A stretch of 62,039 nt of DNA, counting the filler, from Choristocarpus tenellus KU-1152 (Eukaryota > Protista > Phaeophyceae), in the NCBI GenBank assembly GCA_964200185.2. It is 12 parts of 12 records of this genome, joined end to end, with 100 filler letters (N's around TTAATTAATTAA, not from the genome) between each part and the next. Parts side by side here need not be neighbours in the genome. Positions count along the whole stretch, not along the records: positions 49,821 to 54,974 come from CAXNAD020011686.1; 11 more parts are not named here. The stretch is one strand, 5' to 3'. A program made the translations under genes and the position numbers. Under the pieces are notes generated by a model. It worked only from the letters and a program-made list of their open reading frames with translations, was not told where the DNA came from and searched no databases. Below are positions 1 through 62,039 of this stretch, piece after piece. Positions within the stretch are counted from its first letter, which is position 1, and each line of letters starts with the position of its first letter.

Positions 1-43
1 GTGAAAAACGGACGCCGACACCCCCCCCCAGATACTTTGACCC
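1..43. mobile_element. MITE terminal fragment, family A (contig start)
   Basis: GACGCCGACACCCCCCCCCAGATACTTTGACCC; reverse complement of 3960-4001 and near-identical to 4114-4157. Confidence 0.8.
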
Positions 44-267
44 CTAATAGTATTATCATATAAAAGGAACTGGTCAACGATATATTATCTCTACCCAGCA
101 TCACGATGACCAAATAATAATTAAATAGTCAAGAAGTACAAATATATATAATCTTATATAGGACTTAAAGGTCATAGTGGCGTTTATGAAACTGACATCA
201 AGATATATTGCCTGCAACAATTCAGTAGATAACTGACTAAAATATCTCCTAGAATATTACTTCGACA
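44..267 (-). mobile_element. LTR-like repeat fragment
   Basis: Minus strand begins TGTCGAAG at 267, like the LTR start TGTCGAAT at 19410; about 50-150 aligns by eye to the reverse complement of 20136-20225. Confidence 0.45.
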
Positions 268-499
268 TCACTATATTCCAAAGTCCTGATCCATCATTAA
301 TCTACCCTACTACTACCTCCACGCCACAAGTCTGCTCCACTTTGTCCATAACTTTTGAAGATGATGATGAAATTCATTTATGAAAGATTTTGAATCCTTG
401 ACAAACTTCTGGTTAAGGTCAGCTCTTTTTATTATCATTACTTCCCATCCATCACAATTTGATCAGTCACAGAAAAATCCTCCATGTCTACCTTCAGCG

Positions 500-1770
500 T
501 GTTTTCAAGCTCACCAAACAACTGCCTCTTCCTTACCCGTGTGTACTCCACACTGAAGGCATCACCCCCTTTGTATCTATAGTAATTGATTGTACCACAA
601 AAATGAGCTGCCAAGCCCTCTTAAGTTTGGTTTCATTATAGTCCTCACACTGCTTCTTATTGACCCTTACCATCATCTCCTCAACGGACCCAAACCGCTC
701 CCCTACTACCAGCATTTCCAAGATCTGAAGAATCACAGGTCTATGATATTGAGGTCAGGGGATTTAGATGGCTGCGTCACAAGCGTAACCGACCATCCCT
801 CAGTCATCCCTACCCCTGACAATATTTCTGAATTTCCCTTGCCCGTGTGGGGAGGGGTGCCGTCTTGCTGAATGACAACGTGCATCCCCTGCAACCAAGG
901 CATCTTGGTCTTGATTGCAGGCAGTAACTCCTCCGTGTATCACTTCCTGTACCACAAATGGTCTAAAGTACAGTCCTGCTCATACACATCTCCCTTTTGA
1001 AGGTTCTTGCTTGTCCTGTCTGCCATTTTTGGTGCACACACACGCCAAACACCAAGCTTTCCATCAGAGCTACGAGCCGAATCTGGGCAGGCTTTGGCTA
1101 TAATGATAATGGTTTTGGGGATATTAATTTTGTGCTGCACAGTAGGGGACCCTGGAAGGTCGCTATTATCCTCATGCGGAAATACCCTAACCCTTTCCCC
1201 ATAAGCCATCTCGTCAAACGAGGTTTCATCCACATGGATCGCGTTCGCCACGGAGGCATACACGCCACATTTCCAGTCCACTTGGTCGCAAACAACGTCC
1301 ATTCTCCATATTTTTACCACGATATAAGGTTGGGTTTGATCCAGCAGCGATTCGGCATGGCCCCCATATCATTCAACCACCTTTTTACGGTGCTCGTGCT
1401 ATAATTCAGCCCCTTGGCGGCCATCTTCATTGTCACCTGACGCACTGTGGGTGACCGATTATTGGAGTTGATACTATGTATTGCATCCATCTTGGTCGGG
1501 TGTGAGCTCCGAAGGCCGCCCACTACGTGCTGCTACCCCTAGGTCAAGCGTGTGACCACGAGCAAGCTGATCGGCGACGTTCTCCTAGAGCCCTCGCATG
1601 TAACGCTCAGACACTCCAAACTCTGCTGCGAGGGCCGGCCCAACGTGTCGCGGCAGTTTATGCTCACCAGGGACCATCACGGGGGCGTGCCACGCTGCAA
1701 GCGCAACCCTGGTATTCAGGGACACTTGGGCACCCTTCCTACGCGGGGGGGTCGACGAGGGGGTTGCCAT
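500..1770 (-). pseudogene. Tc1/mariner transposase pseudogene (plant-mariner DD39D-like, here D-x40-D)
   Basis: Across stops and frameshifts: HTH-like ALAAEFGVSERYMRGL..RSGRPSELTP, then IHVDE, DGKLGVW, IQQDGTPPH and QPSKSPDLNIIDL. Confidence 0.85.
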
Positions 1771-3845
1771 ACCGACGTTCTGACCCTGGATGTGCCCAGT
1801 TCTGGGCTTTTACTCATCCCAAAAGACCCCTTACTTTGACGGCTTGAAGGACCTCGAGTTTGTAGCTGATGATCCTCGACCCTCACCTTTTCTGAAAGCT
1901 GATATTGTCAACCAGATTTTATTCTGTGTGGTTATCGTCCGATTCGGCGCCGTTCTCGCTTGGCGAGCCCAGATGTTTCATGGCACAAACCTATTGGCAC
2001 AGAGTTAGTACACACATTATCTTCCTACGTATATAACTACTACTTCGTGTATACTAATTGCAACATCTATTGTGTACAGTACCTCTAAACATCTCCTTTT
2101 GTGAACACGGTGCCCACAATAAAAATCCTTTTGAAAGATCAGGATCTTGACCTAGACAAAGGCACCCTGCCTCCATCTATATCATAAATGTTAAGGAATG
2201 CAAGGCCGAAGGTGAAAAGGTACTTCAATACAGGTAGAACGACAAGAGAAACAGGCGGAGGCTCTAGAGGAGTGTCAACGACCATCGTCAAGCTATTGCC
2301 TACCTCCATAGAGTGTTGTCTAAGAGATGACATAGGCTAATGGGGAGGCAGGGTGGGGGTAAGGGCTCAGCCTCAATATTCTGGCTGAGTGACTGGAAGT
2401 GGGGTACCTCATGCTTGCCAAGTATAATCTGGGAGCTCAATAACTTGGAAGAAATGGTGTGGGGGCAGTGGAAACAACATGTGGGGAGAAACTGGCCCTA
2501 CACGATACAGGAATAAGGAAGGACATTCCTGTCTGCTTGAAGTCAGAAGGGGGGGACTTAAGAGGGAGGTTAGTCTAAAGGTGGCTCAGGAAGGCACAGG
2601 CCTAGCTCCTTTGCAGTAGTCAGAATGGCATGGAGGCTGCCAACCTTGATTTGGAGCATAAGGATTGCCGTTCTCGGCATAGGTCTGGTCCTTCACAATA
2701 CCTAATCTAGATAGTAGGATGAAATATTATGAAGACTATTAGTACAATTTTAGCCATATGATGGACAGGTTCAGCAACACAACCACTTATGGTGTTAAGA
2801 TTCGTTTACAGGGTTGGAGTTATCAATAAAATACTAAAGTGGTACTAGTAGCTTAGCCCTCTGGAGCAATCTTGCTTTTGTTCACTGTATTGGCACAAGA
2901 ATTATTCAACAATACATATATAATAAAAACTCGTGACAAGAGATTTTGAAGGTTTGTATCGATGAATATTCAAACGTCGGTGAACGGGAAGTATGCCTCG
3001 ATGAAATAATGGGAAAAACGCGGAGGAATATCTCCAGCAAAATTTTGATGGTGGCAACTTTAAAAGGAACAAAATGAAGTAGTCGACTAAACTCCTCGCA
3101 AAACACTCATGCGGATCAGGGCACTGCCCAAGTGTGGCGCATGTGGCAATACCAAAAAAAGAAGAAGTAAGGTTTGTGGACATTATACGCCATTTGCAGA
3201 CAGGCTGTGAGCACATACACGGATGACCCACACAGCAACATGAATCACGGCGGTGAGAGAAGGAGAGCCACCGAGGCTACTCTGCCAGCTGGATCTACCC
3301 TCGGCACCTTCTCTGTCGAGAGGCCACAGAAAACAAGTACTGTGTGATGTCAACACTCAGTGCGATGTTCAGTGAAGACAAAGTGTGTGAACTGTGGCGC
3401 AGCAGCATGACCAAATCGCGCAATAGATCACTTGGCCATGACACTGACGCTGAGAGACGATGTATGAAAAATATTACCACACCAACGTAGTTGGATCTTT
3501 AACCGCTGCGGAGCACTGCTCTGCATTTTCTGCCGCCTCAGGAAAGTAGGGAGAGAGTGGCAAGTCCATCACCAGGTAGTATAGGGACGAAGTCTGCAGG
3601 GAAACCTGGTCACGGTGGGCGAAGGGAGAACTGGGGTGGTTGGCCGAAGGGAAGTTTGGGGAGGAGAGTAGTGCGACTGCATGCCATTACACTGAGGAAA
3701 CGCCTAAGCAAAAACCCTGGTGTAGAATATCTTAGTAGTCGACAGTTGCAGCAGGCCCTGGCTACTTGCACCCCAACCCTAACACCTTCTTTCTCGTTTC
3801 CTTAACCTACTCCGGCTCACATAGCTTCCAAATAATCACTGAAAA

Positions 3846-3959
3846 ATGTGCCAGCCCTTGGGGTAGTCCTGTTACCATTGAGACCAAATCTGATGGCTCC
3901 CCGCGTTTCTGTGTAGAGTATCTTTCAACTATTAACAAACACCTTGTTCAACAGACTTG
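3846..3959 (+). mobile_element. Ty3/gypsy reverse transcriptase fragment, cut by a MITE
   Basis: SPWGSPVTIETKSDGSPRFCVEYLSTINKHL resembles the SPW.SP...V.K.DG..R.CVDY..LN motif. Confidence 0.7.
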
Positions 3960-4013
3960 GGGTCAAAGTATCTGGGGGGGGGTGTCGGCGTCCGTTTTTC
4001 AACTTTTTTTCGA
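3960..4013. mobile_element. MITE terminal fragment, family A (contig end)
   Basis: GGGTCAAAGTATCTGGGGGGGGGTGTCGGCGTCCGTTTTTC. Confidence 0.8.
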
Positions 4014-4113
4014 NNNNNNNNNNNNNNNNNNNNNNNNNNNNNNNNNNNNNNNNNNNNTTAATTAATTAANNNNNNNNNNNNNNNNNNNNNNNNNNNNNNN
4101 NNNNNNNNNNNNN
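4014..4113. other. Artificial contig spacer; same spacer at 7324-7423, 13897-13996, 18979-19078, 22844-22943, 29891-29990, 34534-34633, 39441-39540, 49721-49820, 54975-55074, 58970-59069
   Basis: Identical 100-nt N-flanked TTAATTAATTAA (stop codons in all six frames) occurs 11 times. Confidence 0.97.
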
Positions 4114-4157
4114 GTGAAAAACGGATGCCGACACCCCCCCCCAAGATACTTTGACCC
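4114..4157. mobile_element. MITE terminal fragment, family A (contig start)
   Basis: GGATGCCGACACCCCCCCCCAAGATACTTTGACCC. Confidence 0.8.
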
Positions 4158-4399
4158 TAACTTGTTGTCCCCTCTGAACAATACTGGGTCTCCCTCCTTC
4201 TCTGTCCTTCTCTCTCTCATCAATACCAATATTAACGCATTCACTACCATCCCCAACAGTTCCAATACGTTGATTGGCATACCCCCTCCATATCCCTTCC
4301 ACTACATGCGATATCCTTCATATCCTCGTCAGGTACTCATACCTCCACCACTTACACCCGTCTCTACGTTGTTGCCTCCTACTGTAATATAAATCACGC

Positions 4400-5860
4400 A
4401 TCCGAGTACCAAGTTGTTACTGGTGGTATTACCACAAATCCAATAAAGAAGGAGCTCAGGATTTTCCCTCTTTCGGTCAGCCCTCACTCTATCACCCACC
4501 TCAACCAATACAAGTCTTCTTTGAATTCTCTACCTATCCTGACCTCTCTGTTTCCTGTCCTTACCCCTGCACTGTCCCCCTCCTGGTGTAGCCCTGGCAG
4601 ATGCACTGGTCGCCAAAGAAAAACCGTCTGTGGCGTATTGCATACGTCATGTGAACAAGTTTTTCTATCAACGCCCACATGTCCCTCTCTCTTGCTACTG
4701 ACCTCGACTCTGACCACTCCTCTAGCAATCCCTTCAGTCCCTTCAACTTTCCGTCTGACAACGGAATCATCATGGCTTCAGTGTCTATCTTCCATCCCAC
4801 TACTACCTGTGAGGTATGCCACCCTGTCAACATTTTGACTGACAAGATGCCGGTTCCTCTACCTTTCTATGACCTAGCAATCACATGTAGACCGATACTA
4901 AGGAATCTGTTGCTAGCCTCAACCTCCTCCCATCCTCAAACCATTGGACCTCCACTAAAATACTGTCATCAACATACATCTTAACAAAAAAAGGGTCATC
5001 CACCCCGCCTCCCACAACTTCTGGAACCTTCCATGTCTCATCCAACTCACACATATTCCTCCTATCTATTATTGGGGAATGCCTCACACCTGTGGCAATT
5101 CCCTCAGCTTCATTGATTACGACTTTAGACCAGGGATTTGTATTGCAACGGGAAAAATTCTAGAGCCCTTGCCAATAATTCCCACCACCCTGGGCTGTTC
5201 TTCCAACCAAATTGAGTCTGAAATCTATCACAACAACACCTTCAACGCAGGACCAAATCTAGCTTCCCCCTTTGGTTCAACTGGTACTTGGCGAAAGGCA
5301 TCCTTAACATACATCTTACTAACCACGATTCTCGCCTTGGGGAACTTTTTCCTTAGACCTACAATCCTCTTAATCACGTCTCCCAACACAGTACCACAAT
5401 GCACAGGGAGGAGCATCTTTTGAATCTGTTCCTTCAATCACACTCAGGCCTCAACTCTCTTGCTGGCACGGCAAATCATGAACAATCCTAACTTTTGTTG
5501 GTTCTTGGATTATTCTAACTGGGTGCAAGTGCGGTCCTGGAATCTTTGCCACCGCCCTTTTTGGAAACACTAATGCTCTACCCTGGATCACATCCCCTAC
5601 TATCTTCTGTAACAATGCCTTACTATGATCTCTATACTCCAACCTCCCTTCTACCCTACCCTACCCTCTCACGCATACCCGTACCCCAACTTGAACTACG
5701 TGTTGCAATCTCTCTATATCTGTGTGGTACATCAAATGCTCGTTTAAATAGCTCTTTGCCGTACTTCTTGGAGTGGCCCTGTGCCTTTTCAATACGAAGG
5801 TGGATCTTGGTGGTGGTATCAGCATTATTGATGAGTGCGTAGTCTGCTGGTACCATTGTC
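4400..5860 (-). mobile_element. Degenerate DIRS/Ngaro-like retrotransposon RT-RNase H
   Basis: Fragments in order: KVRIVHDL, SKMYVKDAFRQVPV, FFVKMYVDDSILVE, VGWKIDT..M.IPL...KL; many stops and frameshifts. Confidence 0.7.
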
Positions 5861-7423
5861 CTCCAGCCTAAATCAGTATGATCTCCGGTGCTGATTTCTT
5901 AGGGACTCGGAGGCACAGGTCTCCGTGTTCCTTTCTGTCATGGTCAGTTCAATTGTCTCACACACTGTGATGATGACGGCCATCGTTTCTGACCGAACTG
6001 TCTTGAACCTTTGACATAACGCCTGCATCATCAGCATGTAGCATACACCACAGTAGCAGCATCTGCAAAGGCATATCTTGCTGTCCTCCCCCCAGCCTAA
6101 AGGCCTGATGTTTCTTCTTAGTTGCCCTAACGTAAATAACCTAACCCAGTAATCTATCTCTAGTTCTGTTTTTAAACAGTTTAGCTTGCCTGCCCTTCGA
6201 CCCTACGTTATTGATTGGTTCATCGTTGTTGTTTGATTTTGTGACGCTTGAATAGATTTGGTACCCACTAACATGTGGCTCAATATTATATCTCTGGTTT
6301 TGTTTTTAAGCAGTTCAACTTACCTGCCCTTCGGATCGTCCCTGCGAAAGACGGCAAAATCCCCTCCCACACAACCTAATACACACAGGTTGCTCAGGCA
6401 ATGGATACCTGTCCTGATGAAAATATCCAAGATAACACCCTCTTGCTGAGATCCATCTGCATATCTGCATCCTAAACGGGGGTGTTCGCACATGTGAATT
6501 GAGCATCCATTACCAATATTGTAGCTCCAGCACTGCCTGCTTTGTGAAAAACCTGCCTACCTTGACTAGACTGAAGGAATCATATAGAAGATGGGTCGAA
6601 AAATGGATGTATTTGGTGCTGGAAGGGTAAATTCCTTGACTAGGAGGCTGATGGGCCCACATAATTCCGCTCAAGAAAGATTCTAACCGATGTCGAGTCA
6701 AACTCTAACCAAACAGTCATACCTAACCCCTAACCGATGTTTCAGATAACAACCAGTTCGGGACCTTAACTTCATCCAACAGAGATTTTCTGGAAATTTA
6801 ACCATCTCATTCGCGCAGTAACTGCGTATGGAACGATGTATCACGTATCAAAGTATTGGCGTGGACAAGTCCCTGGTATGATAATCGTTAATGTCCCTGA
6901 AGGTGTGGTAACCCCACTTTTTGTTATTTTTCAGGTCTTCTATCACGAATAATAAAATATTCCATACTCCCTATGTGGTATGCATGGTCTCAACATGGCT
7001 ATTTTGACCATTGAATACCCACTAGCGAGCTATAACCTTTTCGAACGTTCTTGGCTGCGATATGGATATTGTCATTTTATTACCGACTATCGTGTACCCT
7101 CTAAGATAGTTTCACTCTTTAAGAATACAAATTTCCAACAATTTAAGATTTTGTATCTAAAAAAATTGGAGGGTACCATTTTTTTTTTGACCTTTTGATT
7201 TCTGGACATTGAAACGTACAAGATCAATTAACTATGTCCTACTACCACCTTCGGCATGGATTCCCATTCAAAAAGTGGCCCTTAAAAAGTGCCGCAACAA
7301 TTACAAAAAAAACATATTGCCACNNNNNNNNNNNNNNNNNNNNNNNNNNNNNNNNNNNNNNNNNNNNTTAATTAATTAANNNNNNNNNNNNNNNNNNNNN
7401 NNNNNNNNNNNNNNNNNNNNNNN

Positions 7424-7509
7424 CTCTCCCCCCCTCACTTTCCCCGGGCGTGGTCTTACTAACCCCCCCTGCGTTGCCCCCCCCCCCCCCCCCCCTGGTA
7501 CTTTGGGTC
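7424..7509. mobile_element. MITE terminal fragment, family C (contig start)
   Basis: C-run followed by TGGTACTTTGGGTC, matching the end of 24909-25088. Confidence 0.6.
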
Positions 7510-9714
7510 GTTTCCAGTGTGGACTATTTGAAAATATCCTCCAACAAAAATCTCCACCTCTTCAGTTTTCAGATCAATCTTACCTCATGCACAGTTCTTT
7601 CTCCTTCCAATTAGTGGAATACCCTATCGAATGAGATACCCCTACTGTGGAATTGTTCATGATTGCCTGGCCAATTCAATCTTCTGCCTACTCCAATTGG
7701 TACCCACCTTTCGTTTTTGCCTGCTCCGCACTGCCTCCCCTCTCCAGGTCAGGAACATTTGGTTGACCAGCCTTGTGAGGTGCACCCGGCCCATCCTCCT
7801 GGCCCTGCAGAGAAGCCCAGAGTTGAAGAGGAATTGTCTGTCTTCGACTGGTTCAAACTAGATAAAGCACCAGATCTAGATGCATTACAATTCAGATTTC
7901 AAAATATATTTACGCGGGAGTGAAAGGGATGGATTGCGTATGTACATCAATCAGCAACACCTGTCAGCGTAAGTCTATGATATCTCTGCCACTGCTCTGC
8001 TAATAGGTTGTCCAAAACAATCTATATAATTTCTTTAGTTGGCACTTAACCTTTCTTGTCTGCTATTCTGTCAAACACTGTTTGTGCTGTATGGTGATAA
8101 TGCGCGGTCTTGGTATGACCACCTTCTCACACACATTGCAGGGGTAAATCCCCTATTTAGCAACTCATTGAGCACGAGGAGAGAGTCCGTGGATCTCTAG
8201 ATTTTCAGGAATTCTGCAATGTGCTCAAGTTAGTGGTGACAAGAGCACAAGGTATCACAATGCAGCACACTTCACACATTTGACAGAAGATAGTGGAGAT
8301 CCTCCTAGCAGCAGCATAATTTGAAGGCCTCTTGCTGACTTGGACAGGACATCCCAGCAATGGAAACACACAATACTATGTGTAATATTTCTCACTCTCC
8401 AGTTGGGTGGAAACCTGGCACCCTGCTTTTCCTGTTCCTCCCACTACAGTTTTTCTCAGTGCCGTGGGACTGGCGATTCCCGTTGGTGACTGGTATCTCA
8501 AGCAATTTCTCAGAGTAGTTTGGAAAAACAGCATTGCTCAGGCAACAACCACCAACCCGCCTGCACATCATAGGGATCAAGACAGCTGTTGCCGTACCTG
8601 GCCATCTGCTTAGCCTTCGCTGCATATGCACAGAAGGTGGGGTACAGCAAGCATCTCCGGTAAAGGTAATCTGCCTTTCTTGTGTTGTAATGTAGGTCCT
8701 CACTGTACCCTCAGATTCAAGAGCATCCCACACATGCAGTGTGAAGGGAGTGTGGAGTGTAGTACCATGGGGCCATGAAAAAGGGTGTGAGTATTGTTCG
8801 AGGGTGTGTGTGCTAGGAGGGGGGTGGAGTCAGTGAGGGTTATGGAGAGAGCATTGGGAGAGCTTTGTATACAGGCCAGTCCAAAGTTTCCACGCATCCT
8901 GCCAAAGGTGCTGGTGCTCTCACAAGACGTCACAGGGAAACTCCGCGGACATGAAGATGTTGGTGTGACTTCAAGACATTACACGTCCACGACTGTTCAG
9001 AAAGGTGTCAAACAATATATGTTAAGTTGCACCCATGGTCCAACTGCTACTCTGTGCCACTCCATACTCTGGTTAGATCAGAGATAACAGTGGCATAGGT
9101 TGCGTGCCGTAGCATCTTTGAGGGGGGGGTGTTTATCCCAGGTTGTCCATTTAGGGCTTGATGGGGTGTTGTACGATGCCTTGGTTTGTTGCCCGTTTTG
9201 CAACAGCTCTTCTTTCGGATTTGGCTGAGGTAGGGGGATGGAAAAGGGAGGTGTGTTCAGATGAAGGAACTTGCCCTTAAATCTGAAACGTTCACTCAGA
9301 TGACACGAAAATCAATACAGGTTAATACCGAACCCGAATGGACACCTGGCTCCCCTTCTCGGATACTATGGGTCTGCATTGAAGAATAGCAGTTCAAATG
9401 TGATGTCATGGGAAATAGTCAAGTGCAAGAAACTCAACATGCTTGGAACAACCTTGAGAGGGGAAAAAAACTTTGCCCCTCAGAATAAATCACAATCACT
9501 GGTTTGCTCTCTTCTGAACCAACACCACAAGGATATTCAACTTTGAAGGACTGCATCATGCCCTCCACACGCAGACAATGCTCCCCATGGACAATGCCAA
9601 GGCCACCAAGGGCTGTGATTGACGTGACTGCAACAAGGAAAGCATAGGCGAGAAGGGAGACCAAAAAGCTTGCCTCCTGACAAACAGTATCGCTAATTTT
9701 CCACTGGTGGCTCA

Positions 9715-11513
9715 TACCCGTGTTTGTATCCCCTCATGAGGCGTCTGCCCATACCCTCCATGTGCAACCGAGTCCACTTTCCCCATCCCTTCAAGACACG
9801 CCTGTGGGAATACACAGGGTGGTGGGAGGACATTGATTATTCAACTGTGTATATCCAGCAGATAAGGATTCGAAAGGTTTGATAACTTTGATTGTCTACA
9901 GAAGTAGGCTATATTGACATGCTCCAATTGTGGAATTGATTATTTGACCCTAAGAGGCTGAGAATGTCCCCCTTTTCTTCTGAGAAAACTGCTCCTTGGA
10001 AGAGATGAGGGGTACTTCACCCTGAGAAACCCTTCCAAGAGATATCAATATTGCGGAGTACTGATTTAACAGCGTGAAAGGACTCTCTGTGCACAAAACA
10101 CCAATGTGTATGTACCTATAGGTTCAATGAGGTTTTTTTTGGCAGATGATCTAGGGATTAGTATTTGGGACAGTTGAAGATCAATTTACACCATGAAGGA
10201 AACCTAGCAAATCATCCCATCAATTATAACCGAACTATTTTACCCCACTCCAAATGACAGTTTAATGCCCAAGTTGTCGGTTAGAAGGATATCTTTTTCA
10301 TGGCTCCTCCAACCTTGCAGCGATCCTGCGGAAGTGTGCTGCAGCTCTTGATGCTTGCTCTTCCCTGAACTTCACTTCCCGCTGGAGGCGTTTCAGCACA
10401 GAGATCATGGCACCTGTCTCCAACTTGGAGATGCATAAGATGTTTGGTCGGGCACACAAAAAGTAGTGAACTATTGTGAATGCTCTGGAGATGTAGTTTT
10501 TTTTTGTCAAGAACAAGAGTAAATCCACGATCAACAGAATCAGGAATGAGACCCATTTGTGATGTTTAACATTGTGTAGAGTCTAGGTGTTCGGATTTCT
10601 TTCCACCACCAATCTATTGCAGCAGTCCAGAGTAGAAATTGATGCTTGCCTCCAAAGGTGAGATTAAGATGAACCACAAGTCAGAACCAACTAATTGTAA
10701 ACAGAGCCTTAAAAGGAAGAGAGTAGTTGTAAAGTACTCTCAGTACATGCTGTTTTCAGTTGGAGAATCAACACAGCTCAAGATCTTGTTTTGCTATTTT
10801 CGGCATTCTTTGACCCTTAACTAGACATACATTTCTAGTCAGGCTCATATATCAAGATAAAGAAAAAATGTTGTAATTGTGCTGTTGAGGTTACTAAGCC
10901 TAAGCCTATTACCAAGTTCACCTATTGAAAGTCTGTACTCACAAAAATGAGTCAAAATGTATGCACTTGCACCCTGCGGCTTATCCAATCCCCCTAATTT
11001 TTCCATATTTTAGCACGTCTTACTACTAATAGTATTGTTAGTATCACTGTTTCATGTTGTCCAACTTGCCAGCTGAAGCTCAGATGACGTACAGACACAC
11101 AGACACACAGACACACACACACGATAATACAGATACACATCAGCATAGCCAAAGGCAGTGCCCACTATATGGCCAGGGATGATACTTTGAGGGCCATGAG
11201 CCAACATACGCTAGTCTTCCTCTGCTCGGAGCAATGCCCCTCCTGCCATTACACTCACTTTGGTAAGCATCAGTGAAACTGCCTGCCTGTTCATCTCCAT
11301 ACGGATCATGTCTGGCGTGATGAGCATATGGTAGTCACCACTAGCCTGTGCCTTGTCGAAGATCTTGGTTCTGGCCTCCTCCCTGCGAGCTTGATTTCTC
11401 CTTACCAGCTCACGACTGCTCTCAGGGCCAATGGTCTCAGACCACCAAGCAGAGAATGCTTGCCTCTCAAGGTTTATTGCCTTAATGTGCATGTTGTAGC
11501 AAAGACATGTCAA
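9715..11513 (-). CDS. Probable exons of an unidentified gene (about 11260-11460, 10313-10413, possibly 9715-9802)
   Basis: Coding-like segments AFSAWWSETIGPESSRELVRRNQARREEARTKIFDKAQ... and AMISVLKRLQREVKFREEQASRAAAHFRR with nearby AG/GT sites; no family recognised and exon phases not fully reconciled. Confidence 0.35.
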
Positions 11514-12845
11514 ATAGGAAAAGGAATAATGTTATGGAGGAAAGGGATATTAGATGGCAGATAGAGTCTTGCAAGAGTATGGAAGGCGTAAAGTAAATGG
11601 AGGTTTTGCACATATACATTTGAGTTGCTTGCGAAATAAGCAATGTTGGCGAGGTAGTGCATTGAATTCACTGACCAACAAACTACTGTGCAAGTAGGGA
11701 TGTAGCCAACATCTCGATATTCTACAGTTAATCGTTGATTCGTGCTGGCAAAAAACGAGACTAGAGACAAAGACATGAGTGAGGTCAAATAGATGCTTCT
11801 GGCTGGTCAGGGGCTGTAAGAGGTAAGCTCCAGGAGGAAAAATGATTTGATTCTTCCTCTCTCTCTGCGGGCAACAAAAAAATAGAGAGCAGTAAAGTAC
11901 ACCCAGTACACAGAACATTGTTTGCCCAAACTATTGATTGTTGGGATTTGGGAACTGAAAACGTTGAGTTCATGCCCAGTGTTTGAAATGCGTACACAAG
12001 CACTTCAGAGTACTAAAGCTATCCCCTGACACTGTGTCAGAGGTTGAATGGTTGCCAGTGTAAACCAAGCACAAGGAACATGTGAAGTTATTGACTCAAC
12101 TTGAAGATACTCTGCCCAAAGGGGGTAGGTACCCTGAAAACTCCAGCGCCTATGCCCTTACAACGGCTACTGAGCACATTGTTTTCGATATATCCAAATG
12201 TTCTTGATGAAATCAGCATTTACTCTTAGTCATTGAAAAGAAACTTACAGAGTCAAACTAAATGAGAGGTATCCAGTGTTGCACTTTAAGGACGCTGGCA
12301 AATATGCCCAAAATTCGTCTTTTTTGTACAAATGAGATTAGGATATTTTTCGACATCTGTCGTAAAGTATCAGACAGCAAATAAATCAACTCTCACAGGT
12401 CACCCCCAAGTCATCCTTATCGCTTCATCCATCACATTAGGGGTGAATTACAAAATATTGAAACACTGGGTTAGAATTTCTATCGCCCAAAACCTGGATA
12501 CCTCTCATTTACTTTGTTACTAATAGTCATTACAGCTACTGAACACAGAGCACCTACAACATTGTCGACCAATGAACATGCTGCACGCATAATGCGTTGC
12601 TTGGATTTACTACCTTGACTTGTGACTTTGGAGCTGGCTGTCTTAAACCTGGGCAGGAAGGACTAGTAAACCATTTTGAAGAAAAAAAAAGTATTGTACT
12701 TTTTTACGTACAGGTGGTTTGAGATCATTTATTCTTTTTGATATCATTTTTTTGTTTAATTTGGGAGTGTTACAGGACATACACTACATATTACCATTAT
12801 TGGTGCAATGTGGTGGTAGTACACTTTAACACCAGGTCTGTGACA

Positions 12846-13023
12846 GGCTCAAAGTATCTGGGGGGGGGTGGCAGCTGTCCAATCAGGGCCATTTTTCTAT
12901 GTTGCGATTTTTGGGTGAAGTTGGTTGCATGAGTTGGATGGATAATGTATGTGCACTTCTCCTGACAGGGCCTCAATGGACACCCTGGTGTAGACCCCCC
13001 CTCCCTACCAGAAAATTTGGGCC
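12846..13023. mobile_element. Complete MITE, family C (178 bp)
   Basis: GGCTCAAAGTATCTGGGGG...CCAGAAAATTTGGGCC; colinear with 24909-25088; TSD not preserved. Confidence 0.85.
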
Positions 13024-13852
13024 ATACCACCAAGAGAACAGATTCCCTTCTGGTCAGTTGGTCTCTTGAAATCATCCAGCATTTTCATGTGCTCCCTGTC
13101 TGAGCAAGGGAGACATCACACCAATACCATAAACCAGGCCACAATAATGTAGTGGAAAGATGGTCGAAGCCCCTGGCCACAGTGCAGAGGAAGAACGTCA
13201 CAGTATGGTAGAAACCACCCTCTGTATATACCCCAAAAGGTCCTTTGGTATGGATGTGGTTGCCGTATGTGGTTTGTTGTTCTTCTGTCCCATTGCTTCA
13301 CTTTTCTGTACATCAGAAATATTTTTGGTGCCTACCCAATACCCCTTTTGAAGGTGTCGGAGATTGGGTCATACCACTGCTGACCCCCATACACTTGCCC
13401 CTCGTATTTGTTTTGAAAAGATCCCCCTAGGTGTCTTTGAATTGTCCCTGCGGCAAGCAGGCCTTAAGCCTTCAAAGATCATGGTGTGGATATTCTGGGC
13501 ATCTACACCTATCATTCAGTGCTATTACCCATTGGAGCAGGTAAACATTGCCATACTATTGACACCCCTGAGAGTGATGGCATATTAGAGGGGGGTATCG
13601 TGTATGTTTCATTGGCTCCATATGACTCTCTAGTGCAATATGTGTCTTGGGCACTGTGGGGGGCATTATTGGGGAACAAATTTGTTCACAACTTTTTTTC
13701 TCTTCAACAAAGGCACACCCTCCGAAGGGGGAATAGTGTCATCTTTGGCATGAGCACGGTGTGTATTGTACAAGGTTTGACAAGGCCTTACACCTCAACA
13801 GGGTTAGAAATGAATCCCCTCTTACATGTTTTTCGTTCCGACACACACAACC

Positions 13853-13896
13853 GAGCCAAATTATCTTAGAGGGTAGAGCCGCGTCCATTTGGGGAT
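13853..13896. mobile_element. MITE terminal fragment, family B (contig end)
   Basis: GAGCCAAATTATCTTAGAGGGTAGAGCCGCGTCCATTTGGGG. Confidence 0.8.
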
Positions 13897-15170
13897 NNNN
13901 NNNNNNNNNNNNNNNNNNNNNNNNNNNNNNNNNNNNNNNNTTAATTAATTAANNNNNNNNNNNNNNNNNNNNNNNNNNNNNNNNNNNNNNNNNNNNCTCC
14001 ACACATACTCCCCCACAAAAAAAACATTGCCCCCGAAGTGCATTTTTTTTTTCTGTCGTGCCTGTTTTGCCAAGGGAACTCCTAGCGCTGTGGAATCGCT
14101 CGTATTCACGCGCAACCTGTCTCCTTTTTTTAACTTCGAGAACAGGTAGAGCTCCACTGTGTCCATGAGGTACAAGGGCATAGGCGCCTCACTCTAGTCG
14201 ATTCTTTTAGTAGGTTGAAATGTGTGTCATCTTAAGATACTTACAATGTATGTATTTTTGAATGAAGTAAATGCATTATTTTAGTAGGTTGAAATGTATG
14301 CACCGCCTTAAGATATTAACTTTCTTGTAGTACATATATTTTGCGTGAGGTAAATGCGGTACAGCACCCACATGAACAGTAGGTCTTCACTCGACGTGCA
14401 ACGACTAAATGTGATGTTATTTTCTGAGTTTGGGACATTCAAGTACAGAAGAAGGTAATGTCGATTACCTATCACATTTCCTGTTTCTGAGCACACATAG
14501 ACAGCTGGTTGAAATCTTCGGTTCTATTTTTTTCCATCTCGATGTTAATGCAGGGCAGTCAGGACTACAATTTCCTATTGAGAAAGGACGAAATCTACAG
14601 AAACTCCTTCACTCTCTATAATTTACCGAATATGATGCACAGCAATCCTTCCTTGGCAAACAAATTGATTTGCTTGTGTGAGTGTGTGTGATTGTGTGTT
14701 CTAGTCCTATCTGGACGAGACAACACAACCTTTTTTGTATATTGATAAAAGAATACGACCTTGCTATTACTGTAACAACGTTGAGTTGCTGAACAAACTT
14801 CTTCCCTTGCCCTACTTCTCTCCACTCTAGAGCTCTATGGTAAATATATATTTCTACGTACTAATTCACAGTGTATAGAAGAGCTCTTTCGTTTGGGAAG
14901 TTCCATTACTCTCTCGCAAACTGAGACTTCTTGCGGCACCCAAGAAGACCCTTCGCCTCCAATTTTTCTACTTCAGAGTATTACTCAAACCATACGGATC
15001 AAACCGTAAAATTATCCACTACGCGCTTCCTCTTTCTTTTTTTGTACCCTTTCTCTAGGGGTGTGATTTTACTGGATATGTTTCTTGCGAGTTTTGTGTA
15101 TCTCCACAGTCACGTCACCCCGGCCAGTTCAAAGTCCATCTTCACATTCGCACATTTTATGCTTTCCTAC

Positions 15171-17084
15171 TGAAATGCATGCTGAGGGCAGCGCCTGCCA
15201 ACAATGCCACCTTGGCCAGCATATTTGACGCTGACTCTGAGCTCTTGAGAAGGGCAATTAGACTGCCAGCCCATAGTAGGGCCTCACCCTGTGTCCATGG
15301 AAGGGTAGAAAAAGAGTAGTATGGGATAGTATGAGGTATAATGGGCGAAAACCTAGTAGGGGGGGTGGGGGCAGAGGCAGTGTAATGTACCATCTTCATA
15401 GCTCAGCAAAGAGGATGTTGCTCTGGGTGCTTTTGTAGTGGTATTGCTATTGTAGTATTGGTATTTATGTTTCAGATGTAAGTGAGCAACATGGAACATT
15501 TTTCTTTCCATTCCCTTCTTTTCATCTAGTGGAGGGATACTATATTCTTGCAAAGAGATTTTAGATAAGTGCGTTGTGATTAACGAAGAGAGATATCATG
15601 TCGAAACGTGAACTCGTACACTTACGATAATGTAGGGGGGGGAGAATAAGATGACCAATAGGTGAATTCATATAATTTACTACTGGCCCCCCACCTCGAG
15701 AAGTAGCTTGACGGTGTCATCTGTCCCGCAGAAAACGCTCCTTAGTCCCATGAAGGCTACCATTGCTGACTGTGCATCCATTTCACGAGCGAACACATAT
15801 AACGTCGAGATTAGATTTCCGGATTAATCAAATGTTAGTATCGACCTTGTTCTGTTGGTCGAAGGGAATGACAGTTAAAATCGTCGATTTCGTCCGTCGT
15901 TCCACAGGAACTGGATCAGGGTCTAGTCAACAAATTTAACTTGGGACACCGTGGTCTGTGCAACATCGCAACGCATGTAACGTACTCAACAGTATAGCAT
16001 CCGACTGATTCATTGTATAGTGCACGCTGATCGACAAATAGAGCGAAAAGTCCAGCAATGCTCTGGCATACCAGCAATGTTCTCGCATACCAAAAAACGC
16101 TCTTGACTTCCTATATGAGTGAAAGTATCTTAGAGGGTACGAATTTTGCCCTATTTGTCCATTTGGGGCTTGGCTTCCCATGGGTGTTCTAGGACATTAT
16201 CCTACACCGAAATGTTTCGGAGTATGTAAAATGTGTAAAACTATGAATCGGTTTGTCGGAACTAGGATATTGACACTTCCTAAAGAGCACGATAGTCAAA
16301 ATTACATCAAAATCGCAACATTGGATTTTGGCCACCATACGGACGCGGCTCTTAGAGCTACCCTCTAAGATACTTTGACTCATATAGCAGGGTGAAGGAC
16401 ACACAGAATATACAGTAATGCCTGAATTTCTGATGGCACATACTCATCATGTGAGCAGGGTTGGTTGCTGAGATACAATGGCATTGAAGGTGGATCCATC
16501 CTAATTGGTTCGAACCGATGCGTAGTAGAGTGTACTAACATAATGCCGTGTTCAGACACAGGGGCAGGAAAGTCTCCAAAAGTACTCACAAAGATAACGC
16601 TGGAGTCGCTCAAGTTGGGGGGGACGTAGAATTGAACAGCATCGCCAAGGTAGTCGCTAAGAACAGTTGTCTGTAAGCCGGGTAGTAGTGTGGTGGTCAG
16701 CTGTTGAGGGCGTGTATTGCACGAATGGATTCCAATCAAATAAGGATGCACATGTTTGTTCCTTGTGTACGCCAAAACAAAGATAGTTCAACTCACACCA
16801 AGAAGATATGCCACATGGTAGACGCCGAGTCCAAGCAGGACCTTCCGTGAACTCGAGAGTGATGTGATAGCTTTCGTGCTACCACCTCGAGTTGACAATG
16901 AAGTGCGATGAGAAGAAACTTCGGGAAAATGGTGTTCCTTCAGTCCGCCCATTGACTTATCGAGCCAGCCAACTCGCTGGTCCCTCCATTCGACCTTGTT
17001 GCGGGGCTTGACTGGTTCTGCAATGCAGGAGCAGAACGTGGCGAGAAGGGCAGCGCAAAAGAAAGCGGGACGGTGGAAGTACAT
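15171..17084 (-). CDS. Unknown membrane or secretory-pathway protein; exons 17084-16797, 16700-16590, 15288-15171; 3' part unresolved
   Basis: Signal-peptide-like MYFHRPAFFCAALLATFCSCIA, an LSTRGG motif, hydrophobic segments, and GT-AG junctions that keep frame. Confidence 0.6.
16117..16381. mobile_element. Complete MITE, family B (265 bp), ATAT target-site duplication, intronic
   Basis: ATAT|GAGTGAAAGTATCTTAGAGGGTA...TACCCTCTAAGATACTTTGACTC|ATAT. Confidence 0.92.
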
Positions 17085-17549
17085 CGTGCTGGGTTGGTAT
17101 CTGCTAGCTGTTCTTACCACACTTTTGTGTTGTGTGATTGGTGATGCGAAGGAGGAGAAGGGGGGATAAGGTGGAAGCCAGTGCCTGCACCTTCTGTTTG
17201 GAACTTCAACAAATCCAGGTTCATTCAACATGATTTGAAGATCTTAAGATTATTATAATATATATTCATATTTTCATTATCATCAGAATATTCCTTAGTC
17301 GAAAAAGTACTACAAAGAAGGCATACACTCGTTCAAATAGTATAACAAAAACCGCAAAAGAAAATCCAATGGAAGAGGAAGAAAAAGTTAAAGCAAAAAT
17401 ATAAATATAGAATCTCCACAATAAGAACATCAACCTCAAAACAAAGTTTGCCCAACAGAAGAAAGAACATGATGCTAGAGAACAAGTCCACAAAAAGCAG
17501 CATTCGGTAGACAGTGATGGTGGTGTTTTGTGCCTAGAGCGACCTTACC

Positions 17550-18850
17550 TGCTGGTTTGGTGTGAAGTACATATATAAACTATCAGATTCCTTGGGAGGA
17601 TACCATTCACCCATGAATATTGTTGTAGTGCCGTTAGCCACTACAAACTCATACCGCTCCTCTTAGCCACTCTCATTGTCCAATCCTCAACTCAGATCGC
17701 AAAAAACAAAAATGTCAAGGTCGCCTTAGAGACATGTCCACCTCTTCTCCTGTCCACCTTTCCGTTGTCAGATTGGCAACCTCCCCGGACAAACATCAAT
17801 ATATTGGGAAGTTGCTCATTCTCCCTCAAAAGTAACTAACCCAGCAAATAGGAGCCTCCGCTTCCCAACCATTGCCTTGATACTCTCACACCCAGTCTTC
17901 ATAGTGACATCATTGTTTGATAGGACATAATCAGAGGGTTCTCATTTCTGGAACCTATACAATCGAGAGGAGGAATTGATGGTGGGAGGGGAGCTTCAGA
18001 TAATGAGCCTGGTGGAGTGTCCACATCATACGACCATATTTCAGAACCTACATGCTGCAGCTTAGAGCATTCAAAAATCTCAAGCTCAAGAGAGACTCTC
18101 ACTCGAGTTCGTGTCATAAAGCACTCACTCGTATTTGCAAAAGAGTCAAACCAATTGATGAGAGGTAGGCAGGTTGAACTTAAAGGACCCTGAGAAATGG
18201 TATAAAAAGACATCATATTGTACAATTGCAGGAAGGGGGGAAAGGGGGGAATACCAATTGCGCATATACATTGTGCCCAAAAGCACTGAAATCGAGTGTA
18301 TTGCATAGGATAGGAAAGATGGCTAAGAATGCAAAAGGTTCCAAACCTGCTCACCTCTCAATTGGTTTGTGGCTCAAAAATACCTCTAAGCTTTCTGAAT
18401 CCTCCAGCTGATCTCAACTACAGTAGTAATAGCCGCATCGTCATCAATGATTCCCCCGACGTAAACAAGCTTATCAGGTTGCTGGTAGATCTAGTCCAAT
18501 ACCTGAATCGGCATGGTTTCGGCATCCTGATTAGGAGGACGAAGATGCACAATCTCGGTCTCTATTGCCGATATACTCAGAATGTCTCTGACTACCTTCA
18601 TATAAGCACTGTCATCCTGGGCAAACCTCCAAAGTCTTGGAAACAATACCTGTATCATCAGCATAAAGCATATCCCATAAAACGCTCTCATCAAGTGTTG
18701 TCCTACTCCCTCCTGGGGCTCCTCCTCCCCTGACCGGCTTGTTTGTGGCCACTCTTGATGACACTAAGGTCCTTAAAGATGGCCAGGTCAGGGGTGACCT
18801 CCTTAACTACCATCTTCATCCCTATAGGTGTCATCAATTCTTCACACCGA
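17550..18850 (-). mobile_element. Decayed non-LTR (LINE-like) retrotransposon remnant
   Basis: RT C-terminal-like fragments (KLVYVGGII...EISWRIQKA) with many stops. Confidence 0.4.
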
Positions 18851-18853
18851 CGA

Positions 18854-18978
18854 GACTCAAAGTATCTGGGGGGGGGGGGTGGTTTGTGAGGGCGTCCGTT
18901 TCGGTCAAACAACTCTTTTTTTTGCTGACATTTCAAATCCCACATGTGAGACCAAATCCCACCAAAAACGTGAAAATC
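18854..18978. mobile_element. MITE fragment related to family C (contig end)
   Basis: GACTCAAAGTATCTGGGGGG..GGCGTCCGTTTCGG; interior resembles 57735-57780. Confidence 0.75.
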
Positions 18979-19078
18979 NNNNNNNNNNNNNNNNNNNNNN
19001 NNNNNNNNNNNNNNNNNNNNNNTTAATTAATTAANNNNNNNNNNNNNNNNNNNNNNNNNNNNNNNNNNNNNNNNNNNN

Positions 19079-19155
19079 TTAACTCCACTTTTTCTTTTTT
19101 TGGTCAAAAAGGGCCCCCGGGTGGACCCCCCCCCCCCCCCCAGATACTTTGGGTC
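19079..19155. mobile_element. MITE terminal fragment, family C (contig start)
   Basis: C-run followed by CAGATACTTTGGGTC. Confidence 0.75.
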
Positions 19156-19640
19156 TCTACTAGAACAAAGCACATTGATGTCCGATATCATTTTTTAAGG
19201 GACTTATATAGAAAAGGAGAGATTCGTGTTGTTTTTGTTGGTACTGCAAACCAGAGGGTAGATGTCTTGAACAAGAATTTGCCAGTTCGAGTTTTTAGAC
19301 AACATGTGAAGTTTTTGATGAACATGTGACACAACATTTGTGTGTGTGTGTGTGTGTGTGTTTTTAATGATTGTTTGAGAGTTAATACTTGTTTTCAGCA
19401 AGGGGAGGATGTCGAATAACCTAGTGTTGTCCTTACGTTGTTTGTGCTGACACAAGTATACAACATAGGTTATACGTACGTTTACATTTGGTTAGATATG
19501 ATACAGAGTACGTACGTATATAAAATATAATAAGTCAACATTAATAATCCACACGCAGTGATGATGGATGGTTGACGAGCAATTAATAATTCAGTGTGTG
19601 CTTTACCATGTAATTCAATTGCTAGCTTCCGGCTCACCCT
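19156..19640 (+). mobile_element. Ty1/copia 3' end: RNase H C-terminus (19156-19329), PPT (19400-19409), LTR start at 19410
   Basis: RTKHIDVRYHFLRDLYRKGEIRVVFVGTANQRVDVLNKNL...M*, then AAGGGGAGGA|TGTCGAATAACC; LTR sequence recurs from 52534. Confidence 0.85.
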
Positions 19641-20477
19641 GTCCGCACGCAACAGGTGAATTGTTGGCACTCCATCAACGAAGCTGGCACTCAACACCTC
19701 GAAGTCTTCCCTGACAAAGACCACCTCATCACCAGCACTGAACATCCCTTCATAGCTGGAATGGTCCCTGGCGTTCCACTGAACTGTGTTCTTCTGGTGC
19801 ATAGTGAATGGCGAGAATTCCAGTTCATTGTACTCCGATGACTTGTTCGTACAATGCATATATTCCCCACTGCAAGCTGTTTCTTATTCCTGGAGAGGTG
19901 ACTCCTCAGGTACATGTCGCCTACCCGATCCTCTGTAGAAAATTCGAGGTTTATCTCCTTCAATGCAGGCACGTGGGTGCCTTGCCACTTACAGTTGGCG
20001 AGGTTACTGATGGAACACTTCATGCAGTAGCACGTCATCTCGGTGTACGTCAACGTCGAAGAGGTGCTGTTGGTGCGTCGACCAGTGAAGAACCTGTGCA
20101 TGGACTTTATACCGCCTCATCAAGTCGTTGCTATTATATATTTGTACTTCTTGACTATTTATTTATTATTAGTCATTACCATTCCCCCAGGTGATAAATC
20201 GTTGCCAGTTTTATATGATGTTATTGACGCTTGTGAAGGGAACACCCTACACTAAATATACCAGATACAACTGACAATCAAATATATCCACAGTTAAAAC
20301 ATCCTCAAAACCCTTCTCCTTTAACGTGTCAAGCCTCTTCACAAACCATGCATTCATTCGTTTCGAATTCTCAAGGAATGACTACAATTTCACAGCAATC
20401 CTAGGTTCACCACTGGAAAGAACGCAAAATTCATTCGTATTCAGGTTTCAAGATAAATCAACACCACTATAACTTCC

Positions 20478-20705
20478 TAGGTGAAGGGACACCAGGTGCG
20501 TACCCTTCTAGAAGGACCGAACCTACCTGCCACAATCCCTACCCCTCTACTCCTAACCCGAAACACAAAGCGTGTGACAGAAGAAGTCAACACCACTGGA
20601 CTTACTTCGTGAAGGGACACCAGGTGCTTAACCCTTCCAGAAGGACCAAACCCACCTGCAACCATCCCTGCCCTCTCAACCTAAAACAAAGCACAAAACG
20701 TGTTC
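20478..20705. repeat. Two-copy direct repeat, about 130-bp period
   Basis: GTGAAGGGACACCAGGTGC..ACCCTTC.AGAAGGACC at about 20481 and 20609. Confidence 0.75.
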
Positions 20706-20829
20706 TCTCTCCTTCTATCGGTTTCCCCGTCCAGTTTGCAACGTACCCACCCCACCCAGCCACCAAGCCGGACCTGGAGAGGCGCCGGCTAACCGCTGGT
20801 CGTCACAATGCCAATGAAGGGAAGTAGGA

Positions 20830-22840
20830 GGTGAGTTTCACAGAAGAAATGTGCACACTCTGTCCAGATCAATCACGACCATGCATATAAGATGAATCCT
20901 ATAACCACTCTCGGCGGAGACCGCCCACAACGAATGTTGCATGACCAATCCCCCCTTGTGTATCTTGTGCCGACATGTGCGTGTCATCATGTACCCCTGC
21001 AGTGTATAACCCAGTACTCATGGTCCTCCACTGTACTTTTCTCCTCTCACTTGTCCTACCTCACACTCTCACTCTACGCAGACTCCTCCCTATGTATCAC
21101 CCCTTTATGGAGTCAAAATTATTCGGTCCTGTTCTTTCATTGCGCCTCTCTCAAACCAGTCGCAAGTTCCATCGTAGGAACAATGTCGAACGTACGACCA
21201 TCATAAACAACTTTCTACACCGCGTATTGACCAACGCACGCCTCGTCGTAGAATTTCCTTCTGCCAACATTCGACCAGTCACGTAGTTTACCTCGGCCGC
21301 CCTCAAATCGCATCAACCCTGTATCCCGACACATGCATGATATTCAATTGTCCGATCTGCCGTATGAATTGGTGCGCCTTTTAGATTCGTCGTGAATGTA
21401 GACTCCACACATGTTCTGCGTCCAGCTTGTGTATGCAAGCAATATCAACACAACGAGTGACAACAGCCCACACCCCTATCCTTCATGCCTTTTCCCTGTT
21501 GTTTAATTTGGACCGACCATAAACACCCACAATAGACCGAGACAATGTCACCTCCCATGATGACCCCCCTCCCACACCCTTACGTCATGCTCAAGCCCTA
21601 CACCCTTGTCTTGGAATCAAAACTATCTACCCTCTCCCTAATCCCTGAACATGATCCCGCACTACACACGACCTCATACCCACCCATCACACCATAGATT
21701 TTGTAGTTGTAACACCTATACATAGGTGGACAGCGTTTATTTCCCCAAAAACCTTTTACCGTATGCAACCATTTCAATATTACACAACAATCGCCATGAG
21801 AATAGAGCTGTCTTAACACGATAGAACTCACGAAGTATGCAGGCCACAACATGTATGTGTGCATGTCACCATTCCACCCAGATCCAACCGTTTGACCTCG
21901 TAGTATACCATATTCCTTCTACCATCGGAATGAAGATTGCACACCCTCCTATCTTGGCACAACAATATTCGCACAGTTCACTTCTGCCTAATGATAAACA
22001 CTAAAGTACCATTGTGTAAATGCCTTGCGAGGAACACCTATCCACACACACCAAGTCCTATTGTTCATGTCCTTACTTTCCCTACTCCTCAATTCCATGT
22101 CAGATAGATAAACTGCTCGAAGTTTGCCCACCACTTCAGCATCACCAACACATAGGCGCCGTAGAATTGAACACGTCCACGCACTCACAAGGACACAATT
22201 TTCCTCCTACTATGAGGTTTATTTCGTGAATGCTTCCATCATGTTGTCAAATCCGACTACCATATCTACTGCTATCCCCTCTCTTGCCCTCTATCTGTTG
22301 AGATGAATCACCCCTACAAACACGTACCAGCATCGCACCTTTCTATCGAGCTCTAATCCTACACCATACACTTTATTGCACAACTCTTTCACGATTGCCA
22401 ATCGTCTTCTTCCTTCCACATGGTTTTGACTCCATGAGATGGATACAATATATTCCACAATATGAATGTACACGTCATTATAAAATTACCCACATATCCT
22501 GCATTTTGAATGATATCGTTATTCACTCCTCCTTACAAAAGAGGTTCATCAACCACGAAAGTACAGTCTACCACATACATCTTTGTTCGTGCTGGAACTT
22601 AAAACAATCCATCAGTCAGTAGTCATCCATCCCATTATCGTTTCCCTCGTGTGCGTATTCCGTCTCCACCAAGAAATAAACACGGACACAAGCTCCAATC
22701 AGCAATTGAACTGGATTAGAAATTTCTTGTCCAATATCTTACTGTCAGACCACTATCCACACTATTGTTACAGGCGCCCCTCAATGCTCACCTTCCAGGA
22801 TGTACAACCCAAATCCAACGACCTTAAAACGATGCTACGG
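20830..22840 (-). mobile_element. Decayed LINE-like retrotransposon ORF2
   Basis: Long purine-rich, broken coding-like strand with RT-like fragments; motifs heavily degraded. Confidence 0.4.
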
Positions 22841-23324
22841 GGGNNNNNNNNNNNNNNNNNNNNNNNNNNNNNNNNNNNNNNNNNNNNTTAATTAATTAAN
22901 NNNNNNNNNNNNNNNNNNNNNNNNNNNNNNNNNNNNNNNNNNNGTACTCCAATCGTAAGCCTTTATTCTTCAACTTCTTAGTGACTTTGACATTTCCCCC
23001 TCTGTAATGTTACGTAGGTATTCCGAATCTTACTCTGCATCTTCTCAAATTAATCATTTATTCCGTAAGGCTAACTATGTTAGTAATGTCGAATATAGTT
23101 TGTACTTGTCTGAACTCGAGAAACAATCTTTACACTATACGTCTGTCACAAATGTTCGTATATCCTAAAACATGAGGATAAAATGCTCGCGCTATTCGCG
23201 TGCAACAAATGCTCGCACTTCGTTGAAATACAAGAAGAAATACTCGTGCTATTCGCCTCTAACGCCACTCCCATAAAAGCTCGTAATTACAATGTTGTGT
23301 GTACTGCTGCTATGCCTCCAACTC

Positions 23325-24440
23325 AGCTTAGCCCTACACCACAGGACGAGAAACTAGGGAAGCATCCCAAGAATCTGACAGGCCCCTCCTCGCCCATCTA
23401 CCTGGTGTCTCCAAGTTAAAACGGATGATACGTCTTGAGAGGGTCACTTGTGTAGAGACAGACAACATCTGTTGTAAATGGGATTTGCCAGCTCCTTTCC
23501 TGCTAACCTCCCGCCCCTCGCCCCCCTACTGCATGTGTAGCCAACTCATCCGGAAAGCTTTCTGCTTGCTTACTGATATGCCCAAAAGATTCCACCACGA
23601 ATGCATTCAGGTTAAAACAACGAGGATCAAAAGAGCCCTCGTAGCGGGTGAGTTTTTGCGCCTCGGCTGCAGCAGTGGCAACATCTTTGCTGGCGGAGGA
23701 GTGGGGCAGATGAGAGACTGCTTGGACCTCTGCAAACGTAACATCCCACAAGGAAGCCTTTCTCCAGATAGAGAGCTGATTCAGCGTCCGCAAGGTGCCT
23801 CAGCATGAAAGACCACATCTTTGCGGAAATTCCGGTTCACTGTGAATGGGCTACCGTCCTCCATGGTGCAAGGGATGCGTATTCCCTTGCAGAGTTGACC
23901 TTGACGTTTGGCCATTGGTGTGTGCTGGCGAACCTGCCCCCCTTCCCTAGGGCAGGTACGAGCATGTCAGGTATCAACATTATACCTCCTGCACCCAGTC
24001 ACTGGGCACATATTGGATAGAGCCTCCTCCGTCCCTAGGGATCTGCTGGCACTAAGTCTAAACTCTATGAGAGGAATCTGGCGACCTTGTTCCAGGAGTT
24101 GCGTGGAGGCCCATGCATTTTCCCCTTGTCCACACTGACTTCATTGGCGGACCAGGGCTAGTGAAGTACTTTCCCTCCCTAATTCTGCATCGTCTGGTAC
24201 GTTGGTCATTTGTGCCAGGAAAGAGTTGAAAAGGATCCTTTTCAGGAGGCGGGTGGTTTCATGTTGTGCCCTCCTTGTGATCTTGGGATCGTGGGCTGAT
24301 AGAGTGTGGACCTCTGGGGCAGGTGTAGAGGTTGTTGTTCCCCCCCAGGCTACCCAGCCTTGGCCAATAATTCCCACTAAGTCTTCTGAAGGGACTCTTG
24401 TGAAGAGGAGGGTGTGGGTGGATGATCCCAGGGCCATAAC
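23325..24440 (-). mobile_element. RLE-type (CRE/NeSL-like) non-LTR retrotransposon 3' region
   Basis: HARTC...RQH zinc-finger-like, DVTF...AAAEAQKLTRY, AFVVESFGHISKQA (restriction-like endonuclease signature); copies at about 36016-36135 and 38990-39292. Confidence 0.7.
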
Positions 24441-24908
24441 TGTGGGGCTCGTACTGATGGCTTATGAGAAAAAGACTCTCCATGAGGCCCTACGCCGTCT
24501 ATATCATAGGAGGTGTGGAAGACAGGTTTATCTGTTCTTGTACCGTTATTGCTGTATGCCATATTCTGTTACACCGATTGAGGTTTTCTTGTCAAGAATC
24601 GGCAATTCCAATGGAGGATTTGATTCTACGTTTTCCCTCACATCTGGAAAATATCAGAGGGCATAACAATATGCATCTTACAAATAATGGAGGTCTTCTC
24701 AAGAAACCAATCCCATAAGCAGCGAACATATCTTCAACTGAGATGTCACACATCAAAGATCCTCTTTGTGGTCACATGTCTTGACTTTTGTTATGGTCCC
24801 CCTCTCATATAATTCTCGTCTCTCCACAGTCTTGCACTTGTCCAACCTTAACCTCGTCCTCTCGGTTTCAGTTCGTCTTGGTCCATCTGGTCTGTCTTGC
24901 CCAGTGAT

Positions 24909-25088
24909 GGCTCAAAATATCTGGGGGTGTGTGGCGGCTGTCCATTTGGGGTCATTTTTTTTATGTCCCAATTTTTGTATGATTTGGTTACAGACGTAGG
25001 ATGGATAATATAAGCCCACTTTTCCTGGTTTTGGCCCAAATGGACACCCTGGTGTAGACCGCTCCCGCCCCCCCAGATACTTTGGGTC
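24909..25088. mobile_element. Complete MITE, family C (180 bp), TGAT target-site duplication
   Basis: TGAT|GGCTCAAAATATCTGGGGG...CCCCCCAGATACTTTGGGTC|TGAT. Confidence 0.92.
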
Positions 25089-25713
25089 TGATTCTCTTCA
25101 CCACCCAGAATCATATCATTCATATTGGAGACACCGATGAGATTTCCAACTCACACGTGCGGAGCACACAAACTTGGCAGATATTGCCAGTGAGGGCGGT
25201 GCTGGAGTTTTGTTGCACAAACCCAATCCGATAATCCTATTACCTAGGTATCATTAAATACTTCAGCAAGAAATTTAGTGGAGCTCAAAGTCACTATTCA
25301 TATACAATGAGAGTAGTATGTGGTCGTTACGGCTAGGATGAATTGGCGACCGTATCTCTGGGATAGACACTTTATCTGCATTATAGGTCATGCCGCATTG
25401 TGTTGCTTGTATAGAATGCAGGATACCAATATCATGCTCACTTGTTGGGCTATTGCACTTCAAGTTATGATTTTCACACAGGGTCCTTGTGATATAGTTT
25501 TGGTTTTCCCTGACACATCTGTAAAAAGTTTAAAGATTTCATATAATAATATTAGTGACGATGTGTACCAAACCTAAAATATTTTCCTCCAACCAATTAG
25601 ACAAGAGTGGAGGTGGTCACCATCAGATTCCTCGTAAGGAGTAGGCCCTGCTGTTGGACATGTCAATGCCAGAAATCGTCAAGCACAACCAATCGCAGGG
25701 TGGATCAAAACGG

Positions 25714-25770
25714 TGTGATTGACGAACACGACTGTGATTGACGAACACGACTGTGATTGACGAACACGAC
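25714..25770. repeat. Perfect 19-bp tandem repeat, 3 copies
   Basis: (TGTGATTGACGAACACGAC)x3. Confidence 0.95.
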
Positions 25771-26427
25771 TTCTTACCTATGCCATGAAATCAATACGAG
25801 TCATACGTTGGAATTTAGGGATTTTCTTTATGGACTGTACCGCATCAACAATATAGTTATTAATAGGTTGTAAGATTTTTGCGAGTGTCACAGTGTGTGT
25901 GTCATCTTCGCTAATAAAACGACAATTTTGTATTGATTTAGTGTACTTAGGATACTAGCATCCGGTCCAGAATGTTATGCCTATTCACAAATTTCTTTTT
26001 CTGTATGGTGTTTGATGTAAAATTAGTATGAAAATAGTACTCATCCCTGTTTCATCAGTTTTCTATCCTCTGTCTGCTTTATACACCATGCATGGTGATC
26101 GAGACTTCCCACTCCCAGTTTTCTTGGATTTGGTTGACAAAACTCTGAGCGACACTGTTGTGGGGGTGTAGATATCGACTGGGGTGTGGGAGTTGGATGT
26201 GTGTTTTATGAAGTGGTGTGAAACAGTAGATCAGTAGAATACTAAGATACATGATGGTAAGTGGGACTTCCACGAAGCAGGCCTTCCTACAACTATTGAG
26301 AACCTTGTTCTATCTAACGACTTCTACATCCATACTTGTAGTTTTTTCCAGAAGGTACGACACATCTATCCTCCCACCTCCTCGTGCTCTACTCACACAC
26401 CAAAATTTCCTCTCAAGGGCATTAGAA

Positions 26428-29256
26428 ATGGCTCACAAGGTGCAACTGGCACTCTATGACCTGTCGAGAGGCCTTGCGAAGTGTGAGTTATTGGTGCTGA
26501 GTATGCAGTTGATGTTTAAAAAAATTGTCCTTGTGATCAGAACCTCGCCTGCTCCACCTTCTAATGGACGCCAGTGTAAAGTGCACAGATTTTCATCTTC
26601 ACGAACTCATGGCTCCTCTTCTCTCTATGAGTGTGCGATAGATGCAACTCGGCAACAATGACGACCCCCAAGTTGACCGAACCCTTTCTAACCGCACACG
26701 CTGACGTATCCACTCGCAGCCATGTCCATGGCGATACTCGGCAAACAAATCGACGGGATCTGGCACACAGGAGTAATCGTCTACGGGAAGTGGGTATACA
26801 CGCAGTTGCAACCGCTTTTTTTGTGTGTTTTTATATGTAAGAGTACTCGAAAGTTGGATGGTGAACTTCCAACTTCCGCAGCTTGGATATTTTGCTTCCT
26901 TGCAAGTACTCCCAACCTCGCTCTGCAACCTTAATCTTCAACCGATGACCCCGACCTACTCATATTCCCTTCCTGCCTTCGCTTGTGTTAGGGAGTATTT
27001 CTTTGGAGGTGGTCTGCAGAGCATGCCACATGATGTCTTTGTTGCCTCACATGGTGGTGTTGGTCCCAATGAGTACATCGACATGGGAGCAACCGACCTT
27101 CCCCAGGTGAGCGGGCATTTAGTCTCTGCTCCCAATCCATGACCAAATCCTTGAAAGGGAGTTAGTCTTAAATGCCTGAACTTGATCTTCACAACTCGCT
27201 CTCAACAGTAGTAGATCTGAGGTCCTCTGAAATTGATCCACTACTTAGTTTTCGTCCGGATTTCGCCATGATTCATAAGCATTCCTTTGGCCATGAAAGA
27301 GGTTTGTAGTGCCATGCATGTTGCAGACAAGAATGTGCACTCTGTCTAACAATCTAGTATGGTCTGTCCTAACAACTGAAGTAATATGTTACGCTATATC
27401 CCCACGTAAGGATGTCTTCGAAGACTTCAATCGCGAGATCAGCAGCCGCTACACGGCGCAAACCTACGACCTGCTCAAGCACAATTGCAACAACTACTCC
27501 GACGAGGTCACTACCTTCCTTCTAGGGAAGGGGATTCCTGAATGTGAATAGAAGCAAGCCATACCTTCCGATGTTGAGTGTGTCCAAAGTTGTTGGTATC
27601 ACGACAACCAGAGTCGAAGCAGTTAACTACTTGACCATAGTCCTCACGGCATATACGAGTGTGAAGACCCAATCTGAGAAAATTTCGCCCTTCCCTTACC
27701 TGACTTGTTCTTGTCAAACCTTTTTGCTGGTGTCTCTGTGACCTCTGTGCAGACATTATCAACTTACCCAATGAGGTGTTGAACTCTCCAATGGGGGGCA
27801 TGCTTCGTCCCATGCTGGAGCAGATGACCATGCAGGTGTTCCGAGCCACCTTAATGCACTAAAAAATCATTCTGCAGAAGCAGTCTGTACCCACTGTGAT
27901 CAGTCATTACTGCTCCCGCAGCCTCACTGCATTCTAATACCTCCTTTTTTTTCTTTTTTTGAGGCATTTAGACCCAAATCTGCCCACCATACTCTCATCT
28001 CCTTCACCCCCCTGTACTCATTATGCTATCATGATCTCCTTACACTTCGGATATCAGATGAATGGAGCCGACCCTTTTGCAGCTTCACACCAGCAACCCA
28101 ATGGCGTGGGAGGCGGAGTTGGTGATAATGGTGTTGGTCCACCAGTTCCCCTTGCACCTGCCCCATCCCCTAATCACAACACTGCGCCAAATTCAATGCG
28201 GGCAGTGGTAACCGGGTCAAGTGGCCAAGAATTTCCAGTTCTCGACAAGCACACAAAGCCTCTCGTGGGCTCAGATACAGGTGGCGCTGTGAGTGACCAT
28301 TGCAATAGGCAGATAAGGGAGTATTTGCCTATTTTCAGATAGGCCGGGAAATTGTAGGGGATGGCACAACTGCATGTGCCAGGGAATATTCTTGTTTTGG
28401 AATGATACTTGCTAGAGCTCTGGTTGGCTTGGAAATTGTTTTTGTTGTGTGTACATCTCTGGTGTGAGGGCAAGGGAATCACTTAGCACCGTGATGCTGT
28501 TGAAGTACCCTGTATTCTGATAATGGAGAGTGCCTACTACCAATTTCCATGCAACGGCCCTTACATATGCTAGTGAAATCTGTGCCCGTGCTCGTTGCAG
28601 TTCGTACTGGAAGTGGGAACTTACTGTGTTGAGTTTACCTGTTCCCTGCGACTGATTTCGTAGTGTTGTAAACTGAAGGCATGTATGATGAGTGTGAGTT
28701 CAATCAGCTCGAAGAGCTTCGTTTTGTTCAATTACAATCAAAACATACATGCAGCGCCCATTCATGCACAAGAAGTAACCAATCAAAACCACCCCTCAAT
28801 GTTTTTGTTTTTAATCAATCGTGATTAAATTGAATGATAGTGATACAATCGATCCGATTTCATAACACTAAGGTTTTGAGAAGGGATTCAATATTTTAGC
28901 CTACATGACTCAGCCTTTGATGTTATCTCTCCCCTCTTCCCCCCCCTCCCCCCCCAAAAAACTCTCTAACTCTCCCATACTGCACTGGGAAACCTGGAAG
29001 GCGGCTACTGTAGCGGCAAGGCTCAAGGCCATTGGGGCTGGTGTGGAGGGTTTGCTGAGCAAGGAAGAGTCTGCCCTGCTTGATGCCCTGCCAGCCTCCC
29101 TCTTGAGCAGTAAGGGCACCCCTGTCTGTCCAGGAAGCTATGCCCTCTTGCTTAAGATCCTGAAAAAGCCATCAAAATGGTCAGAAAAGTGAGAAATTTT
29201 GACATCACACCGTGTACTAGTATGTGAAATTCAAGAAGAAAATAAGTGTTTTTGGA

Positions 29257-29295
<39 letters not shown>

Positions 29296-29890
29296 CTCTG
29301 ATGTTCTTGTGATGCCACTTCCATGTAGTCAAGTAGCTACCCTCTTTTAAGAGGAGGAAGAGCGAGAGGTGTGCATTCAGGAAGGGTACCTTTTGATCCA
29401 CGTGTGACTTTCTAGTCAGCTTCATAGTGCTGGTGCATGTGACTCTTGGGATTGCCACCAAGTTCTTTAGTTGCAACAGATGGAGTTTACTGTTTGAAAT
29501 TGTATTTTTGGTCTTGTTTTCCCCTGCAAGGACAGCTGGGGATCCTGACTATGTGCACGGGGGCTTTAGCACCTGGTGATGCCATCAATTATCCATGCCT
29601 GAGTTGTTACGCGCTGGAAAGCACAAGCTCGTTTCATTGGTGGGCAAATATTTGATCTGTATCCAGGAGTTGGATATTTATTATTCCTGATATCATCCCC
29701 TGAACTAGGAATGTTCCTTTGTCCAAAATGTGCAGAGCCGAGTTTTTGGCGTTATTGATCCTTAGCCTGGTGGTCTTGCATGCTTTGGAGGGACAGGAGC
29801 ACATGGCAACAATTTCAGAGGTGTTGAGGCGTGTGCAGATAGAGGGCGACTTCTCGGACAAGGCAAGGGCAGGGAGTGAGACCCCCTCCC
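26428..29890 (+). CDS. DESI1: PPPDE/DeSI-family desumoylating isopeptidase with C-terminal extension (possibly PUL); exons 26428-26482, 26720-26789, 26992-27106, 27411-27543, 27753-27835, 28058-28288, 29001-29188, 29736-about 29862; 3' truncated by contig end
   Basis: Spliced MAHKVQLALYDLSRGLAKSMSMAILGKQIDGIWHTGVIVYGKEYFFGGG...YDLLKHNCNNYSDEV; catalytic His (WHTG) and Cys (NCN); all junctions keep frame. Confidence 0.92.
29258..29293. repeat. (GT)n microsatellite; similar tracts near 19339-19360 and 37879-37905
   Basis: Direct dinucleotide run. Confidence 0.9.
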
Positions 29891-30115
29891 NNNNNNNNNN
29901 NNNNNNNNNNNNNNNNNNNNNNNNNNNNNNNNNNTTAATTAATTAANNNNNNNNNNNNNNNNNNNNNNNNNNNNNNNNNNNNNNNNNNNNGGGGTGGATC
30001 AAAGTCGAGGTAATGATCTTATGTGTGGGGATGGGAGTGGGTACTTCGCGGTGAGGGTAAGACCCTAAACCTAATCTTTCATCCTCGATACAAGTTCAAT
30101 TCTTAACTCCTCCGA

Positions 30116-30146
30116 GGTTAGGGTTAGGGTTAGGGTTAGGGTTAGG
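30116..30146 (+). repeat. Interstitial telomere-like (TTAGGG)n, about 5 units
   Basis: GGTTAGGGTTAGGGTTAGGGTTAGGGTTAGG. Confidence 0.85.
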
Positions 30147-30317
30147 AGTACATGATATTCGTAAAAAGAAAAACACTCGGCTATAAAGATGCCAGTAAGC
30201 AGGACATTTTGAGACCTCTGACTGTTCACCTCTTAGCATCCCTGCCAACCCACAACCTCCAGCCGGCTTCAGCTGAGAAGAATGGCCTCACCACATATCC
30301 CCTATAACTAACTCTCC

Positions 30318-30370
<53 letters not shown>

Positions 30371-30664
30371 TGAAGCCCCCCTCTCACAAAAAAATATATT
30401 TTACCGTCAACTCAATCCTCAAAAGCACAACAGAATGCGATGAGTTCTTCCAGAATGGATCAGATCAAGTGGATCAGATCAAATGAGCTCCTCTTAAAAA
30501 ATGAGTCTAAGCCCCCTCCTCTGACCAGTGAGCAGTAGTACACAATGGAATTATCACTGCCCTATGGATGCAACCAAAAAAGCAATGCAGTACTGAAGAA
30601 TAGGTTAGGGATAGGGCTTAGGATCATATTGACAAAAGGGTGCTCATCTGAACAAACTGCTTAC

Positions 30665-32978
30665 CAGGGCAGCAGCCCAGCAGCACGATTCCAGCTGCCA
30701 GCGCTGGTGGGAGCCTGAAGAGTCTTGACACAAGGAATCCCAAGAGGGGCTGCACACGAGCAAATAACAGAAGCAAGACATGGGAAGGGAAGCTGATGTT
30801 TTTTGGTGGGGGGATCAGGATCTACCGATAGAAACAGGTGAGGACCAATGCACCACAAACATCACTCATTGAACAGATAACCTCACACATACAATACTCA
30901 CAATTGAATGCAGAGATGATCTGCACATGCAAAGATGCTACGTAGTACTACACACCTCGTCCATGCAGACACATCCACATCCACCCCCATATGCTTTGAC
31001 CAGAAGACTTCACCCACCATGTTGGCATTGCCATTTTGCACACCCCAAATCATCAAGATTTCCCTACTGATTACACACTCAAAATAACAAGAGCCTACCA
31101 GCCTACACCTGCGTACTTGTCAGAAAAATCAAATTCTTGAGCATTTTTTGCTGCAAACGGGAGTATTTTTCACAACAAAAACGCCTTCATATTGTACGGT
31201 TCAATTTCTCATCAGGAAAAAAAAAGAGGAAACAGAAAAAAACAAAAAAAACAGTGTTGCATTTGTAAGCAGCATTCATATGGATACTTTTTAAAACTCA
31301 GAATCAGGGGAACTTGGGTGAAAGAAAGGCAAACTGAACCCAGAACTACGGTCATGATGATATCGGTACTTCTTCATATATCCTACTCCAAAAACTAATG
31401 GAGGGTTTCCATGAAAGTTGCAGGAACAGAATTAAATGAGCTGAGAATGTATAGTGCAAGTTGCACTTCACCAGCTGGAACATAAACTCGTCAGAAATAC
31501 ATCCAATGAATGTAAACTGTCAAAATCGCCTATTACAATACAACTCCCAAAGATTTTATCTTTATCTCTCTATCAAAACACGTTCAGCCGGCACACCAAA
31601 CTCTTCTTTTTTACTGTGTCCCATGAAGTCCTCTCAATACAACTGTCTCCAGCATCTCGTGGTGGACCACATTCCACAAAAATAGGATTGGCGCTTTTCA
31701 CACAAAACGACGATTCCAAGGGACCTTTTTAGGTCACGGCGAGTACCAAAAAGGGGATTGTGTATGTGGTATTTCTTGGAGTGGCACTATGCTCTCAAAG
31801 CAAGGAATACTTTGCTTCTGTGCGATGTAGAAAGAGAAGCACAGCTGTCAAAATGTTCTTCGAGGGTCTCATTAACCCTGATTCCAGTCCATACCATAGC
31901 AGAGCACGTGTTACCAGCTCACTGCTGGAGCCAGCAACTCTTATCTACTCGCTTTCCTTATTAATATGGGTCTGCTCTTCCCAGCATAGATTTGGCCCTT
32001 AACTTATCCTGGTACTTCCCATCAACTTCAGCGGGATATACCAACCGAAATCAGATTGGAAAGGTCACATTTTCCGCTGGACATGAATGGAGGTGATTGA
32101 ACGAAACCTCTAGAATGTAGAAGGATGGACTCACCATGATTGTGTACTGCGCCAAAACGCCAGCGAGGACTCTCTTTGGTCTCCGTGCAATAGCTTTGAA
32201 ATCCTCCACTCGAAGAGTCATGCCCATGCAGACCTAGCAGCGGTAAATGCCGGGGTGTGTAAAGGAAATGGGCTTTAAAGCGTCAAGCAGTGCTCGGAGA
32301 CAACAATATATCAACACAGATCAACAGTAAGGATGGATACATGTCAGACATCAACATGTAAGGAAACCCGCATTAAGGCGTTCGGATGGGAATATCATGT
32401 TTCCAACGATATATATAATGGATTCAACGATTAACGTGAATCGTTTTGTGCTGGGGTGTGGGGAGGGCGACAAGGCACTCTCATTCAATATCGAACCCAG
32501 TTCGAAAACTAACCACCATGAGGTCTGCATATTTGTGCTATTATTACTGCATGGTCAGGCTGAAACGCACCATGTTGAAAGCCAGAGCAGTCGTGATGAG
32601 CTCGCTGGTGAGCCAGGTCAGTGTTGAGGGCTTCTTAAGACCCAGTATGGCAGTCCCAAGGACCCATATCGGGAAAGCACTTGTAGCTTGCTCGAATCCC
32701 TTCTCCAGTTTACGAGAGAAAAGGTGCCATGCACCTTTTGATCTGTCCAGGCGTGACATATACCCAGCACTAGTCATAGATACCAGAGAGGATCTCCCCT
32801 GATGCCGGGGAATGGGACCCACAACATGATGGGAAAGAGAGTGAGGCTTGGCAACACTGCCCGAGATGAGACAACCTGAAGGTGGACTAATATGTTGGCC
32901 AGCCAATGAAAATCCATTTCCAATGTGGAAACAGGTCACCACCAGAAGGAGGAATAAGGCACCTCGGTAGCCCATCAT
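30665..32978 (-). CDS. Bile acid:sodium symporter (BASS/SBF) family transporter, probably plastid-targeted; exons 32978-32571, 32233-32135, 30749-30665; 3' truncated
   Basis: FPIWV...ALAFNM|VCMGMTLRVEDFKAIARRPKRVLAGVLAQYTIM|PLLGFLVSRLFRLPPALAAGIVLLGCCPG matches SBF motifs; N-terminal signal peptide followed by Phe (GNG-FSL) and a Ser-rich transit-like region. Confidence 0.9.
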
Positions 32979-34661
32979 ATCTCTTCCGCGCTACAAGTGA
33001 GACACAGTTACCAGTTGGTACCATCTACACACATACATATGCAACGTTTGCATGAAGAAAAATTGAAAAGAAATCTTGGTCCTTTGTACGACCGACCGAT
33101 TTATCAAGTGATGGGGAACTCATTCCCACATCCTACGCTCACAATATAAGAACGATGTTTGTACCAATCCAATTATTGAACCAACTCTACTAGTTCTGGT
33201 TTGCACAATCCCTAGACATTCCCACCACTATTATGGGGCAACTTCCACGTCACTGGATTGAATGGAAGCCTTCTAGCATAAGGTCTGTCTGCCCCACCTC
33301 TTGTGTCCTTCCTCAGATGAGCGATTTGTAGGTGTTGTTGTCCCCTTCTTGAGCGCAATTGACTCCAGAATCGCCTGCAATGTCATCCACACCAAGGTCC
33401 TTGAGACTTCTGTGGAGCGAGGCCTGTGGATGGTCAACTGTTCTGCCAATGAACACAGCATCATTCGGCTCCTGATGGGGATAACCTTTGCGACCTTCAG
33501 AATCTTGGCCAGATATGGAGCCATAGCGGCCACTCTTCACCTTCCAGGGGCTGCTAACGGCAGGATCAAGGATGCCCTGGTCCTTCCGCTACCTGCAAGA
33601 CTTCCATAGGATAGTCTGGTGATACTCATTCAGGAGATGTCCACTGTGCCAGCAAATCATTTGAAGTCCCCCCAGACCTGAGCACCATTCCTACTGGTTG
33701 CTAGGGGATCGCAGTCACTGAATCTGTCAGCTTCTTCCTCTTTCATATCTCAGCACCCCCTTTCCTCCCTTCCCAAATATGGTTTGAATATGGTAGGAAA
33801 ACCTTTTATCGGGTCCTTCAAATCTCGAGGTCTGTTTATCCTCTCTTCACGCTGGGGGACAGGAGCCTGCACTTCCCTTAACAATTTCAAAAGTTAGGAT
33901 AATCAACAATCCACTTCCCCACATTCCAACCCCACAAACTGGTTGTGTTTTAAAAATAGTGGTATGAAGGGAGTGAGACGGACTAATTTCCATATCAATC
34001 TCGTATTTTCAGATAGAGGTAGTAAAAAGATGCGATTAGATCAATATCTTAGTTGTACATAGTGTGTGATATTACCGAAGGAAGTAGTATTCAAGATTTT
34101 TTATGCATCTTTGTGATAACACAATTCAACACCACTCAACACCACTCCACAATCATCCAAGAACCCCCCTTCATCATCCTCTTCATGCCGTGCCTTTGAA
34201 CTAGAAGACATCTACCCCGCCCGAACTTGACCTCCCCTCCCACCCTAAGATCCAAGTTGATCGTGAGCAAGCGACAGGGCGGGTGGGCGGGAAAGCTTGC
34301 TCGGGGGTCCTCTTGATCTAGCCCTCCTTGTCTTGTCACCCCAGCCTCAGGTTTCCTCTTCGATTCAATACTGTTCATTCCTTCTCCCCTTGTGCCTCCG
34401 TCTGCCACCTATTTTCTTAACCACTCAATCTTCACCTCTTCATTCCCTCCTTGATACTTCTATTTCTTTACTGTCCCCTTCCTTGCCTTGTGCCCCCTGT
34501 GCAAAATAGGACAATAGTGAGGTGTACCTTATTNNNNNNNNNNNNNNNNNNNNNNNNNNNNNNNNNNNNNNNNNNNNTTAATTAATTAANNNNNNNNNNN
34601 NNNNNNNNNNNNNNNNNNNNNNNNNNNNNNNNNCCAAGATAATTTGACCCAGTTGTGTTAA

Positions 34662-34904
34662 GAGTCAAAGTATCTTAGAGGGTAGAGCCGCGTCCATTTG
34701 GGGGCCAAAATCCAATGTTGCAGTTTTGATATAATTTTCCTATTGTGTTTGTTAGGAAGTGTCCATATCCTTGTTCCAGACACACCTTTTCATAACGTAC
34801 ATATTTACCTTCTCAGAAATATTTTGGAGTAGGAAAAATGAGGGCAGCCAAGACCCAAATGGACAAACAGGGCAAAACTCGTACCCTCTAAGATAACTTC
34901 ACTC
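34662..34904. mobile_element. Complete MITE, family B (243 bp); a second MITE end lies at 34634-34650
   Basis: GAGTCAAAGTATCTTAGAGGGTAG...GTACCCTCTAAGATAACTTCACTC; colinear with 50899-51157 and the reverse of 16117-16381. Confidence 0.9.
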
Positions 34905-35729
34905 TAAGTTCACGAAGAGAAACCGTCTATTACACTCATCCCACCTATAGACCTGATATCTTCCCGAGCTCTACATTTCAAGTAATATCTAAACTGCACT
35001 TCCTCTACAAGATTGTCGCAGGTACACTATTCCTACCCTGACCCCATTATTTTTTCTCTTTTTATCGTGAACTCCATGGGATAACCATGTTTGTGACATA
35101 CACGGCGCACTCTATACTACCCGTCCCCATCCACCCTGTACACTGTAACTCTGGCAGCTCGAGTCATTTACTCCTTGAACCAGGCACAACGAGCAGCAAG
35201 ACAAGCAAGGTAGAACATCTAACCAAATTTCCACCTCTATTCACGGGAAGGACGAGAACCGTTGCATCTCACACATGGGATGGACACTCCAGGGACGTTT
35301 CGAGACCTTACCAACACAGGGATTCAAGTCGCCAACTCCCAAAGCACACACCTCCCAATAATGCCGAAAAGGTATTGCTCACCCCCCATCACCGATTCCC
35401 GCACGCCCATTCAATTTGGGACCCACTAGAAAATACGGGAATAGTTCGTAAATGATGCGTACGAAACAAGAGGAGAATTTCCGCAACATACTATACGACA
35501 TTGAACCGATATCTTAGAATAAGAAAAGTGACGACACGCCATATATTATCATAATTAAAGCGTCACATATTATAGCAAATCCGTAGGGCTAGGGTCCATT
35601 CCTTTGAACAAGACCCTAACATTAAACCCCACGGCAGATATCCATTATCGTGACTCAAACACACTCAACTTTTCTCTATCAGCCAGACAACAATATTCCT
35701 GTCGCTTCAGAGTTCATTGGGAGACTAAA

Positions 35730-35940
35730 CATTATTTGTTTTTCGTCAATCACGTATGTAATGACCATATTTTCTAACCTGTCGATCGATGGCATAAAAA
35801 TAGGAATTCAACAGACCAGACGTTACTTGTTTTTCGTCAAACACGCACACAATGCACATATTTTCCAACCTGTCAATCGACAGCATAAAAATAGCAATTC
35901 AACAGCTCATGGAGTGATTTCTTTTTCGTCAAACACACAT
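35730..35940. repeat. Degenerate tandem repeat, about 90-95 bp, about 2.3 units
   Basis: TTTTTCGTCAA.CAC recurs near 35739, 35830 and 35923, with CATATTTTC.AACCTGTC.ATCGA..GCATAAAAATAG.AATTCAACAG twice. Confidence 0.7.
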
Positions 35941-37869
35941 CCAATCATAGCGCAAAGGATGACCATTCCTTTGCAGAGTTTACCTAGATGCTTCACTATT
36001 AGTGTGTGTTGCGGACCTGTCCCCCTCCCCCAGGGCAGGTACGAGCATGTCTAGTGTCCACATTATGCCTCCTGCACCCAGCCACTGGACACCTGTTGGA
36101 TAGATAGGGCGTCCTCCCTTGCTGGGGATCTGCTATTAGTGTTACATGTCTACATTTGTTTTGGTGACTGGAAACCAATAGCGAAAATTGGACATATTTA
36201 GTTAGTTGGTCATGGTATTCTGGTGGTGGTTATTGGGCAGTGGTTTGTGGTCATATATCGTAAGAACAAAGTGTTTGGGGCAAGTACAATTTTGTATGGG
36301 TTAGTACAGAAGAAAATATTTGTCATTTTTTGTCCCTCCGATTCCAACGCTAAGGGCGCTACAGGGCGCTCTAGGTATGTTGTAGTTGAATGACAAAAAT
36401 TCATGTGTTACGATTTCACTTTGTCGAACTCGCTTGTTTTGTGTTTGTTTGGTCCTTGGAGGTGCCTGCAACGAACCCTACCCACCCTGTCGCAGAACAC
36501 TCGGTGGGTGATCTGACGGTCGTGGCGATGTAAGCGGCCGCAAACAGTTGCCACTGGCCAATTAGAGTACGTACGGCCTCTTAAGTACTATTTGCTATTT
36601 TCCAATGTCATATTGACATACATCCGGTCTGTTATCACGCGCCATATTGCTGTTTTTCAAGCTGCTGTAAATCTGAGAAGCATGAGATCCTTAGTATTTT
36701 CTGAGCAATTCTGTGGATAGAGAGGCAAATATCGATCAAGATGTTAACGGAAGGATGCGGCGTTCATTCCCAGTCCCTCTAAATGTTATAGGGGGCCATT
36801 AGTCACCCTCACAACCAGCAATCGAAACGACGTATTGGTACAGTTCGCCTGTTCACACTGACGGATGAAAACGAGATATGTTTCTTTTTGTAGTCCCACC
36901 TTTGATTAGGACCTTATTCTTTTCTCCTCTGGCTGTGAAGTTCTTGAACTCTGAAATTGCAAGATGGAGTGACGTACGTTTTGGACGAGGAATTACATTG
37001 CTCAGACTCGTTGTGCCTTGTTTTCTCGTTGGCTGGTAAAGCACGGATCTTAAAGTACTTCCCAGCCCAAGAGAATTTTTTGCTTATATGTGGTCGAGTA
37101 ATGGAGAAGGGTGGCGCCCGTGATCAAGTCGCTCTCCAAGGCATGCCTCACTATCCCACAACATTGCGTATCCTTTGCTGGTAAAGGAATATTCTGATAG
37201 AAGGTCTTACCATATAGTGTGTGTTTACCCCAACGAACTTGACTTCTTTCATATGTATCGTCTCGTTCGTACCTTACCCCTTGGACTTCTAAACTGAAGA
37301 GGTTGCCCGGAGAAGCACAACACGATAACATGAAGTGCCCCCACATATCCCACTTGTACTGAGTGGCCAATATTTCGATGCTATAACAACCTTTTCAGTT
37401 TTGGTTCAACTTCTTTTTTGTAACTCTGGGAGAACTAAGCCGCTCGTGGTGTCAATAGGTTTGTTCTTAAGAAAAAAAAATCTCCTATTCCCCTTCCCTA
37501 CATACTCCTTTCACTTCAGCTTTGTTGTCCTCATTTTCACTGCATCCATGTTGCCTGACTGTCGGAATTGTGTGTATTTCATGCAATGCGTTTGACTGGC
37601 TCCCTCCCCCTCACCCAATCAAACAACCGACTACTACAGTTGGAGATATCTTTTTGTGCGTGTCCCTCTCTCCCTGTCTGTCAAATGGTGTACGATGACA
37701 TTGTTTCCTCCTCCTTTCCCCGTTGGAAATATATATATGTATATATGTATCTAACTCATCTTATGTCAACGTTTCCAAGGAATCCAATGCAAAAATCCTT
37801 TTTGAAATCGGAGGTCATCCCGAAGAGGTACATGCATAAAGGCACAGACTTACAGGACAGAGTATACAT

Positions 37870-37911
<42 letters not shown>

Positions 37912-38989
37912 GTATCATCCCCCCCCCTGTTCTTAGAAACCCTTTCTCCAACCTTACCTCCATTCCTCAGCCGTCAACTGCCCCCTCCAACTCCCACCCC
38001 TACCACACCAACGTGTTTACTACAGTAAGAAATGTATGCCCCCTTAGACCTCAAGAACAAACTCTTGCATGCCGTAACCGAAAAAAAGGCATTAAATGAA
38101 TGGGGATGCCACCGGCGAAGGCAAGAAGGAAGTGGGGGGTGGGGGTGGTGCGAGCTGGAGGAGTGATGTGACGAGCGTTGTGTTCTGCGTGGTTTTGTGT
38201 GTGGCGGTGGCGTTACCCCTGGGATTGTGTCCACATGCTGCTCTCGTCATGGCAATACAGGCACAAATAAATAAAAAATAAATAAATATATATATATATA
38301 AAGAAAATACAGGACTTTGTGCTAGTGTGTAGTGGGGTATTGTGTTCTTTTTTTTCATGGACGATTTTTTTTCCCCTTGTTGTGTGGCGTATGACCTCGC
38401 TGCTGTAGTTTTATTTAGTTTTTTTTTGAAACCGCCTCTTTCAGGGGGAGGGTTTTGAAGTAATGGCCCTGGGCTGTACCCTGAACGAACGGTTGAAGCA
38501 GTCTTCAAGAAATAAATATAAAGATATATATATATAATTTAAAAAAAAGAAGTGCCATGGCGTCGCTTCGCTAGGTCATGGTAGGTTCCTCTCATGAACC
38601 CCCCCCCCGTGGATGAAGTTGGAAGAAGATGTAACTCCATTGGTCTAAACAAAAAATGTGTATGGCAGGGAGCACTGCTATTGGCTAGAGAGAGAAAAAA
38701 AAAAAGGTAGTACATGCGGACGTAATTTGGAAATTGGCATGCTCTGCCCTTTTTTTTTAATTGCTAAGAATGGAGGCACGGAAAGCTCTACATCGTTACA
38801 TATATTTTTATTATTATTATGCCCTGTGACGTTTTGTTAACATTTTGCAGATGTGCTATGGAGGGGAAAACACTAATGAAAAATTAGTCACGGGCCTGAA
38901 GAATCCCTAAATAGGTAACAGTTGTCACAGATGTGAGAGATGTTAGATCCGTTTCCTATTTTACTACCAGCGATCCTGTACCACTACCT

Positions 38990-39292
38990 TCCTGTGCCTC
39001 CAACCTAGTCCTGCACCCCAGGATGAGGAGCTAGGGAAGCAAGTATCCCAAGAATCTAACAAGCCCCTCCTTGCCCACCTCCCAGGGTGACTCCAGCTTA
39101 AAACGCATGACACGTCTAGATAGGGCTGCTTGCGTTGTGACTGAGACTATCTGACGCAGGCGGGATTTGAAGGCTCCTTTTCCGCTGTAGCCTCTAGTTC
39201 CTCTCCCCCCCTACCGTGTGCGTAGCTATCTCATCCAGAAAACCTTCTGCTTGCTTACCGAGGCGCGCCCAAGACTTTCCACCGTGAAGGTG
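38990..39292 (-). mobile_element. RLE-type non-LTR retrotransposon 3' fragment
   Basis: Aligns by eye to 23325-23610 (CTAGGGAAGC...CCCAAGAATCT.ACA.GCCCCTCCT). Confidence 0.7.
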
Positions 39293-39683
39293 TTCTTGAG
39301 GTTATGACTACAACATTCATATTGTGCACTATCATGGAATTGTTGTGGTGGTTTTCAAAATCATCGTTTTAAAAACGCCTCAACAAATGTCGCACCTCCC
39401 CACTCCCCGTAGACGACCTGTCTTTTTGTTATAGTACTTTNNNNNNNNNNNNNNNNNNNNNNNNNNNNNNNNNNNNNNNNNNNNTTAATTAATTAANNNN
39501 NNNNNNNNNNNNNNNNNNNNNNNNNNNNNNNNNNNNNNNNTTTCAAATATTCCCCTTTTTACAAAACCAAGAAATCAGCACAGCCATGTCAAATACTGCT
39601 CTACGACCCCCCCCCCCCCCACGCCGCCCTCCCCTTTGGTCTGCATGATGTTATTCTTGGTGTTACTTCAGTGCTGTTCTCAC

Positions 39684-42600
39684 CATCTCCAGCTGCATGG
39701 CTGAACTCTTTTCAATGTCGCCTTCGCAGATGACAAACTGCTCAACCTTCTCAAACTGGTGTACACGGAAGATTCCCCATGTGTCCTTGCCGTGAGCGCC
39801 CGCCTCCTTTCGGAAGCATGTGGAAACGCCTCCATATCTTCATGCCAGAAAAATAAGTGGAAAAGAGCCAGTCCACAGGGTGGGTCATATGTACCGTGAC
39901 AAACAGCATCGTCACAATCACAATCACAAGAGACAAGCAGTGCAAACAGCACAGAAAATTGATTGCCGAGCAGGGTCCCTCATATACCACAACATTTTCA
40001 TACATATCTCCAAGAGATTCCCTCTTAGGGTGCATTCCCCTGTCTCTTATCTGCAATTTAGAATGTATTGGTATTTCATAGTGGGCAAGGGGGGCTTCAA
40101 AATCAGTCTCTATGCTACTTCAAGCAGTACCACACCAAAGGGTTAACCCTCATTGAGCACTCACTACAACCAGGCAAAATAATTAACTCAAAGACATCAG
40201 AGCACCTATGAAAGTGCCTACACCAATACAACTCCAGACCTAACACCCAACACCTTTCCTAATAAAACCCAAACTGCATTGCATGGGTGGGTATGCTCAA
40301 CAGCCTCATCCCCCCCACCCCCCTGACCACCAAAAACTATTCAATTTCAAGTTCACAAAAAGCGTCTCACCTCAAGGGCAGTTCAGTCTCAGTGAGCCAC
40401 TCCCCCTGGTGGAAAGCACACATAGGCTGTTCTGAAGTGGCAATGAGGTATTTCTCGTCTATACCCTCCCCAGTCACCTGCAACAATGACAAAATCAACA
40501 CAGCAACAACCAATCGCACCGTTGCTGTTTGTTATTTCTATTACTTCTTTTTTTTAATACTGCATGTCTGTTGTTATACCGTTATTGCCTTATGTCATAC
40601 ACCGTTATACCGATTGAGGTCGTGTTCTGAAAACTTCGGTTCAACTCCGTAGAAGATACTTGGAGTGACAAATTTCCATGTCTTCCCATGACATCTCTTT
40701 ATATATGACCACGTTTTCTCAAGGCGGATCTCCTATCTCTGAAAGATTTCTATTCCTACTATATATTGTTACTATGTCATTACATTGTACTGAATTAACT
40801 GGAGGGTTAGGACCAGGACTAGCAGAACAAGGCAAAACAATATTCAGGTCTGTTATTTTACACCAATAAAACTAAGACCCACTTGCCTCCAAACACTTAC
40901 TTTATTTAATACCTGAACTGAATACCATTATCACAAGCAGACTAGTTGAAAAAACAAATGCATGCATAAAAAGGGATAGAAGACAACAGTTTTATAAATT
41001 ATCTAAGGACATTTAAACTATTTTTCACAGTGTCAGCAGCCTTCAATGCAAAAAAATGGCAGGACCATTATTGACTGGCAAATGATGCAGAAAAGTGGAT
41101 TCTCAGCCATCCCAAGCACATGCAACGCCTGAACCAAAAAAATGATATACGGAATATCCTTGCCTTGTACAGCTCCTCGTCAAACTGCTCCAGTTGTGCA
41201 ACTCCAGCCATGACATCCTTGGACATGAAAAATGGGGGCTGTAGAACAGAATAATTTCTGCAACAGAAAAAAAGCACCAAAAAATCAGATTCAGAGGCAT
41301 CATCAACACCCAACGTTTTAGAAACTACTTAAACCATCACTATACCTGTAGTTAGCCTAACCCTAAACTTGTTTTTTTTAAGGTTACCTAACCGATCCCC
41401 CCCCCCCCCCCCCCCCCCCCCCCCTTTGTCTTTTGCACCTCTTCTTTAGGAACGCAACGGAGTAGCTGATGAGGGCCTGGTTAAGCAAGAGACCAGCATC
41501 ACGTAAGAAGTATGCCCTGTGTCCTGCAACCTTCACCCCCCTCTCTGGTTCATAACCACCAATCCTGTGCAAAACCTTCCCCCAACCAGCAACCACCCCA
41601 TGGCAAAGTGTCCCAGTGAACACACACGAGCAGCTGGTGAGGTAAGGCTACAAATTGTTCAAAGTGAATTCCTATCAATGCCCCTCCCCAGTGCAACTGG
41701 TCTACCATGGCCAGTAAAGGACTACATTTCCACTTGTTAGTAGGATGGGTTGTGTTGAATGAGATGAAGACAGGTTTGTAAAAATAAAAATCGAGGGTGG
41801 TCTCGATAAAGCAAATGGTCACTAGAGACATCACAATGGGACACTTCATTGATAAAATCCTCCCATCTAATACCCAGATGGTAAAATCACCCCTTCCCCC
41901 TCGCCCTCGCACAAAAGTTCAACCCCCTTCACAGTACGACTACACACTTGAGGTGGAACCTGCTGTGTGAAAAACAAAAAACAAGTAGAAAAAAGACATC
42001 AACTTGACCACATTAGAGAACTGAAACCAAATTGGTACACTGAGGAGGAAAGGGACTAAAACCATCGTGTGCAACACCCTCTCACACTCTACTGTTTTAT
42101 CACCTCATGATGGTGCATACAGTTCTCTCCTGCTGTGGGGGTAGGCCCAAACACGCTGACAATCTCATTGTCCTTTTCCTCGTCGTTGGAGGTGGGTACA
42201 TCCTTACCCACAATATTGCCAATCTTAGGAAGCAACTTCTGCACCTCCTTCTCCAGCTCCTCTGTTCCCGTTGTAGAACCGAATCGAATCAAAGATTCAT
42301 CCACGCACCCGGAGACCCCATCCCATTGATTCAAATATCCATTCCAAGGAAAATTAACAAAACAAGCGACAAGTGTGCAATGCATTAGGTGTTAACCAGG
42401 AGGCATTGTTAGTCAGGTCCCAACCGTCTTGCCATACAGTAATTGCACCACATACAGTACATATCATTCATAGATGAGGAACCTTACCAGGTACAAGCTT
42501 GGAAGCAAGCAAGGCATCAAGACAACTGACTACAATGTGAGTCAGCACCACGGCTTGAACTATGAGTACTAGAGAGGATTTGAGTGAGGAATGATGGGAG

Positions 42601-44096
42601 GGACAATCATGCCCATGGGCAACCCACTTGGGATTGAGAGTAGTGCATTGTCCGGCAATCAACCTCCCCAGGACCCCAAAACAGAAAGTATGTTGTGTTG
42701 TGAACATCCAGCACAGTCATTGCCTGGAGTCTTGCTTGATAGATAGAACGTATACATCACAACAAAATTATGCCTTATTCGGCCGTCAAACTCTTTCCAC
42801 ATGTGGAAAGGTGGACTGAAACAGAGGTACGAATGGCTTGAAGAAGACATCTGGTGCTTGTACTCCGGATATAGAGAGAATGGGTACCAGGGAATTGCTG
42901 TGCTCATATTGTTAAGATGGACCCAAGCAGTCTCATTTTCACAGCACATATTCAACACACAATTGTTCAATAGAACACCACAGTCGCCCAGTTAGGAAGG
43001 CAGTAGACACAGGGCAGGTTGGGGGTGAGGGGAAGGGATTCATTAAATATATGCTTTGGTTGACTCTCGAGAAAACACACAACTCAAAATGTCAACAAGC
43101 CATATATTATCACCTCATCCGATACAGGAATTTAACGACCGAACATGCTGAGCTTATTCATCACAAGGGCACTGCTATTTCACACCACTCCCTCAACATG
43201 AGCACATGTTATCCACAAAATATGCAAATGCTGGGGAAGACAGGAGGACAAAAGAATATGTCTGGCGGAACCCATGACGCCCTCTTACCCAGTTTAACCT
43301 CCGTCTCCTTGATTTTCACCCCAATATCCTTGATTTTCATAACATTCTCGGGGTCATCCCCGCCTGCCTTCTTGGCCTTGGTCACCTCCTTCTGTAGACG
43401 ATTGCGCTCCTTGTTCAGGAAGTCAATGCTGGAGCGGCATTCTCGCCAAGAAGAGTCCTTCGCAATCACCTGCGGTCGCACAAACGAAAGCAGGTGGTTG
43501 GTGTCAGCAATATCTTGCGACCAGCTCTTTCGTTCTCATACTATCCTGGCGTTGCCGTGACCAAATGAAATGCAACGAGAGACTTCCACATATCCTGGCA
43601 GCTATGACCCCACAGGCTGCGCTACCAGGTGGTTCGAGCGGTTCTATCCTTCGATGCCCCCTGCTCCAGTAAAGGAACTCGACTTGAGATCCTATCATGA
43701 CTTCAATAACTGCACTACCCACAGAACCCTATCGAGAGTTACTTCCAGATCGAAAGAATATTGTAGTGTAAACAGGAGGTGAAGCACTCACGCAATAACG
43801 GTCGCACCATATCTCCACCACCCCAGCATGTTTGTTTCACAATAGTTTCAGAGGTAGAGAGACCAACCCCTTGCTCTGGGTGCGCCATCATAACACGATT
43901 TACTAGTTGCTCGACCTGCGCCTATCGAACAGGCCACGTTCCTCCCTATAACGCAACACTCATCAAGCGAGCAGAAGCGACATTGACTTACCTCGTCTAC
44001 GAGTTCCACAGAGGCAAAACGCCGCCGCTGGGACTCACGGATAACTTCAGGATCGCCCCCCCGGTCTGTTCGAAAAAGGTTGATGTCCAGAGGCAT
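39684..44096 (-). CDS. SARS: Cytosolic seryl-tRNA synthetase; exons 44096-43992, 43469-43289, 42261-42104, 41575-41439, 41257-41164, 40477-40371, 39837-39684; 3' truncated by contig end
   Basis: [42 protein letters not shown], and class II motif 2 [30 protein letters not shown]; all junctions keep frame. Confidence 0.96.
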
Positions 44097-44423
44097 TTTT
44101 CTCAAGGTCTCTAGATCAGGAAAACGCAAAGGGTTGACTTAGTATGGTTCACAATAGGTTTAGGATGCCCTTTCCCAAGATGCGATCACGAATTCAGCAA
44201 CTGCAACAGGACTGGGTATTTGAACCAAGATAAAGAAGCCGGTTGCTCCCTCTGTCCTTGCGACGGACGGATGAATTGCTTGACCAGAAGGACCATTTCC
44301 AGCATCAACAACCTTGGCTAGACCCCACATCCCGCGCGCTCTCGCGCATGAAAATTTGGAACTCAGTCATGACAAAGACAACCATCAACTCAACCACGGT
44401 TATCATCAGAAAATCTACCAAAT
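44097..44423. promoter_or_regulatory. Probable bidirectional promoter and 5' UTR region
   Basis: 327 bp between the divergent ATGs of SerRS (44096, -) and the Tim13-like gene (44424, +). Confidence 0.6.
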
Positions 44424-46191
44424 ATGGCAAGACAATACTCACCAGAAGAGGAGCAGGCTGTGATACAAAGGGTGGGTGTTGGGGAGTGTGAATTCCACTC
44501 GTTTGATGCTCTTGGTATTTTGTGGGGGATGGAATTGTGCAAGAAAATCGAAGACTACCGGGTTCCTCTCCAACGAACGAGAGGGGCCTTGCTCCACGAT
44601 GGTTTGTTGGCGATATAGAAGGCTTGCCCTGCGACTGGCTAATGGTTAATGACATTGTTTTTTCGATTCATGGATGGGAAGATTTGAAAACAGTGGACAA
44701 AACTCGGTCTCTTTTACACAGAAGTAGAATGGATTCCTCAAAAGCTAACCCAAGAAAATCTACCCATTGGCCCTCGGTAATATTGGTTCTGCAGCTGCAA
44801 CAAGAGCTTCAGGCTCAGGCAATGCAAGAAATGGTGCAGAAGATGACTGAGCAATGTTTCAATAAGTGTGCAAAGCCCAACCGAGGAGACCGCCTGGACT
44901 CTTCCGAGCAGTCGTGTTTGGCCATGTGCATGGACAGGTATGCCATATCTCCAGAGCCATGCAGCTGATGTGTTAGTGCTAGCAACTGCAGTTCCCACAA
45001 TATTTGTGCAAGTATCAAAGAAGATACGAAGACGATTCCCCTCCGGAGTGTTGGAAGTGGCACAAGAGTAAAGGTGAACATCCACGTAGATCACTGGTGG
45101 TCAAGAGAAAGGCGCTGGAAAGAGTTGCTTCCATGTGCCACAATGAATCTTGTGTACCTGTCAATATCTACAGAGAACCGTGTAGAGTCCCGCGCCATGG
45201 AAGGGACATCAATTCATTGTCTATCTGCGACCAGCTACACGAAGACCCTCTTCTCCTATGTCTTGGAAGTAAACCTATGTCTGGCAATGGAAGTGTACTC
45301 AATGATTGAAATAGATTTTTGTGTTCCAGGCCTATATTGATCGCAGGAGACCTTTTAGAGAGTTGCCACTGCATTAGGTTGTGACATGGTTTGTGATCTT
45401 CAGCACCACGTCGCTTTTCCTGTTTAGACAGTTGTCCATGTGAGTTAGTTCCATGTAGAGGGAAGGATCTATTGAACTGACAAAATTTTGGGTTAAACAT
45501 ATTTGTCCATCCCTGAGGTAGGTTACTCACTGCCTGTGCAGTTAATCGAAATGCTGCGATGGAGAAATGTGGATATCTACAGGCTGATACTGTCTTGTTC
45601 CTAAATGCAGGAAGATTCCAACAAAACTACACTAGCAAGTTGCATGGAGGTTCTGCTCGGGATTGCTTGATATTTGAATAAAAGTTCATGCTGATAAAGT
45701 ATCCTAGGAGAGTGCAGCCCTGTGCTATCTTCACACTTTTTTGTACTATTCTTGCTCTTCAACAGACCATATAACTCCCACTTGCTGCTCCTTGTTCACT
45801 ATGCGGTAGCATATGAGGAACCTCTCAGTCAATCTTCCTACTGTGAGGACCAACACGAATAACAATTGACACTCCTACTGTGCACTATGCCACATATCAG
45901 GCCAATTCATTTGAAGGAAACACTCGTCCAGTTCATTTATTTGCCCAACTATTCCACTCATCTTGTAAATTCTGTCAAATGTGCCTATGAGAACATGTTT
46001 AGCTCTTCTATTTTTACCTTTCAGTTGTGCTCAGTAGCCCAGGTTATGGCTATGTACTGACACTAGAATCTGTTCTTCCTGTGCTCTCACCTTCCGTGTT
46101 TCATTCGTAATGGAATGTGTATTGGGACAGATACAGTGACACCATGAGTGTAGTGAATAAGGCGATGGTGGACAGGTCACATCGGCGGTGA
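44424..46191 (+). CDS. TIM13: Mitochondrial intermembrane small Tim chaperone (Tim13-like); exons 44424-44471, 44795-44937, 46131-46191
   Basis: MARQYSPEEEQAVIQR|LQQELQAQAMQEMVQKMTEQCFNKCAKPNRGDRLDSSEQSCLAMCMDR|YSDTMSVVNKAMVDRSHRR*; twin CX3C motif. Confidence 0.88.
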
Positions 46192-49100
46192 AGGGTTCTA
46201 CCTGTTACTGGGACTGTTGAAGATCTGAAAGTTTAGCAAAGCCATGGAGAGGTTGCACGACCCATGCAATAGTAGTGGGGACTGTGGAGCACCCCCGGAG
46301 TACAACTGATGTAGCTAGCACACATTAATGTTCTGTCTGCGGTCCGTTGTACACATCCTACTCTTCCAATTAACAACAGTTGGACAGCAATATGGACACA
46401 CACAGCACATGAAAAAGATGCCGTGTTTGTGCTCTATTTTGGCTCTGCTCAAGCACGAAAGAAAGCCCACCCTCATGAGGCTGTTTTTTTGATACACAGG
46501 AGGAGATGTGTGGGGGCAACTGTGCAGGTAGGGGGTGCTGTTTCATCACCTAAACAGCGGTTCTTTGTACTTGGAACAAACAAGGCGAAAGACAATGTGA
46601 ACACAGTAGTGATGGAAATGCTTGGAAGTCAAAGTTGTATCTCTTCGCCCTGTATCCTGTACACATGTCATCCACTTCTGACCTCTCTAGCAGAGGTATT
46701 GCCAGAGACCAAGCCTGCAGGATGTTGTGGACCGCCCCTGCTGGCCAGCTGTTTGTCACGTGGGGCAGATTTGGGTTTGCCAATCATTAGTGGATGTGAT
46801 GGAGTCCTGGGTTTTGGAGGGTAGTGGTAACATTACTAGTACCAGTGTGGTCTGAGACCTCAAGCCTATTTCGAAGTACATTTTTCACTCCCTTTCCTCG
46901 ATTTAAATGTAACAAGATGGATTTATGTACAGTATGAGGAGCACTAGGCAAGGGAGGGCACAATCAAATTTCAAAGTGAATGGTTCTCCGATTTGCCCCA
47001 AAAGTGGTCCTTCCAAGATTTGAAATGCTCTACTATGTTTCGTAAAATACTACTCAGGCGTAAAGCTATCACTAGAAGTAAAGTGGGGTGTACTTGTAAC
47101 GGTTGTCACACACACCCTTCCCTTCTACATCTAATCCAACTACTTTGACAAACAATAGGGAGGGGATGATAGGTCCAGATTATCATTTTATTTTGATAGT
47201 GCCTTATAGGGCCCCGGTGTGTGATTCCTTCAAGAGCTCAGCAACACTTACTTTAGTCACTTTGAAGGTCAACGCTGCACCCAAAGCTCGCAGTTCCAAA
47301 TTTACGTTTTAGATAGGACATTACTTTTTGCTTAGGTAGGAACAGAACCACCCTGTCAAAGCTCCCTTTCTATCCCTTTTCTCATGATGCTGCTGCAGTA
47401 TCATGCCTGCTAGCTTGAGCTTCTCCTGCTTTCCCTGCAATGCAGGCCCCCCTTGCGCCTTTTCTGCTGTGGCTGATATCTGTTTGACCTTCTCACCTTA
47501 CCGGGCAGACACCCCCAATTCCTTTCCTCTCAGTGGTACTGGAAAAATGGGACTAATAGCTGATGGAGCTTCTCATTTTCTTTCCCCCCTTGTTAACGAC
47601 CTGCGTTATCCTATCTGGGTCATTGAAAGTCGGTACGAGCCCATTAAGACTGTTGCAAGTGAGACAAAGGAGTAGAGTACTCCACAGGACCATCCCTCAA
47701 TGCAATCGTTGCAGCCTGTTCTGAGTGCATATATTTCTGCAAAAGGATGAAGTGCTTTGACAAATTCTAAAGAAATTATTGTGATGTGGAATGCAGGGAC
47801 CAACCACGCAAGTGGATGAGATTCCTCCAATCAATTCGTGCAAGACCTAAAAGCTCGAGCACACTTCCGTACGAAGTGTTAGCTTGTATGTTGAAGGTGT
47901 CGTTTTCCTAATACCTGCATAATAATGACTTAATTCCTTATTGGGGGTTGGACATGTTGTAGATAAAGGGAGGAGAGAGGAAAAGTGAGCCTTCACGCCC
48001 AAGGAAGGGGGGGGGGGTCCCTGTCACCAAATCAATCATTTTCTGTGGATTGCTAGTCACTAATCACAGATTACTCGCCACAATGTTTCCTATTCCTGAA
48101 CCCTTCCATATTCTAGTTCATTGTCCCATACTTTTCTCACATTCTTACAAACTTGTTATCTTCCATCATTTGATTACTTCTTTCAGAAGCTACTTTTTCA
48201 CAGAGACAAAGTAAAGGAGAGGTACCCAGTTTTGGGGCATTTTGCATTATAAGTCAGTTTTCAGTATTTTACAATTCACCCATATTTCTATGGGTGAGGT
48301 GCTAACTTTGACTTGAAAAGGTCAATATCTCTACTGTTTGAAATATTTGGTCAAATTTGGAAAATGGTCGAGTTTTGGACATATTTGCCGATATCCTTGA
48401 AATAAAACTCTGGTACATCTCGCTTACTTCGACTCACAAGAAAAGGACATTTTCCACAAAGAAAAATGGAAAAAATCGGCAAAATAGAGATGGTAAAAAG
48501 GAATAGTTGAATGTATATACGATGATATCCATTCTGCAGCAAGCGCCAAAGTCCATTTGCTCCATAACGCCCATGGCCTAGCAAAAGGTTGTGCCCACTT
48601 GTTCCTTGCTCATGTACGTAAGCATGATATACGTGCACAACCCCAAGCAAGACAGAGATGAGAGTACGTGGAGCATTGGTTTTAATCCAGAAATACCTTG
48701 CAGTGGCAAGACACCAGAAGAGACAACTTGTTCTGCTGATATGGTGGGTTGCCCTCTGTGTCTTGTCATCTCAAGAAAAAGAAGAAAAAATATCAGGAGA
48801 GTAGTAAGCAGTAAGTTTGCTCCACTACGAAATGCTGCTGGCAGAACTTGAAAACCCTTCTACTCTTTAGTGAGATGAGGTTGGAGATGCAAAACTCAGC
48901 TTTGATAGTGGACAGACCTTGGTACATTGCGAACATACAGCTATTTTACAACATTTCTCTGATCTATTATTTTCAGGAGTGCAATGCCTGCAAGTAGTGA
49001 GTTACACTCTTCACGTAATAAGTTAGACACTGATTGTGCCACAATAAATCCACACTAAGAAGAAAGTGCAGTCCAGTGACGACTTGCCAGGTCCATATTC

Positions 49101-49680
49101 AGCATTTTGGAGCTCAGCATACAACCTCACTGGGACGTGGTTTCCGTACCGGTGATGGGGAGACACTACCTGAAGAAAGAGATCATTTGAGCATGCTACT
49201 GGTTGTTGCATTGTGGTGTGTCCTTCAGGTACAGGTCTGGATCAGAGGTAGATAACGCTCACTTCTTTCCTGGATGGTCGAGTACAGATTTAACCGCCAC
49301 CTCTTTGGCCTCTGAATCCCCCATTGTCAACTCGGAGATCGGGACACAACTGGTTACAATGCTTGGGCATAGGTTTACTGGATAGTGACTTGGCCCTTCC
49401 TTACGCAAACAACATTTTCCAGGCACTCAGGATGGAGAACCCAAATTGTTGCCACTCACCTCCCTCAATAGGTCTATTCTGTGTGTTCTCTTGATACCTT
49501 CACACTCCTGATATACAAGACCAGATGGTGCAAACTTCTGTTTGCAATGTGGATGGGTGGGGGATTGGTATGTATACCTGAGAATGTTGGAGAAGGTGAA
49601 CAACACCTCATGGTTACACTCTTCTATGTCCGTAGTTTGAGGTTTGAAAAGTTGTAAGAGTGTCTCTAGTTCTCGCCAAT

Positions 49681-49720
49681 GGCTCAAAGTATCTGGGAGG
49701 GGGTGGCGGCTGTCCATTTG
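49681..49720. mobile_element. MITE terminal fragment, family C (contig end)
   Basis: GGCTCAAAGTATCTGGGAGGGGGTGGCGGCTGTCCATTTG. Confidence 0.8.
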
Positions 49721-50683
49721 NNNNNNNNNNNNNNNNNNNNNNNNNNNNNNNNNNNNNNNNNNNNTTAATTAATTAANNNNNNNNNNNNNNNNNNNNNNNN
49801 NNNNNNNNNNNNNNNNNNNNGCTGTCCTTTGTCCTTCATTAAAGCACCATAAAAGCCGCGGGTCCAGTGTGGGATAGTCCAACAGACTCCTCTCCACATT
49901 ATGGTAAAGAGTGGTAGTGTTGAAGTTGAACAAATGTTGGCATAATCCTTAAGTGTGAGGTTTGCAAGGTTGGTGTATGTACGTGTTGCGATCTCTTTCG
50001 GTCCATTTGGAGGTAGGAAGGTGAACCCGAATATTGAACCATTGCCATACTTTGGTAAGCATTGATGGTTATGAGGAAGCCACGGGTTCACCAGAGGGAC
50101 ATGTTTTCTTGTCAGTTATGTGCGAAGAGTTAGTTGGAACATAGTCGGGAAAAGTTGAAGTACGGTTTTTTGATATGGTGAATCGAATAAGGAGAAGTAG
50201 AGGGGAGCTAGGTAGGATTTGGATAATAATTAACGACCGGGAAGGAGATAATGTGTCTAACGTAGGCCTTGGCGAAGTGTTTGGAAACTTAGCCGAAAAG
50301 AACGAGAAGAGTTAGTAGTAAAATGTTATACATATTTGGCAGTCTGAACCTTGGATTGGACACACTTTATTGAAAAAGAACATCTTAAGCCTAACTCTCA
50401 AGATGAGTATTATATATGATGTACTGTCACCTCTGACTGGTCTGCATGGATCTGGCACCACTGTGCAAAGGCATAACCCATCAGATCAAAACTGCACGAA
50501 CATGGCAGTCCGAGACAGTCTAAGGTACAGTTAGCCCCGAATAAAACAAAAGTAATGAGACCCGTACTCCAAGAAAAATCTGAAATGATGAACAAGGCTC
50601 TATTTCAATTGATGGACGTAATGGAATTGGCACTCCTCACCCTTCTCTCACCAGTCTACAAGTTTGGGGTAATCCTCAGTTAG

Positions 50684-52826
50684 TCAGTGCCATAGGTTCA
50701 GTACCGTTGAATAACTCTCAATCCACAGTTCTGGCTTCACCAGGCTCAGAAATACGACTTTCTTTGCATGGAGGGCTTCGACATCCTCCAGACGCAACAT
50801 GCTCTTGGATTTACCTCCATCACCACTCAGGTTATTGAGGATTCCCTCATGTACGTAGCAGTGATCCCCTAGGACAATATTTTTGGTCGTTTTTGAGTGA
50901 GTCAACGTATCTTAGAGGGTAGAGCCGCGTCCGTATGGGGGCCAAGAACCAACGTTGCAATTTTGATGTAATTTTGGCTGTGGTGTTTGTTAGGAAGTGT
51001 CCATATCCTTGCTCTAGACACACCTTTTCATAACATACACATTTTACTTCCTATGAACCATTCCAGAGTAGGAAAATTTAATACAACAACCTGTGGGAAG
51101 CCAAGCCCCAAACGGACAAACAGGGCAAAAATCGTACCCTCTAAGATACTTTTATTTTCCGGCCTTGACTTGTCTGAACCCATGGTCATATATGACCTGT
51201 CCCAGGATCTGTGTCTCTGGACATTGTACTGCGAAGATGTTGGTTTTGTGGCTGATTGGAAACGTTTCGCCACGCACGCCTCCATAAAATCTCCCATTAA
51301 TCCCACCATGGTTGGACCGCCGGAGTGGACTGATTGCGGTCTGGCGCAGGGCGCAGGGCCATCACCACATGCGGAACGGTCCCCGTCTTCATCCTGGACC
51401 GCGTCACCTAAACCCATTCTTTTGTCTGTTGAAGCTGTTTCCATCTCTCTGCTCGTACTGGCAGAAGCGAAGATGTAAGTGAAAAGGGTTGGTTGTCCTT
51501 CATGCCCATCCTTTTCACGAGGCTTCTCCACTGGTATGACCCGTCCAACAGCTGTTGGCGACCTCTTATTCTTATTGACTAAAGTTAGAGTCTTGCCAAG
51601 TTTTGCCTTCTTCACCGAAGGCCTGTCTTTCAGAGAAGAACCGAATGATTTCCCCATGACCATAGATCCCATTGACTCAGTATGGATGGAGATCCCACTT
51701 CTCTCCCCAATCTCGTCATCCATCTCCCTTTTATCCGTTGAGTCAAGATACACGGACTTGTCCCCGCTGGTACCCACTGTATCGATGGTTGTACACCTTC
51801 CAGAATCATCCCCCCCCGGCATGGTCTCTGATTCTGCGTCTGGCACCTCCCCCATGTTTTCCTCGTCATCCTTCTTGGAAGATGACAAAACAATAGAACC
51901 AGACCGGTCTCTATTGCCAGTGGAGTCGTGTTCCAAGGTTAGGGTTGCCAAGCTGCCCTCAGAGTGTATCCCGCTCCTCCCACCTTCTGTTGGGTTGGGC
52001 GATGGCATCTCCTGTTCCTCTTCATCACCATCGGGGTTGAGTCCTCCACTATCATCATCAGGCGTCGAGACGTCACCCTCCACCGGTGCCTTGGAGAGTG
52101 GAAACTTGCAGAATGTGGAGAAGTTCTCCATCAGGAGTTGGATACGATCCGGGTCACCGGGGACAGTGCACGTAATAACAATGCCTCCTGGTTGGGTCTG
52201 CAGGTTCGCGACGGCGTTTTCATGGGCCACACGCGTTTTATCCTTGAAGTCCTCCTGTAAGTCGTGTTTGGACTTGACGTTGGTGTCTGGCGTAATCATC
52301 ATGCATGTTGCACGGCTGAGACGTCCGGCCAAAGGAGGAGGCAAAGGAGGCGGCAAAAGAGTTAGAGAGGATGTGTGTAGTATGTGGAGGAGAGGGCGAC
52401 ACGACCAGGACAGAAGAGCTTGGGAATGTGAGGGAATATGTCGATTAGTTCCGTAGCCCACATTATCGCTAGAGTGATACAAATGACGAATTGGCTGTCC
52501 AAATTTCAGGTTGGTCAAATAAGGGGTTGGTGCTGCCGAATAACCTAGTGTCATCCTTACGTTATTTGTGCTCATACAAGTATATAACATAGGTTTCATA
52601 TACGTTTATCTTTAGTTTGGTACAATACAAAGTGGGGCAGCAACTAAAGCTCCAAATATTTGCTTTTCGCCCCTCGCCCCAACTTTGATACTTTTGTTTA
52701 CGTGATATTTGTTTCTTACCTCTTATCCTTCAGCAAGACGGAAAGGCACCTTGCCGATTGCACTGCACCGCACTCTCCAAGGAGAAAACCCCAGGAATCC
52801 ATCACCAACCAACATATTACCACAGC
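50684..52826 (-). CDS. Unknown low-complexity acidic/Ser-Gly-rich protein; putative exons 52826-52720, 52315-51150 and, after the MITE, from 50910 downstream
   Basis: 523-codon stop-free frame with an antisense shadow ORF; phase-2 donor AG|GTAAGA (52720) matches acceptor CTCAG|C (52315); no family recognised. Confidence 0.5.
50899..51157. mobile_element. Complete MITE, family B (259 bp), inside a long ORF
   Basis: GAGTCAACGTATCTTAGAGGGTAG...GTACCCTCTAAGATACTTT; outer TIR bases and TSD degenerate. Confidence 0.9.
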
Positions 52827-53162
52827 CTAAAATAGCTTTCAAGACCTTGATGGAATGATCCCAAGGTGGAAGAAGATAAGAAAACGAGCAAGGCATAGGG
52901 TGGCTCAACTAAGTAGTAACGTGCATAGCGGTATGATGGATGGGTCAGTATTTGGTCATACGTCAGAGATAATCGATGGCTAAGACAAAGGCCCAGTGGA
53001 TAATTAATACTCAGTGTGTGGTTTACCATGTACTTCAACTGCTAGCTTCCGGCGACGAGCCTTACCTGCGCCAAGCTTCTTTACACGCTTACGCGCCTAA
53101 CACAAACTCTAGCTAGGGGAGGCGTAACCGGACTGGTTTGTTTTGAATTGGCACTGCACCAC

Positions 53163-54626
53163 TCATGACCTCAGATGGGACACCAAACATTCGTTTGCCC
53201 AACACTTGCCTGGAGCATTGCTGCTCAGAGAGTCCTCAGTGGCGACCAGTAGTGCATATCGCTCATCGTTGCCGCAGCTGATGGTACTTTCCACAGTAAT
53301 GTGGGAAGGATTTTCCTCAGTCTTGATCTCTTCTTTCCCAGACTGCACCGTAGTCAAGAACACCGAAGTGCATGTTGTAGCATCGTGGGCACGTCCACCA
53401 CATTTGGTGCAAATGCGGTTTGGGCAAGCTGGCTTCTTATGTCCATGTTTACCGCATCTCTCACAAGGAATCTCGGAACGCTTTGGGTTGTAATTAGAAG
53501 TATTTGTTTTTCTTCCACCATTAAATTTACGTTCGGCCCCGTGACCTTGGCCGTTGCGATGAGACTGACTCTTCCCTTGCGATGAGCTGTTAACGACCAA
53601 AGCATAGCTGTTCTTCTGTCTTGAGTCCTTGCCCTGATGAAGGGAAGCATATCGCTCTCTAGCAGGTTTCTCTACATCTGCTCGACATAGTGTTCTCTGC
53701 GAGGCCATCATGCGTATCTTGGTGTCGTAATCTGATCCGAAAGCACTCAGGAACTGTAGGAGCAGCAGCTTGTCCGAGATGACCAGACCCATTGATAGCA
53801 TCCTCCCCCATAGCTCTTCCAGGTGGTTTAAGGTCAAGATCGGATTCGTCCCCTTTTCCACCTTTGAAGTGAAAAACTCACGGAACAAATGTTGGCTATA
53901 ATTACCCACTGTATTAGGCATGAACCAATCATCTATTGCTCGGAAAAGCTTTCTCGGGCTTTGATGTGTATAGCATAGTGCCCTGGTGGTGGGTGCAACG
54001 AGAGCAACAGTAAGTGCATGGTAGGCCTCTTCGACCATCCAGATATCATTCGCACTGAAGCTGTCCGAGAGAAGTTCCTCGTAGGAGCGTTCTTGATTGA
54101 CTGGTCTTTCACTTGTTAACGCATCCAAACAGTGAGTGTATCTGCAATGCACGATGAAACGCCTCCACCAGTCCCAGTAGTCCGAGTCGTCCAATAGTTT
54201 CGGTGGTTGGGTTCTTGATCTCTTTGTCGTAGGGCGAACAATATATGCGCCTGACCCCAAGCTCTCCGAAGAACTGGACCTCCGACTCGCCCCACTTCTG
54301 ATGCTCGCAGCATTCAAACTGTTTCCCCTCTCTGGGAAATTTTCCCTCAATATGGGTTCCATAGGACCCACTTCGACTGGTACGCCCCCAGCCAGAGGCC
54401 ATGTGCTGGGCACAGCGGCCTGGACGACAGGATGATTTCCGTCGCCGACTCTTTCAGACTGAATCATGAGATTGCCAAGGTTTCTTGACAACTCCACTAC
54501 CGTCGCCATAGGCTGTCTGAATTCTTGGACAGATTGTCCCTCAGAAGGAACAGGTTCCCGCAATTCTTGAATCGCATCTCCACGTGTAGACATGATGATA
54601 TGATGGGTTAGAAACCTAAGGTTCAA
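53163..54626 (-). mobile_element. Ty1/copia-type gag ORF (intact, about 476 aa from Met 54593), no pol downstream
   Basis: YWDWWRRF, UBN2-like core (LLLQFLSAFGSDYD), two CCHC knuckles CERCGKHGHKKPAC and CTKCGGRAHDATTC. Confidence 0.85.
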
Positions 54627-54907
54627 TATATCGTCTTAAAGTATCCCCCAAATCATCAAAGAGGATAAGGTGATAAATCCAGCGAGATTGATTTGCTTGG
54701 TGTTTGTAGAGTGATTGATTGAAGTTAGGTGGGGCATGCAATCCCCAATAAAAATCAGAAATATTTCCCTTTAGATGAGAAACATGCTCATACAACTAAT
54801 CACTAGTAAAAGTTTCTGATAGAACTCAACCACTAATTGATTGTTCCTTTACTCCATACATATTTTACCGCAACTGTCCGATAGAGTTTGAAGAGTCTAA
54901 TCGAACA

Positions 54908-55126
54908 GGCGGGGGTCTACACAAGGGCGTCCATTTGGGTCAAAATCAGGAAAAGTGCATTTGCATTATCCATCNNNNNNNNNNNNNNNNNNNNNNNNNN
55001 NNNNNNNNNNNNNNNNNNTTAATTAATTAANNNNNNNNNNNNNNNNNNNNNNNNNNNNNNNNNNNNNNNNNNNNCCCCCCGTCCCTCCCCCCCCCCCCCC
55101 CCCCCCCCCCCCAGATACTTTGACCC
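54908..55126. mobile_element. MITE fragments on both sides of a contig spacer (54908-54974 family C interior; 55075-55126 terminal)
   Basis: GGTCTACACAAGGGCGTCCATTTGGG matches the reverse of 25035-25060; C-run followed by CAGATACTTTGACCC. Confidence 0.7.
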
Positions 55127-56600
55127 CCGTCACCATTAGAACCATATCCCCGGTTTCTTCGCTTCCAATTTCCCATTGTTTCCGAAAGTGCATGTGCGTT
55201 TGGTGTCCCGAGTGCGAATGAGATCTTCACGATCAGGTTTAAGATGTACATTTGCTCCAGAGTCACACAATATCTCGACTTGTCTTCCACTGGAGGAGTT
55301 GAACTCCGCACTTTTGTGAACCTCCTCATCTGTTGTTACCTTGAAAGTGGAGAAGGAGCGTGCTTGGTTTCCGTCGACTTTGTTGCTGCTCCCACGAGTT
55401 GGAGGTGGCGGAAATGTTCCGGGTGCCATCCCAGGCGGATGTTTTGCAGGTGGCTTTCCTTTTAAGTATGAGTAGCAGTTCTGCCCCATCGATGATTCAT
55501 CCTTAAGCAATATTCACATTGGTTTGATTTGAGGCCGCTTCCAGCTGATCCTCTGGCCTTCCGAGCATGGCCGTTCTTCACATTGCCATGCATTGCCAAT
55601 ACCCCATCAGGACCATCTTGACCTGAGTGAAGGTAAGTTGTCGACGAGATGACTGCCCGTTTGAGCTCCTCATAGCTGATGTCCGGGCACGTTATTAATT
55701 GCGCAAACACATGTGGCATGGATTCCTTGATCCTAAGCAGTATAGATGACCTCTTCATGTTTTCGGGTCTGGACTCCTTGAGCTCCTCGAATTCCGAAAA
55801 TAATCGTTCGAGTTTAACGACAAAATCGGTGCTGTCCTGAGACACTGCGCACCGTAATTCTCGAAGTTTTGCCTCCAACGTGATAACTTGTACGGGGATT
55901 TCGTCCTCCACGCGTCCACTGTAGACTCGCTCTAGTTCCAACCAAGTTCCTCTCCGTCTGGTTGTCCTCCATTTTCGCTTTTGGCCACAATCGTCGATCG
56001 TTTCGTTGTTTGTAGAACGAGGAACCATAACGCCTTGTTATTTTTCGAGTATGTGGCATGTGCCGTACGCACTGACTCTCCCGAGATGGTGTTGGGTGTT
56101 TTGGGAATCTCGTATTCCCTTGTCGTTCTTTCGTACAAACCCTTTCCTCCAGCATAGGCGATGAGTGACAGTCTCCAAGTTGACCAGGTCTCCAATGACC
56201 TTCCTGTCGCCCCCGTCCAGGCAGCAAGTTTCTTCAGGTCAGTCTCCATACCACCAAGGCTCATAACCTGTGCAAATTTACCTTTGGAGGTAATGCTATT
56301 TATTAGTAGTGAAGACAAGAAGGTGTGAAGCCTCACACGACCCCCTTTGCAAAACGTGAAAAGAATGGTTGAAATTAGAAGAGTGGCCTTTGTGGGGTGT
56401 CTTCTCATTGCTTGTTTATTATTATTTGTGCTTCCTACCTAAGTCAACGGTTATGTCAAAGTAGTTGAATACGGAATAAATACCCATACATAATCCGAAA
56501 GTACTATCTCATTAGTTACATCACACGGACTCAATTCAACACAATAACCTCATATACACAAAATAAGGTACACCTCACTATTGTCCTATTTTGCACAGTT
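55127..56600 (-). mobile_element. Ty1/copia 5' part: LTR (ending CA at 56269), PBS GGTTATGAGCC (56268-56258), frameshifted gag and protease
   Basis: The PBS resembles the internal tRNA-iMet half-primer site used by copia; gag WSTWRLSL...FVVKLERLFSEF, CEYC...H knuckle, protease ILCDSGANVH. Confidence 0.85.
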
Positions 56601-57153
56601 TCATCATAACCCTAACTGCGATCCATGGCGTAGGATCCAACCATCGCATAATTTCTTCTTTTTGGTACCTAACCCCGACACAAACTCTAACCCTGCCTCC
56701 AACCGTTCATTTTCGTACCCAAACAAACCGTTGTTCAACCGTTTTCCAAACCCTGACATTTCCTAACAATACAAAACTCACAGCAATCGCACAAACATCT
56801 CATGCTTTGCCCACATTTCGACAAATGAGGGTGAATTTCACCTTGTTTTCAATCTTCAAAGAATGTTCCCTGAAGTTCGCGTCTGATACTCCTAACCACA
56901 ACACTAGCCCTGAGCCTATCACAAACACTTTCCATAAACTCGACAAATGGCCTGGATCACCCCCCCCCCACAATAGCACTAACCATAAACCTTACCCTGA
57001 TCCCTACCCTAAGCCCATCTACATGCCTTGCCAACCTAAAATCGCCGTGCATCCTACTCAAATTCCGTCTCTGTGCCATGCTTGACCTTCATCACCCTAA
57101 CCTAACTAGTCATCAGGATGAAATCAGCCCACTAAAACAACCGCCTCACAAAG

Positions 57154-57828
57154 GATGGTAAATTTTTTCGTTCTTCATGCGAACTATAGGACAACAGAAC
57201 CTAACCAACATCCCTGTGTATGTACATGCGAAATCCGACACATGAAACCAAAGAAACACTAAACTAACCCGAAAACAAACGATGGTCTATTTTTTCATTC
57301 TTCATGCGAACCCTAGGACAACAGACCCAAATTAACAGCCCTATCTGTGTACATACAAAATCCGACACATGCGACCGAGGAAATACTAACCCAAAAACAA
57401 ACGATGATATATTTTTTCATTCTTCTTGCGAACCCTACGACAACAGACCCTAATCAACAGCCCTGTTTGGGTACATATGAAATTCGACACATGCATCCAA
57501 AGAAACAATAAACTAACTCGAAAACAAACGATGTATATTTTTTCATTCTTCATGTGAACCCTAGGACAACAGATACTAACCCACAGACCTGTTTGTGTAC
57601 ATATGAAATCCGACTCATGCAACCAAAGAAATACTAAGCTAACCCTGAAAACAAAACGATGGTATATTTTTTCACTCTTCATACGAACCCTAGGACAACA
57701 TGCCCCAACCAACAGCCCTGTCTGAACACATCGAAAATTCGACACATGCAAACAAATCACCTAAAAACGGCAAAATCGAAAAAAGGTCCCAAACAGACTC
57801 CCGCCCGCCCCTCCAGATACTTCAGGTC
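57154..57828. repeat. About 125-bp tandem array (about 5 units) ending in a MITE TIR
   Basis: Units start near 57154, 57281, 57403, 57530, 57658 (GATG..ATTTTTTCATTCTTCATGCGAACCCTAGGACAACAG); ends CCAGATACTTCAGGTC. Confidence 0.88.
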
Positions 57829-59069
57829 TGTTTCAGATATGGGGAGAGCAGATCTGAGGGACACTTCCGGTGGCACGTCTCAGATTGAGAGTCTTACTCA
57901 ACACTCAACCACCTTCCAATTTGCCAACTCCGAGAAACATCCTTGGTGGCACACTTAGATTGAGAGTCTTACTGAGGGTCTTTCCATGTTTCCGAGTCCA
58001 AGGACATCATATCCAGCGCCACATCTCTTATCAAGAATATTGCAACAGTCCTCATCTTGAATCACCGACCAGTTTAGTGCTGATCATCCATAGATTTTTC
58101 GTTCCCTCTCTTGTCAGAATTTGCATTGATCTTGATCCCCCCTTCTCATTAGGCCCACTATGAATCATTCGTTCCAGGTCAGGTCAGAATTTCCTTGGAT
58201 CAGTTGTCTCCGTCTCAGGCCCTCTTGATTGACCATGGTCTCTTTGAGACTCACTGAAGCGATACTTGTTTTCTTTGAGGTCATCATGAATGACTCTTAT
58301 TGGTTGCAAAGTGTTCCAGGTCAAGGGTCGGACTTGACCTGGATCTGTTCTGTTTCCTTTCTACTTGACCTTGTCTGGCATACACCTTGTTCGTTCAATT
58401 TCACACACTATGTTGACTATGTTGAGGTTGCCTTGATTGTCCCTCTCGACTGATCTCACTCCCTTCCTCACCTTGATCCTGTTTCTGCCCATCTCACCAT
58501 TTTCCCATCAACACGAATAGATACCTATCATATTATATCACCATCACCCACATTCAGAGATCGATGTCATCAGTAAATACACCACTGTTGTTAATATTAA
58601 GAGTATCATGTGAAAGAGATGGAAACAGGCAGACAGGTTCTTTAGACTAAGGAGAACGAGAGGACCCACAGGAGGAAGGGGATGGAGAGAGGCAAGGCAG
58701 GAGGGCGAGCAATCCCTCAGAAGGTCACACAGCGAACAGTGAACAGGCAAGAAGTGAATGAGGGGGGTTTGTAAGGTCCACTCAAACTACCCTATAATTA
58801 CTTCAACAAGTAAATGCAGATGTCATATGAAGCAACTAAGGTATACCTTTTTGTGACATGTGAATAGTTTTCATTAGTTGTCACCTGACACATCTGCAAA
58901 ATGTCAGAGGGGATAATGATAAGAATAGTAATTATAACCTCAACACCTTTGCGGTGGAAAGTTTTGGGCNNNNNNNNNNNNNNNNNNNNNNNNNNNNNNN
59001 NNNNNNNNNNNNNTTAATTAATTAANNNNNNNNNNNNNNNNNNNNNNNNNNNNNNNNNNNNNNNNNNNN

Positions 59070-59099
59070 CCTCCCTCCCCCCCCCAGATACTTTGGGTC
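59070..59099. mobile_element. MITE terminal fragment, family C (contig start)
   Basis: C-run followed by CAGATACTTTGGGTC. Confidence 0.75.
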
Positions 59100-59149
59100 A
59101 CAGATGGTATGCTCTCTCACAAACACAGTCCTTAACATCATTGCCCTAA

Positions 59150-59775
59150 CTCCATCTCACACTTTTACGTTGATGTACCTAAAAAGTCACTCTCCCCTGT
59201 AGCCAACTCCGATCACTACCTGCAGCACTTCACTAGTCACCTTTGTTTTTGTGGAAAGGAACAGAAAACCCTATTCGATTTTTTCATTCCAACGAGTAAC
59301 CATTTATTTCCTGTATTGCACCTCACCCATTCGGAATTTTCGACATCATTTTAGGAAATCACAAACAGAAGATACCACTCTCTGCTGTACCCAATTCTGT
59401 TCACACCCCAAACCAGTTCGCTGCCTGTGTTGACTTGTTGTTGAAGGAGTACGGACGACCCCCTGCGTTTTTGTCCAGTCAAAAGTAAGATCTCTTTTAA
59501 GTGTGGCATCTCACCCGTTCAGATTTTTGGACATCATTCTTGGATTCACCAACAGTATAAAGCATTCGCCACTGTAGCCAATTGTGTTCACATCCTCAAC
59601 AAGTTCGCTGTCCGTGTTGACATGTTGTTCACGAAGAAATACACGATACCCGGTATATTTTTGCATTCAAAAGTAATCATTTCTTTCCAGTATTGCACCT
59701 CACCTATCCCTCACTTTCGACATCATCTTAATATGCAACAGGAAAAGCATCTCTCCTCTGTTGCTAATCCTCGTG
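59150..59775. repeat. Degenerate tandem repeat, about 190 bp, about 3.3 units
   Basis: CTGTA.CCAA motif near 59197, 59385 and 59572; GTTCGCTG..GTGTTGAC.TGTTGTT twice; TATTGCACCTCACC twice. Confidence 0.7.
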
Positions 59776-60474
59776 ACCCACCACCTAACGCTCCCCCGCC
59801 CATGCCATTTTTTTTGCACGAATTTTTCGAGGAATTTGGATCCCCACCAACCACATGCATTCCGAAGTAAATATATCGAACAGGTTTCGCATCCCAACCA
59901 TTTCTATTTCTCATATCACGTCGAGCATTATTTTTATTTATGATTTTTTTTGTTACGTTTTTTTTTTTTGAAGAAAGGATCATCATCTAACCACACCCAT
60001 TCGAAAAGTATATTTTTTTTCACGAATCGCTTCTCAACTATCCCCTATTTTCAAATGACGCCGTTCGACGTCATTTTAGAAGAAAAACACACCAAACACA
60101 TGCATTTGGAATTCATCAAATTAAAAATTTTCACGGCCCAACCTTTTCCAATCTCAGATGCTGTCGTTCCAAATCTGTTGACAAAATGCAAAGCCCCTCC
60201 ACTTACCACCCATCCGCTTTCCATGTCCAATGCAATTCAGGCATTCCTTTAATGGTGCAAATCACTCTAGCCCCAAACACGTATCATCGGTGGCAAAGCA
60301 CTTATCAGTCTGCTCGTTCGCTAAACACCTCTATCATCACTTGTTTCATATTCATCCCTACCTCATCATCCTCAACACTCAACCGTGGGAATCATATCAG
60401 CTCCACACTTGACTTGAATCTCTTCCCGATACCTCCTTTCGTTCGACACCATGTTTTCCAAAATCCTACATTGC

Positions 60475-61850
60475 ATGAAGGACTACGAGCGAAGCTCCTG
60501 GCGAAGAGACGAAGCTGAGGACCTCAAAGATTGATACCATTTACCTAAGTGCAATCAATATAATGTACCTGGTAAGCACGGGATTTCTGTCCCAGGAGTA
60601 TAATGCCAACCTACTCGACAAGGACAGAGTGGCGCATATGGTGAAAGATCTGGCGAAGGATCCTTGATTCACAGTGGACAAGATCTCCTCCATCCTAACT
60701 TCGCAGCCTTTCGCCTTGTGCTCCCGCTGGAAGACCCCCGACGAGATGAAGGAGTACATGAAAGACCACGGGTTTTCGGCAGAACTACCTATCAACAATC
60801 TTGTCAGGAGCTACATCGCAGCTGGATTCGTGGAGAAGGGCAAGACGGGGACGAACAGGAGTCGGAAGGACAGGGACAACATATTTTTCTGCCTGAATGG
60901 GCAGCATCGGGTAATGCTGCTCAGAATATTAAACAACATAAGCCAGGAGGACATCGTGCCGATCGATATAGAGTTTCCCCCATTCGTCAACAAGGATTGG
61001 GCCAAGGATGTAATCGCCCATGTGGAACCCCACGGCAACAACCTTCAGTGGCACCTATATCCACGATGTGATAGGGAGAAGGCAGAGCCCATTTCGATCA
61101 GGGAAATGTGACCTCCAGCAGGTCTCATGTCCCCAACGTTGTGGACATATTCCCAAGAATGGTGTCATGGTTGCGGTCCATGAGGGACTTTCGAAGAGAA
61201 TTCGGAAGGGTCCAGCCCCTCCCATCCACCCTGCCAGCTTTAAACGACGTCAGCGAGAAGAGGAGACACAGGGCGCTGGTTAGGCTGTGCAACCAGTACT
61301 CACTTGGCAAGACAGATTTCACACAAAGCGATGCCGCCTTCAACGTTGCGGCCCAGATATGTGCAGATGAAGGTAAAGCTACGACCATTAATTAATGATT
61401 TTGGGATTTGTATTATGCTCGACACAAACAACCTCTGACTTGTAATCTAACGGTACGAATCCATCAATTGCCGACCTCATCACTGTGCTATCAGGAACTG
61501 AAGAATTCGAGAACGTTCTGCGGTGTGTGGAAGGACCACAAGAGGAGGACACCAAGGATGTAAGCACGGTAGATTTCAAAGCATGTCGTCAGTAACAACG
61601 TTCGAGTATGCAATGTGAAAAACCCGCCGTCGATGAAATTCGATGCATAGCCAATGAACCCACCATCGCACATGCCGAATGAAAAAACTTCCTCACGCAT
61701 AGATCGCAACTTGAAATTCTTTTGACCGGATTTGCCATTCACGCAACTGCTGCGAGCCAAGTCAGTTTCGCTTTCCGTAGATGGAAGACAAACCTTGATG
61801 GGTCGTATATTTGTTTAATATGCGGATTTCGTACCTCGATACAAATACTT
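60475..61850 (+). pseudogene. Decayed intronless ORF with a ParB/DGQHR-like motif (DUF3723-like)
   Basis: Across stops and frameshifts: YNANLLDKDRVAHMVKDL...IFFCLNGQHRVMLL...LQWHLYP. Confidence 0.5.
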
Positions 61851-61978
61851 AGGCAGGCACGGTGTGACTCTATGATATGACGAACTCTATTCGCACCCTC
61901 AGATGATATAACATCTCTGTCCTTGCCCTCTCCTCGACAATGTTGCGTAAATCGACATACAGGGTAAGTTCGACTTCA

Positions 61979-62039
61979 CAGCCAAAGTATCTTAGAGGGT
62001 ACGAATTTTGTCCTGTTTGTCCATTTGGGGCTTGGCATC
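61979..62039. mobile_element. MITE terminal fragment, family B (window end)
   Basis: CAGCCAAAGTATCTTAGAGGGTACGAATTTTGTCC, as at 16117-16175. Confidence 0.85.

Follow-up and report, generated by a model that had tools for sequence, protein, structure and literature searches.

A genuine MITE is present in a small contig of the brown alga Choristocarpus tenellus, where it interrupts a long minus-strand open reading frame (ORF). The element has probably been inserted into an ORF that was already there, and the GT and AG found in its TIRs are probably incidental; in this proposal we infer that the ORF is older than the insertion and that no splicing of the element takes place at the TIR sites. A copy of a family of approximately 260 bp, with TIRs starting GAGTCAAAGTATCTTAGAGGGTA and a long hairpin, would have landed in an ORF of approximately 560 codons. 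This host ORF would be species-specific and, for the most part, disordered-looking; it follows a truncated copia gag on a contig that is small and rich in repeats. Its frame would have been broken by the insertion and now ends 40 codons into the element, and the open frame found downstream would be what remains of the original ORF. As for the GT and the AG, they would be dinucleotides that happen to form part of the sequence recognized by the transposase.

All positions are given along the window, that is, the whole stretch of DNA (62,039 nucleotides), and the features are collected in Table 1. Positions 49821-54974 of the window are the exact reverse complement of contig CAXNAD020011686.1 (5,154 bp, assembly GCA_964200185.2, Choristocarpus tenellus), and this piece is a whole contig, small and unplaced, from the genome of a brown alga; it is neither human nor viral. 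No Rfam match was found in the piece.

Table 1. Features of the contig studied, in window coordinates. The slash marks the hypothetical exon-intron limit.
Feature	Position	Strand	Basis and remarks
MITE-like non-autonomous TIR element, 259 bp	50899..51157		TIRs, hairpin, second copy
Left TIR, GAGTCAACGTATCTTAGAGGGTA	50899..50921	+	1 mismatch vs the 23-nt terminus; boundary set by second copy
Right TIR, minus-strand reading AAATAAAAGTATCTTAGAGGGTA	51135..51157	-	3 mismatches, all in the outer 8 nt
Hypothetical 5' splice site, AAA/GTATCT	51148..51149	-	sequence only
Hypothetical 3' splice site, CTCTACCCTCTAAG/AT	50911..50912	-	sequence only; sole minus-strand AG between 50960 and 50870
Host ORF, 523 codons from first ATG	51028..52599	-	stop lies inside the element
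Annotated CDS in the public assembly, protein P0003, 234 aa (ORF residues 198-431)	51307..52008	-	partial
Downstream open frame, 74 codons + stop	50684..50908	-	entered after removal of 239 nt, or of any length 2 mod 3
Ty1/copia-type gag ORF, two CCHC knuckles	53163..54626	-	Pfam, translation, homology

Structure of the element and its family

The arms of the element (50904-50921 and 51135-51152) measure 18 nt each and show 94% complementarity, and their pairing extends, with bulges, to approximately 60 nt. The element strand, either as RNA or as DNA, folds into a single long hairpin (-79 kcal/mol, z = -3.2). When the arms were compared with the 23-nt terminus GAGTCAAAGTATCTTAGAGGGTA, one mismatch was observed in the left arm and three in the right one, and none of 100 shuffles matched. 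The inner 15 nt of the TIR, GTATCTTAGAGGGTA, are perfect in both arms, and the four mismatches of this copy are all located in the outer 8 nt, which is the part that would be exonic if the element were removed by splicing. In the right terminus these outer 8 nt are degenerate (AAATAAAA vs GAGTCAAA), and since all the mismatches of the right TIR are concentrated there, the true right boundary of the element is uncertain. No TSD was observed at the boundaries as drawn, the right one being uncertain, when duplications of 2-10 nt were looked for; the flanks are GAGT and TCCG. This lack of a visible TSD at the window copy prevents the assignment of the element to a superfamily.

A second copy was found in the same assembly, on contig CAXNAD020011390.1 (L001), where positions 5049-5144 correspond to 50899-50993 of the window with 85% identity over 96 nt. 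This copy sits outside any called gene. The similarity begins exactly at base 50899, and therefore the left boundary of the element is fixed. In addition, a related terminus, GGGTCAAAGTATCTGGGG, is present at position 5146 of L001, 97 nt past the left end of the first copy. This terminus (5146-5239), GGGTCAAAGTATCTGGGGGGGGATATCGGCGTCCGTTT, reads GGGTCAAAGTATCTGGGGGGGG...GGCGTCCGTTT, and judging from its sequence looks like a sister subfamily that would be nested in, or abut, the first copy. The hexamer GTATCT is kept in the four termini that were seen (4/4).

On L001 there is also a 108-codon ORF (4746-5072, plus strand), which comes after a (GA)n run and continues into the MITE copy as far as the TAG of the TIR, where it stops. 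Here again an open frame adjoins a copy of the family; this one is unannotated, presents no Pfam match, and its contig ends short of the other side.

DNA-pattern scans of viral sequences and metagenomes for further copies of the MITE returned nothing related. Four metagenome contigs (L003-L006) that share the 19-mer GTCAAAGTATCTTAGAGGG were discarded as chance matches: the 19-mer is located at the same place in one unrelated conserved gene, of approximately 38% GC, and these contigs show no similarity to the MITE beyond it.

The element is a genuine MITE, which presents most of what defines such elements with the exception of the TSD. Like MITEs, which are non-autonomous class II elements, it is short, its TIRs give a long imperfect hairpin, and it is non-coding: the ORFs inside it are all shorter than 60 aa, the longest frame gave no protein word match, and none of them matched any family. 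Also like MITEs, it is lower in GC than its flanks (42% vs 48%) and is found again on a different contig of the genome. Unlike them, the window copy has no visible TSD, and the family rests on two copies and one related terminus. The sequence-only reading had claimed for these coordinates an inverted-repeat, non-coding element of a repeated family, with the shared-terminus consensus CAAAGTATCT, with TIR mismatches confined to the would-be exonic parts and with no preserved TSD. The complementarity, the hairpin and the shuffles bear out the first of these points, the second copy and the related terminus the second; the related terminus also agrees with the consensus, and the location of the mismatches and the state of the flanks are as it had described. 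This MITE family of Choristocarpus tenellus is undescribed but ordinary. It is useful when annotating the TEs of this Phaeoexplorer genome, whose assembly is poor, and has little value beyond that.

The host ORF and its surroundings

The host frame is open for 485 codons upstream of the element and its stop (51030-51028) lies inside it, 40 codons from the entering end, which confirms what had been claimed. Stops on the minus strand amount to 186 in 5,152 codons, approximately one per 28, and at such a density an open run of 485 codons is beyond chance. Furthermore, the base composition of the ORF (GC1 > GC2 < GC3) follows a pattern that fits coding sequence. S, G, D, T and E are frequent in the ORF from 52302 onward, and on the basis of this composition that part looks disordered.

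A HMMER scan of 1.84 billion protein representatives with the upstream ORF gave a single match, P0003, with 100% identity; apart from this annotated fragment of the ORF itself, no relative was found among those representatives. The word search gave no relative either, nor was any Pfam family recognized. P0003 forms a singleton cluster, and the recognition of the host ORF by the ESM atlas was low. The deposited CDS has no stop codon, ends 150 nt before the element and includes no intron at it, and the model looks less like a full gene than like a fragment limited by the evidence behind it.

It should be noted that the P0003 model begins at an internal ATG, although the frame is open far past both of its ends. 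The end of the CDS at 51307 was considered as a donor in combination with the acceptor of the MITE, and it was rejected because the resulting intron, of 396 nt, would be out of frame. Another ORF, of 325 codons (51479-52456, plus strand), runs antisense to the host ORF. The coding periodicity of the minus strand may have produced it as a side effect, but either strand, or neither, may be the translated one.

The gag ORF is located upstream on the strand of the host ORF, at a distance of 560 nt. This gag ORF matches Retrotran_gag_2 (PF14223) with a score below the Pfam cut-off (E = 0.002), and both of its CCHC knuckles are intact in the translation. In addition, it is 54% identical to the Choristocarpus tenellus protein P0001, encoded on L001, whose ORF runs on into Pol_BBD. 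The similarity to the copia of L001 ends abruptly at approximately 53179, which indicates that the copia is truncated here and that its pol part (protease, integrase and RT) is missing. This gag-only state could be the result of a deletion or of a nested insertion, or it could correspond to a non-autonomous gag-only element. The possibility that the host ORF were the pol of the neighboring copia was rejected, given that no match to PR, INT or RT was obtained with it and that the similarity to L001 stops where indicated. At the low-coordinate end of the contig there is another minus-strand open frame (49822-50091), of at least 90 codons, which runs off the contig end and has no Pfam match. The contig is a repeat- and TE-rich scrap of 5 kb that carries a truncated copia gag, and such surroundings lower the prior for the host ORF as a gene that is kept functional by splicing.

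Frame continuity across the element

Downstream of the element the three frames are open for 2, 20 and 74 codons, respectively. On the minus strand, the host frame enters the element as GAA AAT AAA A/GT ATC TTA G, and after the AG at 50912-50911 the sequence continues as AT ACG TTG ACT CAC. The GT at 51149-51148 and this AG bound 239 nt on the minus strand, and the join proposed in the sequence-only reading, that is, the removal of these 239 nt between GT and AG of the TIRs with the connection of the two open frames, enters the frame of 74 codons; both its coordinates and this frame agree with our results. Given the density of stops on the minus strand, the chance of an open run of 74 codons is roughly 0.02-0.07.

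The removal of any length that is 2 mod 3 would join the same frames, including that of the element with a 4-nt TSD (263 nt), which would restore the state previous to the insertion. In addition, half of the GTs within 50 nt of the entering end (4/8) restore the frame in combination with the single available AG. Since the frame is restored by a precise loss with a 4-nt TSD and by other GTs as well, its continuity shows only that there was a pre-existing ORF. The continuity is fair evidence that the element landed in an ORF of approximately 560 codons, and it is no evidence of splicing.

The 74-aa downstream frame showed neither a Pfam match nor a PDB sequence match. Its language-model feature matches to PH-like families (0.77-0.84) are below the level that is meaningful for the tool and amount to a weak lead.

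A different explanation is that no functional gene is involved, and that the host ORF is a decaying ORF that was borne or captured by a TE, or a chance or antisense ORF beside the copia gag, in which case the continuity of the frame would be a coincidence. We regard this as rather unlikely. The ORF does lack homologues and families and has a low protein-likeness, it shares its strand with the truncated gag and comes close behind it, and it is accompanied by the antisense frame; the annotated model is a fragment with no stop, and the single-sequence AF2 model of the downstream part is unconfident (pLDDT 44). However, the length of the upstream run and the base composition described above argue against this explanation, and a multi-copy TE gene would be expected to show annotated copies in the scan of 1.84 billion representatives, where none appeared. 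The insertion of the MITE into a pre-existing ORF, with disruption of its frame, continues to be the reading that we favor.

Splice signals in and around the TIRs

Another possibility is that the element is located within an intron and is removed with it, by means of other donors such as those at 51179 (TGG/GTTCAG) or 51137 (AGG/GTACGA), and of the acceptor at 50912 or one further downstream. It would then be an ordinary intronic MITE, a frequent situation in brown algae. Three other GTs in the proximity restore the frame with the single acceptor. Among them, the one at 51137 has the G at -1 and the G at +5 and, from its sequence, looks a better donor than AAA/GTATCT. In Ectocarpus, short non-autonomous DNA transposons are common in genes, within existing introns, and 81% of the genes contain a genic TE (PMC12477816). 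In contrast, the upstream frame is open up to the element and into it, which is more typical of an exon than of an intron, and the deposited annotation has no intron of any kind in this place. On balance, we find an intron of this sort unlikely.

The sequence-only reading had suggested an introner-like, self-masking MITE. According to it, whichever way the element is oriented, the spliceosome would use the GT at position 9 of the TIR together with the AG at position -13, and the host ORF would stay functional with 24 extra nt (8 codons). The arithmetic of this proposal is right: the joined frame is the only one that is open for a considerable length downstream, and the residual 24 nt would be frame-neutral and, in this phase, free of stops, as had been stated.

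Regarding the donor, AAA/GTATCT has no G at -1, no A at +4 and no G at +5, which speaks against its use. By the general rules of U1 pairing we take it to be a poor donor, in which presumably only three contiguous pairs with U1 can be formed. The conservation of GTATCT in all the termini seen is favorable to the proposal, as is the fact that the mismatches accumulate in the outer, would-be exonic 8 nt while the inner 15 nt are perfect. It should be considered, however, that it is common to find a GT and a CT in the outer 20 nt of a TIR, and that the symmetry of the TIRs provides "two-way" sites automatically. Furthermore, donor and acceptor face each other in a perfect 15-bp stem of the predicted hairpin, and being locked in such a structure counts against the proposal; in the modeled fold, this stem could bring the ends together or could block U1.

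The acceptor side is the part that looks more intron-like, and its context is plausible as far as the sequence goes. The only AG in a span of 90 nt comes just after the pyrimidine-rich CTCTACCCTCT and is preceded by an AG-free run of 67 nt, which is in the top 2% of the piece (7 of the 320 AG-to-AG gaps reach at least 60 nt). A CCTAAC is located at 50994-50989, 79 nt from the AG. These two elements correspond to the branch-like motif and to the AG-free stretch of about 65 nt that had been pointed out previously. The related terminus of L001, when it is read as a leaving end (CCCCCCCCAG/ATAC), also looks like a good acceptor.

Apart from the donor and the stem, other observations oppose an introner-like behavior. 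The deposited CDS ends upstream and the annotation contains no intron at the element. A protein carrying the 3' part of the ORF is absent from a collection of 15 billion proteins, which includes assemblies of public sequencing runs. No TSD is visible, and the proposal concerns a single case, in an orphan ORF on a TE-rich scrap. Taking both sides into account, splicing of this copy at the TIR sites seems to us very unlikely, and the simple disruption of a pre-existing ORF by the MITE is the interpretation that we retain. The broader idea that, in this early-diverging brown alga, the family as a whole would act as introners, with both splice sites in the TIR, in either orientation and with the addition of eight codons, seems to us very unlikely as well.

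Comparison with known systems

It is well documented that introners can arise from TIR/TSD DNA transposons. The introners of Aureococcus carry both splice sites and add 12 nt, that is, four codons (Gozashti et al. 2022, PMC9860276, Fig. 2F), and together with the elements of Polarella (10.1101/2020.10.14.339549) they constitute the precedents that favor an introner-like reading. The arrangement proposed here would resemble that of Aureococcus in having both splice sites inside the element and in leaving a residue which, with the TSD, makes up whole codons (24 nt vs their 12 nt). It differs in that the Aureococcus introners are supported by RNA, number hundreds to thousands and have insertion-free orthologues, whereas here there is one copy with a weak donor in an orphan ORF.

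Introner-like elements that generate introns in either orientation were described in Polarella glacialis and A. anophagefferens (Roy et al., 10.1101/2020.10.14.339549). Unlike the present proposal, in which both splice sites are inside the TIR, those elements usually take one of the splice sites from the TSD.

In brown algae, more than 90% of the introns are reported to be common to sister groups, and the splice sites to be canonical GT-AG (Phaeoexplorer, 10.1101/2024.02.19.579948). That most introns are reported as ancient and stable weighs against introners in the group, as does the fact that they are unreported there: a search of the full-text literature found no paper describing introners in brown algae. 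The intronic elements of Ectocarpus (PMC12477816) are similar to the window element in being short non-autonomous DNA elements of the brown-alga lineage, but they are located in pre-existing introns, and the window copy lies in what reads as an exon.

Should the element really be spliced, the range of introners would come to include multicellular brown algae, Phaeophyceae would have a first example of intron gain driven by a transposon, and a case with both splice sites inside a symmetric TIR would be added to those already described. In view of the precedents in Aureococcus and Polarella, it would represent, even then, a new lineage and a new variant and not a new principle.
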